DNA from: Fimbriimonadia bacterium
Lineage (GTDB): Bacteria > Armatimonadota > Fimbriimonadia > Fimbriimonadales > JABRVX01
DNA: 64,000 nt
Direction: 5' to 3'
Assembly: GCA_041483895.1 (NCBI GenBank)
Contig: JBGPGO010000007.1
Coordinates: forward strand, 128,001 to 192,000
Shown here: one piece after another, positions 1 to 64,000 of the stretch
Position numbering within the stretch: the first letter of the stretch is position 1
How the letters are laid out: each line of letters opens with the position of its first letter
Program-made: the position numbers and the translations under genes
Notes under the pieces: model-generated
Seen by the model: the letters and a program-made list of their open reading frames with translations, nothing else
Database searches by the model: none
Told to the model about the DNA's origin: nothing

Positions 1-1949
1 ATCCTGCCCGTCTTCAGAAACTCGCGCTGGGCGCCCTCCGGGAAAGGGTAGGCACGGGGCGGGAACAGTTTGTCTTCGTGGAACTGCTCGTCCAGCCCGA
101 CTTCCGGGTCGTGTACGTTCAGCCGGACTGGACCCTCCAGCAATTGCTCCAGTGTGATGCCCGCGGATTCCTTCCCGCCCGTTTCGAGAAGGATGCGAAT
201 CGCGTCGTGCTCCGTTAAATCGAAGTAGTGTGAGAGGGTAGGATCGATGCGCTTGATGAGCTCTTGCACAACCCAGAATTCGGTCTTGCTATCGAACTGC
301 GGCTTCACCACCTCTTGCTGTATTTGGAGATACGGGTGGCAGCCGGTGCCGACCAGCTCGTACTTCTCCCAAAAGGTTGGAGCGGGAAGAACGATGTCGG
401 CGTACTCGCAGGTTGGCGACATCGAGAAGTCTGAAACAACGAACAGCTCCATTTCATCAATCGACTGCTTCAGCGGACCAGAAAATTCGGTGACGAGCGG
501 ATTGGCGTGGGACACGAACATCATCTTTACGCCGTGAGTTGGGTAGTGGATTTTCGGGTTGATCGTTGCCGTGGGCTTCCCCATTACGACGTAGTGCATA
601 GGCAGCGATTTGGGCCGGCGACCCTCGGGGAACCAGAACCCGCTGACGTCAATCCGGAAGTGGTGTTGGCCGGAGTAGATGGACACCCCTTCGCCCGGTT
701 TGCCGTAGGCGCCGGCGAGAGCGCCAAGGAGCAGGATTGCCCGAATGGTCAGGTCCCCGTGCATACGGTGATTGACCCCCATGCCGATGATGATGGAGGC
801 GGGGCGAGTCGTGGCGTACTCCCTTGCGACCTGGCGAATCGTCTCCGCGGGCATGTCCGTCAGTTTCGCCGCGTTCTCGGCACGATATTCTTCCCGCATG
901 ATCGTCTCTTCGAGCAGCTCGAAGACTGGCCGCACCTGTACCTCTTGCCCGTTGATTGTTACGACATGGGCGCCGCGAAAGACGGGCTTGTAATCGTCCG
1001 GAAGGCGAAGAGAATCCATCGACAGCTTGAAGAGGCTGTCGGTAGCCTCGTTCCAGGTCACAAACTCGTTCTCAGAGCCCATCCCAACGTCGGACGCCCG
1101 GAGGCGCATCCCGTTGTCCTCACGGATTAGGGTCGCACAGTCCGTGTACTTTCGGAGGAACTCCCAATCCACAAGATCATCTTCTATCAGCACCCGGCAA
1201 AAGGCGAGGGCGAGGGCGCCATCGGTCCCAGGAGTGATGGGAAGCCATAGGTCGGCCCCTTTCGCCGTCTGGCTGCATCGGGGGTCGATGGACACGATCT
1301 TGCAGCCGTTCTGCTGCTTGGCAAAGCGAGTGAGGAATTGGCCGTCTGGGATTCGCGTTTGGAAAACGTTGCTGGCCCACAGTATCGCGTACTTCGCAAA
1401 TCCCCAACTTCGCGACTCGCACTCCACAGAGTCGATCCCCAGTGTGTGGGTGAATCCCATCGAGATGTCGCCATTGAAATCGTACGCTGTGGCGAATGAC
1501 ATGCCGAGCAGGGAGGCCATGCGGACCTGCGCGCCCTTCTGCACGTACCCTGTCCCCACCACTTGGTTGAACAGCAACGCGTGGTCCATCCCATACTTGT
1601 CTCGGATCTCCTTCATTTTGTCCGCGATGGTATCGAGCGCCTCATCCCAGCTCGCCACGCGCCATTTCCCCTCCCCGCGCTCCCCAACGCGGATCAGAGG
1701 CGTCTTTATCCGATCGGGTCCGTAGATAATGTGGGTCATCGCCATCCCACGCAGGCAGCCCCGGGGGTTGTAGTCGCTGCAAGAATAGTCGCCGGCCGGC
1801 TTCAGGTCCACAATTATGTCGTCGACGACGGTGGCGAGCCAACCGCAGGCTCCGGTGCAATTCGGGCTGTCGGTCGTCCGGACTACCCTCGCATCCCCCT
1901 TCGGTTCTTCCTGCTTTTGCCTACCCGGAACTCCGTACCGTGTGGCCAT
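1..1949 (-). CDS. Molybdopterin oxidoreductase catalytic alpha subunit, type II DMSO-reductase family (NarG/SerA/EbdA-like); runs off the left edge
   Basis: Absent from the ORF track; translated by hand. RBS GAGGAGGAG then ATG 1949: MATRYGVPG..RTTDSPNCTGACGW..YNPRGCLRG..YGPDRIKTPLIRVGERGEGKWRVASWDEAL..AYDFNGDISMG..QTRIPDG..GADLWLPITPGTDGALA..EYADIVLPA..KTGR. Confidence 0.9.
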   Translation of the reverse strand, partial: MATRYGVPGRQKQEEPKGDARVVRTTDSPNCTGACGWLATVVDDIIVDLKPAGDYSCSDYNPRGCLRGMAMTHIIYGPDRIKTPLIRVGERGEGKWRVASWDEALDTIADKMKEIRDKYGMDHALLFNQVVGTGYVQKGAQVRMASLLGMSFATAYDFNGDISMGFTHTLGIDSVECESRSWGFAKYAILWASNVFQTRIPDGQFLTRFAKQQNGCKIVSIDPRCSQTAKGADLWLPITPGTDGALALAFCRVLIEDDLVDWEFLRKYTDCATLIREDNGMRLRASDVGMGSENEFVTWNEATDSLFKLSMDSLRLPDDYKPVFRGAHVVTINGQEVQVRPVFELLEETIMREEYRAENAAKLTDMPAETIRQVAREYATTRPASIIIGMGVNHRMHGDLTIRAILLLGALAGAYGKPGEGVSIYSGQHHFRIDVSGFWFPEGRRPKSLPMHYVVMGKPTATINPKIHYPTHGVKMMFVSHANPLVTEFSGPLKQSIDEMELFVVSDFSMSPTCEYADIVLPAPTFWEKYELVGTGCHPYLQIQQEVVKPQFDSKTEFWVVQELIKRIDPTLSHYFDLTEHDAIRILLETGGKESAGITLEQLLEGPVRLNVHDPEVGLDEQFHEDKLFPPRAYPFPEGAQREFLKTGR

Positions 1950-2000
1950 AGCTACTCCTCCTCATCGTCTGTATTCTATGGCTGAGGGAGAGGAGCGGTC

Positions 2001-2016
2001 TATGATTTGCGTCATA
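2001..2016. promoter_or_regulatory. Crp/Fnr-type box TATGA-tttgcg-TCATA upstream of the Mo enzyme
   Basis: Dyad with 6-bp spacer; minus-strand -10 TAGAAT at 1978-1973 gives class II geometry; three similar boxes nearby. Confidence 0.7.
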
Positions 2017-2064
2017 GCGCTTGGAGAATCAACTTGGTAACCTAAAGTGGCCAGGGAGATTCCT

Positions 2065-2183
2065 GATGCGACCGGTCTCCTGACCGAGTCGCAGGTTCTT
2101 CCGGGGTCTCCTGACCGGACAAACGACGGGCAGTCAGGAGACCTAAAGAATGGTTGCGACTCGGTCAGGAGACCGGTCGCATC
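2065..2183. repeat. Inverted pair of family-A palindromic elements (TTGCGACTCGGTCAGGAGACCGGTCGCATC)
   Basis: 2065-2118 is the reverse complement of a block nearly identical to 4639-4692; forward copy at 2154-2183. Confidence 0.9.
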
Positions 2184-2234
2184 GCGGGACTAAGCTGAAG
2201 TGGCTAGGGAGATGGGCCATCGAATCGCCAAAAG

Positions 2235-2250
2235 TTTTGACTAGTCAAAA
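2235..2250. promoter_or_regulatory. Perfect 16-bp palindrome TTTTGACTAGTCAAAA upstream of the feo operon; putative metal-responsive repressor site
   Basis: Perfect dyad just upstream of a TTGACC-18-TATACT promoter candidate (2268-2297). Confidence 0.55.
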
Positions 2251-2306
2251 AATAATCTTAGCCGGTGTTGACCAATAGCGCCGTACCCGAATATACTGAT
2301 GGGAGC

Positions 2307-2861
2307 ATGCCACAGATGACGCTTCGTTCGGAAGAGGTCCGGGACCCGCAATGTAAGGCCGAGTGCCGGGATTCCATCGTCGCGATCGTCGGCAACCCAA
2401 ACGTCGGCAAGAGCGTGCTCTTCCATCGATTGACCGGCCGGTACGTCACGGTTTCGAACTACCCCGGAACGACGGTCGAGGTGTGCAAGGGCGGTTGCCA
2501 ATTAAAGGACAAGAGCCTCTGCGTGATCGATACGCCGGGAATGTACGGCCTCAACCCGTTTACGGAAGAGGAGCGGGTGGCCCGCAGGCTGCTGAAGGAG
2601 GCCAAGCCGGACCTGGTTCTGCATGTTGTGGATGCGAAGAACCTGCGCCGCATGCTTCCGCTCACCGTTCAGCTCATCGAGGCCGGCTTCAAGGTCGTCC
2701 TCGTGTTGAACATGATGGACGAGTTAGAAAGGGCCGGCATGTCGGTCAACACGCGCGCCTTAAGCGAGAAGCTCGGAATCCCGGTCGCCCCGACCGCCTG
2801 TATCGTTGGCCGGGGCGTATGCGGGCTGCAGGACATTATCCATGAGCAGCTCCGCTCCTAG
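2307..2861 (+). CDS. feoB: FeoB small GTPase domain protein (split feoB, N-terminal part)
   Basis: GNPNVGKS, VSNYPGTTVE, DTPGMY and NMMDE G-motifs; GGAG before ATG. Confidence 0.9.
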   Translation: MPQMTLRSEEVRDPQCKAECRDSIVAIVGNPNVGKSVLFHRLTGRYVTVSNYPGTTVEVCKGGCQLKDKSLCVIDTPGMYGLNPFTEEERVARRLLKEAKPDLVLHVVDAKNLRRMLPLTVQLIEAGFKVVLVLNMMDELERAGMSVNTRALSEKLGIPVAPTACIVGRGVCGLQDIIHEQLRS

Positions 2862-4407
2862 CCTCGACCTGACCTATTCCCCTGCCGTTGAGCAAGCTAT
2901 TTCTGAGATCGAGGACCATCTGGTCGGCGATTACGGTCTTTCCCGCCGCGCGATTGCGATGCTTGCGCTGCAAGGCGACGAAGAGGTCTTGGAATGGATC
3001 GACGCGCAAGAGGGACACAAGGCGGCAGAGGCGGTTCGAGCCGGCATCGCGAACAACTTGCGACTCGGTCAGGAGACCGGTCGCATCGAGGAGACCGGTC
3101 GGATCCAGCCGGAGAACAACTTGCGACTCGGTCAGGAGACCGGTCGCATCCAGCTTGCGATTTCGATGGAATTGCAGGAGTGGGCCTCGAACGTCGCGGA
3201 CGATGCGCTTTCCACGCCAACCGAGAGGAAGACTCCGTCTGGTGAATGGCTCGGACAGGTGTGTGCTTCGCCGGTCTTCGGCCTCCCGATCTTGGTCCTG
3301 GTCGTCTATTTCGGCCTATACCAGTTCGTTGGCGTCTTCGGCGGCGGGACCGTGGTCAATTGGCTCGAAAACGGGGTGTTCGGAACCTATGTCAATCCAT
3401 ATGTGACGAATTTCTTCGCGGCAATTGTGCCTTGGGAATCGATCCGAATGCTGTTCGTGGGCGAGTACGGCATTATCACGCTTGGCGTCACCTACGCGAT
3501 CGCATTGATCCTTCCGCTGGTCACGTTCTACTTTCTGGTCTTCGCGGTTCTGGAGGACAGCGGCTACCTGCCGCGCCTCGCGATGCTGGTCGACCGGGTA
3601 TTCAAGAAGCTAGGGCTCAACGGCCGCGCGGTGATTCCGATCGTGTTGGGATTCGGCTGCGATACGATGGCAACGATCGTGACGCGGATTCTGGAGACGA
3701 AGCGCGAACGGATCATCGCCACAGTTCTACTCAGCCTCACCATCCCCTGCTCCGCACAGCTCGCCGTAATCATGAGTCTGCTGGCGATGCGGCCCGCGAA
3801 ACTCCACCTGCTGGGTCTATCCATGGCTACGGGCCTGCTGGTTTGGGCATCCGTGCTGGTCATTGTTTTCTTGTTCGCGGGATTCCTCGCCGCGCGCCTC
3901 ACGCCGGGAAAAGCGACGCCCTTCTTCCTGGAGTTGCCGCCCATGCGCTGGCCGAGCTTTGCGAACGTTGTCGCAAAGACGCTCTCACGGCTCCACTGGT
4001 ATTTCCTGGAGGTCTTTCCGCTCTTTATCTGGGCGAGCGTGATGATCTGGATCGGCCAGATCACGGGCCTATTCGCGATCGTCGTCAACGGCCTAGAGCC
4101 GCTTGTCCGGTTCATCGGGCTGCCAAACGAAGCCGCGACGGCGTTTCTGTTCGGTTTCTTCCGAAGAGACTATGGAGCGGCCGGGCTCATGAAGGTCGCG
4201 GGCGAAGGCGGCCTAACCGGCACGCAGATCGTGGTGGCATGCGTGACACTGACGCTTTTCCTGCCATGCGTGGCGCAGTTTCTGATTGTGAAGAAAGAGC
4301 GCGGCTGGAAGATGGCGATCGGGATGGCTCTGACGACCTTCGTGGTGGCAATCTCCGTTGGCGCTGGATTGTCACGACTTCTTGCCGTGTGGACATTATC
4401 ACTGTGA
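2842..4407 (+). CDS. feoB: FeoB membrane domain protein (split feoB, C-terminal part) with an in-frame repeat insertion
   Basis: LEDSGYLPRLA, LGFGC, IPCSAQL, FFLELPP and FLPCVAQF motifs. Confidence 0.9.
   Translation: MSSSAPSLDLTYSPAVEQAISEIEDHLVGDYGLSRRAIAMLALQGDEEVLEWIDAQEGHKAAEAVRAGIANNLRLGQETGRIEETGRIQPENNLRLGQETGRIQLAISMELQEWASNVADDALSTPTERKTPSGEWLGQVCASPVFGLPILVLVVYFGLYQFVGVFGGGTVVNWLENGVFGTYVNPYVTNFFAAIVPWESIRMLFVGEYGIITLGVTYAIALILPLVTFYFLVFAVLEDSGYLPRLAMLVDRVFKKLGLNGRAVIPIVLGFGCDTMATIVTRILETKRERIIATVLLSLTIPCSAQLAVIMSLLAMRPAKLHLLGLSMATGLLVWASVLVIVFLFAGFLAARLTPGKATPFFLELPPMRWPSFANVVAKTLSRLHWYFLEVFPLFIWASVMIWIGQITGLFAIVVNGLEPLVRFIGLPNEAATAFLFGFFRRDYGAAGLMKVAGEGGLTGTQIVVACVTLTLFLPCVAQFLIVKKERGWKMAIGMALTTFVVAISVGAGLSRLLAVWTLSL
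3051..3150 (+). repeat. Family-A element cluster inside the feoB coding sequence (two full copies and one partial)
   Basis: GAACAACTTGCGACTCGGTCAGGAGACCGGTCGCATC at 3051 and 3114; encodes NNLRLGQETGRI twice. Confidence 0.9.
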
Positions 4408-4420
4408 GGTCCGCTCCCGG

Positions 4421-4813
4421 ATGATGACCTGCGCAGGATGCGGCAGACAGTTCAGCGAAAGGGATGCGGACGCCGGCTGTCAGGGGTGCGGCGCGCACGG
4501 AGGCTGCCACCTGATCAAGTGCCCCTACTGCCACTACGAGCAGGCGGCGATGCCGAGATGGGTGGCCAAACTCAAGGACCTGATGACCGGCAAGAAGGGC
4601 AACTTCACACCGCTTTACCAGAACCGCCCGGCGCCTGACCGGTCAGGAGACCCCGGAAGAACTTGCGACTCGGTCGGGAGACCGGTCGCATCCAGCGGAC
4701 CGGTCGCATCGGGGGAGCCAGGCGAACTTGCGACTCGGTCAGGAGACCGGTCGCATCCAGAGCATCCAGAACGGTCGCATCCAGAGCATCCAGAACCGGA
4801 GATACCGGAATAG
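4421..4813 (+). CDS. Cys-rich feo-associated protein (7 Cys) with a repeat-derived C-terminal tail
   Basis: CxxC-x12-CxxC-x5-C-x4-CxxC motif; lies between feoB and feoA. Confidence 0.65.
   Translation: MMTCAGCGRQFSERDADAGCQGCGAHGGCHLIKCPYCHYEQAAMPRWVAKLKDLMTGKKGNFTPLYQNRPAPDRSGDPGRTCDSVGRPVASSGPVASGEPGELATRSGDRSHPEHPERSHPEHPEPEIPE
4635..4796 (+). repeat. Family-A element cluster with short tandem duplications
   Basis: Two full copies, partial GACCGGTCGCATC units and repeated GCATCCAGA. Confidence 0.9.
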
Positions 4814-5031
4814 TGCGTCTCGATCAGCTTCCAAAAGGCGTCGAGGCGACGGTAACCGCTGTTTCGCAAGAAGACGGTCATTGGCGTAAGTTCATGGCAT
4901 TCGGCATCCGTCCCGGCGCTCGAATCACGGTAACCCAGCGCTTTCCGGCGTTTGTCGTCCGAGCCGGCCACACGCAAGTGGCGATCGATCGACAGGCCGC
5001 CGCCCTTGTCACCGTCGAGCCTACCTGCTAG
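4813..5031 (+). CDS. feoA: FeoA family protein
   Basis: LDQLPKG..KFMAFGIRPGARITVTQRFP..QVAID; GTG overlaps the upstream TAG. Confidence 0.8.
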   Translation: MRLDQLPKGVEATVTAVSQEDGHWRKFMAFGIRPGARITVTQRFPAFVVRAGHTQVAIDRQAAALVTVEPTC

Positions 5032-5039
5032 ACACCGCC

Positions 5040-5357
5040 TTATTCGGCGTCTCCGAGAACGTCCTGAACCCACGAAAGACCCTTCATCATGTTGGGGAAA
5101 CCGCAACCGGTGAGGGTCAGGATCGCGGCGTGACGAATCTCCGCCGGCGAGGCCCCGGCCTCCAGCGCCTTCCGGACTTGACTATGAGTTCCGCCTTCCA
5201 GCCCGGCGGCGATAGCGATGCCTATCTTGATCAGTTGCCGCGTCTTTCCATCGAGGGGTCCCGCCGCCGAAACGGCTTTGCCGAGCGAGCCGTATGCGTC
5301 CGAGATCTCCGGATACTGTCGCATGAATTCTTTGAATTGCTTTGGTACGTTGTCCAT
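5040..5357 (-). CDS. Carboxymuconolactone decarboxylase (CMD/AhpD-like) family protein
   Basis: GPLDGKTRQLIKIGIA..HSQVRKALEAGASPAEI; start moved to MDNVPK. Confidence 0.85.
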   Translation of the reverse strand: MDNVPKQFKEFMRQYPEISDAYGSLGKAVSAAGPLDGKTRQLIKIGIAIAAGLEGGTHSQVRKALEAGASPAEIRHAAILTLTGCGFPNMMKGLSWVQDVLGDAE

Positions 5358-5395
5358 AACTTGGGATGATACTACGCGCCAATCGGAAAAAGGGC

Positions 5396-5411
5396 TATGA
5401 TTCGCGTCACA
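5396..5411. promoter_or_regulatory. Crp/Fnr-type box TATGA-ttcgcg-TCACA between CMD and mobA
   Basis: Minus-strand -10 TAGTAT at 5374-5369 puts the box centre near -41.5. Confidence 0.7.
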
Positions 5412-5412
5412 T

Positions 5413-5934
5413 ATGATCGAGGCATTTCTTCTCACGGGCGGCGGAGGAAAGCGGATGGGGAGGGACAAAGCCTCGCTTCCTATCGATGGTGTTCCGATGG
5501 CGGAGCGAATTGCGTTGGCTCTCGGCGGGCTGCCTGTGACGGTCCTGGGGAGGAGCGCTATCGAGGGCTTCGACTTCCTGCCGGACGCAGAGGAGTTTCA
5601 GGGCCCGGCTGTTGCGTTGAGCCGCGCGAAGCCTAAACGGGAACTGGTTTTCGTGGTCGCTTGCGACCTGCCGCGTTTCGACGCGCGCATCGTTGCCCTA
5701 TTAGAATCCCATTTGGGCGGAAGTGAGGCAGCCGTTCCCTTGGTTGGGGGCAAGTTGCAGCCTTTGTGCGCCCTATACCGCGAGCGCGCCTTTGAACGGT
5801 TAATCGGTTGCCGTTCGATGATGGCGTGGCTGGATCGACTGAACGTCGTTGCCGTCGAAGAGAGTGAGATTTGGAAGGAAGGCATTGACCCGGCGTCCCT
5901 CCGGGGCGCCAATAAGCCGTCCGAGTTGGGCTAG
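5413..5934 (+). CDS. mobA: Molybdenum cofactor guanylyltransferase
   Basis: LTGGGGKRMGRDKA, QGP, VACDLP and QPLCALY motifs. Confidence 0.85.
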   Translation: MIEAFLLTGGGGKRMGRDKASLPIDGVPMAERIALALGGLPVTVLGRSAIEGFDFLPDAEEFQGPAVALSRAKPKRELVFVVACDLPRFDARIVALLESHLGGSEAAVPLVGGKLQPLCALYRERAFERLIGCRSMMAWLDRLNVVAVEESEIWKEGIDPASLRGANKPSELG

Positions 5935-6665
5935 CTTTGAACCGCCTCCGCCAGCGAATGTGGGTCAATGATTGCGATGTGCTTGTTGTTCGTGCTGATA
6001 ACCCGATCTTTCTGCCATCGCGACATCACGCGAATGGTCGTTTCTACCGTTGTTCCGGCCATCTCCGAAATGTCTTGGCGCGTGAGCGGGACGGCGATTT
6101 CCACGCCCGTACCAGTGTCGAGACCATACGAGTCCGCAAGAATGAGCAGCACCGCCGCGATCCGGCTTTCGACCCGGCCCGACGAAAGCCGAGACATCAT
6201 GTCGTGGGCTCGACGCAACCGGGGACCGATGGCCCGCACCACCTGATCCTTCAGCCCCGCGCTGGCCTGATAGATCGGCTGCAATATTCTTGTCGGGATT
6301 TTCAAATACCACGTGTTCGTAGCCGCTATGGCATTGAGCGGAAAGGCGCGGCCCTCGATCGCCGCGAGCAGCCCAAAACACTGGCCGGGTCCAAGCAGCT
6401 CCATCGCCACTTCCTGTCCTTTTGGAGAGTACTTTGTCATTTTCAGGAAACCCGCCCCAACAATCCCAACAACATCGGAGGGCGATCCGGCGGCCCAGAG
6501 CATCTCTCCTCGAACCGCGTAGGCCATGAACGAGTGATCGGCAAGCTCGGCCCGTTCGCGTTCCGTCAACGCATTCAGCAACGTGCATGCTTCCAAGGCC
6601 GCAAGGTTCGACGGCCTTTCCGGCACTTCACCGAAAGTGGTGCGGGCAGTTTCTCGTTTAGGCAT
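5931..6665 (-). CDS. Crp/Fnr family transcriptional regulator (no FNR Cys cluster)
   Basis: cNMP-like domain LLGPGQCFG; HTH LTRQDISEMAGTTVETTIR. Confidence 0.92.
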   Translation of the reverse strand: MPKRETARTTFGEVPERPSNLAALEACTLLNALTERERAELADHSFMAYAVRGEMLWAAGSPSDVVGIVGAGFLKMTKYSPKGQEVAMELLGPGQCFGLLAAIEGRAFPLNAIAATNTWYLKIPTRILQPIYQASAGLKDQVVRAIGPRLRRAHDMMSRLSSGRVESRIAAVLLILADSYGLDTGTGVEIAVPLTRQDISEMAGTTVETTIRVMSRWQKDRVISTNNKHIAIIDPHSLAEAVQS

Positions 6666-7989
6666 GAGAGAGTCTCCTCGATCTGAGCATCGGACGCGCG
6701 ACGCACCACGCCCAAATGGCTATTGCCGTCAGTTCAATGAACCCCGTGATGCTCATTGGCGCGAACGCATGAGGAGTATAGTCGCTCGCGACCTCCAGGA
6801 CAACTCGCAGCGCATTGCCGAGATTGAGTAGTACAAATACGATCCAGAGGGACGGAGCGGCATTTTCGGTAATATCGTTCATCCGGGTGACGACGTGCAT
6901 ACTTACGCCGACGATCATCTGGGAGATGAAACCGACGGTCAGCGCGTGGCGAATCGCGCCGATAAAGGCGTGGGAGAAAGGCTGACCGATCAAGCGTAGG
7001 TGCAAGGGTTCCATCACCATAAGGAATCCGCTGACAATCAGCCAAATCATGGCCGCCCGGATGAATTTGTGCGATGGCAGCCTGGTCTCAAGCGCCTCGA
7101 ACATCCGCGTGTTTGCAACCAGCACCATCGCGCCCAACGCGATCAGCGCGCCGCCTAGGAAATAAATATTTCCTGCACCTGGCGCCATATCGCTGTCCAT
7201 GTACCGCAGCCAACCCACCATCCTGCACAGCAAGCCGCCGTTCCACAGGGCGAAGCCAATGAGCCCCATGATGCGGGACGGTTTGGCGGCGCCAAAACAG
7301 CTGTTCATCTTGACGAGGGCAACGCCGAAGATCATCATCGGCACAAAGCCTAGAAATTGCGCTTCTCGATAAGGAGGAAACCAGCGAGCGACGAACGCAA
7401 TGCTCGCGGTCGGATCCACTTGGTGCGATAGCGCAAAGTAGAACGGCTCAGCAAGCGCGACGAGCATCCACCATCCGAGCGAGGCGAAGACGAACACCGT
7501 CTGCCATGTCAGTCCTTCGCCGGATTTGTGCCGCGTAATGCCGATTGTCGCGATGAAAAGGGCAACTCCTAATGCTTGCAAAACCGACGACAGGACGCCA
7601 ACGGGCAGCCATACGGTCCGGTCGACGGCGACGAGCGGTTCGGCGGCGAAACGAAGTCCGATCCCGACGGCCAGCAGAACCAGAATCCAGGCGGCCAATC
7701 TATGGAACAACTCTGAACGTCCTATGCTCGGTGGGTGCTGCTGCAGCGCGAAACCGACGATGAAGAAGCCGACCCATCCGTAAAGCTGGGAGTTCGCATG
7801 AGCGAGGACATATGGCGTCCAAACGCTCGCCGCATAGTTGCCCCGCATTGCGATCCCGAACAGAGCCACCGCGCCCAATAGGCATCCGGCTGTGAGAGCG
7901 GCGAGCATGCCGCTGAGGAAGAACGGCCGGTAGATGGCGACGTTTGCGCGCGTATTCGGATTAATTGCCAGCGTGATGGGCGTTCTCAA
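6658..7989 (-). CDS. nnrS: NnrS family membrane protein
   Basis: About 12 TM segments; AHANSQLYGWVGFFIVGF and RHALTVGFISQMIVG; start codon uncertain. Confidence 0.7.
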   Translation of the reverse strand: MRTPITLAINPNTRANVAIYRPFFLSGMLAALTAGCLLGAVALFGIAMRGNYAASVWTPYVLAHANSQLYGWVGFFIVGFALQQHPPSIGRSELFHRLAAWILVLLAVGIGLRFAAEPLVAVDRTVWLPVGVLSSVLQALGVALFIATIGITRHKSGEGLTWQTVFVFASLGWWMLVALAEPFYFALSHQVDPTASIAFVARWFPPYREAQFLGFVPMMIFGVALVKMNSCFGAAKPSRIMGLIGFALWNGGLLCRMVGWLRYMDSDMAPGAGNIYFLGGALIALGAMVLVANTRMFEALETRLPSHKFIRAAMIWLIVSGFLMVMEPLHLRLIGQPFSHAFIGAIRHALTVGFISQMIVGVSMHVVTRMNDITENAAPSLWIVFVLLNLGNALRVVLEVASDYTPHAFAPMSITGFIELTAIAIWAWCVARPMLRSRRLSHA

Positions 7990-8120
7990 CCGAACATGGC
8001 CTCTCTGCGCCTTTTCGCGCTAAGAACCGTCAAGCCATTGAACATCGAACAAGACTCGATGACGGCAATGTTGGCCGGCCGATCAGGCGGCAAATCGTAA
8101 ACTTCAGAATGAGTTTGCAT
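7986..8120 (-). pseudogene. Truncated N-terminal remnant of a second Crp/Fnr paralog (44 aa)
   Basis: DLPPDRPANIAVIESCSMFNGLT aligns with EVPERPSNLAALEACTLLNALT of the 5931-6665 regulator. Confidence 0.6.
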
Positions 8121-8141
8121 CACACACCCCCAATCTTCATG

Positions 8142-9635
8142 TCACTTGGCCTCGGCCTGCGACTGATCCAGTGGTCCAGTCGGCTTCATCCCCCGCGTCA
8201 TTCTCAGAATTACCAAATGCATCCAAACAAGGGAAATCAGAGCCAACATACTAAGGAATGCCCAGCAGGAAGTCCAAAGGCCGCTTGACTTCAACATGTA
8301 CCCAAAGATGACGGGCAGGAAAAAGCCGCCGAGCCCGCCGATCACCCCGACCAGACCGCCAACGACCCCGACATCCTTGGGGAAATACTCTGGAATGTGC
8401 TTGTATACGGCAGCCATCCCGATTCCCATCGAGATACCGACAAGAAGCGCGAATATCGTAAAAATCCAGCGGTTCGCTTGGAAGTAAATTTGAGTCGTAC
8501 CTCGCGCGAGAACTTCCCTCCGTTTCACCGTTTCCCCAATGGAAACGACAGGTTCCTGCCATGTCTGCAACTTCGGCAAGACAAGAAGCTGGTCATCGCG
8601 AAATCTAAGCGCTTGTGGAGGCCTTAGCGAGTAGGGTTTTTCACCAACCCTGACTTCGGACGCCGATACAAATGTGACGGGTCCAGGCGAATCCGCCATC
8701 ACCCCCTCGCCAGGCGAACTGATCTCCATCCTTGGCGCCGAAAGCAATAGAAATAGGACGACGCAAAAACTTAGCACCCAATACATGGTCGTCCGCGCGC
8801 CGATCCTGTCCGAAATCCAACCGCCGAATGCACGGACCAACCCCGTGGGCAGGCTGAAACATGCCGCAAGAAATCCGGCGCCGGCAAGCGTCATGCCGTA
8901 CACGTTTAGGTAATACGGGATGAGCCATTGTGAAAGAGCCACGAAGGCACCGAACAGCACAAAGTAGTACAGCCCAAAACGCCATACTCGAATGTCGCGC
9001 AGAGGGTGCAGCATCTGGCCGATTGTCTTTTGACCGGCCCCCTCAACTCGTTTTGGGATGGCCAGCAGGGCGAACAAAATCACAGTCGCCAGCAGCGCCC
9101 CCGCATAAATCTGGGGCAGCAACCGCCATGCGTCCACGTTCTGTCCATCCCGTGTGAGCGATTTCAACAATAAGGGCGCACCAATGCTCGTCAGAGCCGC
9201 TCCAATATTGCCGACGCCAAAAATCCCAAGCGCGGTGCCCTGTCTTTCCTTGGGAAACCAGACCGATGAATAAGCAATTCCAACCGCGAAGGACGCGCCG
9301 CTCAACCCAAATGCCAATCCGCCGAGCATGAAGCCGGTGAAACTATTGGCGAAACCGGTCAAATACGCCCCAATGGCCGCAAGCAACATGACTCCAATGT
9401 AGACCGGCTTACCACCAAATCGGTCGGTGAGCATTCCAACCGGGAGGCGTAGAATCGATCCTGTCAAGACCGGTATCCCGATCAGCCAGCCCATTTGGCC
9501 CTTGTCCAAATGGAGAACCTGATGGTCAACGAGGAAGGTGATCAGCACGCCATACATTGTCCAGACGGCAAAGCAGACGGTGAACGCGAATGTGTTCATG
9601 AAGAGGACGCGATTGGCCTGGCTTCGCTGGCTCAT
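8142..9635 (-). CDS. narK: NarK-type nitrate/nitrite MFS transporter with an inserted soluble domain
   Basis: FAVW, GSILRLPVGMLTDRFGG, GASFAVG, QGTALGIFGVGNIG and GGLGGF signatures. Confidence 0.9.
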   Translation of the reverse strand: MSQRSQANRVLFMNTFAFTVCFAVWTMYGVLITFLVDHQVLHLDKGQMGWLIGIPVLTGSILRLPVGMLTDRFGGKPVYIGVMLLAAIGAYLTGFANSFTGFMLGGLAFGLSGASFAVGIAYSSVWFPKERQGTALGIFGVGNIGAALTSIGAPLLLKSLTRDGQNVDAWRLLPQIYAGALLATVILFALLAIPKRVEGAGQKTIGQMLHPLRDIRVWRFGLYYFVLFGAFVALSQWLIPYYLNVYGMTLAGAGFLAACFSLPTGLVRAFGGWISDRIGARTTMYWVLSFCVVLFLLLSAPRMEISSPGEGVMADSPGPVTFVSASEVRVGEKPYSLRPPQALRFRDDQLLVLPKLQTWQEPVVSIGETVKRREVLARGTTQIYFQANRWIFTIFALLVGISMGIGMAAVYKHIPEYFPKDVGVVGGLVGVIGGLGGFFLPVIFGYMLKSSGLWTSCWAFLSMLALISLVWMHLVILRMTRGMKPTGPLDQSQAEAK

Positions 9636-9668
9636 GGCGCTATTGTCGACCCCGGCTGCAGAGACCGC

Positions 9669-9684
9669 TATGATCAAGATCATA
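9669..9684. promoter_or_regulatory. Crp/Fnr-type box TATGA-tcaaga-TCATA, narK proximal
   Basis: Centre lies 41.5 bp from the narK ATG; -10 GACAAT at 9647-9642. Confidence 0.72.
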
Positions 9685-9785
9685 TTGCGTCGGCGGCCAT
9701 GGCAATTCGCTCAGCAGTGCGTGACGTCGGGTTGGTCACCGGTTGTCTCCTCAACCGTAGATTTGTTACTTCGCGTCGAGGCCGC

Positions 9786-9801
9786 TATGACGTTCGTCAT
9801 A
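9786..9801. promoter_or_regulatory. Crp/Fnr-type box TATGA-cgttcg-TCATA, narK distal
   Basis: Same consensus; upstream of an RBS and a 19-aa ORF. Confidence 0.65.
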
Positions 9802-9924
9802 TCTTCGAAAAGGTTCCTCAGGGACAGCACGACCGGCTTGGTAGGTACCGCCCGTTATGGTCGTTGCCTCAGCAAGCGAATCCCCAATGAGGAGACCTCG
9901 TAGTAAGGGATTGAATCAACGCTC

Positions 9925-9938
9925 CTGAAACCTTCCAG
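9925..9938. promoter_or_regulatory. LacI-type operator CTGAAACCTTCCAG
   Basis: Matches five other copies; at the GH144 promoter. Confidence 0.7.
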
Positions 9939-9966
9939 TGGCACGATTTCTTTGGTAGAATGGGTC

Positions 9967-11208
9967 ATGATCGGCACAATTCTCGCGATCGCAACCTCAA
10001 GCTGCTTTTGTCAACTGCAGGGAGACGCGCTTCTCGACGACCTCTCGTACAAAGCGTTTCGCTATTTCTGGGAGCAGTCCAACGTCGCCACAGGTCTCAC
10101 GAAGGACCGGGCGGCCAACCTCACCACGACCGATGGCTACAACGTGGCCAGCATCGCCGCAACGGGTTACTCCTTGGTAGCCTACGCGATCGGCGCGGAT
10201 CGTGGCTGGATAGGGAAATCTTCCGCTCGGACCCGCGTCCGGCTCACGCTCCAATACTTGAACACCAGCGGGGCGAAAAAGAATGGCTGGTTTTACCACT
10301 TTGTCAACTGGCAGACCGGGCAGCGCGTTTGGAACAGCGAGGTTTCGTCCATCGACACGGCGATTCTGATTGCCGGAATGTTGGTTGCGGAACGATACTT
10401 CGCCGACAGCCAAATTACAGCCAGCACGAATTCGATCTTAAAAGCAATCGACTGGCATTGGATGCTGACCGACGGCGGCGCGAAGCCCAATTCGCTTACG
10501 TTCTGTCATGGATGGACGCCCGAAAGCGGTTTCATACCATATCGCTGGGACACTTATTCGGAAGAGATGATGTTGTATGTTCAAGCTTACGGCGCCTATC
10601 CGGCGTTACCGCTTGGTTGTTGGGCTGCGGTGTCAAAGCCGATGGTGACGTATGGCGGATATACTGTGATTTCCGGCGGACCGTTGTTCATGCACCAGAT
10701 GTCCCATGGATTCTTGGATATCAAGGGGATAAAGCAAGGCTCGTACGACTATTGGGAGAATAGCAGGCAGGACACCTTGGCGAGTCGCCAATATTGCATC
10801 AACAATCCAAAGCATTACACTGGCTACGGTGCGAATTTTTGGGGACTTTCCGCAGGCGATACGCCGGACGGATACATGGCGCTCGGCGCGCCAGGTTGGG
10901 GAAGCGATAACGGAACGATTATTCCGACGTCCGCGATCGCTAGCGTGATGTTCACCCCGACAGAAAGCAAGGCCGCTGCGGATTATATATACTCCTACCG
11001 GCCAGCTGCATATGGGCGATACGGCTTTAGCAACGGCATCAACCCATCGCGAAACTGGATCGATCCGGACGTGATTGGGATCGACCTTGGCATGATGCTC
11101 GTCGGCATCGCGAACTACAAGGATAATTTCGTTCACAAATGGTCGACAGCTCATCCCATCATCAAATCGGGAATCTTGCGCATGTTGTTGCTTACGAAAA
11201 AGTCGTAA
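9967..11208 (+). CDS. Secreted glycoamylase-family protein (GH144-like endo-beta-1,2-glucanase)
   Basis: AFRYFWEQ, ASIAATG, GWFYHF, EVSSIDTAIL, GPLFMHQ and IGIDLG motifs; signal-like N-terminus. Confidence 0.85.
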   Translation: MIGTILAIATSSCFCQLQGDALLDDLSYKAFRYFWEQSNVATGLTKDRAANLTTTDGYNVASIAATGYSLVAYAIGADRGWIGKSSARTRVRLTLQYLNTSGAKKNGWFYHFVNWQTGQRVWNSEVSSIDTAILIAGMLVAERYFADSQITASTNSILKAIDWHWMLTDGGAKPNSLTFCHGWTPESGFIPYRWDTYSEEMMLYVQAYGAYPALPLGCWAAVSKPMVTYGGYTVISGGPLFMHQMSHGFLDIKGIKQGSYDYWENSRQDTLASRQYCINNPKHYTGYGANFWGLSAGDTPDGYMALGAPGWGSDNGTIIPTSAIASVMFTPTESKAAADYIYSYRPAAYGRYGFSNGINPSRNWIDPDVIGIDLGMMLVGIANYKDNFVHKWSTAHPIIKSGILRMLLLTKKS

Positions 11209-12066
11209 TCACTTCAGCCCGCTGGTCACGAACCCGCGGACAAAATATCTCTGACCCAGCAGGAACAGTAGGATGAGCGGCAACATCACGAGCACAGAAC
11301 CCGCCATGATTAAATGCCACTGCTCGCTGTTAAGAGTCTGATAGGATCGCAACCCTAATTCCAGCGTCTGTTTGTCAGGATCATTCAAATAGAGCAGCGG
11401 TCCAAGAAAATCGCGCCAGCTCCAGATGAAGGAGAAGAGCCCGACCGTTGCCAGCGCCGGGCCGGACAGCGGCATGATCAATCGCCAGAAGATTGTAGAA
11501 TGCGATGCGCCGTCCAGCATGGCGGCCTCTTCCAATTCGCGCGGGATGGTCGCAAAAAACTGGCGCAGCATGAAGATGTTGAACGCGCCGCCACCCAGCC
11601 AAGACGGCACGATCAGCGGATAGAACGTATCCACCCAGTGTAGATATTTGTAGAGAACATAGGTGGGAATCATCGTGACTATCCCTGGGAGCATCATGGT
11701 ACTGAGCAATAGGATGAATAAGCGATCCCTTCCTCGAAAGCGTAACCGCGCAAAGGCGTATGCCGCGAGGCTGGAAGTGATCAGTGTGCCGATCGTGGAG
11801 AGTGTGGCAATCAGAGCGCTGTTGCGGAAGAGAAGGCTAAACTTCACGTTCGGGTTGTCCAGCACTTGTCGAAAATTGTCCCACGACGCCATCTTTGGCC
11901 AAGCCCAAGCCGATGTCGTCGCAATCTCCGCCGGTGTCTTATAGGCCGTCGAGAGCATGATGTAGAATGGCACCAGCATGCCAACCGCGCCCGCGACAAG
12001 CACCAGCCACACGATAGCATGCGACGTCCGTTTCGCCGTCCGCGCTTTGCGGTCTAGAGAATTCAC
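11209..12066 (-). CDS. Carbohydrate ABC transporter permease
   Basis: IPRELEEAAMLDGA EAA loop. Confidence 0.93.
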   Translation of the reverse strand: MNSLDRKARTAKRTSHAIVWLVLVAGAVGMLVPFYIMLSTAYKTPAEIATTSAWAWPKMASWDNFRQVLDNPNVKFSLLFRNSALIATLSTIGTLITSSLAAYAFARLRFRGRDRLFILLLSTMMLPGIVTMIPTYVLYKYLHWVDTFYPLIVPSWLGGGAFNIFMLRQFFATIPRELEEAAMLDGASHSTIFWRLIMPLSGPALATVGLFSFIWSWRDFLGPLLYLNDPDKQTLELGLRSYQTLNSEQWHLIMAGSVLVMLPLILLFLLGQRYFVRGFVTSGLK

Positions 12067-14507
12067 TTCGAGTCCGCCTCATAATACACCCACTTGCTCA
12101 GTCGGAACTGCAGCAGCGTGAATATCAATATGATGACAAACAGCACCCAAGCGAGCGCGGAGGCGTACCCCATTCGAAGCCCGTCGAACGCCTGTCGGTA
12201 CAGATGCAGCATATAGAACAGCGTCGCATCGTTGGGGCCGCCGCTCGTCATCACGAACGATTGCGTGAACACTTGAAAGCTGCCAATCACTCCCGTTACC
12301 AAGCAGAAGAACAGCGCCGGGCTAAGCAACGGGATCGTAACGGCTCGGAACCGTTTCAGTGCGCCCGCTCCATCTACCACGGCCGCTTCGTAGTACTCCT
12401 GCGGAATATTCTGCAGCCCGGCCAATAGGATCACCATGCCGCCACCGATACCCCACAACGACATGATGATCAATCCGGTTAATGCCGTGCTCTCATTGCC
12501 TAACCAGTTGATCTGCTGTCCGGCAGGAGACAAAGGCCGCAAAAGCGACGCGAGTCCAAGAAAGTCGCCCTTTCCATTTGCGCCATAGATGATTGTGTTC
12601 AGCAGGCCGCCTTCCGGTTGGAAAATCCGTCTCCAGATCAGCGATGCCGCCACCACGCTCGCAAGGGATGGCAAATAGTAAACGGCGCGAAATAATGCCA
12701 TTCCTCGCACCTTCGCATTGAGCAGCAGCGCCAGCATCAGCGAGCCGAAAAGGCCAAGCGGGACGGCAACCAGGGTGTAAACGAAGGTCACTCGCAATGA
12801 AAGCCAGAACCGAGGATCGGCGGTGAGGGCATCGGCGTAGTTCGCCGCACCGCGCCATCTTGCGGGCTGAATGATGTCCCAATCGGCCATGCTCATGAAA
12901 AACGAAAGAGCCATCGGACCGAATGTGAACACAACGATCCCAATCAGCCATGGAGCGATGAACCAATACGCGCTGCGATTCTCTCGCTTCTCGCGATTGG
13001 AGTACCGCACGCCTCGCTCCGGCCAATAGACCCACAGGAGGATCCCCGACGCCAGCAAGAGCCCACCCAGGATCGCGGGCCCCCATGCAAACGGGGGAAG
13101 GCGCTCCTGTTTTCGCAGCGCGTCGAGGCGGGCCTGGGCCTCCGCGGTTCCCTCGTGCAGCGCCTGCTGTGCCGACTTCGTGCCGAGCCAGATAGTATCC
13201 AGGCGAGAAGTGAGCAATCCGTACACTTCAGGCCAAGCGTCACCCGAGGGGGCGAAGTGCACATACGGGATCGCCTCGTCCGTCACGATCCGATGTGCGG
13301 GATAGCGCATTTCAACCGGTGTGTTCGGTCCCGGAATCCAAACGTCTGATAGGGCGATGCGGCGGATCGCCGGCTGGCCCAGCCCCGACTCCGCCAGGTT
13401 CTTCATCCCTTGCGGGCCGGCGAGCCATTGGACGAGCAGCCAGGCCTCCCAAGGGTGCTGGGTTGAGCTTGCGATGGAATAGCCGGAGCCGCCGGTCGGG
13501 AATCGCCTCGTCCCATCCTTGTATGCCGGAAAAAGAGTGATGTCGTAATCGAAAAATTCCTTCGTCCCGGGCTTCAGAAACTTGCGAAGGTTGGGAACTT
13601 CCCAAATTCCGGTCTGGTACATTGCCACCTTTTGCGATACGAACAGCATGGTGGCGTTGGTCTGCATCACGCTCGACATTTCAGTCGGGCTCGGCTCAAA
13701 TCCGTACTTGAATATCAGGTCTGCCGCCAAACCGTACCCGCGCCGCATCGCGGGGCTATCGAATAGGATCTTGGTCGGGTTCTCATAATCATCGGTGAAC
13801 CTTCCTCCCAATGAAAGTGAGAAGCAGTCCGCCGTCAGGCTCGGCCATCCGGGGCTGTATCCCCACTGAATCGTTTTGCCCTCTTGGTTCTTTTTGGTGA
13901 GCTGCCGCATAACCCATAGGAAATCCTTGTCCCGCAATTCCGGCCGCACCTTATCATCCCATGTCCAGCTTCCATCCGGATACGGAATCCCCGCTTCGTC
14001 AAACAGCCGCTTGTTGTAGTAGATCAGGCCGATGGGCGCGATGTCGCGAGGAAGAACGTACAGCCGGCCTTTCCGCCGGTGCGCGCGGACGATCGGTTCA
14101 TAGTATTGTTTGATGTCGAATCCCGGTGTTTTCGCGATAAAACCGTCCAGGGGCAGCAGCGCCTTTCGCTTGGCGAATTGCTGGAACCGCTCGAAGCCCA
14201 TCATGAGGACGTCCGGTGCGACGTTGGCGGCATACTGTGCCAGCATCTTCTGCTGATACATACCGTAGTCCACGTTCTCCAGCTTCACTTTTATGTAGGG
14301 GTAGCGCTGTTCAAACTCCGCGATGGTCTTGCGTTGCACGCTCAGGGCTTGGTCGCCTTCCCAGGACGCCAATCGGAGGACGATTGGGTTCGGCGCCGCC
14401 ACTCCATGGCCAGCTGCAAGCAAGAAAAGGAGGTAGATGACAGTCAGGCGGAACACTTTGCTTCGCGCGACATACGTCACGCGATTAAGGCTGGTTCCGT
14501 GCTTCAC
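12063..14507 (-). CDS. Fused sugar-binding protein / ABC permease
   Basis: N-terminal SBP (APDV, IYYNKRLFDEAG) plus C-terminal permease (IPQEYYEAAVVDGA); start uncertain. Confidence 0.9.
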   Translation of the reverse strand: MKHGTSLNRVTYVARSKVFRLTVIYLLFLLAAGHGVAAPNPIVLRLASWEGDQALSVQRKTIAEFEQRYPYIKVKLENVDYGMYQQKMLAQYAANVAPDVLMMGFERFQQFAKRKALLPLDGFIAKTPGFDIKQYYEPIVRAHRRKGRLYVLPRDIAPIGLIYYNKRLFDEAGIPYPDGSWTWDDKVRPELRDKDFLWVMRQLTKKNQEGKTIQWGYSPGWPSLTADCFSLSLGGRFTDDYENPTKILFDSPAMRRGYGLAADLIFKYGFEPSPTEMSSVMQTNATMLFVSQKVAMYQTGIWEVPNLRKFLKPGTKEFFDYDITLFPAYKDGTRRFPTGGSGYSIASSTQHPWEAWLLVQWLAGPQGMKNLAESGLGQPAIRRIALSDVWIPGPNTPVEMRYPAHRIVTDEAIPYVHFAPSGDAWPEVYGLLTSRLDTIWLGTKSAQQALHEGTAEAQARLDALRKQERLPPFAWGPAILGGLLLASGILLWVYWPERGVRYSNREKRENRSAYWFIAPWLIGIVVFTFGPMALSFFMSMADWDIIQPARWRGAANYADALTADPRFWLSLRVTFVYTLVAVPLGLFGSLMLALLLNAKVRGMALFRAVYYLPSLASVVAASLIWRRIFQPEGGLLNTIIYGANGKGDFLGLASLLRPLSPAGQQINWLGNESTALTGLIIMSLWGIGGGMVILLAGLQNIPQEYYEAAVVDGAGALKRFRAVTIPLLSPALFFCLVTGVIGSFQVFTQSFVMTSGGPNDATLFYMLHLYRQAFDGLRMGYASALAWVLFVIILIFTLLQFRLSKWVYYEADSK

Positions 14508-16863
14508 AGCTCGTTGCCGATACGGAGTGGATTGCGCCGGAACCGGCAGAGGTCAGCAAATTTCCATCGAGCGGCTCGCCATCCACATGGAGTTGCAGCG
14601 CTTTCTCCAACCCGGTGATGTTGAATCGTATGTCGAACCGTTCTCCTCGGAATCGCCGCATCACGCGGTAGGTCTCCCAGGCGCCCGGCTCGATGAGCAG
14701 GCCTTTTCGAGTCGCCCGCACCCCGCACAGCCAATCGAGCGCGATCCGGTACATCCAGGCGGAAGAGCCCGTGTACCATGTCCAGCCGGCTCTGCCCTCA
14801 TTTGGCGAGTCAGGTCCATCCACGTTTCCTGGCATGACATAGGGTTCGGCGGCGTACCGCCCTGCATCCTCCGCCGCTCGGCAAGGCGGAGACATTGACC
14901 GGTAAATGGAGTAGGCGGTTTCCATTTCGCCCATCATGGCGAAGGCTTGAATCGCCCACGTGGAAGCATGGCTGTACACCCCGCCATTCTCCCGAAGTCC
15001 GGGCGCGTATCGCGTTATGTAGCCGAGGGACGGATCGACGGAGTCAAACGCCGGCGCGAGGAGCAGCGCCCCGTACGGCTTGACCAGACGTTCGCGGACC
15101 GACTCCATGGCTGTCCGTACCCGCTCCGGGGTACCGCTGCCGCTGATTGCGGCCCAGGTCTGCGGATTGAGGAAGATGGAACCCTCTTTGCACTCGTGGC
15201 TGCCGAACGGCCTCCCGTCGTCGCGGAAACCGGCGACGTACCAATCGCCATCCCATCCGTGCTTGTTGATCGCTGTGAAGAGCTCTTCGTTTGCCAAATC
15301 GTAACCCGCAACGAGGTCGCAGCGCCCCAATTCTTTGAGCGTTGGAGTGAGCCGCCGAAGAATGTCGACAAGGAACATCGCCAGCCAGACGCTTTCCCCT
15401 TTCCCGTCGATCCCCGCATGGCTGAGGCCGTCGTTCCAGTCGCCGGCTCCGATCAGCGGCAATCCCCGCGCCGATCGTCTTTCCAGAGCGCGATCGATGC
15501 CGCGCAGAACATGATCCAACACCGTTCCCTTCGCCCCGAATCGCTGTGTGGTTCTCGATAGGAAACGGCATGGTTCCTCGGCAAAGTCGAGGTCGTTCGA
15601 CTCATCAAGATAGGCGAGGAATCCATAAGCGGGCCACAAACTGGTGTCGCTGTGGCGGCTTTCGGAGAATATCTCGGTACCCGGATGCCACCAGTGCCGG
15701 ACACCGCCGTCTTCATACATGGCTTCCAGGTGCGTCCGCAACTGCTGCTTGGTCTTCTCCGGATGCAAGGAGCACCAAAGCAGGCTGTCTTGCAGTTGAT
15801 CCCGGTACCCGTATGCGCCGCCCTGCTGATAGTAGCCGCATCGAGCCTGCAGGCGGCCGACAATCGTTTGATATTTCATCCAGTGGTTGGTCAGTAGGTT
15901 CACGCCTTCGTCCGGAGTTTCGATGAACGTCTCTTGCAACAACCGACTCCAATGGTCCTTCAGCCGGTCCAATTCTCGCTGTGCCTGGCAGATCGTCCAT
16001 CCCTCGCTCGCCTGCTCGGCCGCGGCACGGTCGGTTTCCGCTCCCAGCACAAATAAAAGAGTCTTCGTTTCGCCCGGTCCTAAACTCAATGGGACAATCA
16101 CTGAGGCGATTGGGTCTTGCCACCGTGTTCCAGCACAGGAGGGATCTTGCCGTCGAAGCGAGTCGGGGTTTGCAAGGCTTCCACCCGGACCGATGAAGGA
16201 GGCTTTGCTGGTGTTCCACGCGACGGACTCCGCTCCCTTGACGGCGTGAAATGCGAATAGCTCGCAATCCTCCGGTTCCCGAATGTTCTCCTTCATCCCC
16301 GGGTGCTTCCAAGCCAAGCATCGATCGGATGCGCAGGAGGTTTCTATGAACAGCCGATGGAATTCCCGGTGCCATTCGCCGACAGCTCCCAGAAACCAAT
16401 CGACATAGGAAGCGACGCGCAAGGAGCGCGTTTCGGCGCCAATGTTCGTCACCTCTAACAGCCAGAGTTCGCAGTTGGCTTCGAGAGGGACGAAGCAGGT
16501 CTGGCGGGACCGAATGCCGAACAGCTCACGCTCGAATATCGTGTACCCGAGCCCGTGGGTCACCGCTTCAATATCTGCCCGCAGCCGCGTCGGCCCCCAG
16601 GTTGTTGACCAAGGTGGGCCCGGCTGGTCGAGGTCCTGGAGGTAGATATAACGGCCGTAGGCGTCGGCAACCAGATCTTGCTCCCACCTGGTGATTCGGT
16701 GGAGCTGGCAATTGTCCAGCCAGGAGAACCCGCCTCCCGCCTGGCTCACGATGGCGGAATACCGTCCATTGCTGAGAATATTGACCCAAGGCGTCGGGGT
16801 TCGGGGATCGGTGATAATGAACTCTCGGCCGTCTGGGGAGAAAAATCCGAATTCGTTGGGCAT
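14485..16863 (-). CDS. GH94 glycoside phosphorylase (Cgs/NdvB C-terminal type)
   Basis: TPTPWVNIL, YQQGGAYGYRDQLQD, GDWND, PGLRENGGVYSHA and GWTWYTGS. Confidence 0.9.
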   Translation of the reverse strand: MPNEFGFFSPDGREFIITDPRTPTPWVNILSNGRYSAIVSQAGGGFSWLDNCQLHRITRWEQDLVADAYGRYIYLQDLDQPGPPWSTTWGPTRLRADIEAVTHGLGYTIFERELFGIRSRQTCFVPLEANCELWLLEVTNIGAETRSLRVASYVDWFLGAVGEWHREFHRLFIETSCASDRCLAWKHPGMKENIREPEDCELFAFHAVKGAESVAWNTSKASFIGPGGSLANPDSLRRQDPSCAGTRWQDPIASVIVPLSLGPGETKTLLFVLGAETDRAAAEQASEGWTICQAQRELDRLKDHWSRLLQETFIETPDEGVNLLTNHWMKYQTIVGRLQARCGYYQQGGAYGYRDQLQDSLLWCSLHPEKTKQQLRTHLEAMYEDGGVRHWWHPGTEIFSESRHSDTSLWPAYGFLAYLDESNDLDFAEEPCRFLSRTTQRFGAKGTVLDHVLRGIDRALERRSARGLPLIGAGDWNDGLSHAGIDGKGESVWLAMFLVDILRRLTPTLKELGRCDLVAGYDLANEELFTAINKHGWDGDWYVAGFRDDGRPFGSHECKEGSIFLNPQTWAAISGSGTPERVRTAMESVRERLVKPYGALLLAPAFDSVDPSLGYITRYAPGLRENGGVYSHASTWAIQAFAMMGEMETAYSIYRSMSPPCRAAEDAGRYAAEPYVMPGNVDGPDSPNEGRAGWTWYTGSSAWMYRIALDWLCGVRATRKGLLIEPGAWETYRVMRRFRGERFDIRFNITGLEKALQLHVDGEPLDGNLLTSAGSGAIHSVSATSCEARNQP

Positions 16864-16924
16864 GACACCCTGGTGAGGCATTCGAGTCTCAATTCTTGGA
16901 GGAAGTTGGTCAATTCTACCAGAA

Positions 16925-17041
16925 CTGAAACCTTTCTGCAACCCGCATTTTTCCTTAAGTCATAGAAAATACCTACCCCGAAAGGTTGCTGTGTGGCACA
17001 AGTTGTGATATCATGAGGTAGCAACTGCTGAAAGGCTTCAG
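16925..17041. promoter_or_regulatory. Divergent promoter region with three LacI-type operators
   Basis: CTGAAACCTTTCTG 16925, CCGAAAGGTTGCTG 16978, CTGAAAGGCTTCAG 17028; TTGCTG-17-TATCAT at 16986-17014. Confidence 0.72.
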
Positions 17042-17064
17042 CAAAACATCAAAAAAATCGGAGC

Positions 17065-18783
17065 ATGAACGTCATGAAGACGCGTACCCTGCTTTGTGCG
17101 GCTGTTGGCATCTGTCTGGTGGCAACAGGCTCCGCGCAAAGGTTTTCATCAATCTACAAGTCCGAAAGGTACTTCAACGACAACCCCTTATCGGTCCTCA
17201 AGTCGACCGACCAATATCCGAAAAGTTTGAAGATGGACGAAAGCAACCTCAATGTCAATATCAATCGGCACGTCTATTACTTTTCGGAAGACGGCGGCGC
17301 CAATCCGTCGTTATTCAACAACACCGAGTATTGGAATATTTCAACGGATGTCACGATCAATCATGATCCTGTGGTTTACCGGCAGGAAGCGGGAATCTAC
17401 TTCAACTACAACGGTTGGGACGGCCAGATGATGGTGGCCTCCGACGGCGAAGTCGCTGTCTTCGGCTACATTCTTCCGTTCCACACATTCGGCAACATTT
17501 ATACAGAAGGCACCACGATCCGAATCGGGATTCGCTATTTCAACGATCCCAATGACGGACTCAACAAGCTGGAGTATTACGCCGGGAACAACAGCGTGGT
17601 GTACACACCCGGTAACACGGAACAGGGTTTGCTGGACGGCACGAAGCTAGGCTTCTACGCTCAGGACCGGGGCGATGCAGGCAACCCGACCGAGACTCAC
17701 ATTCGATTCAGCCACATCGTCGCGGGGTTAGATCCCGATCCGTTCGCCAATGTCCAGATCAACGAGAGAGTTTTCAACGACACCCCGGGCAGTGTTTTGA
17801 CAACAACGAACAGCTATCCGGACAGCATTCAGTTCGCCGAAACGGGACTCAACAATGGTCTCAATCGGCACCTTTGGTACTTCTCTCCGAACGGAGTTGA
17901 CGCGAGTCTGTTCGGCAACACGGAGTATTGGAACGTCGCGATGGATGTGACAATCCAGCCGACGCCGAGCGGACCGAGACGCCAGGAAGCCGGCATGTAC
18001 TTCAACTACAACGGCTGGGACGGCCAGTTCATGGTGGCCTCCGATGGGGAGATAGCCATATTTGGCTACATTCTGCCGTTCTACAAGTTCAAGACGACGT
18101 ACGCGGTCGGCACGACGATCACCATAGGGATGCGCTACTTCAACGATCCCTGTGATGGCAAGAACAAGCTGGAATACTACGCAGGCAACGAATCCAAGGT
18201 CGTCACACCGGACAACGGCGAACAAGGACTGTTGACCGGAACCAAATTGGGCGCGTATTGCCAGCATGGCGGCAGCCTGGCCGAGCCGCACGACGTGACC
18301 TCGACCTTTAGCCATATCGTCGGCGTCCACTGGTTCAATTCGACGGCCTCGTCAATCGGTGGCGCGGTATCGCTCGACCTGTTCTCCGGCGATCCAAGCA
18401 TACTTTCCGGTGAGCTCGAGCTCCGAGATCCGGACACCAATGCAGTTCTCAACACCTATGGCGTCACCCTGGAAAGCGATGGCACGTACACGGTTCCTTC
18501 CGTCGTTCCCGGCACATACGACGTCGCCTTCAAGCTGGACCACTTCCTAAGAGAAGTGAGTTCCTCGGTCGAAATTGGCGCCGGCTGCGCAACGGCGGAC
18601 TTCAATCAAATCAACGGAGATGCGGACGGCAACAATCAGGTCGCCCTCCCGGACCTCAACCAACTGTTCATCAACTTCGCTTCCACCACCGAACCCGGTT
18701 CGGATCTGGATGGAAGCGGACAAGTGGACCTGGGAGACATCAATGCCGTCTTCCTGAACTTTGCCATGGTTGGAGCGCCTTAG
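17065..18783 (+). CDS. Secreted protein with two tandem ~200-aa unknown domains and a C-terminal beta-sandwich plus dockerin-like Ca-binding module
   Basis: Signal peptide; ERYFND and ERVFND repeats 600 nt apart; NGDADGNNQVALPDL..DLDGSGQVDLGD. Confidence 0.85.
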   Translation: MNVMKTRTLLCAAVGICLVATGSAQRFSSIYKSERYFNDNPLSVLKSTDQYPKSLKMDESNLNVNINRHVYYFSEDGGANPSLFNNTEYWNISTDVTINHDPVVYRQEAGIYFNYNGWDGQMMVASDGEVAVFGYILPFHTFGNIYTEGTTIRIGIRYFNDPNDGLNKLEYYAGNNSVVYTPGNTEQGLLDGTKLGFYAQDRGDAGNPTETHIRFSHIVAGLDPDPFANVQINERVFNDTPGSVLTTTNSYPDSIQFAETGLNNGLNRHLWYFSPNGVDASLFGNTEYWNVAMDVTIQPTPSGPRRQEAGMYFNYNGWDGQFMVASDGEIAIFGYILPFYKFKTTYAVGTTITIGMRYFNDPCDGKNKLEYYAGNESKVVTPDNGEQGLLTGTKLGAYCQHGGSLAEPHDVTSTFSHIVGVHWFNSTASSIGGAVSLDLFSGDPSILSGELELRDPDTNAVLNTYGVTLESDGTYTVPSVVPGTYDVAFKLDHFLREVSSSVEIGAGCATADFNQINGDADGNNQVALPDLNQLFINFASTTEPGSDLDGSGQVDLGDINAVFLNFAMVGAP

Positions 18784-18808
18784 GCGTCACCATACTTCGC
18801 TAGTGACT

Positions 18809-18845
18809 AGCCCCCGGCCATGAAGCAATGGCTGGGGGCTTTCTT
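18809..18845 (+). terminator. Intrinsic terminator
   Basis: AGCCCCCGGCCAT-loop-ATGGCTGGGGGCT followed by TTCTT. Confidence 0.7.
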
Positions 18846-18864
18846 GAGCCTGGAATACGAACGA

Positions 18865-18887
18865 ACCCCGGCGGATACCGCCGGGGT
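18865..18887 (-). terminator. Hairpin ending the lacI-prepilin transcript
   Basis: ACCCCGGCGG-ATA-CCGCCGGGGT. Confidence 0.55.
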
Positions 18888-18909
18888 CGTCGGACCGGAC
18901 GCTGCGAAT

Positions 18910-19656
18910 CTAGAATGGAAGGGAATTACAGAATGTGTCGAGCCAGGGAATCGATGTCGGCGAGCCGTTGATATCGTAGACCCATTGGCCGCGCGTGTAT
19001 TGCCACATGTTTTCCGCATTATCCGGCTGGCAGGTCAGTCGGAGAGGGATGTTTTTCGAGTGGCCATCCATGAAGAGTGTGACCATGGAGCGATCATCAC
19101 GGCGGCCGCCACCCCAGTTCGGGATGTTCCAACCGCCTTTTCCGTTGTAGAGATACTCAATCCATGGACCGTAGTCCGGGTACACGTCCTTGTTTTCCGC
19201 AACGACAATCGCTTTCGCCGGTTCGTGGACGGACCGAGCGGTGTAATTGGCCACGTCCTGCCAATTCCCGGTTTTGAAGAACGGTCTGTAGTAAAAGTAA
19301 CCGCGATAGAAGCGTGGTTTTACCGGGTTTGTCATAACGGCTTGCTCATCGAAGATGCGCGCGCCCGGATTCAGAGGATCCTTGAAAACTTCGGCGCTTT
19401 TCGCGTACGGCTGCAAACCGTGCTTCCAACTCCGGCGCCCGTCATCGTCTCGGATCTTGAACATGACGCCGTTCTGATCGTCCACGTACATCTGAATTGC
19501 GGTGCCGATCTGCTTCATGTTCGAGATGGTAACTGTTCCCATCGCGGAAACCCGCGCGCTGGCAAACACTGGGAAAAGAATGGCTGCCAGAATGGCAATG
19601 ATAGCGATTACCACGAGAAGCTCGATGAGAGTAAAGGCCTTTTTATTCAATTTCAT
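18910..19656 (-). CDS. Prepilin-type N-methylation domain protein (DUF1559-like)
   Basis: KKAFTLIELLVVIAIIAILAAILFPVF, SNMKQIG and LFMDGHSK. Confidence 0.92.
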   Translation of the reverse strand: MKLNKKAFTLIELLVVIAIIAILAAILFPVFASARVSAMGTVTISNMKQIGTAIQMYVDDQNGVMFKIRDDDGRRSWKHGLQPYAKSAEVFKDPLNPGARIFDEQAVMTNPVKPRFYRGYFYYRPFFKTGNWQDVANYTARSVHEPAKAIVVAENKDVYPDYGPWIEYLYNGKGGWNIPNWGGGRRDDRSMVTLFMDGHSKNIPLRLTCQPDNAENMWQYTRGQWVYDINGSPTSIPWLDTFCNSLPF

Positions 19657-19672
19657 TCGATCACCTCAAGAC

Positions 19673-20707
19673 TTAGCTTGTATAAAGTTCGGGACGGCTG
19701 GTCGAGCCCCGCACGTCAATCGCGAGCGGGAAGACGACCTGCAAGTGGTCTACGGGTTGTTTATGAACAATCGAGGCCAGCAGGATGGTTGCCCGCCTCG
19801 CCATATCTCGAATCGGTTGACGAATACTGGTTAGTTTCGGGTCGACCCGATCGCATGAATCCGTGCTGTCAAACCCCACGATTGACACGTCCTTGGGAAC
19901 CGCCAGACCCAGTTCGCACAGTAGCCGCAGGCAGTTGAACGCCACGTCATCGGACCAGACAAAAAGCGCCGTCGGTCGGTCCTTGCGGTTCATCAAATCG
20001 ATGAGCGCCCCAGTGTTCGAAGAAGGGGTTTCCATCGTGACAACCATCTCCGGATCGAACGGCAACGACGCCTCCTCAAGGGCGCTTCGAAAGCCATGCA
20101 GGCGATCCGTGGAACTCCGCGACCCGTGCGGTCCCCGAATCATACCAAGCCGCTTGTGCCCAAGTGAAATCAAGTGTTCGGCCGCCAGCCGGCCGCCAGA
20201 ATAGTTATCGGCATCCACAAAGGGTACGTCCGGATCGTCGGTCCGCGTGAAAAACAGAACGCTCGGAAACTTGCGGTTCAACAGGTCCAGCTGTGTTTGA
20301 TCGTCGACGTCTCGCAGAACCAAAGCGCCGTCCACACGGCCATCGGAGATCACATCGGCTTCGCTCCCCGCGCCGTTTACGGCTTTCGTGTGGAGCAGCA
20401 GGTCCATCCCAGTCTCCACGCATCCCTCGCACACGCCGTGCATCGCCTCGGCAATGAAATTCGACCACGATGAAAAGTAGGTGGCATACTGAAAAACGAC
20501 GGCGATCGTATCGGTCTTCTGTTTCAAAAGCATCTTTGCCAACGCGTTGGGCCGATAGCCTAACTCGCGGGCGACCTCAATCACCCGTTCTTCCGTGCCG
20601 GCACTGATGCGCGCCTCTGTTGCCCTGCCGTTCAGGACGTAGCTGACGGTGACCTTGCTGACCCCGGCAAGGCGTGCCACATCCTCAATCGTATTTCTCT
20701 TCTCCAT
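19673..20707 (-). CDS. LacI family transcriptional regulator
   Basis: TIEDVARLAGVSKVTVSYVLN, YRPN, VPKDVSIVGFD and LTSIRQP. Confidence 0.95.
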   Translation of the reverse strand: MEKRNTIEDVARLAGVSKVTVSYVLNGRATEARISAGTEERVIEVARELGYRPNALAKMLLKQKTDTIAVVFQYATYFSSWSNFIAEAMHGVCEGCVETGMDLLLHTKAVNGAGSEADVISDGRVDGALVLRDVDDQTQLDLLNRKFPSVLFFTRTDDPDVPFVDADNYSGGRLAAEHLISLGHKRLGMIRGPHGSRSSTDRLHGFRSALEEASLPFDPEMVVTMETPSSNTGALIDLMNRKDRPTALFVWSDDVAFNCLRLLCELGLAVPKDVSIVGFDSTDSCDRVDPKLTSIRQPIRDMARRATILLASIVHKQPVDHLQVVFPLAIDVRGSTSRPELYTS

Positions 20708-20712
20708 CGTTG

Positions 20713-20726
20713 CTGAAACCTTTCAC
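20713..20726. promoter_or_regulatory. LacI-type operator CTGAAACCTTTCAC (autoregulatory)
   Basis: Immediately upstream of the lacI ATG. Confidence 0.75.
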
Positions 20727-20846
20727 CTAAAGTGTAACATACTGTCGGGTCGTGCCGTTATTCTCTGTAGCGATTCCGAATAAACACGTAATTATACCAG
20801 GCTATCTCCCGATAGTTACGAGATGGTCCTGGAGCTACAATCAGTG

Positions 20847-20860
20847 CTGAATGGTTTCAG
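20847..20860. promoter_or_regulatory. LacI-type operator CTGAATGGTTTCAG
   Basis: Between a TACAAT -10 and the GGAG RBS of the 66-aa ORF. Confidence 0.7.
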
Positions 20861-20876
20861 TTTGGAGAATTGAGCG

Positions 20877-21077
20877 ATGAGAAAAGAAATTCCAGCGAAA
20901 ACGATGGCAGTCATCGGCGTTTTGATCGTCGCCGTCTTGGGAATCCTCGTTTGGCAAGTTTTCTTCAAGTCGGGGCCTACGAGTCCAGCAGAGATCGGAA
21001 TCGGCGCGCCTGCGCTTCCGGGTGGCGGCACCGTCTCTCCCGGCAGTGGCAGCAACCCGAACGGGTCTGGAAAGTAA
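20877..21077 (+). CDS. Small single-pass membrane protein with a Gly/Pro tail
   Basis: GGAG RBS, own operator, MRKEIP then one TM helix. Confidence 0.7.
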   Translation: MRKEIPAKTMAVIGVLIVAVLGILVWQVFFKSGPTSPAEIGIGAPALPGGGTVSPGSGSNPNGSGK

Positions 21078-21231
21078 AGCGAGTCAACCGGCCGTTACTA
21101 TGGGCTTGGCCCTAGGCTCCTTGGCGGAGAGTCGTTCAATCGAATCTCCCATTCGGTTGGCACGGCACTTAACTTCGTTCGTCAAAGGTATTGTAGAATG
21201 CCGGGTATTGGTTGTAATCAGGGGAGGGGAC

Positions 21232-22245
21232 ATGGACGAGCAGGCTCACTTGGCGCAGTTAGACCAGATTCGACAGCAGTATGAGACGCTGCTCGAGGAA
21301 GTTCACAAAGTTATCATTGGCCAAGACGATGTTGTCCGCCATCTGGTGAGCGCGCTCTTTGCGAAGGGACATTGTATCGTCATTGGCGTGCCCGGCCTTG
21401 CGAAAACCCTTCTTGTGAAAACCCTGGCCCAATGCCTTTCCTGGGACTTCAAACGCATTCAGTTCACTCCCGACCTGATGCCCAGCGACATCATCGGCAC
21501 GGAGATTCTGGACACCGACCCGGCAAGCGGCGGACGCTCTCTTCGTTTCGTCCGGGGTCCGGTCTTCGCCAATGTCATCCTCGCTGACGAAATCAACCGC
21601 ACTCCGCCGAAAACTCAAAGCGCCCTTCTGGAGGCGATGCAGGAGTATGCCGTTACCGTTGCGGGCCACACGATGCCGCTCGACCCGCCGTTCTTCGTCG
21701 TCGCCACGCAAAACCCGATCGAGCAGGAAGGCACCTATCCATTGCCCGAAGCCCAGCTTGACCGGTTTATGTACAGCCTCTACATCGATTACCCCACCGC
21801 CGAGGAAGAGGAAGCGATCGCCGAAAGCACGACGACGAACGAAGTGCCGGAAGCAGGGACCGTGTTCACCAAGGAGGAACTGCTGAACGCCCAGCGGTTG
21901 GTGCGTGAGATTCCCGTCTCGCCGCACGTAGTCAAATACGCCGTCTCCCTCGCCCGTGCCAGCCGGCCCGGTTCTCCGGAAGCGCCATCGATGATCAAGA
22001 AATACTCGCAATGGGGCGCCGGTCCGCGCGCCGCCCAATACCTGCTGCTGGGAGGCAAGGCATTTGCCGTCATGCAAGGCAAACCAACGCCGACCGCCGC
22101 CGACCTGCGCCAGATCGCCCCGCTGGTTCTGCGCCACCGAATCATCCCCAACTACGCCGCGGTTGCCGACGGAATCACCGCCGCACACCTCGTCCAGGAC
22201 CTTTTGCACAATGTGCGGGAGCCCGCGTATGCAACCGAAGGATGA
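21232..22245 (+). CDS. MoxR family AAA+ ATPase
   Basis: GVPGLAKT, RIQFTPDLMPSD, DEINRTPPKTQSALLEAM and LPEAQLDRF. Confidence 0.95.
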   Translation: MDEQAHLAQLDQIRQQYETLLEEVHKVIIGQDDVVRHLVSALFAKGHCIVIGVPGLAKTLLVKTLAQCLSWDFKRIQFTPDLMPSDIIGTEILDTDPASGGRSLRFVRGPVFANVILADEINRTPPKTQSALLEAMQEYAVTVAGHTMPLDPPFFVVATQNPIEQEGTYPLPEAQLDRFMYSLYIDYPTAEEEEAIAESTTTNEVPEAGTVFTKEELLNAQRLVREIPVSPHVVKYAVSLARASRPGSPEAPSMIKKYSQWGAGPRAAQYLLLGGKAFAVMQGKPTPTAADLRQIAPLVLRHRIIPNYAAVADGITAAHLVQDLLHNVREPAYATEG

Positions 22246-23164
22246 GATCCCCTCGACTTCGCTCGGGGCAGGTGGCACTGGGCGGCGCTTCCTCCAACCC
22301 GCGGACCTAAAGCGTCTGCAAAATTTGCAGTTCGCCGCGAAATTGATCGTCGAGGGCTATTTCCAGGGCAAGCACCGCTCGCCCTATTACGACTTCTCTT
22401 CAGAATTCGCCGACTATCGCCCCTACACGCCGGGCGACGAAATCCGTGCCATTGATTGGAGGGCCTTCGCGCGCACGGATCGCTTCTATATCAAGCTGTA
22501 TCGCAAAGAGACCGACATGAACTGCTGCGTCCTCGTGGACAAGAGCAATTCCATGGCATTTCGCGGCAGCTCGCCCCTTACGAAGCTCGAATATGCCAAT
22601 TTCCTCGCGGCCGCCCTGTCCTATTTAATGATAATGCAGGGGGACAAGACCGGCCTGGCGCTCTGCGACGACAAAATGTCCGGCTTCGTGCCCGCCGGCG
22701 GCACCATGCGAACGCTCCAGCAAATGCTGGTGACATTGGAGCGCGCCACCCCCGGCGGCCCGACGAAGCTCGCGGAAGGCCTTCGCGTGCTGTTCAGCCT
22801 GCTGAAGCGCAAGGGTCTTCTTGTCGTGATCTCCGATTTCCTGGACGACACGAGCGAGGTCTTTTCCGCCCTCAGCATGTTCGCGCATAAGGGCTTTGCT
22901 ATCTTGCTCTTTCACGTCCTGACCGATGACGAAATGAATCTTCCGCTGGTCAGCAACGCGTTGTTTCAAGACATGGAATCGCCCGCGTCCGTTTCCGTGG
23001 AGCCGGAACCGATCCGTGCGGCCTATCAGGAGGAGATGCGCGGGTTCATTGCGGAGATGGAATCGAACGCGAAGGCACGCAGAATGCACTACCAGCTTGC
23101 CACGACAGCCGAACCGTATACCAGAGCTCTCGAAGCCTATCTGACGGCAAGGGCCAGGCTATAA
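22229..23164 (+). CDS. DUF58 / vWA protein
   Basis: GKHRS, EFADYRPYTPGDEIRAIDW, DKSNSM and VISDF. Confidence 0.92.
   Translation: MQPKDEIPSTSLGAGGTGRRFLQPADLKRLQNLQFAAKLIVEGYFQGKHRSPYYDFSSEFADYRPYTPGDEIRAIDWRAFARTDRFYIKLYRKETDMNCCVLVDKSNSMAFRGSSPLTKLEYANFLAAALSYLMIMQGDKTGLALCDDKMSGFVPAGGTMRTLQQMLVTLERATPGGPTKLAEGLRVLFSLLKRKGLLVVISDFLDDTSEVFSALSMFAHKGFAILLFHVLTDDEMNLPLVSNALFQDMESPASVSVEPEPIRAAYQEEMRGFIAEMESNAKARRMHYQLATTAEPYTRALEAYLTARARL
22247..22272 (+). repeat. Family-B palindromic element in the DUF58 N-terminus
   Basis: ATCCCCTCGACTTCGCTCGGGGCAGG encoding IPSTSLGAG. Confidence 0.75.
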
Positions 23165-25294
23165 ATGTTCTCGTTGCTAAACGCCGGCCTGTGGCCTTGG
23201 ATTGCGGCAGCGTCCGTGCCGCTGGTGATCCATTTGTTGACCCGCCGTACTCGCAGACGGATGGACCTGCCGACGGTGAAGTTTCTGCAGCGCACGCTCG
23301 CCCATCAGAGCCGCATCTTTCGCTGGCGGCATTGGCTGCTGCTTGCCCTTCGCACGCTGGCGATTGCCGCGCTGGTTGTGGCCTTCCTGCGCCCAGCCTT
23401 GCTGAGTCCGTTGGCGGCGCAGGGTTTCGAGCGATCCGGCGTGGTTATCGTCCTCGATGTGAGCGAGAGCATGGCCTACTCGTCCGGTGGTGTGAGCTCG
23501 CTGGCGAAAGCGAAAAGCCAGGCGCTCAGCGTTCTGCAAGACTTGCGGGCCGGCGACCATGCGAACATAGTTTTCTGCGGCGCTCAGCCAACATCCGCCC
23601 AGCCGTCGCCAACCACCGACATCGCCGCTCTTCAGACGAGCGTTCGTTCCATGGAAGCGACCGACGAACGGGCAGACGCGGCGTCGGCAATCAATGTGGC
23701 GGTCGAGCAGTTGGGAAAGACAAATAGTCGGGCCAAGCGGCTCTATATCATCTCCGATTTCCAGCGAACCAACTGGTCGGATGTCAAGTTTGACGCGGTG
23801 CCCGCCGATGCGAGGGTGCTGTTCGTCAGCGTGGATTCGACCGCGCGCCAAAATGCCGGATTGACCGGTCTCAAAATCCGCCCCTCAACTCCGTGCGTCG
23901 GCGAGCCGCTGACGGTGCAGGCCGAGGTATTCAACTCTTCCTCCTCGCCCCGCACGGTGCCGGTCACATTCACCCTATCGGATCCCTCGGCTCCGCTCGG
24001 GACAGGCAGCCGCAACTTCTCGGACAGCGTTCAGCTCGCCCCCTATTCCAGCGGGAACGTTAGCCTGCCGCTCACCTTCGACGCGCCGCAGCGGATGGAG
24101 TGCACAGCCACGCTGCCGCAGGACAATCTGGCCGGCGATAACACACGGCGACTCGTCATCGATCTTGGCCGCATGGCAACCGTTTTGCTGATCACCGACG
24201 AGGACACCAACGCCACCACGAGCGCGGCCTACTATCTGGTTCGTGCCCTCCATCCGGACCCCGGTTCGGTCGCCGGCTTCCGGGTCTTGCCCGTCCATTC
24301 GAACGCGGTCAATAACCCGATGCTGAAGGCGGCGGACGCCGTGATGGTTTGCAATGCGCCGAGCATGCCGCCCGTCCAACTGGAGGTCCTCGCGAAGTAT
24401 GCGGTCTCCGGCGGCAGCCTGGTCTGGTTTCTGTACGGCGACCGTGTGGCCGAGCAGATCAAGGGGCTGAGCGCCCAGTTGCCCAAGTCGGAACCCGCGC
24501 CGCTACAGGTGGAGGGGATCGCGAACGTCCAAAGCCGGGCCAAGGGATTTGTGACGCTATCCGAGGCGCGATACGAGAGCAAGCTGCTGAAGGCGTTTCG
24601 CGATCTCACTGCGTCAGATCTCGGCCATATCAAGTTCTACAAATTCAGCCTGACGAGCGAGGTGCAGCCGCGCGCTGAATTGCTGCTGAAATTTGAGGAC
24701 GGGACGGCGGCGGCGGTCCGGTGCGGGGAGGGCAGCGGCAACCTGTTGCTTCTCAACATGTCCCCCGCGCCGTCCTGGAGCGACCTTGCAAGGCAACAGA
24801 TATTTTTGCCGCTCATGCACGAATTTCTTAAAGGAATCCTCGCCAAAGATTCCGGTGCTTTGGAAGCGTTTCCCGGCGGCACGGCCTCCACCACGATTGA
24901 GCCGACATCCGCCACTCTTACGTGCGTCGATCCGCTTGGACAGGTAGTGCCGGTAACCATGGACAAGACGACCGGCTCCATCGTGATCGATCCGGCGCGT
25001 CGGGCGGGTATCTACCACTTGACCGCGGGCGCGCAAGAGGTGGCCGCTCTCGCCGTCAACCCGCACCCGGACGAGTCCGATCTCCGCTCAATTGATCCGC
25101 GCGAACTTGAGTCGCAGCGGGAGAAGTCCCGCTCCTATCTCACCGGCTCGACAGGCAATGACCCGGACGTCAGCGATCTCGACAAGGGCACGCCGATCTG
25201 GCACTATCTGCTGATATTCGCGATTGCAGCACTGTTCGCGGAGCAGGCCGTTGGCCGCGTGGGCGTGCGATCGCGCAAGGGGAAGACGGCATGA
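23165..25294 (+). CDS. BatA-domain / vWA membrane protein
   Basis: PLVIHLL..LLLALR N-terminus; DVSES MIDAS; ESDL and a C-terminal TM. Confidence 0.88.
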   Translation: MFSLLNAGLWPWIAAASVPLVIHLLTRRTRRRMDLPTVKFLQRTLAHQSRIFRWRHWLLLALRTLAIAALVVAFLRPALLSPLAAQGFERSGVVIVLDVSESMAYSSGGVSSLAKAKSQALSVLQDLRAGDHANIVFCGAQPTSAQPSPTTDIAALQTSVRSMEATDERADAASAINVAVEQLGKTNSRAKRLYIISDFQRTNWSDVKFDAVPADARVLFVSVDSTARQNAGLTGLKIRPSTPCVGEPLTVQAEVFNSSSSPRTVPVTFTLSDPSAPLGTGSRNFSDSVQLAPYSSGNVSLPLTFDAPQRMECTATLPQDNLAGDNTRRLVIDLGRMATVLLITDEDTNATTSAAYYLVRALHPDPGSVAGFRVLPVHSNAVNNPMLKAADAVMVCNAPSMPPVQLEVLAKYAVSGGSLVWFLYGDRVAEQIKGLSAQLPKSEPAPLQVEGIANVQSRAKGFVTLSEARYESKLLKAFRDLTASDLGHIKFYKFSLTSEVQPRAELLLKFEDGTAAAVRCGEGSGNLLLLNMSPAPSWSDLARQQIFLPLMHEFLKGILAKDSGALEAFPGGTASTTIEPTSATLTCVDPLGQVVPVTMDKTTGSIVIDPARRAGIYHLTAGAQEVAALAVNPHPDESDLRSIDPRELESQREKSRSYLTGSTGNDPDVSDLDKGTPIWHYLLIFAIAALFAEQAVGRVGVRSRKGKTA
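23981..24006 (+). repeat. Family-B palindromic element in frame within the BatA gene
   Basis: GATCCCTCGGCTCCGCTCGGGACAGG encoding DPSAPLGTG. Confidence 0.75.
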
Positions 25295-27501
25295 GCTTCT
25301 CCCCCATCTTCCCCCTTCTGCAGGTGATCGTATTTGGTTTGATCGCTGTCGGCATTGCGTTTGCGCTGTATCGAAGGGATGAAAGAGTCGGCCCGCGCTC
25401 GCTCGTACTCGCCGTTCTGCGCGCGGTCGCGGTAGCGGGGATCTTCATGCTGCTGCTGAACCCAATTCTCTCGCGCCCGGAAGACCAGCCGACCGGCAAG
25501 CCGCCGCTGATGGTGCTGGTGGATACGTCTCACAGCATGGCGGTCAAGGATGTCGGGACTGGCAGTCGCTTCGATGCGGCAAAGCGTCAGGTTTTCGACA
25601 ACCAGCCCCTCCTCCGCGCCCTGTCGCGCAAATACACGCCGATCTTTTTCCGATTGGATTCCGATGCCACGAGACAAGACCCGACTGCGCTGGATAAGCT
25701 GGAGAATCCCGATGGTACGCGGACGTGCATCGGCGAGGGCATCGCGCATGCCCTCAGCGCCGCGGGGGATTCGCGCATGGGTGGCATCTTGCTGCTTTCC
25801 GACGGGCGCAACAACGGCGACCTCAGCCCCGCCGATATCGCCAAGCAGGCCAAAATGCGAAAGTTTCCGGTCTTCACCGTCTGCCTCGGTCAAAAGTCGA
25901 ACACGAAAGACGTTGGCGTCGCCGTCCGACGATCGCAGGTGTACGCCGCCCCGGATCAGGAGGTGACGATTGACGCGGACATCACCTGCAGCGGATACGG
26001 GTCTGCGCAGGCTCAGGTCCAGCTCCTCCGGGACGGCAAGCTGATGGCAAATCGGACGGTGGGGATCAGCGACAGCGCCCATTCCAACGTCAGCTTTCCC
26101 GTCAAGGAGTCGCAAAAGGGTCTTTATCGGTATTCCATTGTTGTCCAGAAGCTGCCGGGCGAGGTGATTGCCAGCAACAACAGGGCCTCCGCCCTTGTCA
26201 ACGTGCTCAAAGCCAACACCCGAGTCCTGGTCCTCGAAGGCAGGCCGACCTGGGACGCCAAGTTCCTGATCCAGGCGCTCCACTCCGATCCGAGCGTGCA
26301 ATTGGATGCGATCTTCAAGCTGACCGACACTCGGTTCTTTGCGGTGCGCGCCGCCGAGACCGGCGAGACTACCTCCGCAAGCATGAAGATGCCCACCTCC
26401 CCCGCCGAGCTTGCGAAATATGACGTGATCATCATCGGCAAGGGGTTTGAGGAGTTCTTTACCGACGCGACCGCCGATTCGATCCGCACCTACGTTACGG
26501 AAAGCGGCGGCAATCTAATTTTGTTCCGGGGTAAGGCGGAGGATCGTTCGACGACCCTCGCATCGTTGGAGCCCGTGACATGGAGCGACGATCAGGTGCG
26601 CGATTTCCGCATGAAGCTGACCGCCGACGGACTCACGAATCCGGCCTTCACATTCAATGGCGAGGGCGATTCTGAAACCATTGTCCAGGCCCTCCCGACG
26701 CTGATCTCCGCGACAAGGGTGGAGAAGGAGAAGGCGCTCTCGGTGGTCCTTGCCCGCGCAAACGGCGTTGCGAACGCCGGCCAGCCGAACAAAGAGATGG
26801 CGGTGCTGGCGTATCAGGACTTCGGCACGGGTCTCGTGGTTTCACTCATCGGCCAGGGGCTCTGGCGATGGGCTCTGCTACCGCCGGAGCTGGCCAAGTA
26901 CTCGAAATGTTATAGCGATTTTTGGACCCAGCTCATTCGGTGGCTGGTCAGTCGCTCCGACTTCCTGCCGGGCCAAAACGTCTCGCTGAAAACCGACCAC
27001 CTGAACTATTCCCCCGGCGAGGCCGTCAACCTGATGGCCTTCGTCCGCGGAAAGAAGCCGGACTCGCTGGCGCCTGTCTCGATCACGGGCCCGGACGGCC
27101 AGCCGGTGAAGGTGTCGCTCAGCAAGGCGGGCGGCAAACAGGCGGATTTCCTCGGAGTTTTCCGGCCAAAGGCGCCGGGCGACTACATCGCGACGCTGGC
27201 GACGCAGACCCGGAGCGGGGGCCAGATCACCGTCCCGTTCGCGGTGTTTGAGCGGCGCGAAGAGGACCTGAATACGTCGGCCGATCCGGGGCTGATGCGA
27301 CAGATCGCGATGGCCGGCGGCGGCGAAGAGCTGACGCTTGACCAATTGAACGGTCTGCCGGCCAAATTAAAGGAAGCGCAGGCCCTGCTTGTGACGAAAA
27401 CGGAGCCGCAAAGCGCCTGGGATCGATGGTGGGTGCTGGCAATCATCCTTGGTATCCTCAGCGCGGAATGGATCCTGCGGCGAAGAATGGGTATGGTGTA
27501 A
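25291..27501 (+). CDS. vWA and glutamine-amidotransferase-like membrane protein
   Basis: DTSHSM, LLSDG, VLVLEGRPTWD, GLWRW and C-terminal EWILRRRMG. Confidence 0.82.
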   Translation: MSFSPIFPLLQVIVFGLIAVGIAFALYRRDERVGPRSLVLAVLRAVAVAGIFMLLLNPILSRPEDQPTGKPPLMVLVDTSHSMAVKDVGTGSRFDAAKRQVFDNQPLLRALSRKYTPIFFRLDSDATRQDPTALDKLENPDGTRTCIGEGIAHALSAAGDSRMGGILLLSDGRNNGDLSPADIAKQAKMRKFPVFTVCLGQKSNTKDVGVAVRRSQVYAAPDQEVTIDADITCSGYGSAQAQVQLLRDGKLMANRTVGISDSAHSNVSFPVKESQKGLYRYSIVVQKLPGEVIASNNRASALVNVLKANTRVLVLEGRPTWDAKFLIQALHSDPSVQLDAIFKLTDTRFFAVRAAETGETTSASMKMPTSPAELAKYDVIIIGKGFEEFFTDATADSIRTYVTESGGNLILFRGKAEDRSTTLASLEPVTWSDDQVRDFRMKLTADGLTNPAFTFNGEGDSETIVQALPTLISATRVEKEKALSVVLARANGVANAGQPNKEMAVLAYQDFGTGLVVSLIGQGLWRWALLPPELAKYSKCYSDFWTQLIRWLVSRSDFLPGQNVSLKTDHLNYSPGEAVNLMAFVRGKKPDSLAPVSITGPDGQPVKVSLSKAGGKQADFLGVFRPKAPGDYIATLATQTRSGGQITVPFAVFERREEDLNTSADPGLMRQIAMAGGGEELTLDQLNGLPAKLKEAQALLVTKTEPQSAWDRWWVLAIILGILSAEWILRRRMGMV

Positions 27502-27505
27502 TGCA

Positions 27506-30346
27506 ATGATCCGATCGCACGTTTTCCCTGTGACCAACCTCAGAGCGGCCCTCCTGAAGACCGCCGGCCGCATCCGCGAGACCACCGTCCGCGAGGCATC
27601 CTACGGACTCGCTTGGCGCTGGCTTGCCATGCTCGGCGGCCTGTTCCTTCTGGACCTGATGTTCGCATTGCCGGTCTGGCTGCGATGGGCGGGGCTGCTC
27701 GGGCAGGGATGGTTCGTGTATCGTGGCGTGCAGGAGATTCGCCGGTCGGGGCATCGTGCGAAATTGGAAGATCAGCGGGCGGCCCGCGTCGTCGAGGAGA
27801 GCCATCCGGAGCTGGATAACGCGCTGATCAATGCGGTGCAATTTGAAGACAAGATCGACGCCGCTCCTGAAGCGCAGGCCCCGTTGATGCGGCGCGAAAT
27901 TGAACGGGCGGAGTCGGCGATTGCCGGCGTTTCGCTCGAGGAGACGGTGTCACGGGACGGGGAGCGGCGGTCCTTCCGAAAGATGGCGGGTTTCGCGGGC
28001 GTGTGGCTGCTTGTGGCGGTTCTGTTCCCTGGGGCGTTCTTTGCCGTCATGCCGCGTCTGTTCGCGCCATGGCTGGACGATATCACTCCGCCGTTTTCAT
28101 TGACCAAATTCGACGTGATGCCGCACGGCGCGTCGGTCCGATTCGGCGACCCGCTCACTTTGAACATCTCGGTCTCCGGCCCCATTCCGGACAACATCGT
28201 CTTGATGACCCGGACGAAGGATACCGATTGGCGCAGCGTGGCGCTTGAAAGCACCGAAGCAGGCCATTACGCGGTCACGCTCGATTCGCTGCGAGAGGAC
28301 ACATGGTACTGCGCGCAGGGTGGCGGCGCGCGCAGCGCCCGATGGCTGGCGAAAGTGATCCTCCCGCCTACCGCCGAATCCATCACGGCCTCCTACGTCT
28401 ATCCGCGCTACGTCAACCGCCAATCCAACACGGAAACCGTCGGGGATGCGGGAATTCACGCTCTGTTCAACACGGATGTTCGGCTGAAGATCAGCGCCAA
28501 TCGCGACCTCAGCGGCGGCACGCTGACCCTGACCTTTGCGGACGGAGAGACCGAGCGCGTGGACGTGCTGGTCGATCCGAAAAGTCATCGCCAGGCGATC
28601 ACAACGTTCCGCCTCACCCGCTCCGGCAAATTCACGTTGATGCTGGCCGGCGACGACAACCAGGTCAATCCGGAGGCGGCGAAGGGCAAGCTGACGGTCG
28701 AGCACGATCAGCATCCGACGGTTTGGATCGACGCGCCCGGCCAAGAGCTTCTCGTCACGCCGGAAATGAAACTCGCCATCGGCGTGGAGGCCGAGGACGA
28801 TGTCGGGGTTCAGACGCTGGAAATCCATCGCACGATCAACGACCTTGCGGACACGCAGGACATCCTCCACAATGGCCCGCCGCTCAAGAAGGTCGGCAGC
28901 CGGCTGGTGATGGACCTGGCCGATCTCGGCGTTCGGCCCGGAGACCAGATCACCTACTATGCCGCCGCCTACGACAACGATCCGGGGCGGCCGAACTACG
29001 CCGAAACCGATCCGTACAAGCTGAAGGTGGTATCGAAAGAGGAGTATATCAAGGCGCTCAAGGATCAGCAGGACGCGGAGCGACTGAGCAAAGACATGCA
29101 GGACATTGTCGAAGCGACCCAGGAACTGGCCAAGCAGCAGCGCGAGCTCGCGGAAAAGATGCAGAAAATCAAGAACGAATTGGCCAAGAAGCCCGGCGAT
29201 GCAGCCTTGCAAAAGCAGCTTCAGCAGGCACAGGCGGAACAGAAGGAATTGCAACAGGCCGCGCAAGAATTCGCCGACCAGCTCAGCGCCTACGCCAAGT
29301 CGCCGAGCAACTCCGATTTGGAGGCCGCGTTGAAAAAGAAGATCGGCGAGATGTCTCAGAAGATCGGGCAGGCGGCGCAAGGGCCGATGCAGCAGGCACA
29401 GAGCGGGACCCCGGGCGAGGCCGCGGATGCCGCCAAGAAGGCCGCCGAAATGCTGAGCCAGGTGAACGGCCAGATGCAGCAGCAGGTGGCCAAGAGCATC
29501 CAGAATTTGGAAAAGGTCGCGCCGCTCTTTAATGACGTCGAGCGATTCAAAGAGCTTTTGACTCGCCAAGGACAACTCGTTCTGCAGGCGCGCCAATTCC
29601 AGGATCGCGCCGCCACCGATGCGACGGCCAAGGCGCGCATGGATCATATCGCCACGGAGCAGGAGCAGATTCGACAAGAGCTTCAACAGCTCCAACAGGA
29701 TTTCCGCGCCCATGCCACCGCCGCGCAGAAAGATTTCCCCAAAGCCGCCGCGTCCGCGCGAAAGATCGCCGATGAGATCGGCCGCCGGCAGATCGCCAAT
29801 CTGATGCAGGCAGGGACAGACAAGTTCCACGAATACCAAGGACCGGAAGGATTCCAAAACGCCCAGCGCGCCCTCCAGGAGATGGAGGCGATGATGAGCA
29901 ATTGCCAAGCATGTCAGAGCAATTGTGAAGGGGAGCTCGACATCGCGCTGGGCCGGAGCCTCGGCCAATCCGGCCTCGGCGACAGCCTCTCGCAGTGCAT
30001 GGGAAACAGTCCCGGCACGGGGCAAGGGGGTGGCAACGCATCCGGCCGCGGCGGGATGGGTGGCGGGTCGGTGGGGCAGACCGGTGGCGGCTATACGATG
30101 CGCGGTCCGATGGCATATGTTCCGTCCGTTCGCAGCTTAGGCGGCGCGGCGGGCGTCAAGCGCGCAAAGAATCCAAACGGGATGGCGCGAACGCCGGCGG
30201 AGCTTGCCCCCGACCATGTCGAGACCATGGGCTCCAATGTCAAGACGCCGCCAAAGGCATCCGACGCCGCGAATCGCGCATACCCGCCGGAATACCGCAA
30301 GATGATCAACGACTACTTCATCTCGGTCTCAAAGGAAAAGCGATGA
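27506..30346 (+). CDS. Large membrane-anchored coiled-coil protein (DUF4175-like)
   Basis: N-terminal TMs, LINAVQ, Ig-like middle with AEDDVG, Q-rich coils and PPEYRKMINDYF end. Confidence 0.8.
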   Translation: MIRSHVFPVTNLRAALLKTAGRIRETTVREASYGLAWRWLAMLGGLFLLDLMFALPVWLRWAGLLGQGWFVYRGVQEIRRSGHRAKLEDQRAARVVEESHPELDNALINAVQFEDKIDAAPEAQAPLMRREIERAESAIAGVSLEETVSRDGERRSFRKMAGFAGVWLLVAVLFPGAFFAVMPRLFAPWLDDITPPFSLTKFDVMPHGASVRFGDPLTLNISVSGPIPDNIVLMTRTKDTDWRSVALESTEAGHYAVTLDSLREDTWYCAQGGGARSARWLAKVILPPTAESITASYVYPRYVNRQSNTETVGDAGIHALFNTDVRLKISANRDLSGGTLTLTFADGETERVDVLVDPKSHRQAITTFRLTRSGKFTLMLAGDDNQVNPEAAKGKLTVEHDQHPTVWIDAPGQELLVTPEMKLAIGVEAEDDVGVQTLEIHRTINDLADTQDILHNGPPLKKVGSRLVMDLADLGVRPGDQITYYAAAYDNDPGRPNYAETDPYKLKVVSKEEYIKALKDQQDAERLSKDMQDIVEATQELAKQQRELAEKMQKIKNELAKKPGDAALQKQLQQAQAEQKELQQAAQEFADQLSAYAKSPSNSDLEAALKKKIGEMSQKIGQAAQGPMQQAQSGTPGEAADAAKKAAEMLSQVNGQMQQQVAKSIQNLEKVAPLFNDVERFKELLTRQGQLVLQARQFQDRAATDATAKARMDHIATEQEQIRQELQQLQQDFRAHATAAQKDFPKAAASARKIADEIGRRQIANLMQAGTDKFHEYQGPEGFQNAQRALQEMEAMMSNCQACQSNCEGELDIALGRSLGQSGLGDSLSQCMGNSPGTGQGGGNASGRGGMGGGSVGQTGGGYTMRGPMAYVPSVRSLGGAAGVKRAKNPNGMARTPAELAPDHVETMGSNVKTPPKASDAANRAYPPEYRKMINDYFISVSKEKR

Positions 30347-31014
30347 AAAAGACTCAGCGACTTCTCGCCCTTGCCGTGTTCCTTCCCCTCCTCGTGATGG
30401 GGCATCCGGGACCGGGCGCCGTTCAGGAGGGCGACAAAGTTAAATGCGCCAACCTGACCTACGCGATGAACAAGACATCGGTCTGCTTCAGCGATCGCTT
30501 CCTGCGCCGCCTGCAGCTTGAGACCAACATCCTGACGGAGCCGCGATTTATGAAGGCCCGCCTCGGAACCAATGAGGTGTTCGATTATCCGTTTTGCATC
30601 ATGACGGGCGAGGGGGGCTTTTCGCTAACGCCGAAGGAGAGGATCAACCTCAAGTATTACGTCACGCATGGCGGATTCTTGCTGGCATCCGCGGGATGCT
30701 CCGATCCCGAATGGACCAAGTCGTTTCGCGGCGAGATGGCCCGGATCTTCCCGGATCTCAAACTTAAATCGATTCCGCTCACTCACCCGATCTATCACAC
30801 CGTCTACGATATCAAATCCACCCAAACGATCCATGACCACCGCGGCGCGGTCTTGGAAGGCCTGTTTTACAACAACAAGATCGTCGTGCTCTTTTCCCAG
30901 GACGGCCTGAACGACACTTCCCATGCGGAGAACTGCTGCTGCTGTGGCGGTGATGAGCTGGATCAGGCGGAGTATTTCAACGTCAACATTCTCGGCTATG
31001 CGCTTCTCCACTAA
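30343..31014 (+). CDS. DUF4159 domain protein
   Basis: Signal peptide, YPFCIMTG, GGFL and HPIYHTVYDI; ATGA-coupled. Confidence 0.82.
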   Translation: MKKTQRLLALAVFLPLLVMGHPGPGAVQEGDKVKCANLTYAMNKTSVCFSDRFLRRLQLETNILTEPRFMKARLGTNEVFDYPFCIMTGEGGFSLTPKERINLKYYVTHGGFLLASAGCSDPEWTKSFRGEMARIFPDLKLKSIPLTHPIYHTVYDIKSTQTIHDHRGAVLEGLFYNNKIVVLFSQDGLNDTSHAENCCCCGGDELDQAEYFNVNILGYALLH

Positions 31015-32335
31015 GCTCGGAATCGCTTTGTGCTTTCCGCTATCGGCCCTTGTCACTGGTATGGTATTGGAGGGCTGCGGATCCGGGATGCCGGAGCGGT
31101 TGACTCTGTTCGTGTCGGGAGATAGCAGAGGGTATTTAGAGCCGTGCGGCTGCCGGATCGATCAGGCCGGTGGACTGCCCGGCCGAGCAGTCGCGATCGA
31201 GAAGGCAGGGGTGGGGGAGAAGCTGGTGGTGGACGTTGGAAACCTGACATCTGGCAGCCGATCCTACGAGCTGCTCAAGATGCGCTACCTCTTGGAAGGA
31301 ATGAAGGCGATCGGATACGACGCGGTCAACCTCGGCAAGAATGAGGCGCAACTCGATCGGGTGACGCTGAGCGACATGATGTCCCATTCTGGGCTGCCGT
31401 TTTTGTCGGCGAATGTATTGGATAAGAAGGATAAGACCCCGATTGCCGACCGCTATCGGATCATCCGCCGCGGTGCGCTGCGGGTCGGCGTCACTGGAGT
31501 CACGGAATGTGAGGCGCGCGACGCCGGGCCGGGCATCGAGGTCCGGCCGCCGATTGAAGCGCTGGCCGATGTCATCCCCGACCTGAAGGGCAAGTGCGAC
31601 TTCGTCGTCGTTCTTGCATTCGTTGACGAAGAAACCATCAAACAGATCGCGGAAAAGTTTCATGAAGTGGACTGCATTCTCGGCGGCGACGTCCCGCAAT
31701 CTTCGGGAACGGCCCAAACGATCAACCGCGCGATCGCGTTCAACGTCGTCGATCGCGGAAAGGTTTTGGGGCAGATCGATCTGGTGCGCAAGGGGGCCGG
31801 CTACTCGGTCGCATCATCCAAGGGGATAAGGATCGCGGCGGACAAAGTGAAGGGACCGCCCGCGATCGCCGACCTTCTCGCGCGATATAAAAATGAATTG
31901 CGCGAGCGAAGATTTGAATTGGCAAGCGCCGAAGGCATGGAGCGGATCGCCGGGCAAGAGACCACATCGGACGAGTTCGTCGGAGCGCAGGCCTGCCAGA
32001 GCTGCCACGCTTCATCTCTGCACGTCCTGCTTGCCTCCGCCCATAGTCACGCGCTCCAAACCCTGAAAGAGAAAAAGAGCGAATTCGATCCGGAATGCCT
32101 TCGCTGCCACACCGTCGGTTACGGTCTTTCCAGCGGCTACATAGACGAAAAGACGACGCCGCAACTGGCCGGAGTGCAATGCGAGAACTGCCACGGAAGA
32201 GCGAAAGAGCATATCGCAAAAGGGGTGAAAACGACGCTGAAGCCGGTGACCCCCGCAACCTGTGTAAACTGCCATGATGAGGAGAACAGCGCGAACTTCC
32301 GCTTTGCCACCTTCTGGCCGAAGATCGCGCACTGA
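30998..32335 (+). CDS. Lipoprotein with a metallophosphatase/UshA-like domain and a tetraheme c554-like cytochrome
   Basis: LEGC lipobox; GYLEPCGC..GGL; CQSCH, CLRCH, CENCH and CVNCH. Confidence 0.85.
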   Translation: MRFSTKLGIALCFPLSALVTGMVLEGCGSGMPERLTLFVSGDSRGYLEPCGCRIDQAGGLPGRAVAIEKAGVGEKLVVDVGNLTSGSRSYELLKMRYLLEGMKAIGYDAVNLGKNEAQLDRVTLSDMMSHSGLPFLSANVLDKKDKTPIADRYRIIRRGALRVGVTGVTECEARDAGPGIEVRPPIEALADVIPDLKGKCDFVVVLAFVDEETIKQIAEKFHEVDCILGGDVPQSSGTAQTINRAIAFNVVDRGKVLGQIDLVRKGAGYSVASSKGIRIAADKVKGPPAIADLLARYKNELRERRFELASAEGMERIAGQETTSDEFVGAQACQSCHASSLHVLLASAHSHALQTLKEKKSEFDPECLRCHTVGYGLSSGYIDEKTTPQLAGVQCENCHGRAKEHIAKGVKTTLKPVTPATCVNCHDEENSANFRFATFWPKIAH

Positions 32336-32340
32336 TAGCC

Positions 32341-33117
32341 ATGAAAATGATACCGATTCTGTGCCTGTTCCTTGCTGCCGCCGCTACAGCCCAAGTTCAC
32401 TGGGAGACTAGCTACGACCACGCCAAGCAGGTCGCCGATAAAGCCGGAAAGCCGCTCCTTGTTGACTTCGCGGCGTCCTGGTGCGGGCCATGCCGGATGA
32501 TGGACGAGCAGACCTTTAGCAACGCGAGCGTGAAATCTCTTCTCGCACGAACCATCTGCCTTCGGCTCGATGTGGATCAGCGCCCGCCGCTTGCCGCAAA
32601 GTTTGGCGTCAACTCCATCCCGCGCGTGGTCTTGCTGTCCACAACAGGCGTAACGATCATGGATATTCAGGGTTTTCATGACGCACAGTCGTTTTCGCAG
32701 GAGCTCAGTCGTGCGCTGGGAGTGAAAGCCGATGCCGCCGCACCGACTGAATCCCCCGAGGCAGTTAAGGTGCGTGAGGCGCTGCGAAATGGCACGTTCA
32801 GGCGACTGAAAGCCAGCGATCCGAAAACCGCCGCGCGCGGATTGGATCTGCTCGTGGCACAGCTTGGGGTCTTTGAGGAAGCGCAATATCGTCCGATCGC
32901 GTCGCTGATCAAGAACGCGGGCAGGGATGCCATCCCCGCGCTCATCGCCGGGATGGGGCATAAGCATCTGGCGGTCCGCGTCGGCGCTTATCGGACGCTG
33001 CAGTCAATCCTTGGCGCCAAACGTGGCCTGCCGGTTTACAACCCGTGGGCGTCTGCCAAAGTTCGGCAGCAGCAGCTCGCCGCGTGGCAAAAATGGTGGC
33101 AGAATCAGAGCGGCTAA
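32341..33117 (+). CDS. Exported thioredoxin-family protein with a helical C-terminal domain
   Basis: Signal peptide, VDFAASWCGPC and SIP. Confidence 0.85.
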   Translation: MKMIPILCLFLAAAATAQVHWETSYDHAKQVADKAGKPLLVDFAASWCGPCRMMDEQTFSNASVKSLLARTICLRLDVDQRPPLAAKFGVNSIPRVVLLSTTGVTIMDIQGFHDAQSFSQELSRALGVKADAAAPTESPEAVKVREALRNGTFRRLKASDPKTAARGLDLLVAQLGVFEEAQYRPIASLIKNAGRDAIPALIAGMGHKHLAVRVGAYRTLQSILGAKRGLPVYNPWASAKVRQQQLAAWQKWWQNQSG

Positions 33118-35570
33118 TCCGCATAGCCGCCATATCGTTGACCCTGCCGCATCATGATCTTTGCGATTGCCATATCCGCCGTGCCGAACTTGGACGGCTT
33201 TGACGATTCCAGTTTCCATCCACCCGACTGCCGGAACTTCGCGAGGTACTCCTTGGGCATCTGGCCGCGCATATCGTATGGTGAGTAGTATGTTTGACTC
33301 CCCGCCATGGGCCGCCAGGACCAGTAATGCACCTCCGCCAAAGAGCGCGAATCGTTGAACAGGACAGGTCCGTCCTTTGTGAGTATCGTCATGCTGTCGT
33401 TCGCGGGGCCGCCGAACTGCAAAACGCGCATCCCGCCCAGATCGTCGACCCGCTTCATGTAGTCCTCTTCCGTTACGCAGATGACGCGCGCCGCCGCTCC
33501 GTGAAACTCCTGCCAAGACGGCTTGTCCAGCACGACGATGATCGGATCGCGGGCTTTGTCACCACCGAAGCAGGCGGTGAACACGGTTTGGAGAATCTCG
33601 CGTCGGTCGGCGTTCCCAGCGAGCGGTTTCCCCTCCGTCCCGTTCGGGGCAGGCGCCAGCGGGTTGGCGTCCTTTCCGTCCGGCGCTCCGTCTCCATCCG
33701 TGTCTTTCTTGCTTGGGTCCGAACCGAGGCGCTTCTCGATCCGGTCCGGCAGCCCGTCGCCGTCCGTATCTTGCCGCATCTCTTTCAGCGATAGTGTGAT
33801 TGGGGTCCGCAGTCCTTTGCTGACCGACTGCTGCAGCTTGCTGGACTTGCGGTACAGTTCCGACCGCCGTTCCGCCACTAGGCCGGAATCCCGCAGCGCC
33901 GCCTGCACACGCTGCAATTCTAGCGCGTCGGTCTTGTTGGGCGGCGATAGGACTACGCTGTCTCCGTCCACCGAAATCGTGCAGCTGCCCGCCTTGGGTC
34001 CACCGCCGTAGCTTGAATAGTTGGATCCCGCGACGTACTGTTTGCCGGAGAACAGAAACTCTTGCCATTTGCCTTCCCGTTCCCGCGCGAGCCAGAGGTC
34101 CATCGCGTTCCCCAATCTGGGACAGACGACAACCACCCATCGGTTGCCGTCGGGCGAGAGATTGGAAGCGACGGGTGATAGCGTGCCGGTTGGAGCGTCT
34201 TTTTCGCCATGAAAAACCGGTAGTTCGAATTCGCCGAGCGCGATCGTGCCGTTGGAGTCTGATTTGAAGGCGGTCAGATTCCCGGTGGCAACGAGACCTT
34301 GCCGGGCGGTGGCGCGGGCCTCATCCGACGCGTCCGGGCTGGTGGCGATCTCTCCCAGCGCTTCCATTCCGGCTTTCGTGCCCTTCCTCGCGATCGCGGC
34401 GGCGCATTTGGAAAGGAGAAGCGCGGCCATGCCCTTTTGCTTGGGATTCGTTGTGTGCATTGCGCGTTTGGCGAAGTTCGCGATGGCTGCGTCCGCCGTG
34501 GGAAGGTCCATGATTTCCAGTACCCGCAAGGCAGCGTCGGCAGCCGGCGGCTTCGCAACGTCGAGAAATCCGGCAAGTGTGGGAACGGCGGCGTCTCCGA
34601 AAAGGCCGAGCGTCGAGAAGGCGTCGTTCGTCTCTTCTCGCAACGGCGGAATCTCGGTGGGAGATTCTACTTCCGCACCGGGTGATGCGCCGGAGCGGCC
34701 CGCGTAGGACGAAAACCCTTCCGCAGAAATCTCCGGGCTCCCATCGATCTTCGCCTTTAGGGCGGCGATCTTGTCGGATATCTTCTTCGGATCGGTCAGC
34801 CGCGATAGCTTCCAGGTCCCACTCTTGTAGGCCGCCTCCCCGCCGAAATAGTCCGCGAGCCGCACCATCAGCTCCTCCAGCCCAATGCGGTCCACCACTT
34901 TGAACTGCAGCATCGCGCGGTGGGTCTGCTGGCTATAGGCGCCGGAATAGGACCGACGGGAGGCTTCTCCATACATCAATGAAAGCACGCCGCCGCCTTC
35001 CTCCTCCGGCTTGGTTTCGCGGCCAAGGAGGTTTTGGCGAAGGGTCAGCAACTGTGGATCGGCATCAATTTTGATCTGCCAGGTTGAGCTCATGGCCGTC
35101 ACCATCTGGCCGGCCGTCTCCGCGAAGATTCCAAATCCGGTGATCCCGTCCGGCGGCGACTTCTCTATCGCATGCAGCTCTTTTTCCGGGCCGAAGTACA
35201 GGAGAACATATTCCTTCCCCTGTTTCCAGGCAATCGGGGATTTCTTTGCGCACGTCTCTAGAACCTGCTGGACGGACTGCGCTTGGGGCGTGTAGGCCGG
35301 CGTCCATTTAACTTCGTCGAGCGGCTTGGGCGCGAACACGACCCAGCAGCCGCCGGCCGATTGGGCCATCGCAGCCGCCAGAGACAGCGGCTCGCCCGTC
35401 CGGCCCGTGCCGACCCAGGACGAAATGTCGAACGGCCGGGACAGATCGGCGTCGTGCGAAACATTCTCTGCTGATGCATTTGTGCCCGGCTTTGCCGCAT
35501 GGCGGCAGGACGGCAACGCTAGCAGCAATACTATGATCGCAACCCAAAACTGGAATCGACTTCGCGACAT
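33114..35570 (-). CDS. Hypothetical lipoprotein with a HEAT-like segment and Ca-binding DxDGDG repeats
   Basis: LPSC lipobox; DTDGDGLPDRIEKRLGSDPSKKDTDGDGAPDG. Confidence 0.75.
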   Translation of the reverse strand: MSRSRFQFWVAIIVLLLALPSCRHAAKPGTNASAENVSHDADLSRPFDISSWVGTGRTGEPLSLAAAMAQSAGGCWVVFAPKPLDEVKWTPAYTPQAQSVQQVLETCAKKSPIAWKQGKEYVLLYFGPEKELHAIEKSPPDGITGFGIFAETAGQMVTAMSSTWQIKIDADPQLLTLRQNLLGRETKPEEEGGGVLSLMYGEASRRSYSGAYSQQTHRAMLQFKVVDRIGLEELMVRLADYFGGEAAYKSGTWKLSRLTDPKKISDKIAALKAKIDGSPEISAEGFSSYAGRSGASPGAEVESPTEIPPLREETNDAFSTLGLFGDAAVPTLAGFLDVAKPPAADAALRVLEIMDLPTADAAIANFAKRAMHTTNPKQKGMAALLLSKCAAAIARKGTKAGMEALGEIATSPDASDEARATARQGLVATGNLTAFKSDSNGTIALGEFELPVFHGEKDAPTGTLSPVASNLSPDGNRWVVVVCPRLGNAMDLWLAREREGKWQEFLFSGKQYVAGSNYSSYGGGPKAGSCTISVDGDSVVLSPPNKTDALELQRVQAALRDSGLVAERRSELYRKSSKLQQSVSKGLRTPITLSLKEMRQDTDGDGLPDRIEKRLGSDPSKKDTDGDGAPDGKDANPLAPAPNGTEGKPLAGNADRREILQTVFTACFGGDKARDPIIVVLDKPSWQEFHGAAARVICVTEEDYMKRVDDLGGMRVLQFGGPANDSMTILTKDGPVLFNDSRSLAEVHYWSWRPMAGSQTYYSPYDMRGQMPKEYLAKFRQSGGWKLESSKPSKFGTADMAIAKIMMRQGQRYGGYAD

Positions 35571-35702
35571 TTCCCCACTCCTTCACCCGCCAAGAACGTA
35601 AGCTATTCTACGCTAAATGAGCCGTCTCGCTGACAACAACTTGAAGCGTGTCTGCTTTCCTCGGCTTCTAACCATGTCGCCCGACGAAATTTCAATTGCC
35701 GG

Positions 35703-35731
35703 TTGACACGCCGGATTCTTGATGCTATAAT
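35703..35731 (+). promoter_or_regulatory. Consensus sigma70 promoter of the leu operon
   Basis: TTGACA-17bp-TATAAT with extended TG. Confidence 0.88.
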
Positions 35732-35741
35732 GCTTCCCAAT

Positions 35742-35864
35742 ATGTTCTCTGGCGGAATCACAAGGATCGCGTTCAAGGGCCTCGACCGCATTGCGGCGGT
35801 TGAGGGCGTTTCGCTTGCGCTTATTCTTGGGCTTCCATTGGTCCTTATTCTTGGGCCAACCTAA
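35742..35864 (+). CDS. Leu/Ile/Val-rich attenuator leader peptide (40 aa)
   Basis: MFSGGITRIAFKGLDRIAAVEGVSLALILGLPLVLILGPT; six CTT codons clustered before the stop. Confidence 0.75.
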   Translation: MFSGGITRIAFKGLDRIAAVEGVSLALILGLPLVLILGPT

Positions 35865-35896
35865 CGCCGGGAACAGCGCACAAATTTCACAACTTT

Positions 35897-35932
35897 AGGC
35901 CTCCCGGAAAACCGGGGGGCCTTTCCGATTTT
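35897..35932 (+). terminator. Attenuator terminator hairpin
   Basis: AGGCCTCCCGG-AAAA-CCGGGGGGCCT then TTCCGATTTT; upstream CCGGGA can pair with TCCCGG. Confidence 0.78.
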
Positions 35933-35974
35933 GAGCGGCAAACGCGCCGACAGTGTCGTCGGCCTGACATCCCG

Positions 35975-36024
35975 CCTGCCCCGCCCGTCCCGAGCGAAGC
36001 CGAGGGAAGCGGAGCCGAGGGGAT
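35975..36024 (-). repeat. Nested family-B elements in the leu 5' leader
   Basis: Minus strand ATCCCCTCGGCTCCGCT[TCCCTCGGCTTCGCTCGGGACGGG]CGGGGCAGG. Confidence 0.8.
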
Positions 36025-36137
36025 ACCGGGAAACGAAAGGACGCGACATGGATAGGACTGGCGCAAGAGTGGTGATGGAGGCGACGCAATGGGCCGGCGA
36101 GCGCTGGGGCGGTCACCCATTCCGGGAGGCGCGGCGC

Positions 36138-37259
36138 ATGACCCACACGATAGCGGTTCTGCCCGGCGACGGTATCGGCCCGGAGGTGGTCGCCCAGGCC
36201 GTCTTGGCGCTCAAGGCGGTGGGCGTCCGATTTGGATTGGAGCTGCGATTTGACGAAGGGCTCGTCGGCGGGGCAGCCTTCGATGCGACGGGCCATCCTC
36301 TGCCGGACGCAACGTTGGAGCTTTGCCGCCGATCGGACGCTGTCATTCTTGGGGCGGTGGGCGGCACGAAATGGGATGGACTCGATATGGAGCTGCGACC
36401 GGAAACTGGGGCGCTGCTACCCTTGCGCAAACAACTTGGGCTGTTCGCCAACCTGCGGCCCGCGCGGCTGTACGAACCGTTGGCATCGGCTTCGCCGCTC
36501 AAGGCGGGCCATCGGTTCGATATCCTGATCGTTCGGGAGTTGACCGGCGGAATCTATTTTGGGAAAAAGGAACGGACGGCCGGCGGCGCGATCGACGTCT
36601 GTTCCTATTCGGTGGAAGAGATCGAGCGAATCGTCCACGTTGGTTTTCGGGCGGCCCGAACGCGCGGACGAAAACTGTGTTCTGTGGACAAGGCCAACGT
36701 TTTGGAAACGTCGCGTCTCTGGCGAGAGGTCGTCGTTCGCATTTCGGCCGAGTATCCGGATGTCTCGGTGACCCACATGCTGGTCGATAACTGCGCTATG
36801 CAACTGGTGCGCGATCCGAGCCAGTTCGATGTGATCGTCACGGACAATCTTTTTGGCGACATTTTGAGCGATGAGGCGGCAGCGATGACCGGCAGCTTAG
36901 GGATGCTTCCATCGGCCTCTCTCGGCGATGGAAGATTCGGCTTGTACGAACCGGTGCATGGATCGGCACCTGATATCGCCGGGAAGGACGTCGCCAATCC
37001 TATGGCCGCAATCCTTTGCACGGGGATGCTGCTGCGTCATTCTCTCGAATCTCCCGAAGCGGCGGATGCTGTCGATAAGGCTGTGATCGCGGCGTTGCAT
37101 GACGGTTGGCGAACGGCAGACATTGCCGGCGACGGTAAGTTCATCGGTACAAAGGAGATGGGTGCAAGGGTCTTGGAAAAACTGGAATCGCGCTTCCCAA
37201 TCCCTTCACAGTCGGACTGCGAAGGGATTGGGAAGTCGCACTGTAAAAGCGAGGACTGA
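36138..37259 (+). CDS. leuB: 3-isopropylmalate dehydrogenase with a repeat-derived C-terminal tail
   Basis: [35 protein letters not shown] and [12 protein letters not shown]. Confidence 0.96.
37193..37235. repeat. Family-C palindrome in the leuB 3' end
   Basis: CTTCCCAATCCCTTCACAGT-CGG-ACTGCGAAGGGATTGGGAAG. Confidence 0.8.
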
Positions 37260-37260
37260 T

Positions 37261-38799
37261 ATGGCAACACGCATTACTATTTTTGATACCACACTGCGGG
37301 ACGGGGAGCAGTCCCCTGGCGCCTCGCTCAACGTCGAGGAGAAGATCGAGATCGCGCGGCAACTCGAGCGGCTTGGCGTGGATGTCATCGAGGCCGGATT
37401 CCCGATCTCTTCGCCGGGAGATTTTCGCGCGGTGCAAGAGGTGTGCGCGGTGGTGAAAGAGGCGACGGTCTGCGGTCTGACTCGCGCCGTCGAAAAGGAT
37501 ATCGACGTCGCGGCGGAGGCTCTAAAAGGGGCGGTCCGTCCGCGAATCCATACGGGTCTCGGCGTTTCCGACAACCACCTCCGCTACAAACTGCGAATGA
37601 CCCGCGACGAGGCATTGGAGCACGGGATAAACGCGGTCCGCCATGCGCGGCGATACGTGGACGATGTGGAGTATTTCCTGGAAGATTCCGGCCGTGCGGA
37701 TACGGACTATCTGTGCCGAGTCATCGAGGCCGTCATCGATGCCGGTGCGACCGTGATTAACATTCCTGACACCACCGGATTTACGACTCCCGACGAGTTC
37801 GGCGCGCGGATCCGGACGGTGCTGGAGCGCGTCCCAAACGTGGACAAGGCCGTCATCTCCGTGCACTGTCACAACGATCTTGGCATGGCGGTGGCCAACT
37901 CGCTGGCCGGCGTCATGAACGGGGCCCGGCAGGTCGAATGCACGGTCAACGGCATCGGAGAACGCGCGGGAAACACGAGCCTGGAAGAGGTCGTGATGGC
38001 GATGAAGGTCCGGAGCGATCTGTTTGCGATGGAGACCGGCATCGTGACGCAAGAGATCTATAAGACGAGTCGCCTGGTCTCGAATCTCACGGGCATTCTG
38101 GTCCAGCCGAACAAGGCAATTGTTGGTTCGAACGCATTTGCCCATTCTTCCGGGATTCATCAGGACGGAGTCTTGAAAGAGCGCACGACGTATGAGATCA
38201 TCGACCCGCGGGATGTGGGCATTCCTGAGAGCAAGATTCTCTTGACAGCGAGATCGGGACGGCATGCATTGCGCAGCCGCCTTGCCGACCTGGGCCACCA
38301 ACTGGGCGAAGCGGAGGTGGACAAAGTTTATCAGCGCTTCCTCGAAGTTGCCGACAAAAAGAAGATGATTTTCGACGAGGACTTGGAAGCGATCGTCGCG
38401 GATGAGACTTCCAGTGTGCGAGTCACGTACGAGTTGGCTCATGTACAGGTCTCATGCGGCAGCGACAGCATTCCGACGGCAACCGTCGAGCTTCTCGGGC
38501 CCGATGGCGATCGATTCGTCGATTCCGATCATGGCGCCGGACCGGTTGACGCCATCTACCGATCGATCAACCGGATCATCGGCGTGGAGAATGAACTGAT
38601 CGAGTTCTCCATCCAAGCCGTAACCGAAGGAATTGATGCCTTGGCCGAGGTCACGATTCGGATACGCCGCGGCAACGACATATACACCGGCCGCGCCTCT
38701 CATTCTGACATCTGCGTCGCGAGCGCGAGGGCGTATATGCAGGCCCTCAATAAGCTGCTTGATCGCGTGGGCGCACCGGCTTTGGAGCCCGCCGTATGA
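37261..38799 (+). CDS. leuA: 2-isopropylmalate synthase
   Basis: [26 protein letters not shown] and HSSGIHQDG. Confidence 0.96.
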
Positions 38800-40226
38800 A
38801 ACCGAAAACGATGTTCGACAAGATATGGGATTCGCACGCGATCCCGGCCGAAGGGCGTGGGCATCCGCTGCTGTACATCGACCGTCATCTGGTTCACGAG
38901 GTCACGTCGCCGCAAGCGTTCGATGGGCTGCGACTCCATGGGCGAAAGGTCCGTAGGCCGGACCTGACCGTCGCCACGATGGACCACAACGTCCCGACGA
39001 CGGACCGCCGACTACCAATAGCGGATCCGATTGGACGCAAGCAGCTTGAGGCGCTCGCCGCCAACTGCGCGGAGCATGGCATTGCGCTGTTCGATCTGCA
39101 CAGCCCGCGACAGGGCATCGTGCATGTGATCGGTCCCGAGCTCGGACTGACGCTTCCCGGCATGACGATTGTGTGCGGCGACAGTCACACGTCGAATCAT
39201 GGCGCATTTGGCGCGCTGTCTTTTGGCATCGGCACGTCGGAGGTCGAACATGTGCTCGCGACCCAATGTCTTCCCCAATCGAAACCGAAGACGATGGAGA
39301 TTTGTGTCGATGGATCGCTGCCGCGTGGAGTGACGGCAAAGGATCTGATTCTCGGAATCATCGGCCAAATCGGCACGGACGGAGCGGCGGGTCATGTGAT
39401 CGAATACACGGGTTCGGCGATTCGAGACCTTTCCATGGAAGGGCGGATGACCGTATGCAACATGTCGATCGAGGCCGGAGCGCGGGCGGGGATGATAGCG
39501 CCGGACGAGGTTACGTTCGACTACATCGAGGGCCGTCCCCGAGCACCGAAAGGGCAGCATTGGAAGGAAGCGCTCGAATCTTGGCGCGGACTGCCGTCTG
39601 ATCCAGGCTCGACGTTCGATCGAACGGTGGAAATCGATGCGGCGGATCTCGCGCCGTACGTCACATGGGGGACGAACCCGAGCCAGGTCGAGCCGGTAGA
39701 CGGATGCGTGCCGTTTCCCGACAGCTTTGCGACCCCACAGTCCCGGGAAGAGGCGCGGCGGGCGCTGGAATATATGGACCTGGTTCCCGGCACGCCCATG
39801 CAAGATATCCCCCTCGATCGCGTCTTCATCGGCTCGTGTACCAACGGCCGGATCGAGGACCTACGGGCGGCCGCAGGTGTCGTGGCGGGGCTACGCGTCG
39901 CCGAAGGGGTTGTGGCGCTCGTCGTTCCCGGATCGCAAGACGTCAAACGGCAGGCGGAATCGGAAGGCCTCGATCGGGTGTTCATGGATGCGGGATTCCA
40001 ATGGCGCGACGCCGGCTGCTCCATGTGTCTCGGCATGAACCCAGATACTCTTTCACCAGGACAACGGTGCGCTTCGACTTCAAATCGGAACTTCGAGGGT
40101 AGGCAAGGCAGGGGCGGACGCACGCATTTGGTGAGTCCGGCAATGGCGGCGGCGGCGGCGATTTCGGGCCGATTTGTTGACATTCGAAAATTTGATTTAG
40201 GGAGGCTACAGTATGCAGTCGTTTGA
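38796..40226 (+). CDS. leuC: 3-isopropylmalate dehydratase large subunit
   Basis: [30 protein letters not shown] and [12 protein letters not shown]. Confidence 0.97.
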
Positions 40227-40857
40227 CAAAATAACCGGTGTGGTTGCGCCGCTGAATCGGCCAAACATCGACACCGATCAGATCGTGCCGAAGCAGTTCT
40301 TGAAGCGGGTGGAACGCACCGGCTTCGGACGCTTTCTCTTTCACGATTGGCGCTATCATCCCGACGGTTCTCCGCAGTCGGAGTTCGTGCTGAATCAGCG
40401 GGAGTATGAGGGCGCCGCCATCCTTGCGGCTGGCAAGAATTTCGGCACCGGCTCATCGCGGGAGCACGCGGCTTGGGCGCTCATGGATTACGGCTTTCGC
40501 GCCATCCTCGCGCCGTCGTTCGCGGATATCTTCTATAACAACTGCCTGCAGAACGGCATTCTGCCCGTCGTTTTGGACGAGGAAGCGATAGAGCGGATTC
40601 ACCATAACGCACAATCCGTTTCCGGTTATCGTCTAACGGTGGACCTCAACGAGCAGCGCGTGAGCGACAACAATGGGTTTGCCGCCGAATTTGAGATAAA
40701 TCCGTTTCATCGCCATTGCCTGCTGAACGGCCTTGATGAAATCGCTTTGACGCTGGAATATGAGGACGCGATAGCCGCCTTCGAGCGTGGCCGCGCCGAG
40801 TGGTTGAACTCATCGGAGCCGGACGTGCGGGAGCAGCTCCACGAGGTCTACAACTAG
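40213..40857 (+). CDS. leuD: 3-isopropylmalate dehydratase small subunit
   Basis: NIDTDQI and [11 protein letters not shown]. Confidence 0.96.
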
Positions 40858-40955
40858 CGGAAGCCGTTACCCCAGTTTAGGAAGCTCTGACTCTCGGGTT
40901 TTGGCGCTCAGAACCCAAAAATCCTACTAGGCAATGCCCCTTGGAGGAGTACCCG

Positions 40956-41726
40956 ATGAGCACCCAGACGCTGCCGATCCGTCGATTGTCATCCCTATCA
41001 CTGTTTTTCCCTGCCTATAATGAGGTCGAAAACCTAGAGCCGCTGGTCTCCGAAGCCGACAGTACCTTGCGCCGGGTGGCGGAAAAGTACGAAATCATCA
41101 TCGTGGATGACGGCTCCACGGACGGCACCGGGGAGCTGGCCGACGAGCTGGCCGAGGAGTACACGAACGTCCGGGTGATCCACAACCGACCCAATCGCGG
41201 CTATGGCGGCGCGCTCCAGGCCGGTTTTGAGGCGGCCAACAACGACTGGATCTTTTTCACAGACGGCGACCGGCAGTTCCACCTGGACGAGCTCGCCAAC
41301 CTGGTCGCCGTGAGCCAGGGCGTGGATATGGTGCTCGGCTACCGGATGAAGCGGAGCGACCCGCCGCATCGGCTGCTCAACGCCCTTATGTATAAGACGA
41401 TGATCCGGATCTTGTTTGGCCTAAAGTTGAGAGATATTGACTGCGCATACAAGCTGATCCATCGAAGAGTGTACGACGCCATGGAATTGCGGAGTGAGGG
41501 CGCACTGATCTCGGCCGAGCTGCTGATCAAGGCGAATAAGATGGGCTACACCTTCACCCAGGTCGGCGTGCATCACTATCCCCGCATCGCCGGAAAGCAG
41601 TCGGGCGCCAATCTGTCAGTGATACTCCGAATGTTCCGTGAGCTGTTCCGGATGCGCAAGAACCTGGCCACCTACACCGGAAAGGCCGTGGTTTCTGTGG
41701 AGACGGATCGAGAGAGGGTGGCTTAG
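40956..41726 (+). CDS. GT2 glycosyltransferase (DPM-synthase-like)
   Basis: PAYNE, VDDGSTD, NRGYGGAL and TDGD. Confidence 0.9.
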   Translation: MSTQTLPIRRLSSLSLFFPAYNEVENLEPLVSEADSTLRRVAEKYEIIIVDDGSTDGTGELADELAEEYTNVRVIHNRPNRGYGGALQAGFEAANNDWIFFTDGDRQFHLDELANLVAVSQGVDMVLGYRMKRSDPPHRLLNALMYKTMIRILFGLKLRDIDCAYKLIHRRVYDAMELRSEGALISAELLIKANKMGYTFTQVGVHHYPRIAGKQSGANLSVILRMFRELFRMRKNLATYTGKAVVSVETDRERVA

Positions 41727-43069
41727 TGCAACACGTTATCGTTGTCGGCGGAGGCTTTTCGGGTCTCGGTACCGCTTATGAGCTCTTGAAGCGCGGCGTT
41801 CCTGTGTCGATCTATGAGGCGACGGACAGCCTGGGCGGGTTGGCGGGATCCTTCCCCGTCGGCGGTACGAGGCTGGAGAAGTTCTATCATCACTGGTTCA
41901 ACAACGACACCACGGCCCTGCAATTGGTACACGAATTGGGGCTGGAAGATAATCTGATTCGGAAGAACAGCAACACCGGGACGTACTACGCGAACAGCAT
42001 ACATCGGCTTTCCGGTCCCAAGGACCTGCTGAAGTTTAAGCCGCTGCCTCTCATCGATCGCGTGCGATTGGGCAAGTTGGCATTGATGGCGCGCCGGGTT
42101 AACGACTGGCATGCGCTGGAGAAGATCACGGCGGAAGAATGGCTGATCCAGATGGCGGGGCGCAATGTGTACGACGTCATGTGGAAGCCGCTGCTGGTCG
42201 GCAAGTTTGGGGACTACTCCAACCAGGTGGCTGCGGTTTGGATATGGAACAAGCTGCGGCTTCGGGGAGGGTCGCGCGGCAAAGGGCAAAAAGAGGAGTT
42301 GTACTATCTTCGCGGGGGATTCCAACGCCTGACCAATGCGCTGGCGGAGAAGATTGTGGAGATGGGCGGGGAGATTCATCTCCAATCACCCGTCGCCAAA
42401 GTGCGGACCGCCATGGATCAGGTGCGCGGGATCGAGCTGACGGATGGCAAGCGGGTGGATAGTGATACGCTTGTAATTACGTTGGCGCCGGAATTGGCCC
42501 ATGCGCTGCTGCAAGACCCGCCGACCAAGTTGGCGATGTCACTCAAATCGATTCCGTATCTGGCTGCGCAATGCGTGATTCTGGAGATGGATCGCAGTCT
42601 CAGTTCCACCTACTGGCTTAATGTCAATGATATGGAAGCGCCATTTGTCGGCGTCATCGAGCACACGAACTTTGAGGAGTCGAGCGAGTACGAGGGACGT
42701 CATATCGCCTATCTCGGAAAGTACCTTCCCCGGACCGCCCGGCACTATACGATGGGCGAGGGGCCGGTGGTAAACGAGTATCTGGAGTATCTGCCGCGCA
42801 TGTTCCCTGAGTTCGACCAAAGTTGGGTGCAGGATTGGCATGTGTGGCGGGCGGACTACGCGCAGCCGGTGGTGCTGCCGTTCTACCGCGACCTTGTGCC
42901 CCCCATGCGGACGGAAATCAATGGACTGTGGCTGTGCAACATGGCCCAGGTCTATCCGGAGGATCGAGGCACCAACTACGCGCTCCAGTACGGCTATCGG
43001 TGCGCGCGTGAGATGGTGGAAGTCGCGCGGAAAACCGTATCCCATGACGTTCCGAACGTCAAGGGATAG
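41726..43069 (+). CDS. FAD-dependent oxidoreductase (amine oxidase / HemY-like fold)
   Basis: VVGGGFSGL, LEKFYHHWF and YPEDRG. Confidence 0.85.
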   Translation: MQHVIVVGGGFSGLGTAYELLKRGVPVSIYEATDSLGGLAGSFPVGGTRLEKFYHHWFNNDTTALQLVHELGLEDNLIRKNSNTGTYYANSIHRLSGPKDLLKFKPLPLIDRVRLGKLALMARRVNDWHALEKITAEEWLIQMAGRNVYDVMWKPLLVGKFGDYSNQVAAVWIWNKLRLRGGSRGKGQKEELYYLRGGFQRLTNALAEKIVEMGGEIHLQSPVAKVRTAMDQVRGIELTDGKRVDSDTLVITLAPELAHALLQDPPTKLAMSLKSIPYLAAQCVILEMDRSLSSTYWLNVNDMEAPFVGVIEHTNFEESSEYEGRHIAYLGKYLPRTARHYTMGEGPVVNEYLEYLPRMFPEFDQSWVQDWHVWRADYAQPVVLPFYRDLVPPMRTEINGLWLCNMAQVYPEDRGTNYALQYGYRCAREMVEVARKTVSHDVPNVKG

Positions 43070-43074
43070 TTCCC

Positions 43075-43566
43075 ATGGCTTTCGATCCGGGTCTTGCCGT
43101 TGGGGAGCCTGCGCCTGTGTTTGGGTTGCCGGATCATGGTGGCGCTGTTCGCCAATTGGCTGACCTGTGTGGTCGTCATGGATTGGTGGTCGTGTTTATT
43201 CGCTCCGCTGCCTGGTGTCCGTTTTGCAAAATGCAGTTAGCGCAGTTGGTTGCGGACTCCGATCGGATTGCGTTGGCCGGTTTGGGAATCGCGGCCGTTT
43301 CAAAGGATTCCGTGGACGTATTTCGGACTTTTGCCAACGCCGTTTGCGCGCCGTTTCCTCTGCTCTCCGATTCAGAAGGCCGGTTTATCCGTGAGGCCGG
43401 ATTGCGCAACGAACAGATATCGATCGAACGGAGCATCTACGGCATTCCGTATACCGGTCTTTGGGTTCTCGACTCCTCCGGTATCATCCGCGAGAAGGAG
43501 TTTCAGGAGGACTATCGTTACCGGCCCCGGATTTTGGAATCTCTCCAGAAAATGGGAAAAATCTAG
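43075..43566 (+). CDS. AhpC/TSA peroxiredoxin-like protein
   Basis: GEPAPVFGL, RSAAWCPFC and FPLLSD. Confidence 0.8.
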   Translation: MAFDPGLAVGEPAPVFGLPDHGGAVRQLADLCGRHGLVVVFIRSAAWCPFCKMQLAQLVADSDRIALAGLGIAAVSKDSVDVFRTFANAVCAPFPLLSDSEGRFIREAGLRNEQISIERSIYGIPYTGLWVLDSSGIIREKEFQEDYRYRPRILESLQKMGKI

Positions 43567-45147
43567 CTATTGCTTTGCTCGCTGCTTCGTCAATGTTGAG
43601 ATCAAATCGATCGCCGGAATGTGAATCCCAAATCGAAATTCCCCCGGGTTCTGCCGCCAGACAAAGAACGGTTCGATGCAGTGGAACAGAGATTTGAACG
43701 ATATCTCGACGTCGAACAGGTCCTTGCGATCCGGATCGTATTTGGTCAGCAGAGATACGTGGCTGCCGCCGACCGCGACGTCCAATCGCGAATGCACGGT
43801 CCTGCGGCGCGCCGGCTCGTCAAAACGCAGCACCGGCGCACCCGTTATATATGTTTTGGCCAGCCCAAATGCAAATCGGAGCCGGTCGGAACGCTCCAAC
43901 ACGATTTCGCCGATCGGCCGCACCCACTCCAAATGTTGGCTATTATCATAACGGAACAATGCGCCATCACCGCGCAGACGGAATGACAGCCAGGGAGTAA
44001 ATTGCCACGATCCAATCGTTGCTGTGCCTTGCAGCGCCAGTCGATCAGACGCCCGATCCGACGGCTGCTCGCTCACCCGGCCCAACCGGACCGTTCCGGT
44101 GCCGAAGACCGATCCGATGCGGCCGTTCGCTTGGACACCGAACTCCCAATCCTTGCTAACGAACAGATCCTCTTCGATGCGTGCGAATACAGGCAGATTG
44201 GAAGAGTTTTCGAAGAAAACTGACGCGCGAGCGGACTTCAACCGACGATCCTCTTCCTCGGGCGTCGGCACGTTTACATTATCGAGGTATGAATTGGTAA
44301 AGCGCTCCCCCTCTTCCGTATCCGGAAGGAACAGTGAGTCAGGTCGGTTCGGGGAAAGAAAGGAGTGAGCAAGAAGCTCACGGCGTTCCAGTGGCGCCAG
44401 TGTGAATGCGCCGATTTGCGCCAGCAGCTCGGTCTGCGGCGCCGGAGTAAACATGCTTCCCCAAGCGATGGAAACCCCTTGGTGCCGATTGAAACCGACC
44501 GCCGGAACGGAAAACTGATTCTCTACCTGGCGGAGAGAGAATCCAAACCAGGGAACGGTAACAATATTCTCATTGAAGAATCGAACCCTCGCGTCATAGA
44601 TTCGGCCTTGCTCCCCAGGACGAATTCGCAGCTTTTTGAACCCGATGGAATAGTCCGGACGGATCAGGTTGCACGTGGTCGCTTCGCCGTCAAATGCCTG
44701 CCACTCCCCTTGATTGAGCTCCACACGCTTAGCGATAAATCGCGCTCCTTGAGCGACGATAACGGCGTTTTCCGCGAACCCGTTGTGGTTGCCAAAGTCA
44801 TACCAAAGATTTGTGGCGGTCATCGTGCCGATCGGATCGGTGACAAACACGCGGCCGCTCGCATGGATCACGGTCGTATCGTCCTGCCAGGTCATCTCGT
44901 CCGCGGAGAACGTGTCGATCCCATACGTGGCAACGGCCTGTGACGCGACGTACCGATATCTCTTTTGCCGAACAATTGTAACGGACGAGGGGATTCCCCA
45001 ATGCGACAGGGGGCCGAGTTTGACGGTCTGCGACGGGATCTCGGTCACCGTTATTTTGGCGTATCCAAGGTCGATCGGTTCTTGAGCGGAGCAATGCCCG
45101 GCGATGCCCGCACAGATCACCCAGGTCCAAAGATACCGGCATCGCAT
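43567..45147 (-). CDS. LptD/OstA-like outer-membrane protein
   Basis: Signal peptide, beta-jellyroll-like N-part with ATTC..PDY, beta-strand-rich C-part. Confidence 0.55.
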   Translation of the reverse strand: MRCRYLWTWVICAGIAGHCSAQEPIDLGYAKITVTEIPSQTVKLGPLSHWGIPSSVTIVRQKRYRYVASQAVATYGIDTFSADEMTWQDDTTVIHASGRVFVTDPIGTMTATNLWYDFGNHNGFAENAVIVAQGARFIAKRVELNQGEWQAFDGEATTCNLIRPDYSIGFKKLRIRPGEQGRIYDARVRFFNENIVTVPWFGFSLRQVENQFSVPAVGFNRHQGVSIAWGSMFTPAPQTELLAQIGAFTLAPLERRELLAHSFLSPNRPDSLFLPDTEEGERFTNSYLDNVNVPTPEEEDRRLKSARASVFFENSSNLPVFARIEEDLFVSKDWEFGVQANGRIGSVFGTGTVRLGRVSEQPSDRASDRLALQGTATIGSWQFTPWLSFRLRGDGALFRYDNSQHLEWVRPIGEIVLERSDRLRFAFGLAKTYITGAPVLRFDEPARRRTVHSRLDVAVGGSHVSLLTKYDPDRKDLFDVEISFKSLFHCIEPFFVWRQNPGEFRFGIHIPAIDLISTLTKQRAKQ

Positions 45148-45186
45148 GCATCCTCGGTTCGAGGAACAGCTACGGGCTCCTGCCGT

Positions 45187-47622
45187 CTAGTCGTCTCCAA
45201 CGAGATCGAAATTGCTAAAGACCGTATTGAGATCGGGAAGATTGACGACGCCGTCGCCATCGAGATCCGCGTTCTGGTCTTGGGTACCGAAGCTGGAGAA
45301 CACGGAGTTCAAATCCTTCACGTCTACCCGGTTGTCGGCCACCTCCGCATTGCCGTTGCTCAACACGATGTTCAAGCCGGGATTGTTGTCGGGCTGATAA
45401 TCGACTTCGAGTGTCCGACGCAGCCAGTGGGACGGCTTTACAGAAACCGTGAATCGGGTGACGGGGACGTCGAGATTCAGGACAAAGCGGCCCTCGTTGT
45501 CGAGCGGAACTGAATAGTCGTGGGAAGATTTGCCCAACGGCGTGACGGTCATATCAACGGATGATGGTCGCGCGCCATGTTGGCTAAGACCTTGGAATTC
45601 CACGGCGCCTCTTACTGACATGATTTTCGTCGACTGAACAACTGGGTCAAACACTTCGACAAATTCCCAGCTCAATGGCGGCATGGTAAAGGTCAATTTT
45701 AGCGTGCTTCCACTATTGAATTTGATCCACTTCCCTCGCAGCCCTTTGTATGCCGCCTTGAGAATATCGTCAGGCAGGAAGAAATCGGAAGGGGTGATGT
45801 TTACAGTAACAGTTTTCGCGGTTTCGCTTGGGTTCCAGAAACAGAGGTATCCGTACTTTCCGTTCAACTTTGGCCGCAGATGGTACATGCCATCGACCCA
45901 CTCACTCCCGAAATTGGAGGAGTTGGTTGGGTCGTAGCATCGCTTCGTGCTATCGTCAATTTGGGTGTAGGCTGTGTACTCTTGGTTTTCTCTGAACCAG
46001 GCGACCCACTTCTTGCAAAGAGCCATTTCGGAGGCGGTGATACCATCGAGCGAGCCGCTAAACTCCAAATTGCAGTACGAACCGACGATGGATGCCAGAC
46101 TATATTCCAGCGCGTCCAACGCAGTCTCAATGCCAGGCAGATGCGCGGGCGTCGTACCCGTCCGGCCCCAATTCGGCATCAATGCGTTCGTCCAACCGGT
46201 TCCGTTTCGTGTGGAATCCGCCGAGCGGTACCACCAACGCGGGTCCTGGCGACGCGGATCGTTGAGGCCGGCGAGAATCCAATCCGTTTGCCAACCCATA
46301 TCGTTGTAACCGAGCGTTGGTGTCGTGGAATAGCCGCGGTCCAGGACGATTTCGGGTCTCGCTGCTCGAAGCTGCTCGCAGGTCAGCTTCCAGTTCGCCA
46401 ATTGACCCATCAATGCGGAGCCCGGAGCGTGGGGATGATCGATGGCCCAGCAATAGTCGCGCTCTACGACAAAGTCAAGTTTCAGAAAATCGGCTTGAGT
46501 CTCATTCACCCAGGACAGTATCTTATTGGTGATCGTTTGCTGCCAATCGGTTGCAAAGCAGTATGCCGGCATGCCGGGACTCCAGATGGCGCCTCCAGGG
46601 TTCAAGATTAGCCGACTTGGATCGATGTTTGGCGCACTGGGATCCGTAAGCGCGGGCGCAATCCAGAAGCCAAACTTCATTCCATTGTTCCGGATGTTCT
46701 GCGAACAGGCGCCGAGTCCGTGCGGAAACCCAAATATATCCAGCCCCCAAGAGCCGTATAAATTCTCCCAGCCGTCATCCACGACAAAATAATCTGCGCC
46801 GAGCTGCTTGGCGGTGGGGGCGATACGGGCACAATCGTCCTCGGTGACATTCGTCTTGTACCCATACCAGGTGTTGTAGATCACCGGTCTGTTCATCCGT
46901 GAAGCATGCGCGAGGTATGTCCCCCAAAACAGTTGGAGACCAAATGCCGCCGTGTATTTGGTGCCCTTTGCCAAACAGAGAACAGCCTGTTCCGTGTGGT
47001 CCGTTTCTTGCTGTACCCGCATCGACGCGGTAATCGCGTTATTGGCGCGATCGCAGACTCCGGCGGGGCGAGGGAGGTTGCACTCCAAACCGATCGCATA
47101 CCCCTGTCCCGCGACCGCGATGCCGTTGTCGTCCCAGACGCCAAACGAGCCGTTGACCACCGGCGATGTGATCGTTAGCTTTTCTACCAGAGCCGATTCC
47201 ACCCGCTGCTTGGGCAGGAACTCGAACCACTTTGCGATCCAGGGCCGGTTGCCCTTGAATATCCGATAGTGGATCACGAAGTTCAAACCGTTTTTCTCGG
47301 CGATCACCCGGACGTGCTTGGCTTCCACCTCATCTTCAACCTGAATATCTTGAATGGTCGAGCCGACGAGATCGACGGTTCCGGATGGAAGAGTGATCGT
47401 CCCTTCGCTGTTCTGCTGAGCGATCATCTCTTGACCCCGAATCTTCAATGAGGTAGTTATCAGGTCCAAGGACACGACGCGGCTGCAGACGTCGTTCTCC
47501 ATGGTGATTCCGGTAGTCCCAATCGTAACTTTGGCGTAGTCGCCGGAAAAGAAAGGATTGGAATTATAGGCCTGCGCCGTAGCGGTTACCAAGAGTGGCG
47601 TTAGCATCCAGAAACGAAACAA
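45187..47622 (-). CDS. Secreted alpha-galactosidase-like glycoside hydrolase (GH36/clan D) with a dockerin-like C-terminus
   Basis: YNTW, FVVDDGW, FPHGL, KFGFWIAP and LKLDF; AAGGAG RBS before TTG. Confidence 0.82.
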   Translation of the reverse strand: MFRFWMLTPLLVTATAQAYNSNPFFSGDYAKVTIGTTGITMENDVCSRVVSLDLITTSLKIRGQEMIAQQNSEGTITLPSGTVDLVGSTIQDIQVEDEVEAKHVRVIAEKNGLNFVIHYRIFKGNRPWIAKWFEFLPKQRVESALVEKLTITSPVVNGSFGVWDDNGIAVAGQGYAIGLECNLPRPAGVCDRANNAITASMRVQQETDHTEQAVLCLAKGTKYTAAFGLQLFWGTYLAHASRMNRPVIYNTWYGYKTNVTEDDCARIAPTAKQLGADYFVVDDGWENLYGSWGLDIFGFPHGLGACSQNIRNNGMKFGFWIAPALTDPSAPNIDPSRLILNPGGAIWSPGMPAYCFATDWQQTITNKILSWVNETQADFLKLDFVVERDYCWAIDHPHAPGSALMGQLANWKLTCEQLRAARPEIVLDRGYSTTPTLGYNDMGWQTDWILAGLNDPRRQDPRWWYRSADSTRNGTGWTNALMPNWGRTGTTPAHLPGIETALDALEYSLASIVGSYCNLEFSGSLDGITASEMALCKKWVAWFRENQEYTAYTQIDDSTKRCYDPTNSSNFGSEWVDGMYHLRPKLNGKYGYLCFWNPSETAKTVTVNITPSDFFLPDDILKAAYKGLRGKWIKFNSGSTLKLTFTMPPLSWEFVEVFDPVVQSTKIMSVRGAVEFQGLSQHGARPSSVDMTVTPLGKSSHDYSVPLDNEGRFVLNLDVPVTRFTVSVKPSHWLRRTLEVDYQPDNNPGLNIVLSNGNAEVADNRVDVKDLNSVFSSFGTQDQNADLDGDGVVNLPDLNTVFSNFDLVGDD

Positions 47623-47899
47623 TTCAACTCTCCTTAACGGTAGTCGGCAAACTGCCAGAGAACCTTGCGAGGTAATGATATCACATAGTGGCCAATTTTG
47701 CCATCGTGTAAAGTCCGGTTGTCGCGGGCATCCGAGCGCGAATTGCCTGCATGGTTTGCCGGGCCGAAGTAGGAGAACGGCAACCAGTTTTCCCGAACCG
47801 TTGGCAAAATCCCAGAAATCTCCCGGAAATTTCGGCAGGAAGTGGCGGGCCGCTAGAGAACCTCACTTTTCCTAGAATCTAATCGAGGCAGGTCCGAAC

Positions 47900-50800
47900 A
47901 TGAGATTAATCGCAGTCACCGCAGCCCTACTCGCCGCCGGAATGGCCCTTTCGCAGGATCAGTTGGCGAAGAGTTTCCTCAATCCACCCGATTCCGCCAA
48001 GCCGCACACCTGGTGGCACTGGATGGACGGCAACATCACCAAGGAAGGTCTGACGGCCGACCTGGAGGCGATGAAGAAGGCCGGGATCGGCGGCGCGCAA
48101 ATGTTCACAGTAGCCGTCGGTATTCCGCCGGGACCGGTCGGATACATGAGCGACAAGTGGCGGGAGATGGTCAAGCATGCGGTGAAAGAGGCAGGCAGGC
48201 TTGGGATCGAACTGTGTATCCACAATTGCGCCGGTTGGTCAAGCAGCGGCGGTCCCTGGATCGATCCCGCGCACGCGATGCAGCTGATCGCCTGGTCGGA
48301 GAAAGCAGTCCACGGCCCCATGCACTTCGATGACAAGTTGGCCATGCCGAAACCGCCCTATTCCTACAAAGTCATTGACTATCACAAGGATATAGTCGTG
48401 CTCGCCTTCCCGACTCCCAAGCCGTTCAAGGTCGAGGGGTTGAACGGGAGGTCCGGCGCTTCCCGCGGACCGGACAACCTGTATCCGGACGTAACCCCCG
48501 TTCCCGACGGAGTGGCAATTTCGCGCGAAAAGATTCTGGTAATCAGCGAGAAGATGGACGAGTCCGGCCGGCTGGTGTGGGACGTGCCCGATGGCGATTG
48601 GACGATTTTGCGAATCGGATACACCCCGACCGGCAAGGACAACCATCCCGCGCCGCCGGAGGGCGATGGGTTGGAAGTGGATAAGCTGAGCCGCGAGGCC
48701 CTCGACGTGCACTGGAACGGGATGATGGCGAAGATCATCGCCGACCTCGGGCCGCTTGCCGGCAAGGTGCTCAACAACTCGCTCATCGACAGCTATGAGG
48801 TGGACAGCCAGAACTGGACGCCCAAAATGCGGGAGGAGTTTCAGCAACGGCGGGGATACGATCTTCTCACGTACCTGCCTGTCGTTTGTGGCAAGATTGT
48901 TGACAGCCATGAGATGAGCGAACGGTTCCTGTGGGACTTGCGGCGAACGATCGGCGACCTGTTCGCGGACAACTACTACGCTTACTTCCGCGATCTCTGC
49001 CACAAGGCGGGGCTCAAATTTTCCACCGAGCCTTATGGCAATGGGACGTTTGACAACGCGCAGTGCGGCGGAATAGCCGACATCCCAATGGGCGAATTTT
49101 GGGTCGGCGGCGGGGCGATTGAAACGACAAAGCTTGCCTCCTCAATCGGCCACGTCTATGGCCATCCAGTTATCGGGGCGGAATCATTCACGGCGGACGA
49201 CAACGTCGGCCGATATCTGGTTGAGCCGTATGGCATCAAGGCTCTGGGCGACAAGATCTTTTGCAACGGAATCAACCGTTATATTTTCCATAGATATGCG
49301 CACCAGCCGTGGATGAATTTGAAGCCGGGAATGACCATGGGCCCGTGGGGAATGCATCTGGACCGCACGGAGACATGGTGGGACGACGCATCCGCCTGGC
49401 TGAAGTACGTCGCGCGCTGCCAGTACCTGTTGCAGCAGGGCCACTTCGTGGCGGACGCGCTCTATTTCTATGGCGAAGGCGCCCCCAATGATCTTCCCTA
49501 CGGTGATGCGCTGCTGCCGGCGATGCCGAAGGGATATGATTACGACGGCTGCGACGCCACGATCGTCATGAATCGCATCACCGTCAAGAACGGGCGCATT
49601 GTTCTTCCCGACGGCACATCCTATTCCATCCTCATCCTGCCCGATTCGCAGTTCATGACCCCGCGGATGGCGCGAAGGGTCCGCGATTTGGTTCGGCAGG
49701 GTGCGGTCGTCTACGGTCCGAAGCCGACGATGTCGCCAAGTCTCAACGGATACCCAACCTGCGATGATGAGGTCGCGAAGATTGGCGACGAGGTTTGGGG
49801 GAAATTCAACGGGAAGACAGTGTTAATCGGCTCCTACGGAAGCGGGCGCGTCATCTGGGGCAAATCGCTCAACGAAGTCCTCACCGATTTGGGTGATGAT
49901 CCGGATTTGCAATATCAGGGATTGAACGGCGGCGCGAATCTGGCGCATATCCATCGAAATATCGACGGCGCAGACGTCTATTTTGTTGCCAATCAGCAAA
50001 ATCGCGCCGTGCGGGTTGATTGCAGCTTTCGTGTGGCGGGCAAGGCTCCTGAGCTTTGGTTTCCAGAAACGGGCAGGACCATGCCGGCCCCGATCTATCG
50101 TCCCGACAAATATCGCACGTCGGTGACCATGAATCTCGGTCCCGTGGAGTCGGTCTTTGTTATTTTCCGAAAGGGTGATTCGGCAGACCACTATCCGAAC
50201 CTGACCTTTGTTCCGCAAGGACAGGAATCGGAGACGCCTCAAACCATCGTCATCAAGTCCGCCCGATATGGAACGGAGGACGGACGCGGGGTAGATGTGA
50301 CGGCAAAGGTGCAGCAGATGGTGTCGGAAGGCCAATACGAGATTCACGCGACGAATGGCATGTTTGGCGATCCGGTGGTCAACGTTCAGAAGCGATTGGT
50401 CGTGCAGTACGAGCTGAATGGCAAGCCGATGGACAAGACGGTCCCCGAGAACGGGACAATCGCGATTCTCGTAACCAACGACAATCCTTACACGTTCCCG
50501 GAATTTGATCTGATTCGGGACAGCAAAGGAATGGTTGCGGCGTTGCCGTGGAAAGCCGGGACGTTCGAGTGGACGCCATTGGTAGCCGCACAAAAGAAGA
50601 TACCGGTTGCGAACGATGCGGACGCTGTGAACATTGCTGGACCGTGGACAGTCAATTTCGCGAAAGGGTGGGGCGCGCCGCCGACGGTGCACTTTGCCGA
50701 CCTGCATTCATGGCCAATGGATACGGATGATGGCGTAAAGTATTTTTCCGGCACCGCAACGTACATCAAGCAATTTTCGGTACCGGCAGCCATGATCGGC

Positions 50801-51196
50801 CAGGGCCGCTCCGTTTGGCTCGACCTTGGCAAAGTGAAGAACTTTGCGCGGGTTCGCGTGAACGGTAAGGATTTGGGGATTCTTTGGAAGCCGCCGTTCC
50901 GCGTCGAGGTGACCGGAATCGTGAAGGCCGGTTCCAACAATCTAGAGATTGCAATCACCAATCTGTGGCCGAACCGGCTGATTGGGGACGAGCAGCTTCC
51001 GCCGGACGTGGAGTGGGCGGGGGCGCGGCTGAAGGAGTGGCCCGACTGGCTGAAGAACGGCAAGCCTCGCCCAAAGACCGGCCGGCTGGCGTTCACCACT
51101 TGGCACTTTTACAACAAGGATTCTCCGCTGTTGGAGTCGGGGTTGATCGGTCCGGTTGCGTTGCGATCAGCGCGGGTCTTGTCATTGAATCCGTAG
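47900..51196 (+). CDS. Secreted GH106 alpha-L-rhamnosidase-like glycoside hydrolase
   Basis: KPHTWWHWMDGN, GWSSSGGPW, DSYE, PMGEFW, AESFT and NLWPNRLIGD. Confidence 0.88.
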   Translation: MRLIAVTAALLAAGMALSQDQLAKSFLNPPDSAKPHTWWHWMDGNITKEGLTADLEAMKKAGIGGAQMFTVAVGIPPGPVGYMSDKWREMVKHAVKEAGRLGIELCIHNCAGWSSSGGPWIDPAHAMQLIAWSEKAVHGPMHFDDKLAMPKPPYSYKVIDYHKDIVVLAFPTPKPFKVEGLNGRSGASRGPDNLYPDVTPVPDGVAISREKILVISEKMDESGRLVWDVPDGDWTILRIGYTPTGKDNHPAPPEGDGLEVDKLSREALDVHWNGMMAKIIADLGPLAGKVLNNSLIDSYEVDSQNWTPKMREEFQQRRGYDLLTYLPVVCGKIVDSHEMSERFLWDLRRTIGDLFADNYYAYFRDLCHKAGLKFSTEPYGNGTFDNAQCGGIADIPMGEFWVGGGAIETTKLASSIGHVYGHPVIGAESFTADDNVGRYLVEPYGIKALGDKIFCNGINRYIFHRYAHQPWMNLKPGMTMGPWGMHLDRTETWWDDASAWLKYVARCQYLLQQGHFVADALYFYGEGAPNDLPYGDALLPAMPKGYDYDGCDATIVMNRITVKNGRIVLPDGTSYSILILPDSQFMTPRMARRVRDLVRQGAVVYGPKPTMSPSLNGYPTCDDEVAKIGDEVWGKFNGKTVLIGSYGSGRVIWGKSLNEVLTDLGDDPDLQYQGLNGGANLAHIHRNIDGADVYFVANQQNRAVRVDCSFRVAGKAPELWFPETGRTMPAPIYRPDKYRTSVTMNLGPVESVFVIFRKGDSADHYPNLTFVPQGQESETPQTIVIKSARYGTEDGRGVDVTAKVQQMVSEGQYEIHATNGMFGDPVVNVQKRLVVQYELNGKPMDKTVPENGTIAILVTNDNPYTFPEFDLIRDSKGMVAALPWKAGTFEWTPLVAAQKKIPVANDADAVNIAGPWTVNFAKGWGAPPTVHFADLHSWPMDTDDGVKYFSGTATYIKQFSVPAAMIGQGRSVWLDLGKVKNFARVRVNGKDLGILWKPPFRVEVTGIVKAGSNNLEIAITNLWPNRLIGDEQLPPDVEWAGARLKEWPDWLKNGKPRPKTGRLAFTTWHFYNKDSPLLESGLIGPVALRSARVLSLNP

Positions 51197-51204
51197 GTTG
51201 CATC

Positions 51205-51373
51205 TCCCTTCATAGTACGACTATGAAGGGATGTTCCTATCTCTTTCCTCTCCCTCAACGCGGGTCTTGGTGTGAGCCAAATGCAAGGGACCGGCAAAAC
51301 GACCCGCGTCTACTATGCCGAAACTGTGAAGGGATGGGATTCACTTCGATACCTTCACAGTCGCACTGTGAAG
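51205..51373. repeat. Intergenic cluster of family-C palindromes
   Basis: TCCCTTCATAGT-ACG-ACTATGAAGGGA (51205), ACTGTGAAGGGA (51323), CTTCACAGT-CGC-ACTGTGAAG (51353). Confidence 0.8.
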
Positions 51374-51381
51374 AGCAATCG

Positions 51382-52275
51382 CTATTTTTCGCTCTTCGGG
51401 TTCGGTTTGCAGCCGCCTTCTCCGGTGGCGCGGACGTGGGCTTTGTGCTTATCCTCGATGCCCTTATACGCATACGGATCGATGCCGGCGATAAGCACGA
51501 TGTCGCGATTATCCGTGTTCGCGAAGTGCCTGCCTTCCTCTACCCGTCCCCAAGGGAGGAGCGACTCCGCGCTCATATAATGGTTGACCAGCACTCGCCG
51601 ATACCCGGCTGCCGCCCGATTCGGCTGCGAGCGATGGAGCAGATAGCCGTTGAAGAACAGAATGGTCCCCGCCTCGACCTCCACCGGGATCTCATCCTTC
51701 TCCGAGTAGGGAAATCCAAAGGTTTCCTCGGCGCAGTCGAAGCGGCGGTCATCGTGCTCGTGCTGCGGCCACAGGATGCCGTGCTTGTGCGATCCCGGGA
51801 TGACCCAAAGGGTGCCGTTCTCGACGGTCGCATCGTCTAAGGCGATCCAAGCGCCGGTAAGTGACCGGTCGCGCGTTGGAATATAGACCTCATCCTGGTG
51901 CCATGCCTGTCCGGGCTTGCCTGCCGCCTTGATAAACAGCATGCTTTGCATGCACTTTACATTCGGGCCGATCGCCTTGGTCAAGACATCGCCGATGACC
52001 GGATGACCGAGATACTTGAACATGACCTGCGAAATCTTGTGCGGGAAATGGATGCAGAGGAAGCGCTTGAGGATGTCGTCCTCTCTGTCGCCCGCCTCGG
52101 TCGGGACGAAGCCGTGATAGTCGCCGTAGTCTCCCCGGCAGATTTGGGTCGCATCTTTTCGCAACTCCTTAATTTCTTCTATGCTCAGGGCGCCGGGCAC
52201 CGCGAGGAAGCCGCTTTCGCGGAAGAAAGCGATGTCATTATCGGTGATCGTCGGGTAGGCGTGTGTTGTTGGCAT
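51382..52275 (-). CDS. Phytanoyl-CoA dioxygenase (PhyH) family Fe/2OG enzyme
   Basis: WHQDE, WIALDDATVENG, PGSH and LLHRS. Confidence 0.9.
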   Translation of the reverse strand: MPTTHAYPTITDNDIAFFRESGFLAVPGALSIEEIKELRKDATQICRGDYGDYHGFVPTEAGDREDDILKRFLCIHFPHKISQVMFKYLGHPVIGDVLTKAIGPNVKCMQSMLFIKAAGKPGQAWHQDEVYIPTRDRSLTGAWIALDDATVENGTLWVIPGSHKHGILWPQHEHDDRRFDCAEETFGFPYSEKDEIPVEVEAGTILFFNGYLLHRSQPNRAAAGYRRVLVNHYMSAESLLPWGRVEEGRHFANTDNRDIVLIAGIDPYAYKGIEDKHKAHVRATGEGGCKPNPKSEK

Positions 52276-52307
52276 GTTGTTTCCTCATTCTATCACGAAA
52301 AGTTACT

Positions 52308-52419
52308 TTGTCATTCCGAGCCTGTCGAGGAATCCCTCTCTGGAGGCTATGTGATCTGACAGCGTTCGCTGAAGTCGAGAGGTTCTGAAAGAGATTCCCC
52401 GACAGGCTCGGAATGACAA
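52308..52419. repeat. Family-D long inverted repeat (REP/RPE/MITE-like)
   Basis: TTGTCATTCCGAGCCTGTCGAGGAATC ... GATTCCCCGACAGGCTCGGAATGACAA. Confidence 0.85.
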
Positions 52420-52450
52420 CTTCAACGTGTTCAGAATGACAGCTCCGTTA

Positions 52451-53224
52451 CTATTGAAGAAGTGCCCTTACAAACGCCTCTGCCTGTGCCGGTAGGTCGC
52501 CGGCCTCACGCATGTCGTGGAGGAACTGGACGAGAGCGCTGCCGACGACCGCGCCGTCGGCGAAGGCCTGAATGGCGCGAACATCGTCTACCGTGCGGAT
52601 GCCAAAACCGACCACCGCAGGGGTCTGCGTCGCGGCTTCTACCTGTTCGACAAGGGCCTTCGTGTCATCGAGCGCTGCGGAACCGACGCCGGTGACCCCG
52701 GTTCGAGAGACGCAATAGACAAAACCCGTCGACAGCCGGCACGCCAATTCGATGCGATCCGGCGTGCTGGTGGGCGCGAGGAGAAAGATGGTGTCGAGTC
52801 CGGCGCCGTTCGCCGCCGTCTTCCACGGACCGGCCTCCTCAGGCGTGAGGTCGGTGACGATGACTCCGTCGGCGCCCGCCTCTTTCGCGCGGTTGGCAAA
52901 CGCTTCCAGGCCGATGCGAAGAACCGGATTGTAGTAGGTCATCAGCACAATCGGCACATCGGTCTTCTCCCGTGTTTCGGCCAATTTATCAATGATCTGC
53001 CCCACGCGCACGCCACGATCGAGGGCCCGTTGGGAGCTTGCCTGGATGGTCGGTCCATCGGCTATCGGGTCGCTGAACGGGATGCCGATCTCCACCGCGT
53101 CCGCTCCACCCTTGGCGAGCGACGCGACGATCTCCGGCAGTTGCGCGATATCCGGATCGCCGGCGGTGACGAAGCAGATGAGGGATTTCTTTCCAGGCTG
53201 GGCGAGGCGTTCGAGTCGGGACAT
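52451..53224 (-). CDS. trpA: Tryptophan synthase alpha subunit
   Basis: FVTAGDP, EIGIPFSDPIADGPTIQ, MTYYNP, SRTGVTG, VGFGI and VVGSA. Confidence 0.96.
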   Translation of the reverse strand: MSRLERLAQPGKKSLICFVTAGDPDIAQLPEIVASLAKGGADAVEIGIPFSDPIADGPTIQASSQRALDRGVRVGQIIDKLAETREKTDVPIVLMTYYNPVLRIGLEAFANRAKEAGADGVIVTDLTPEEAGPWKTAANGAGLDTIFLLAPTSTPDRIELACRLSTGFVYCVSRTGVTGVGSAALDDTKALVEQVEAATQTPAVVGFGIRTVDDVRAIQAFADGAVVGSALVQFLHDMREAGDLPAQAEAFVRALLQ

Positions 53225-53234
53225 GGGCTTCAGT

Positions 53235-54317
53235 TTACTCGGCAGCAAGCATATCCATGAGGCGGTCGTTGATAAAGAGCACATCGCGGCCCATTTGACG
53301 GCGTCTGAGCACTCCGATATCTTCCAGTTGAGATAAATATCTGGCAGCGGTGTTTCGCGAGGCTATTCCCGCGCGTTCCAATGTCGTTGACCGAATATAT
53401 GGCAATTGGAAAACGAGATCGATTAGCTCGCGACTGTATCGGCGTCCCAACTTTTCCATTGCCAGTTCGCAGGTCTCCTTTATCGCTGCTCGAATTTGCT
53501 CCAAACGTCTGCGTGTCCCGGTGGCGGTTTCGCGAATCGCTTCCAACAAATAGAGAATCCAGGGTTCCCACATTTCCAGTTCCGTCACGTCTCGCAGATG
53601 GCGATAATATGCCGCACGATTTTCTAAGATGTAGTGACTCAAGTACAGCACAGGTACTTCAAGCAGTTTGTTCTGAAGCATCGTGAGAATATTTATCACC
53701 CTGCCGACTCGACCATTTCCATCCGGAAATGGGTGGATGGCTTCGAATTGATAATGCGCCACCGCCATTTTGATCAATGGATCCACACCGTCGTCAATTG
53801 CGAGATAATCACAGAGGTTCTGTAGAAGGCTACTTATCAGGTCCTTTCCAAAGGGAGGCGTATAAACGATATCGCCTGATACGCTAGCGGCAAGTCTTGT
53901 TCCGGGGCCCGCGCGAAGATCGAATACGGGAGACTTAATGATCTTGGCCAACTCGATAATTAAGGACGTATCGATTGCGGGCTGCTGGTGCAACGTGCGA
54001 TAGCCATGCCAGACCGCCTGCTCGTATCTAAGGACTTCCTTTGCTTGAGGACTTTTGGCATCGGTGTTGTCTGCCAGGGGAACGTATAAAGCATCGTTTG
54101 TGGTTACGACGTTTTCTATCTCGGAAGATAGTTTCGCCTCTTGAATTACGGCGGCTCTCAATAGAATGGATTGATTCGGGATGGACTGACCGAGGGTGTT
54201 CAACTCCGCGAGCGCCAAACGAGCCGGCAGTAGTTCGAGAAGAATCTGTTTTGTTACCACGTCCTTCGTCGGAGGCAATGGCGGTAAATCGTTGTATGGT
54301 TCTTCGCGATCGAACAT
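53235..54317 (-). CDS. Fic family adenylyltransferase with an intramolecular inhibitory motif and a C-terminal HTH
   Basis: HPFPDGNGRVGR; SSEIEN; SRNTAARYL. Confidence 0.92.
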   Translation of the reverse strand: MFDREEPYNDLPPLPPTKDVVTKQILLELLPARLALAELNTLGQSIPNQSILLRAAVIQEAKLSSEIENVVTTNDALYVPLADNTDAKSPQAKEVLRYEQAVWHGYRTLHQQPAIDTSLIIELAKIIKSPVFDLRAGPGTRLAASVSGDIVYTPPFGKDLISSLLQNLCDYLAIDDGVDPLIKMAVAHYQFEAIHPFPDGNGRVGRVINILTMLQNKLLEVPVLYLSHYILENRAAYYRHLRDVTELEMWEPWILYLLEAIRETATGTRRRLEQIRAAIKETCELAMEKLGRRYSRELIDLVFQLPYIRSTTLERAGIASRNTAARYLSQLEDIGVLRRRQMGRDVLFINDRLMDMLAAE

Positions 54318-54490
54318 GCACACAAAATACCTGGTTTTTTCAATCAAAGGGCGGAATCCGCGCAAATCTTAGGCATATGCAAGTCAATCTGCCCAGAAAA
54401 TACCTTGTTTTTGGGCAGATCGGTCCGGACATGCCCAGAACTTGGGCATGTTTCCATGCTTATGCACAGCAAATACTGGGTTTTTGGGCA
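54317..54490. repeat. Degenerate 73-bp tandem repeat (about 2.4 units) upstream of fic
   Basis: 28-bp motifs start at 54317, 54390 and 54463. Confidence 0.75.
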
Positions 54491-54530
54491 CTTCAACCGA
54501 AAGGAGCCACCGAGTATAATCCCAGCCAAG

Positions 54531-54980
54531 ATGGACCGGCCAAGCTGGGATGCTTATTTCATGCGGATCGCCCACGATGTTTCCACCCGGGCGACATGCC
54601 TGCGGAGGAAGGTCGGGGCGGTAATCGTGGCGGAAAAGCGGATTTTGACGACCGGTTACAACGGCGCGCCGCACGGCCTGCCCCACTGCACCGAGGTGGG
54701 CTGCAAGCTGGATAACGGACACTGCATCCGCACCCTGCACGCGGAGCAGAACGCCATCGCTCAGGCCGCGCTCTTCGGCGTCAGCTGTTTGGGTTCCGGT
54801 CTTTATGTCACTTGTCAGCCCTGCAACAACTGCGCCAAGATGATCATAAACGCCGGCATCAAGAAGGTGGTTTTCGAGGGCGATTATCCCGACCCGTTCG
54901 CCTTGGAGCTATTCGAGTTCGCCCAGGTGGAGCTGTTTCGGTACGGGGAAGACACTATTGAAAAGGTGCCGCTCGGATGA
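54531..54980 (+). CDS. dCMP deaminase / ComEB family
   Basis: RPSWDAYF, TCLRRKVGA, GYNG, HAEQNA and PCNNC. Confidence 0.92.
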   Translation: MDRPSWDAYFMRIAHDVSTRATCLRRKVGAVIVAEKRILTTGYNGAPHGLPHCTEVGCKLDNGHCIRTLHAEQNAIAQAALFGVSCLGSGLYVTCQPCNNCAKMIINAGIKKVVFEGDYPDPFALELFEFAQVELFRYGEDTIEKVPLG

Positions 54981-56083
54981 TCGTCCAGATACTGATCATC
55001 GGCTTTGTCTCCCTACTGACCTCTCTGTTGCTGACCCCATTCGTCCGGAGGTGGGCGGTCGCAAAGGGGATCACGGACGATCCGGCTGACCCGCGCCGCA
55101 TGCACAAGACGGCGATGCCGCGTTGGGGCGGGCTGGCGATCGGCGCGGCTACCCTGGTTGGGGCGACGGTGGCCCGTTTTGGATTTGGTTTCGGTCAGGG
55201 ACCGGAGAGCACGGCATTCGAGGGCGTTCTGCTGGTCGGGGTTGCGGTCCTCCTGATGGGGGCGCTCGACGATAAGCTCGACTTCTCGGCAGGCACTCAG
55301 GCAATCTTCCTCCTGCTTTGCGGCCTCGTCGTGCAGCTATTTGGGGTTCAAATCACCGGAGTCTCAAGACCTTGGCATGGGCCAGGCGAATCGAATTGGT
55401 TCCCGCTCGGCAACTGGGCCTGGCCGGTCACCGCGATCTGGATGTTCGTCGTCTCCAAGACGATGGATACGATTGATGGATTGGACGGCTTGGCTGCGGG
55501 GATTGCCGCTATTTCCGCCACAACGCTTGCCATCTTGGCCCTTCAATATCACCCGCCCATGGCAGCCGCGGCGGCGCTGGCGGCTGCGGTTTGTGGGGCC
55601 TGCATCGGGTTTTTGCGGCACAATTACAATCCGGCAAAAATCATCATGGGCACTGGGGGAGCGCAGTTCCTCGGGTTTACCTTGGCGGGTCTGAGCGTCA
55701 TCGGGGCGTCCAAGACCGCGGCGGTGGTTACCGTCGGGATTCCCGTCCTGATCTTCGCAATTCCGATTTTCGACGCATTTTTCGTGGTTTTTCGGCGCAT
55801 TTTGCACCGACAACCGATATATAAGGCGGACAAACGCCACATTCACCATCACCTGATCAGCAAGGGACTTTCGCAACGCCAGACGGTTCTGGTGCTGTAT
55901 GCTGTTGCAATCGTCCTTTGCGCCACAGCGTTATGGATATTTGGGAAATCACGCGATGACAGACATTCAACCGGGCAGGTCGCCTCTTTCGGTACTAACA
56001 GTTTTCGGGACCCGGCCGGACGCCATCAAGATGGCGCCGGTTATCAAGGAGCTGGCGCGATTTCCCGATCAAGTACGGCTTAG
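54977..56083 (+). CDS. WecA/TagO (MraY family) undecaprenyl-phosphate GlcNAc-1-P transferase
   Basis: GALDD, DGLDGLA, NPAKIIMG and ADKRHIHH. Confidence 0.88.
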   Translation: MIVQILIIGFVSLLTSLLLTPFVRRWAVAKGITDDPADPRRMHKTAMPRWGGLAIGAATLVGATVARFGFGFGQGPESTAFEGVLLVGVAVLLMGALDDKLDFSAGTQAIFLLLCGLVVQLFGVQITGVSRPWHGPGESNWFPLGNWAWPVTAIWMFVVSKTMDTIDGLDGLAAGIAAISATTLAILALQYHPPMAAAAALAAAVCGACIGFLRHNYNPAKIIMGTGGAQFLGFTLAGLSVIGASKTAAVVTVGIPVLIFAIPIFDAFFVVFRRILHRQPIYKADKRHIHHHLISKGLSQRQTVLVLYAVAIVLCATALWIFGKSRDDRHSTGQVASFGTNSFRDPAGRHQDGAGYQGAGAISRSSTA

Positions 56084-57110
56084 GCTGGTCTCCAGCGGCC
56101 AGCATCGAGAGATGCTGCGGCAAGTGATGGACACGTTCGAAATCGAGCCGGATATCGATTTGGACATCATGCAGCATGGGCAGACGCTTGCGGGCATCCT
56201 CACTCGCTCGCTCAACGGTCTGTCCGAGGTTATTGCGGAGGGGAAGCCGGACCTTGTGATTGCCCAGGGTGACACAAGCACCACTTTCGCCGCCTCCCTC
56301 GCCTCCCATTATAATCGCACCAAGTTCGCCCATGTGGAGGCGGGGCTGCGCACCCACGATCTGTACAATCCGTTTCCGGAAGAGGCCAATCGCCGTCTGA
56401 CCGCCCAGATTGCGGATTTCCACTTTGCGCCCACCGATCTTGCCCGCCGAAACCTGATTGCCGAGGGGATTTCAGAGGATCGAATCTGGGTCACCGGGAA
56501 TACGGGGATTGACGCTGTGAAGATCGCGGCCAACCGAATTCCGGACGCGGCGACGGGCAGCCGAATGGTGCTGGTTACCGCCCATCGCCGGGAAAACTGG
56601 GGAGAGCCGATGCGTGACATCTGCCGAGCCATTTTGCAGCTTCTCGATCGGTTCGAAGATATCGAGGTCGTGCTGCCGATGCACAAGAATCCCGATGTGC
56701 GGGCGATCCTTACCGACGAACTTGGGCATCATCCTCGCGTGAGTTTGACCGAACCGCCCGAATATGCGGAATTCGTGGCCCTTATGAAACGGGCGACTCT
56801 GATCCTCACCGACTCCGGTGGCGTGCAGGAAGAGGCGCCGGGGTTAGGGAAACCTGTGCTCGTGCTGCGAAAAACAACGGAACGGCCGGAGGGTTTGGGC
56901 GCGGGCGTCGCTCGGCTGGTCGGCACCGATCCGGCGGCTATCCTTTCGGAGGCCTCGGAACTTCTCTCTTCGGAAACGGCCTATCATCGCATGGCGCAGG
57001 CAGTCAACCCGTATGGCGATGGCCTTGCCTCGGCCCGAATACGGACCGCGATTTTCCAGGAATACAGCATCGCCTGCGATGCTGAACCGGTGGCGCAATG
57101 GCAATCATAG
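55956..57110 (+). CDS. wecB: UDP-N-acetylglucosamine 2-epimerase
   Basis: FGTRPDAIKMAP, GQHREM, HVEAGLRT, HRREN and DSGGVQEE. Confidence 0.95.
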   Translation: MTDIQPGRSPLSVLTVFGTRPDAIKMAPVIKELARFPDQVRLRLVSSGQHREMLRQVMDTFEIEPDIDLDIMQHGQTLAGILTRSLNGLSEVIAEGKPDLVIAQGDTSTTFAASLASHYNRTKFAHVEAGLRTHDLYNPFPEEANRRLTAQIADFHFAPTDLARRNLIAEGISEDRIWVTGNTGIDAVKIAANRIPDAATGSRMVLVTAHRRENWGEPMRDICRAILQLLDRFEDIEVVLPMHKNPDVRAILTDELGHHPRVSLTEPPEYAEFVALMKRATLILTDSGGVQEEAPGLGKPVLVLRKTTERPEGLGAGVARLVGTDPAAILSEASELLSSETAYHRMAQAVNPYGDGLASARIRTAIFQEYSIACDAEPVAQWQS

Positions 57111-58231
57111 ACACTCGCTCCTCTATGGGCTGGTTCGCGCCGCTGTGGAACGTGGTGTGGCGGGTTGCCATTGCCGTCGGCATCCTTTGGTTTTTATCCC
57201 GGATTCTCGGTGTTGTCGCGATGTTCTTGGTTTCCGGAGCCTTCGCCTACTTCGTCTGGCTCGGCGTCGGGTTCCTCATCCGCCTGAACTGGGGTCCGTT
57301 CAACCACTGGGGCGGAAAAGTGAAGCGGGTGATTGCGTGCATCCTCTGCTACATATTGCTAATTCTCTTCCTCTGGTTTGTGGGGGTTCAGATCTCCAAG
57401 CCGGTGAAGCAGGGTTTTGCCACTCTGAAGGATAATTGGTCGAGCTACTCGGCAAGGTTTGCGGAGTACACGGCGGACGCGACGGACTTTTATGAAAAGA
57501 ATGTGCCGGAGCCGATTCGAAGTTTCCTTGGCGACTGGAGGCTGCATTTCTTCGACGAGCGCGCATCGGTCCCCGGGCAAGCTCCGCGTTCCCCGTTTGC
57601 ATGGATTTCAACGGTCGTGGAGTTGGTGCTGGTGCCGGTCCTCGCATTCTTTTTCATCGTCGATGGCCGGTCCATCAAGAAGGAAGTTCTTGAGCTGATA
57701 CCCAGAAATCGCGTCCGAAAAGCGCTCAAGATCTCCCAGGAAACAAACCAAGTGATGATCGCATACACCAAGAGTCAGGTCATTCTATGCGTACTTGCCG
57801 GACTGGTTACGTATGGCATCTTCTTGCTTCGCCCGGAATGGCGGCCGTATGCGGCGGTGGTAGGGATATATGCCGGATTGACCCGCGCGATTCCCCTCGT
57901 TGGACCCATCATAGGCGGCATTCCCATCATTTTGCTCGCGGGGGTGTCATCCGGCAGCCCCGTTGTGGCGGCATGGGTCACCGGCGGCTTTACAGCCATG
58001 CACTTCTTGGAGAGCAAGGCCGTCTTCCCTCTCATCGTCGGGCATCGGGTGGAGATGCACGCGGTGCTTGTCATCACATCGCTTCTTGTCGCCTACGAAT
58101 TCTTTGGAATTTTCGGGATGTTTTTCGGACCGCCGGTCGCCGCTATCGCGCGCAACGTGATCGTGGGATCGATACGCAAGCGGCGGAGCGTCGAGGCGAG
58201 GGTGACTCCGGAGCTTATGCGTGCCGGCTGA
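57098..58231 (+). CDS. AI-2E family transporter
   Basis: FFFIVDG, IPLVGP and FGIFGMFFGPP pattern. Confidence 0.85.
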   Translation: MAIIDTRSSMGWFAPLWNVVWRVAIAVGILWFLSRILGVVAMFLVSGAFAYFVWLGVGFLIRLNWGPFNHWGGKVKRVIACILCYILLILFLWFVGVQISKPVKQGFATLKDNWSSYSARFAEYTADATDFYEKNVPEPIRSFLGDWRLHFFDERASVPGQAPRSPFAWISTVVELVLVPVLAFFFIVDGRSIKKEVLELIPRNRVRKALKISQETNQVMIAYTKSQVILCVLAGLVTYGIFLLRPEWRPYAAVVGIYAGLTRAIPLVGPIIGGIPIILLAGVSSGSPVVAAWVTGGFTAMHFLESKAVFPLIVGHRVEMHAVLVITSLLVAYEFFGIFGMFFGPPVAAIARNVIVGSIRKRRSVEARVTPELMRAG

Positions 58232-58345
58232 CCACAATGCTCGTAGCAGCGGGTTCGATCCCCGGCCCCTTCCTCGGCCACCCACCCTCATACCCGCTGA
58301 ATGGGGAGTTATGATGCGACACATGGATCCGCGACTACAAGGGGT

Positions 58346-59170
58346 ATGTTGATGGAGAGTTGGCTTGCGGCATCGCTGCTCGGACTGATTCAAGGTCTCA
58401 CAGAATTTCTTCCCGTCTCGAGCTCCGCTCACCTTATCCTCGCCCGTGACTATTTTCACTGGTCGCTCGGCAGTGAGAACCTCGATCTCACTTTCGACGT
58501 AATGCTGCATCTAGGCACTATGCTGGCGGTCGTCGCCTATTTTCGCAAAGACATCTGGCGATTGTTGACCGGCCTTTTCTCTTCCGATCCCGAACGGCGG
58601 CCGGACAAGAAGATGGCGATCTACATTCTTCTGGCCACCATTCCGGCGGGCCTTTTCGGCGCGCTGTTCGAGCAAAAGATCGAGGATTATTTCCGATCGC
58701 GCGTGCCGGTCATCCTGATTTTCCTCGCGGTCATGGGAATCGTTATGTGGCTTGCCGACCGGTATGGAAAGAAAGCCCGGGACGAAGAGAGTGTCGGATT
58801 CGGGGATGCCATGTTGATTGGCATTGCGCAGGCGGCCGCGTTGATGCCCGGCGTGTCTCGATCGGGTGGGACGATCACGATGGGCCTCTTTCTGGGGTTG
58901 AACCGAGCATCCGCCGCGCGGTTCAGCTTTCTGCTGTCTACGCCCGCCGTTATTGGGGCGGGACTTTGGAAGCTGAAGGACCTGCGGGGTATGCAATTGC
59001 CGCCCGGCGCCGGCCTGAATATGGTGATCGGCGTGATCGTATCCGCGATCGTTGGCTTTGCCACCATCGCGTTGCTTCTCCGGTTCCTGCGGGAGCGGAC
59101 AGTGCTTGTCTTCACCGTCTACCGGGTCCTACTAGCCGTGGTCCTGTATTTTGCCTTGGTTGCTAGATAA
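58346..59170 (+). CDS. uppP: Undecaprenyl-diphosphate phosphatase
   Basis: QGLTEFLPVSSSAH and PGVSRSG. Confidence 0.95.
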   Translation: MLMESWLAASLLGLIQGLTEFLPVSSSAHLILARDYFHWSLGSENLDLTFDVMLHLGTMLAVVAYFRKDIWRLLTGLFSSDPERRPDKKMAIYILLATIPAGLFGALFEQKIEDYFRSRVPVILIFLAVMGIVMWLADRYGKKARDEESVGFGDAMLIGIAQAAALMPGVSRSGGTITMGLFLGLNRASAARFSFLLSTPAVIGAGLWKLKDLRGMQLPPGAGLNMVIGVIVSAIVGFATIALLLRFLRERTVLVFTVYRVLLAVVLYFALVAR

Positions 59171-59198
59171 TCGCCCAGCGGGTTATAATATTAGAAGT

Positions 59199-59474
59199 AT
59201 GAAAAGTTACGATGAGGTAGTGGCGGCGGCTCGTAGCCTGCCGAAGGCCGATCAAGCAAGACTCTTGCGTGAACTGCAGGTTGAGTTGCACAATGAATCG
59301 GTTAGTCGCCGTGGCGGCCTTACAACCGACCATCCTCGAACACCCGAGCTGCAGGTCAATCCTAGGGCAAGTTGGCTGGATTACATGGGCATTGCACCAT
59401 ACCCCTTGGTAGGGATGGACGCGCAGGAATGGGTCACGAAACTGCGTGAAGAATCTGATCGAACCATTCCGTAA
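59199..59474 (+). CDS. Putative antitoxin of a PIN-domain TA pair
   Basis: Small ORF TAATG-coupled to a PIN gene; C-terminal GMDAQEWVTKLREE. Confidence 0.7.
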   Translation: MKSYDEVVAAARSLPKADQARLLRELQVELHNESVSRRGGLTTDHPRTPELQVNPRASWLDYMGIAPYPLVGMDAQEWVTKLREESDRTIP

Positions 59475-59914
59475 TGCAACCCTCCATGTTTGATGGCATC
59501 GATTCCATTTTGATAGACACCGCGCCTGTGACATACCTCATCGAAAGACATCCCACATACGAGGCGCTGGTAGCTGCGCTTTTTGCGTAGTTGGAGCAAC
59601 GAGACATCCGTCACATTACGACACCCATCACATTGTATGAGTGCATTCGCGGGGTCGTTTCACAGGCCATTGAAAGCGAATTCGTCGCATTGTTGACTGA
59701 CGGGCCGCAGACAGTCTTCACAGCAATTGATGTGGTTACATCTCTCAATGGGGCGAAGTTAGGCCAGAAGTATGGTTTGCGATTGCCCGATGCGATGCAA
59801 GCGGCTATCGCCATGGATACCGGCTGTCAAGCTATTCTGACGAACGATAAGGAGTTTAGGAAACTGCCCATGATCAAGTCTTTCGTTCTTGATGAACTGA
59901 TGCAAAATCCTTAG
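59474..59914 (+). pseudogene. vapC: VapC PIN-domain toxin interrupted by an in-frame TAG
   Basis: ILIDTAPVTY..ALFA*LEQR..ITLYE..LRLPDAMQAA..LTND; stop at 59588-59590. Confidence 0.85.
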
Positions 59915-61281
59915 TCCTGCCTTAATTCACGGAGCAAGCTGGGCGCGGCGTGGGGTGGTGGATTGTTCAGGCCCTTGAACTCCTCCTCAAACACGCCCCA
60001 CAGATTGTCCTTGATGATATAGCTGGCATCGAAGACGCTGATGCCAAGGGTATTCTCGCGCGCCGCCCGGATCGCTTTGCGGAGCTGATCGGGAGTCTTG
60101 TAGTCGTTTAGGTAGATCGTCCCGTAGATAAACGCCGATGCTCCGGCCACTTCGACGGCTCGCTGACAGGCCCCGGCAACCGTCTGCAGCTTGTTGTCCG
60201 GCTGCTCGTATGGCTCGGCGGAGGAATAATATGCGCCGACGCAAAGAAAGTCCAAGAAATCGGCCTCGCCGGTAAATCGCATCTCCGGTTCGGCATTCGG
60301 ATACTGGACGGGTAGCAGGTCGCTCGCCCAGTTCACACCGACACTCTCATACTTATCATACCAAGCCCCGACATAACATCCGACGGGCACAGAGCTTCCG
60401 GCAGCGTACAGTTCTTGCCGGAGATCGCCGACAAAATCGCGGATGATGGAGGTTCGCAGAAGCTGATATTCCGGCCAGCGCGGACCCCGCCGTGGTGGTT
60501 CGCCATGCTTCAGCGGTGGGAGCAGAATGCTGCCCGGCCAGAACCCCGGCTCGCCAAATCTCCCGGTAAACGCCTGGTGCATCTCCGCGCTAAAGTCGCC
60601 ACCAATGCCTTCGAAGCGAAGGCGGTCGTCCATCACCAGCCCATCCACGGGGTAGTTCTTCGCGACCTCAATCATAATCGCCATCTCGCGCTTGCGGACG
60701 GCTTCATTAAGTGGATTCACGAAGAGAGGAATATTGCGCTTCGGCTGCTTGAGAACCGATTCAAGCTCTAGCCGGGCTACGCCATCTGTCCAATACGGAA
60801 CCGCGACGATGGAAGCCCATTCCGGGTGATTCCAAATGTCGCCCGCACGATCGAATGACGAATGGCCCTCGCTGAAGATGGCGAAGTTGGCGAGGCAGCG
60901 CAAGCCAACTGCGTGCGCCTCTCTTACCATCGTACCCAGGACGTCCATCCCCGCCGGCATCTGGATGCCCTTCCACGTGGTCATCTGTGTCGCGATGGCC
61001 GACGGATAGAGCGTATAGCCGACAATCGGCTTCGCGTCGATGATTACCTCGTTGAATCCCGCCTTTTTGGCATTGGCGCAGAATTCCTTGATTTTCTCCG
61101 GGTACACCAGCCAATACCAGTTCGCGGAAGCGTCGACCCAAATTTGGCGAGCCTCAAGACCGATTTTCTTGGCGCGCTGAAAAAGGGCGGGAGGCCCCTG
61201 TGAAAAACACTGGGTACCGACGAGCGCAGCCAGCGCCGACAAACCTAACGAGTACAGCCTGATGATGACCCTTCCCCACAT
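59911..61281 (-). CDS. Glycoside hydrolase-like family 10 (GHL10/DUF187) protein
   Basis: RQIWVDA, TLYPS, EAHAVGL, FVNP and NYPVDGLVMDD; start uncertain. Confidence 0.78.
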   Translation of the reverse strand: MWGRVIIRLYSLGLSALAALVGTQCFSQGPPALFQRAKKIGLEARQIWVDASANWYWLVYPEKIKEFCANAKKAGFNEVIIDAKPIVGYTLYPSAIATQMTTWKGIQMPAGMDVLGTMVREAHAVGLRCLANFAIFSEGHSSFDRAGDIWNHPEWASIVAVPYWTDGVARLELESVLKQPKRNIPLFVNPLNEAVRKREMAIMIEVAKNYPVDGLVMDDRLRFEGIGGDFSAEMHQAFTGRFGEPGFWPGSILLPPLKHGEPPRRGPRWPEYQLLRTSIIRDFVGDLRQELYAAGSSVPVGCYVGAWYDKYESVGVNWASDLLPVQYPNAEPEMRFTGEADFLDFLCVGAYYSSAEPYEQPDNKLQTVAGACQRAVEVAGASAFIYGTIYLNDYKTPDQLRKAIRAARENTLGISVFDASYIIKDNLWGVFEEEFKGLNNPPPHAAPSLLRELRQD

Positions 61282-61771
61282 TCTGTCTGGAGCCGCAATC
61301 GGCCGCCGGGTCCGACCGACCTGGATCGCGTGCATCGCCGCTTACTCCAGCCACTTCATTTTGGACCATTATCCGCATCTGGAACCACTGCGCGAGTGGC
61401 CTATGTGGCAACGAACGCTATTTGGCTATTCGGATGCCGCCATAGCCATCATCATGCTTGCTCTGGTTATCCGATGGAATCGGGAGCGATGGCTGCCCAT
61501 TGTTCTCTGTGCTTTTCTGGCCGATTGGCCGGACATTATGCGCTCCATTCCCGTCGTGTCTCCGTGGCTTATCGAAATGCCGATATGGAAGCAGATGAAC
61601 GACTTTCACAACAGCTTCCACGCGCAGACCGTATGCGCGACATGGTACACGGGACTCTGGGGACAGGTGTTGGTGATATGGATCTCCATGTGGCTATTGC
61701 GGCCCAAATCGAGGGATTCGCACCCTCAGCTCTTAGCGGTGGCGAAGCGTTCGACCGGAGATGGAACCTAG
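61262..61771 (+). CDS. Membrane protein with a His/Asp motif (metal-dependent hydrolase-like)
   Basis: TLPHILSGAAIG, SHFILDHYPH, WPD and FH..H. Confidence 0.65.
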   Translation: MMTLPHILSGAAIGRRVRPTWIACIAAYSSHFILDHYPHLEPLREWPMWQRTLFGYSDAAIAIIMLALVIRWNRERWLPIVLCAFLADWPDIMRSIPVVSPWLIEMPIWKQMNDFHNSFHAQTVCATWYTGLWGQVLVIWISMWLLRPKSRDSHPQLLAVAKRSTGDGT

Positions 61772-64000
61772 CTGGCTCCGGCGCACAAATGCCGGCGCTT
61801 CGGCAAAGTCCGCCGAAACGTTAACTGTCACCGCAAGGGCGTCCGCAACCGTCCAATCCGCGGTAAGATTGCCGGCCGCCTCGACGATCGCCGCATCGCA
61901 CTTCGATTTGAAGTCGTCGAAATATGTTTTGAGGAGCGCCATCGCCTTCTTGTCTCCCAGCAGCGGCGAGCCTTTTTTCGTGGCAAAATTGAACAGTTGC
62001 GCCGCCGTCTCGGCATTCCCCTTGAGCCACTCCGCCGCCGCGACGATGGCGACCTTCCGATATCGCCACGGACCCAAGTGCAGCCACTCCAGATCGCCGG
62101 GGATTCCCGACATCATCGATAGGGCGTCGTTCGGCCGTCCGCGGGCCAAGGCGACGTAGGAGCATGCGAACAGATACGGTAGGCGAATGATCAGGGTTTC
62201 CGAATTTGCCAGCCACCGATAGGCTTTCTGGCAATGGGACTCGGCCAGCTCGACATTTTCTTGCAGCAGAGCCAATTCCGCGGCGCGTGAATAGGAGGAG
62301 CACGCCACGACGGCATCTTCCATCTCCTCCCCCATCGCGATCGCTTGCATGCACCATTCCGAAGACCGATCGTAGTTCCCCAAGATCATCTCGCAATCCA
62401 CATACAGGTTGAGCGCCCAGTAGGCCACAGCCTGGTCCAGCTCCTCTATATCCGAAAGGTCGGTGTTGTCCAGGATTCGCTTGGCGTCTCTGGCATCCCC
62501 GCGAAGCAGCGACAGTTCCGCCATGCGAACCTGCGCTGCCGCAACGACACTGGCATCGCCGCACGACTTGGCGGCCTCGACCGCAATCCGCATGGATTCA
62601 ACTGCCTCATCGATGCGGTTCTCCTCGGCATGAAACAGGCTTTCGTAATGCTTGTGTTGGAAGACCAGCAATGCTTCCCCGGTTTCTTCCGCCATGGCCG
62701 CAACTTCGCCGAGCAAGGAGAGCCGAAGGTCCGGTAGGAGCACGGAACCGACGGTCAGATAGGCAGAGGTTCTCCAGTTCTGAGCCAGCTCTCTCAGCAA
62801 GGCCAGGGCCTCCTCGATCGCCGCCCCAGCCTGATCTTCCTTGATATGAGTAGTCAGGCACAGAGCGCCGTACATGAACAGGCAATGCGCTGTGTCCTCC
62901 GGTGGGCGATGGGTTCGAATCTTATCTAGATTTTCTTCCAACATCTTCCGGCTTTCGCTTAGCGGGAACGGAAGGTGGGGCAATCGGAGCTTCATGACTG
63001 CCGCAATGTAGTCCGCGATGAGCTTATCATCGTCCAATTCGAAGGCATACCGGCCGGCTGCCCGAATCTGGTCGGCGGCCCGGACCAACTTCTTCACGCC
63101 GCTTACCGTCAACCCGTCGAGTTCTCTGCCACAGATTTGCTCGATCAGATTCGTAAAGTACATGATATGCCGGCGCTTGAGCTCTTGGACCCGCTCATGG
63201 TCCTTTACTTTTCCCAGACCGTATTCCCGCAGGCTTTCCAACATGCTAAACCGCACTTCGCCGCCCAACTCCACTGTCCTCACCAGCGACTTATCGCGCA
63301 GCGCCGCCAGATCTTCCAGGATCTGATCGCACCCGGTAACCGCCTTGGCGGCTTCGATGGAGAAGGGTCCGTCCAGGACGCTCAGCTCGCGAAAGTTGAG
63401 CTGCTGCGATTCCGTGAGACCATCGTAACTCCAATCGATGGCTGCCATCAGCGAGCGCTGCCGTTCCTCGACATCGCGGGCGCCGGTCGCCAAGAGGGCA
63501 AATCGGTCGTCGAGCCGCTCCAATATCTGCTTCGGCGTGAAAATTCGGGCTTGGGCGGCGGCAAGTTCGACGGCAAGGGGCAGACAATCGAGGCGGCGGC
63601 AGATCTCCTCGACAGTCCATCGCTGGTCGGCGCCGAGGCTGTAGGACGGCCGGGAGCGTTGGGCGGTGGCTTCGAACAGGCGTACAGCATCGACCGTGTT
63701 GAGAACATCGACAACGTATTCATGTTCGCCCGTCAATTGAAGCAGTTCCCTGCTGGTCACGACCTGCTTGATCCCTTGGCAGCTTCGCATCAAGGCGGCA
63801 ACCAGAGATGCCGTGGCCATCTGGTGCTCGAAGTTATCCCAGATGAGGAGCGATTCTTTGCCACATAGCCGTTCTGCCAAGGCTTCCACCGGATCACCCT
63901 CCGGAGCGCTCATGTGCATCGCCGCCATCGCGCGGGCGGCCAGTTCGGCGTTACCGGCATTTGGGGGAATGTGCGATAGTGATACCCACCAAACACCGTG
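61733..64000 (-). CDS. STAND-type ATPase with winged helix and TPR repeats; N-terminus beyond the right edge
   Basis: LLIWDNFEH, VTSRE, ICRRLDCLPLAVELAAA, IDWSYD and LRDKSLV. Confidence 0.85.
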   Translation of the reverse strand, partial: HGVWWVSLSHIPPNAGNAELAARAMAAMHMSAPEGDPVEALAERLCGKESLLIWDNFEHQMATASLVAALMRSCQGIKQVVTSRELLQLTGEHEYVVDVLNTVDAVRLFEATAQRSRPSYSLGADQRWTVEEICRRLDCLPLAVELAAAQARIFTPKQILERLDDRFALLATGARDVEERQRSLMAAIDWSYDGLTESQQLNFRELSVLDGPFSIEAAKAVTGCDQILEDLAALRDKSLVRTVELGGEVRFSMLESLREYGLGKVKDHERVQELKRRHIMYFTNLIEQICGRELDGLTVSGVKKLVRAADQIRAAGRYAFELDDDKLIADYIAAVMKLRLPHLPFPLSESRKMLEENLDKIRTHRPPEDTAHCLFMYGALCLTTHIKEDQAGAAIEEALALLRELAQNWRTSAYLTVGSVLLPDLRLSLLGEVAAMAEETGEALLVFQHKHYESLFHAEENRIDEAVESMRIAVEAAKSCGDASVVAAAQVRMAELSLLRGDARDAKRILDNTDLSDIEELDQAVAYWALNLYVDCEMILGNYDRSSEWCMQAIAMGEEMEDAVVACSSYSRAAELALLQENVELAESHCQKAYRWLANSETLIIRLPYLFACSYVALARGRPNDALSMMSGIPGDLEWLHLGPWRYRKVAIVAAAEWLKGNAETAAQLFNFATKKGSPLLGDKKAMALLKTYFDDFKSKCDAAIVEAAGNLTADWTVADALAVTVNVSADFAEAPAFVRRSQLGSISGRTLRHR

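Follow-up and report, generated by a model that had tools for sequence, protein, structure and literature searches.

Why does one short palindrome recur both between the genes and inside the open reading frames of a feo locus, and do the intragenic copies become part of the proteins? A first-pass annotation of the window (the whole 64,000-nucleotide stretch analyzed here, from a sediment bacterium) had noticed the palindrome at 2065-2183, 3051-3150 and 4635-4796 and read it as a mobile or amplifying element. Using the 27-nt core TGCGACTCGGTCAGGAGACCGGTCGCA, we found six copies in the window at three or fewer mismatches where none is expected, and none of 100 dinucleotide shuffles of the window contained a match. 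We call this repeat family A, and its copies and their surroundings are as follows.

2067..2183, no strand: REPIN-like doublet, two inverted cores plus a 61-nt spacer (from the fold)
2067..2093, minus strand: family-A core, left arm of the doublet, 0 mismatches
2155..2181, plus strand: family-A core, right arm of the doublet, 0 mismatches
2265..2861, plus strand: FeoB G-domain ORF, a separate gene with no family-A copy (FeoB_N, E 7.9e-55)
2842..4407, plus strand: FeoB membrane-subunit ORF, 521 aa, host of the insert (homologs mostly 482-498 aa)
3055..3153, plus strand: in-frame insert in FeoB, about 33 codons, 99 nt (gap in homologs)
3059..3085, plus strand: family-A core, FeoB copy 1, frame LRLGQETGRI (core search)
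3122..3148, plus strand: family-A core, FeoB copy 2, frame LRLGQETGRI (core search)
4421..4813, plus strand: Cys-rich feo ORF, 130 aa, conserved Cys/His domain in residues 1 to ~55
4637..4796, plus strand: repeat-derived tail of the Cys-rich ORF (from reading the sequence)
4664..4690, plus strand: family-A core, G-loop variant, 1 mismatch, read as CDSVGRPVA
4729..4755, plus strand: family-A core, read as ATRSGDRSH
4813..5031, plus strand: FeoA, whose GTG start overlaps the TAG stop of the Cys-rich ORF by one base

The repeat is not confined to this locus, since the core is present in 148 copies on 23 of the 43 contigs of the 3.95-Mb genome. Its unit of about 33 nt, (AACT)TGCGAC-T-CGGTC-RGGA-GACCG-GTCGCA-TC, has the ends (AACT)TGCGAC... 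and ...GTCGCATC and folds into a hairpin whose 11-bp stem carries a single bulged T and closes on a 4-nt loop (-12.2 kcal/mol for a single hairpin, z -5.3). The 3' ATC is conserved in 96-99% of copies and the 5' ACTT in 59-72%. Of the 148 copies, 52 are perfect, 21 among the 62 genic copies and 31 among the 86 intergenic ones. Family A occurs as singles, as inverted doublets almost always in the '-+' order, and as tandem arrays with half copies; adjacent pairs are ++ in 27 cases, -- in 23, -+ in 18 and +- in 2. A CRISPR array was rejected on the grounds of 78 separate clusters, mixed orientation and spacings of 5-132 nt, and DNA-uptake sequences were rejected because those build up by substitution, whereas family-A copies are insertions relative to orthologs. 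Within one hot zone of 32 kb, 25 copies share a single orientation. Across the genome, orientation is associated neither with local GC skew nor with gene-strand bias (Fisher p 0.40 and 0.87 by copy), nor with GC skew over single-orientation clusters (Fisher p 0.79). Target-site duplications of 2-8 nt, sought at every offset around 38 isolated copies, are not enriched. With these features, family A belongs to the REP/REPIN type of palindromic repeats.

The intergenic sequence at 2065-2183, where the first-pass annotation placed the hairpin, holds two copies that make up a single 115-nt inverted doublet, which folds as one long hairpin (-55.2 kcal/mol, z -12.6). Its 61-nt spacer contains an inner inverted repeat (2105-2117 / 2133-2143), and homologous spacers occur, within unrelated flanks, in three further doublets at C8:64371, C6:99567 and C7:121943. 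An Rfam search of the long hairpin returned only sub-threshold miRNA-precursor matches, and plasmids contained no match to the doublet in a distant BLAST search. The doublet sits in the divergent spacer between a molybdoenzyme gene and feoB. Genome-wide, intergenic copies fall into tandem, convergent and divergent spacers in numbers (28/8/6) close to the proportions of the genome's spacers (1878/496/490), so divergent spacers are not clearly avoided.

Inside the feo genes, the first-pass reading of the repeat as LRLGQETGRI in both FeoB copies and as TCDSVGRPVAS and LATRSGDRSH in the Cys-rich ORF was reproduced, and both host ORFs stay open. The claim that copies lie inside feoB holds for the membrane ORF, but feoB is not one gene: it is naturally split into a G-domain ORF and a membrane ORF, as it is in relatives. 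The FeoB insert, read as NNLRLGQETGRIEETGRIQPENNLRLGQETGRI, consists of a full unit, a right-half fragment (3090-3105) and a second full unit, and the predicted peptide across its junction is …NNLRLGQETGRI…. In relatives at 76-80% identity the alignment shows a gap at this site (9 of 9 aligned homologs). In the predicted FeoB structure, residues 77-105 have pLDDT below 50 and lie between helices 59-81 and 96-124. In the Cys-rich ORF, which has no match in Pfam or NCBIfam, family-A sequence makes up a C-terminal extension of about 57 aa; relatives end near alignment column 93. This tail opens with a loop-plus-arm fragment (4637-4652), followed by two full copies with a right half (4698-4710) between them; after these, 24 nt of the element's 3' end are duplicated in tandem (4749-4772 / 4773-4796), with a partial right half at 4773-4781. 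The annotation had the repeat adding peptide to linkers; it does lengthen the ORFs, but not always in linkers, since the Cys-rich copies form a C-terminal extension and some inserts elsewhere in the genome split Pfam domains.

Insertion into genes extends well beyond this locus. Genomes of the same family have contiguous flanks at the insert sites of FeoB, TrmD, Era and Ffh, and relative to orthologs the inserts measure about 68 aa in TrmD, 71 aa in Era and 65 aa in a DnaE2-like polymerase; that of Ffh is 55 aa, with flanks exactly contiguous in relatives. Over these five ortholog-checked hosts the range is about 30-71 aa. The assembly contains just one copy each of TrmD, Era, Ffh and the FeoB membrane subunit; in model bacteria, trmD, era and ffh are essential genes. 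Of 34 host ORFs in total, orthologs support 5 and Pfam supports 14; Pfam matches lie beside or across the copies in 14 ORFs and also in FeoB. Frequently, the inserts are mosaics of family A and other palindrome families.

According to a crude in-house gene caller, on which all genic and intergenic counts rest, 62 of the 148 family-A copies lie in ORFs, 40 of them deep within good ORFs (27-42%), compared with 4074 of 5000 random positions in ORFs. Family A stands apart from other repeats of the same genome: family B has 12 of 75 copies in ORFs (5 deep), family C 6 of 29 (1 deep) and family D 1 of 24 (0 deep), and the deep share is 27% for family A against 3-17% in six other surveyed families. 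The core contains no stop in its forward frames and a single TGA in one reverse frame, which leaves five of six frames stop-free, and 33 nt equal 11 codons. Open frames do not explain the family-A load, since families C and D, also open in five of six frames, hardly ever occur inside genes. The three forward frames are all in use, as first annotated, and in fact all five stop-free frames are. Their use is uneven: among the 40 deep copies, 21 are in opp/2, 8 in same/2, 5 in same/1, 5 in same/0, 1 in opp/0 and none in the stop-containing frame, and frame use is non-uniform at the gene level (p 1.7e-4). The dominant frame, DATGLLTESQV, is the sole acidic one; it is read in TrmD and Era (…DATGLLTESQV…), and the Ffh insert reads …DSVGRPVAS…. 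From this frame conservation we infer that the inserts are probably translated, and the skew to one acidic frame suggests selection acting on the peptide.

The first-pass annotation saw no mobilizer in the window, but a candidate is present elsewhere. By inspecting ORFs between inverted family-A arrays we found an intact RAYT ORF of 178 aa at G000:C12:73415-73951 (L062:1916-2452, minus strand), a positive outcome for the suggested search for a RAYT flanked by the motif. It matches NCBIfam NF047646 REP_Tyr_transpos (85.5 bits against a cut-off of 80, E 3e-24), and its HUH and Tyr motifs, HVH and YMHNNPVRKG, align with those of the genome's seven other RAYT-like genes. Pfam Y1_Tnp does not match it, and phmmer against the PDB gave no matching chain. 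Eight minus-strand copies lie 31 nt from its 3' end, and plus-strand copies, partial and full, lie 67-125 nt from its start; besides the eight-copy array, the inverted arms around the gene are 33 nt long and 88% complementary, with 683 nt between them. In seven of the eight array copies the loop starts with C (TCCGGA as read on that strand), where the main family has A or G, and three also carry a stem change. In total the genome has eight RAYT-like genes, seven above the NCBIfam cut-off, with at least five types of flanking repeat. Six Pfam Y1_Tnp loci were rejected as the family-A mobilizer because each has repeats of another family, and none of family A, on its flanks, and an analogous locus between arrays on contig C11 holds a cupin gene rather than a transposase.

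These observations support the reading of family A as a mobile or amplifying element, with 148 dispersed copies and orthologs that lack the peptide, although mobility itself is deduced from sequence comparison. We consider it likely that this REP/REPIN-type family is spread through single-stranded DNA by the RAYT that lies between its inverted copies on contig C12. TnpA-REP of E. coli, as described in the cited parts of PMC3333891, acts only on single-stranded DNA, needs a mismatch in the stem, cuts at CT and makes tandem BIMEs. In a similar manner, the C12 RAYT would bind the bulged hairpin on single-stranded DNA and cut and join beside it, and such cutting and joining could yield new copies, local arrays and half copies. 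With an 11-codon unit open in five of six frames, insertions into coding DNA would often be non-lethal, and tolerated inserts would probably be read into the protein as additional loops or tails, with selection on the peptide then deciding which persist.

A different account makes family A a fossil, whose spread is past and whose RAYT is domesticated or inactive, the arrays and half copies arising by slippage or recombination between hairpins. Element-end tandem duplications such as 4749-4796 are visible, RAYTs are widely held, in the portions of the literature used here, to be single-copy and vertically inherited, and contigs from eight sediment runs contain no empty-site allele: in runs X1-X7 and X10, where coverage is 2-7x and broken at repeats, no contig joins the flanks of an empty FeoB or Cys-rich site. 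We nevertheless judge this account unlikely, as 52 of the 148 copies are perfect, those in genes are no less intact than those between genes, and the RAYT ORF is intact with its HUH and Tyr motifs kept. Moreover, neither family A nor a close ortholog of its RAYT was found in 30 relatives, none of them from the same genus, which suggests recent expansion. Outside the relatives, an exact 28-mer had no match in public collections of genome contigs and metagenome contigs; a 21-mer had one single-copy match, in an actinobacterium, among the genome contigs (by our estimate about the number expected by chance) and none among the metagenomes. The terminal inverted symmetry of the unit would also suit a MITE moved by a DDE-type IS transposase that recognizes the TGCGAC...GTCGCA ends, an idea that is largely refuted and to which we give very little credence: 38 isolated copies lack target-site duplications, which favors an HUH single-strand transposase, the unit is only about 33 nt, and it is a RAYT that is located between inverted copies.

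Two further explanations concern the intragenic copies and the assembly. If the copies were removed from RNA, or if the host ORFs were pseudogenes, the repeats would not appear in proteins at all; this is very improbable, given that all inserts supported by orthologs or Pfam are in frame and stop-free and that the hosts include the assembly's only trmD, era and ffh. The unused stop-containing frame (0 of 40 deep copies) and the skew of frames to one peptide form a pattern expected only if ribosomes read the inserts. Misassembly of a metagenome bin might be suspected from the contigs that end in family-A arrays (C6:33, C17:50, C23:45-221 and C30:64-192). Logan contigs of run X1, however, cover 2800-3080, 3061-3143 and 3124-3715 with 0 differences, that is, from the flank into FeoB copy 1, across the stretch between the copies, and from copy 2 into the other flank. 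Partial pieces of runs X2 and X3 reach into a FeoB copy, and the contigs of all four runs X1-X4 agree with the window across repeat sites, although none of the X4 pieces listed extends as far as the FeoB copies; the chance of an artefact is therefore negligible. The objections that the first-pass annotation had raised against itself (confinement to this locus, a peptide ancestral in orthologs, misassembly) do not apply, because the copies are dispersed, orthologs lack the peptide and independent assemblies agree.

Intragenic REPs have already been described (Di Nocera 2013; Rickettsia RPEs), and family A is notable for its high intragenic load and its 32-kb hot zone. It is a tentative and rather doubtful possibility that this is an actively spreading REPIN population that breaks the 'extragenic' rule, in which an 11-codon unit almost free of stops allows the RAYT to seed coding DNA and the host keeps mainly the copies in the acidic frame. 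If so, the genome would amount to a natural experiment on how far essential proteins (TrmD, Era, Ffh, FeoB) tolerate insertion, and the one-orientation hot zone would be the footprint of ongoing, local, directional amplification driven by the RAYT. The REP family and its own RAYT form a candidate enzyme-substrate pair from a little-studied phylum, Armatimonadota. As the repeat lacks GTAG, it could be used to ask how RAYTs recognize repeats, and its intragenic load relative to the other families offers an internal comparison of what lets a REP survive in genes. For metagenome bins there is also a practical risk: inserts of this kind, which add 55-71 residues to the sole trmD, era and ffh copies, can lead automatic annotation, domain calling and alignment-based phylogeny astray.

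Among known systems, family A most resembles the REP/BIME/REPIN-RAYT systems, or REPtrons, of E. coli, Pseudomonas and Stenotrophomonas, and no paper in the literature searched joins REPs with its host phylum, Armatimonadota. As portrayed in the cited portions of PMC3333891, PMC3116915 and PMC3337134, REPtrons share with it a short imperfect palindrome in high copy number, inverted doublets with a conserved spacer and a one-hairpin fold, tandem arrays, the lack of target duplication, a RAYT between inverted copies of its own repeat, and several family/RAYT pairs in one genome; the bulged T parallels the stem mismatch that binding requires in E. coli REPs. It differs in having no GTAG tag (borne in this genome by family D), in a RAYT that Pfam Y1_Tnp misses, and in the 27-42% of copies inside ORFs, whereas the repeats of REPtrons are almost wholly extragenic. 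Intragenic REPs of the GTAG and CGTC types are reported by Di Nocera, De Gregorio and Rocco (2013, PMC3733652), whose cited passages place them in frame in known genes as singles, dimers and groups; clusters there encode 20-30 aa and up to 43-82 aa, hosts include DnaE and DnaE2, many N-terminal cases are called doubtful, and several families per genome are considered possible. Family A is alike in its in-frame clusters of tens of residues, its DnaE2-like host and the several families of its genome. As those passages present them, CGTC REPs lack a transposase, carry a CCA tail and have a stem of 8-9 bp whose first pairs are AT. Family A comes with a RAYT of its own, and its inserts are mosaics of several unrelated palindrome families; without an unpaired tag at its ends, it falls outside the GTAG and CGTC (TGTC/CCTC) super-families as delimited there.

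The DDE MITEs (Correia/NEMIS, ERIC, Nezha and QMITE) resemble family A as small non-autonomous repeats that form in-frame fusions, but by the relevant passages of PMC10969869 they are 70-300 bp long, with terminal inverted repeats and target-site duplications, in contrast to a 33-nt unit without duplication. Closest in its relation to proteins is the Rickettsia palindromic element (Ogata et al. 2000, via PMC10969869 and PMC3733652), likewise a selfish palindrome in frame in unrelated housekeeping genes, where it seems not to disturb protein function. Compared by description, RPEs are about 100-150 bp long (about 150 bp in the first report) and each carry a family-specific conserved peptide ORF, and the passages cited describe no mobilizer for them, whereas family A measures 33 nt and has a RAYT. 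Family A therefore works like an RPE and is not a member of that group.

We searched the window with the 27-nt core of the family-A hairpin, TGCGACTCGGTCAGGAGACCGGTCGCA, and found six matches with up to three mismatches, compared with none in 100 dinucleotide shuffles, bearing out the copies that the first-pass annotation had placed between genes, in feoB and in the Cys-rich feo ORF.

Family-A copies and feo genes in the window
2067, minus strand, family-A core (core search)
2155, plus strand, family-A core (core search)
3059, plus strand, family-A core (core search)
3122, plus strand, family-A core (core search)
4664, plus strand, family-A core (core search)
4729, plus strand, family-A core (core search)
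3090-3105, 4698-4710 and 4773-4781, family-A half copies (read from the window sequence)
2265-2861, FeoB G domain (Pfam)
2806/2842-4407, FeoB helical, Gate and C-terminal part (Pfam)
4813-5031, FeoA (Pfam)

The source genome (3,946,788 bases, 43 contigs, 57.9% G+C), in which the window spans C7:128001-192000, holds 148 such cores on 23 contigs, 77 forward and 71 reverse, of which 52 are perfect; a second search gave the same count and a backwards control pattern gave no match. This count, proposed earlier as a check, extends family A beyond the feo locus. The core has no match in 30 relatives (two from its family and 28 from its order, all 96-100% complete), and searches of genome_contigs and metagenome_contigs gave no exact match to a family-A 28-mer. 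For a 21-mer these contig collections gave a single match, about the chance expectation by our own estimate. Twenty-five of the 148 copies (21 plus, 4 minus) lie in a 32-kb hot zone on the window's contig (C7:101,119-132,755; window -26881 to 4755), where six other repeat families have zero or one copy each. Genome-wide, copy orientation is linked to neither GC skew nor gene strand. Short palindromic repeats are unusually abundant in this genome (for example at loci L001, L002-L004, L005-L006 and L065), and a 16-mer census shows at least seven palindromic families of 24-156 copies each.

FeoB is encoded by two ORFs, a G domain (2265-2861) and then a helical/membrane part (2842-4407), which overlap by 20 nt in different frames. 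A frameshift as the cause was rejected, since the split is usual across the lineage: stand-alone membrane parts of 482-498 aa make up most of the 120 best FeoB homologs, and the relatives G001 and G005 also have the two-ORF layout. Named FeoB matches come from Armatimonadota/Fimbriimonadales bins. In the membrane subunit, all nine homologs aligned (closest 76-80% identity) have a gap opposite about 29-33 residues of our genome, and the site is likewise empty in same-family genomes, so that the ortholog alignment suggested in the first-pass annotation does define an empty site. An AlphaFold2 model of modest confidence (mean pLDDT 66.7, 10-row alignment) places residues 77-105 below pLDDT 50 between helices 59-81 and 96-124, which fits a floppy loop. 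Mis-assembly had also been raised, and Logan contigs from sediment run X1 match the window through the FeoB copies with no differences, over 2800-3080 (flank into copy 1), 3061-3143 (between copies) and 3124-3715 (copy 2 into flank); the run with the best coverage may itself be the source sample. Pieces from runs X2 and X3 reach into a FeoB copy, and the listed pieces from X4 end short of the copies. No contig joins across the empty site in runs X1-X7 and X10, at a thin cover of 2-7x.

The Cys-rich ORF (4421-4813) lies between feoB and feoA, and its TAG stop overlaps the feoA GTG by one base. It matches no Pfam or NCBIfam family, and its conserved part (4421-4640; CxxC...CxxC...CH...CxxC) keeps seven Cys and one His invariant across our genome, G001 and G005. 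Orthologs in these two relatives stop about 15-20 residues past the domain, and ours continues for about 57 more in family-A sequence. The ORF may encode an unannotated metal-binding Feo accessory protein.

We compared family A with six other palindromic families of the genome with genes called crudely from codon usage (2,907 ORFs, 84% coding), counting as deep those copies at relative position 0.1-0.9 in an ORF scoring at least 40.

Repeat copies inside ORFs (same crude caller throughout)
Family A: 62 of 148, within 34 ORFs; 40 deep
Family B: 12 of 75; 5 deep
Family C: 6 of 29; 1 deep
Family D: 1 of 24; 0 deep
Family E: 54 of 156; 17 deep
Family F: 21 of 72; 12 deep
Family G: 8 of 55; 2 deep
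Random positions: 4,074 of 5,000; 2,578 deep

Family A therefore falls inside genes less often than chance would predict, but its depletion is far weaker than that of the RAYT-linked families B-D (Fisher p 2.7e-7). Although C and D match family A in the number of open frames, they are almost never intragenic. Among 33 host ORFs plus FeoB, Pfam matches flank both sides of, or span, family-A copies in 15: FeoB, TrmD, Era, Ffh, a DnaE2-like polymerase, two glycosyltransferases (GT2, GT4), KdtA, a HemN-like radical-SAM enzyme, an ADP-forming acyl-CoA synthetase, RACo, an Fe-S/cytochrome c protein, an amidohydrolase, an AMP-binding enzyme and an oligopeptide ABC ATPase. Copies in the remaining host ORFs lie close to one terminus (N or C) and may fall outside genes. 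Empty sites recur in orthologs of these hosts: matches to TrmD residues 29-106 and 181-346 are 18 nt apart in G001, the matching places for Era residues 1-113 and 188-366 are 9 nt apart, those for Ffh residues 1-91 and 147-492 are exactly contiguous, and matches to residues 1225-1262 and 1360-1489 of the DnaE2-like polymerase are 96 nt apart in the relative G002. By tblastn, trmD, era, ffh and the feoB membrane gene each occur only once in the assembly.

FeoB reads family A twice as LRLGQETGRI, and the Cys-rich ORF reads it as TCDSVGRPVAS and LATRSGDRSH, so every forward frame is in use. The core is free of forward stops, with a single TGA in one of the reverse frames, in agreement with the first-pass description of three stop-free forward frames. 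We extended the frame census to the 40 deep copies, which lie in 22 ORFs.

Frames in which deep family-A copies are read
Opposite orientation, frame 2: DATGLLTESQV, 21 copies
Same orientation, frame 2: LATRSGDRSH, 8 copies
Same orientation, frame 1: LRLGQETGRI, 5 copies
Same orientation, frame 0: CDSVRRPVAS, 5 copies
Opposite orientation, frame 0: CDRSPDRVAS, 1 copy
Opposite orientation, frame 1 (stop-containing): no peptide, 0 copies

The five open frames are unevenly used (p 6e-6 by copy, 1.7e-4 by gene), and DATGLLTESQV is the sole net-acidic peptide (-2, versus 0 to +1 for the others, by our own count). Because stops are avoided, frames are kept and usage is skewed to DATGLLTESQV, we infer from sequence that the inserts are translated.

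Flank alignment gives a unit of about 33 nt, (AACT)TGCGACTCGGTC[A/G]GGAGACCGGTCGCATC, in which the 3' ATC is 96-99% and the 5' ACTT 59-72% conserved. Its ssDNA fold is an 11-bp stem carrying one bulged T and closed by a 4-nt loop (-12.2 kcal/mol, z -5.3). Of the 78 clusters, 34 are single copies, 26 are pairs and 15 are triplets, and clusters of four, five and eight occur once each. Adjacent pairs are ++ 27, -- 23, -+ 18 and +- 2, and inverted pairs therefore nearly always point their ATC ends outward. Four doublets, window 2067-2181 among them, have homologous spacers of 61 nt, each containing an inner inverted repeat, and unrelated flanks; the window doublet folds as a single hairpin (-55.2 kcal/mol, z -12.6). 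These inverted doublets with a shared spacer are the REPIN arrangement. Fragments also recur, as right half copies and as a loop-plus-arm piece about 10 nt upstream. No target-site duplication of 2-8 nt was found at 38 isolated copies. The window's intergenic doublet sits between the two copies of a 16-nt direct repeat (2045-2060 and 2198-2213, 15/16 identical) that matches nowhere else in the genome at up to one mismatch. The three sister doublets have no such bracket, and this one may stem from a single duplication at the time of insertion.

Scanning the genome with Pfam Y1_Tnp returned six RAYT-like genes, all flanked by other palindromes and rejected as the family-A mobiliser. By examining ORFs between inverted family-A arrays, we found the motif-flanked RAYT gene that the first-pass annotation had proposed looking for: a 178-aa ORF on contig C12 (73415-73951, minus strand; L062:1916-2452), which scores 85.5 bits to NCBIfam NF047646, 'REP-associated tyrosine transposase' (cut-off 80, E 3e-24), and has no Pfam match and no PDB chain by phmmer. 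Eight minus copies end 31 nt from its 3' end, with C at the first loop position in seven and a stem change as well in three, and partial and full plus copies lie 67-125 nt beyond its start; a repeat search around the gene gave 33-nt arms, 88% complementary and 683 nt apart. In the array at C12:72938-73384 (L062:1439-1885), family-A variants alternate every 45-67 nt with a G-rich unit, GGGTTGGGGAGGGGCCGGAT; the array is open in several frames, giving spurious ORFs of 136-214 aa.

With the NCBIfam model, the genome shows eight RAYT-like genes, seven above the cut-off (the one on C3 scores 79.5 versus 80), plus one 24-residue fragment. The repeats flanking these genes are of at least five types. 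An alignment of the eight shows the HUH (HVH) and Tyr (YMHNNPVRKG) motifs conserved in the C12 RAYT. Its nearest paralog, at 45.5% identity, is flanked by another palindrome, and the 30 relatives have no close ortholog of the C12 enzyme (best 27-32% identical). Excerpts of work on E. coli TnpA-REP describe action on ssDNA only, a required stem mismatch, cleavage at CT and tandem BIMEs in vitro (PMC3333891). By analogy, the C12 RAYT would be the enzyme that spreads family A and generates its arrays and half copies.

Family A shows the defining features of REP/REPIN-RAYT systems that were tested. The tags of the GTAG and CGTC REP super-families, as excerpted from PMC3733652, are absent from it, and no paper in the library searched links Armatimonadota with REPs. 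The inserts in TrmD (L019), Era (L027) and Ffh (L031) are mosaics in which family A is joined to, and brackets, other palindromes of the genome (for example CCCTCCCCCGCAAGCGGGGGAGGG and GTGTCGGGGTTCAC...GACCCCAACAC), and thus resemble BIMEs but lie inside genes. REPs within genes, including DnaE and DnaE2, are already known from the same excerpts, where intragenic dimers encode 20-30 aa and clusters 43-82 aa (PMC3733652), and Rickettsia RPEs are the classic in-frame palindromic inserts in the portion of PMC10969869 drawn on here. Because the REP/REPIN-RAYT features are present and both intragenic REPs and RPEs appear in these excerpts, family A is not new in kind.
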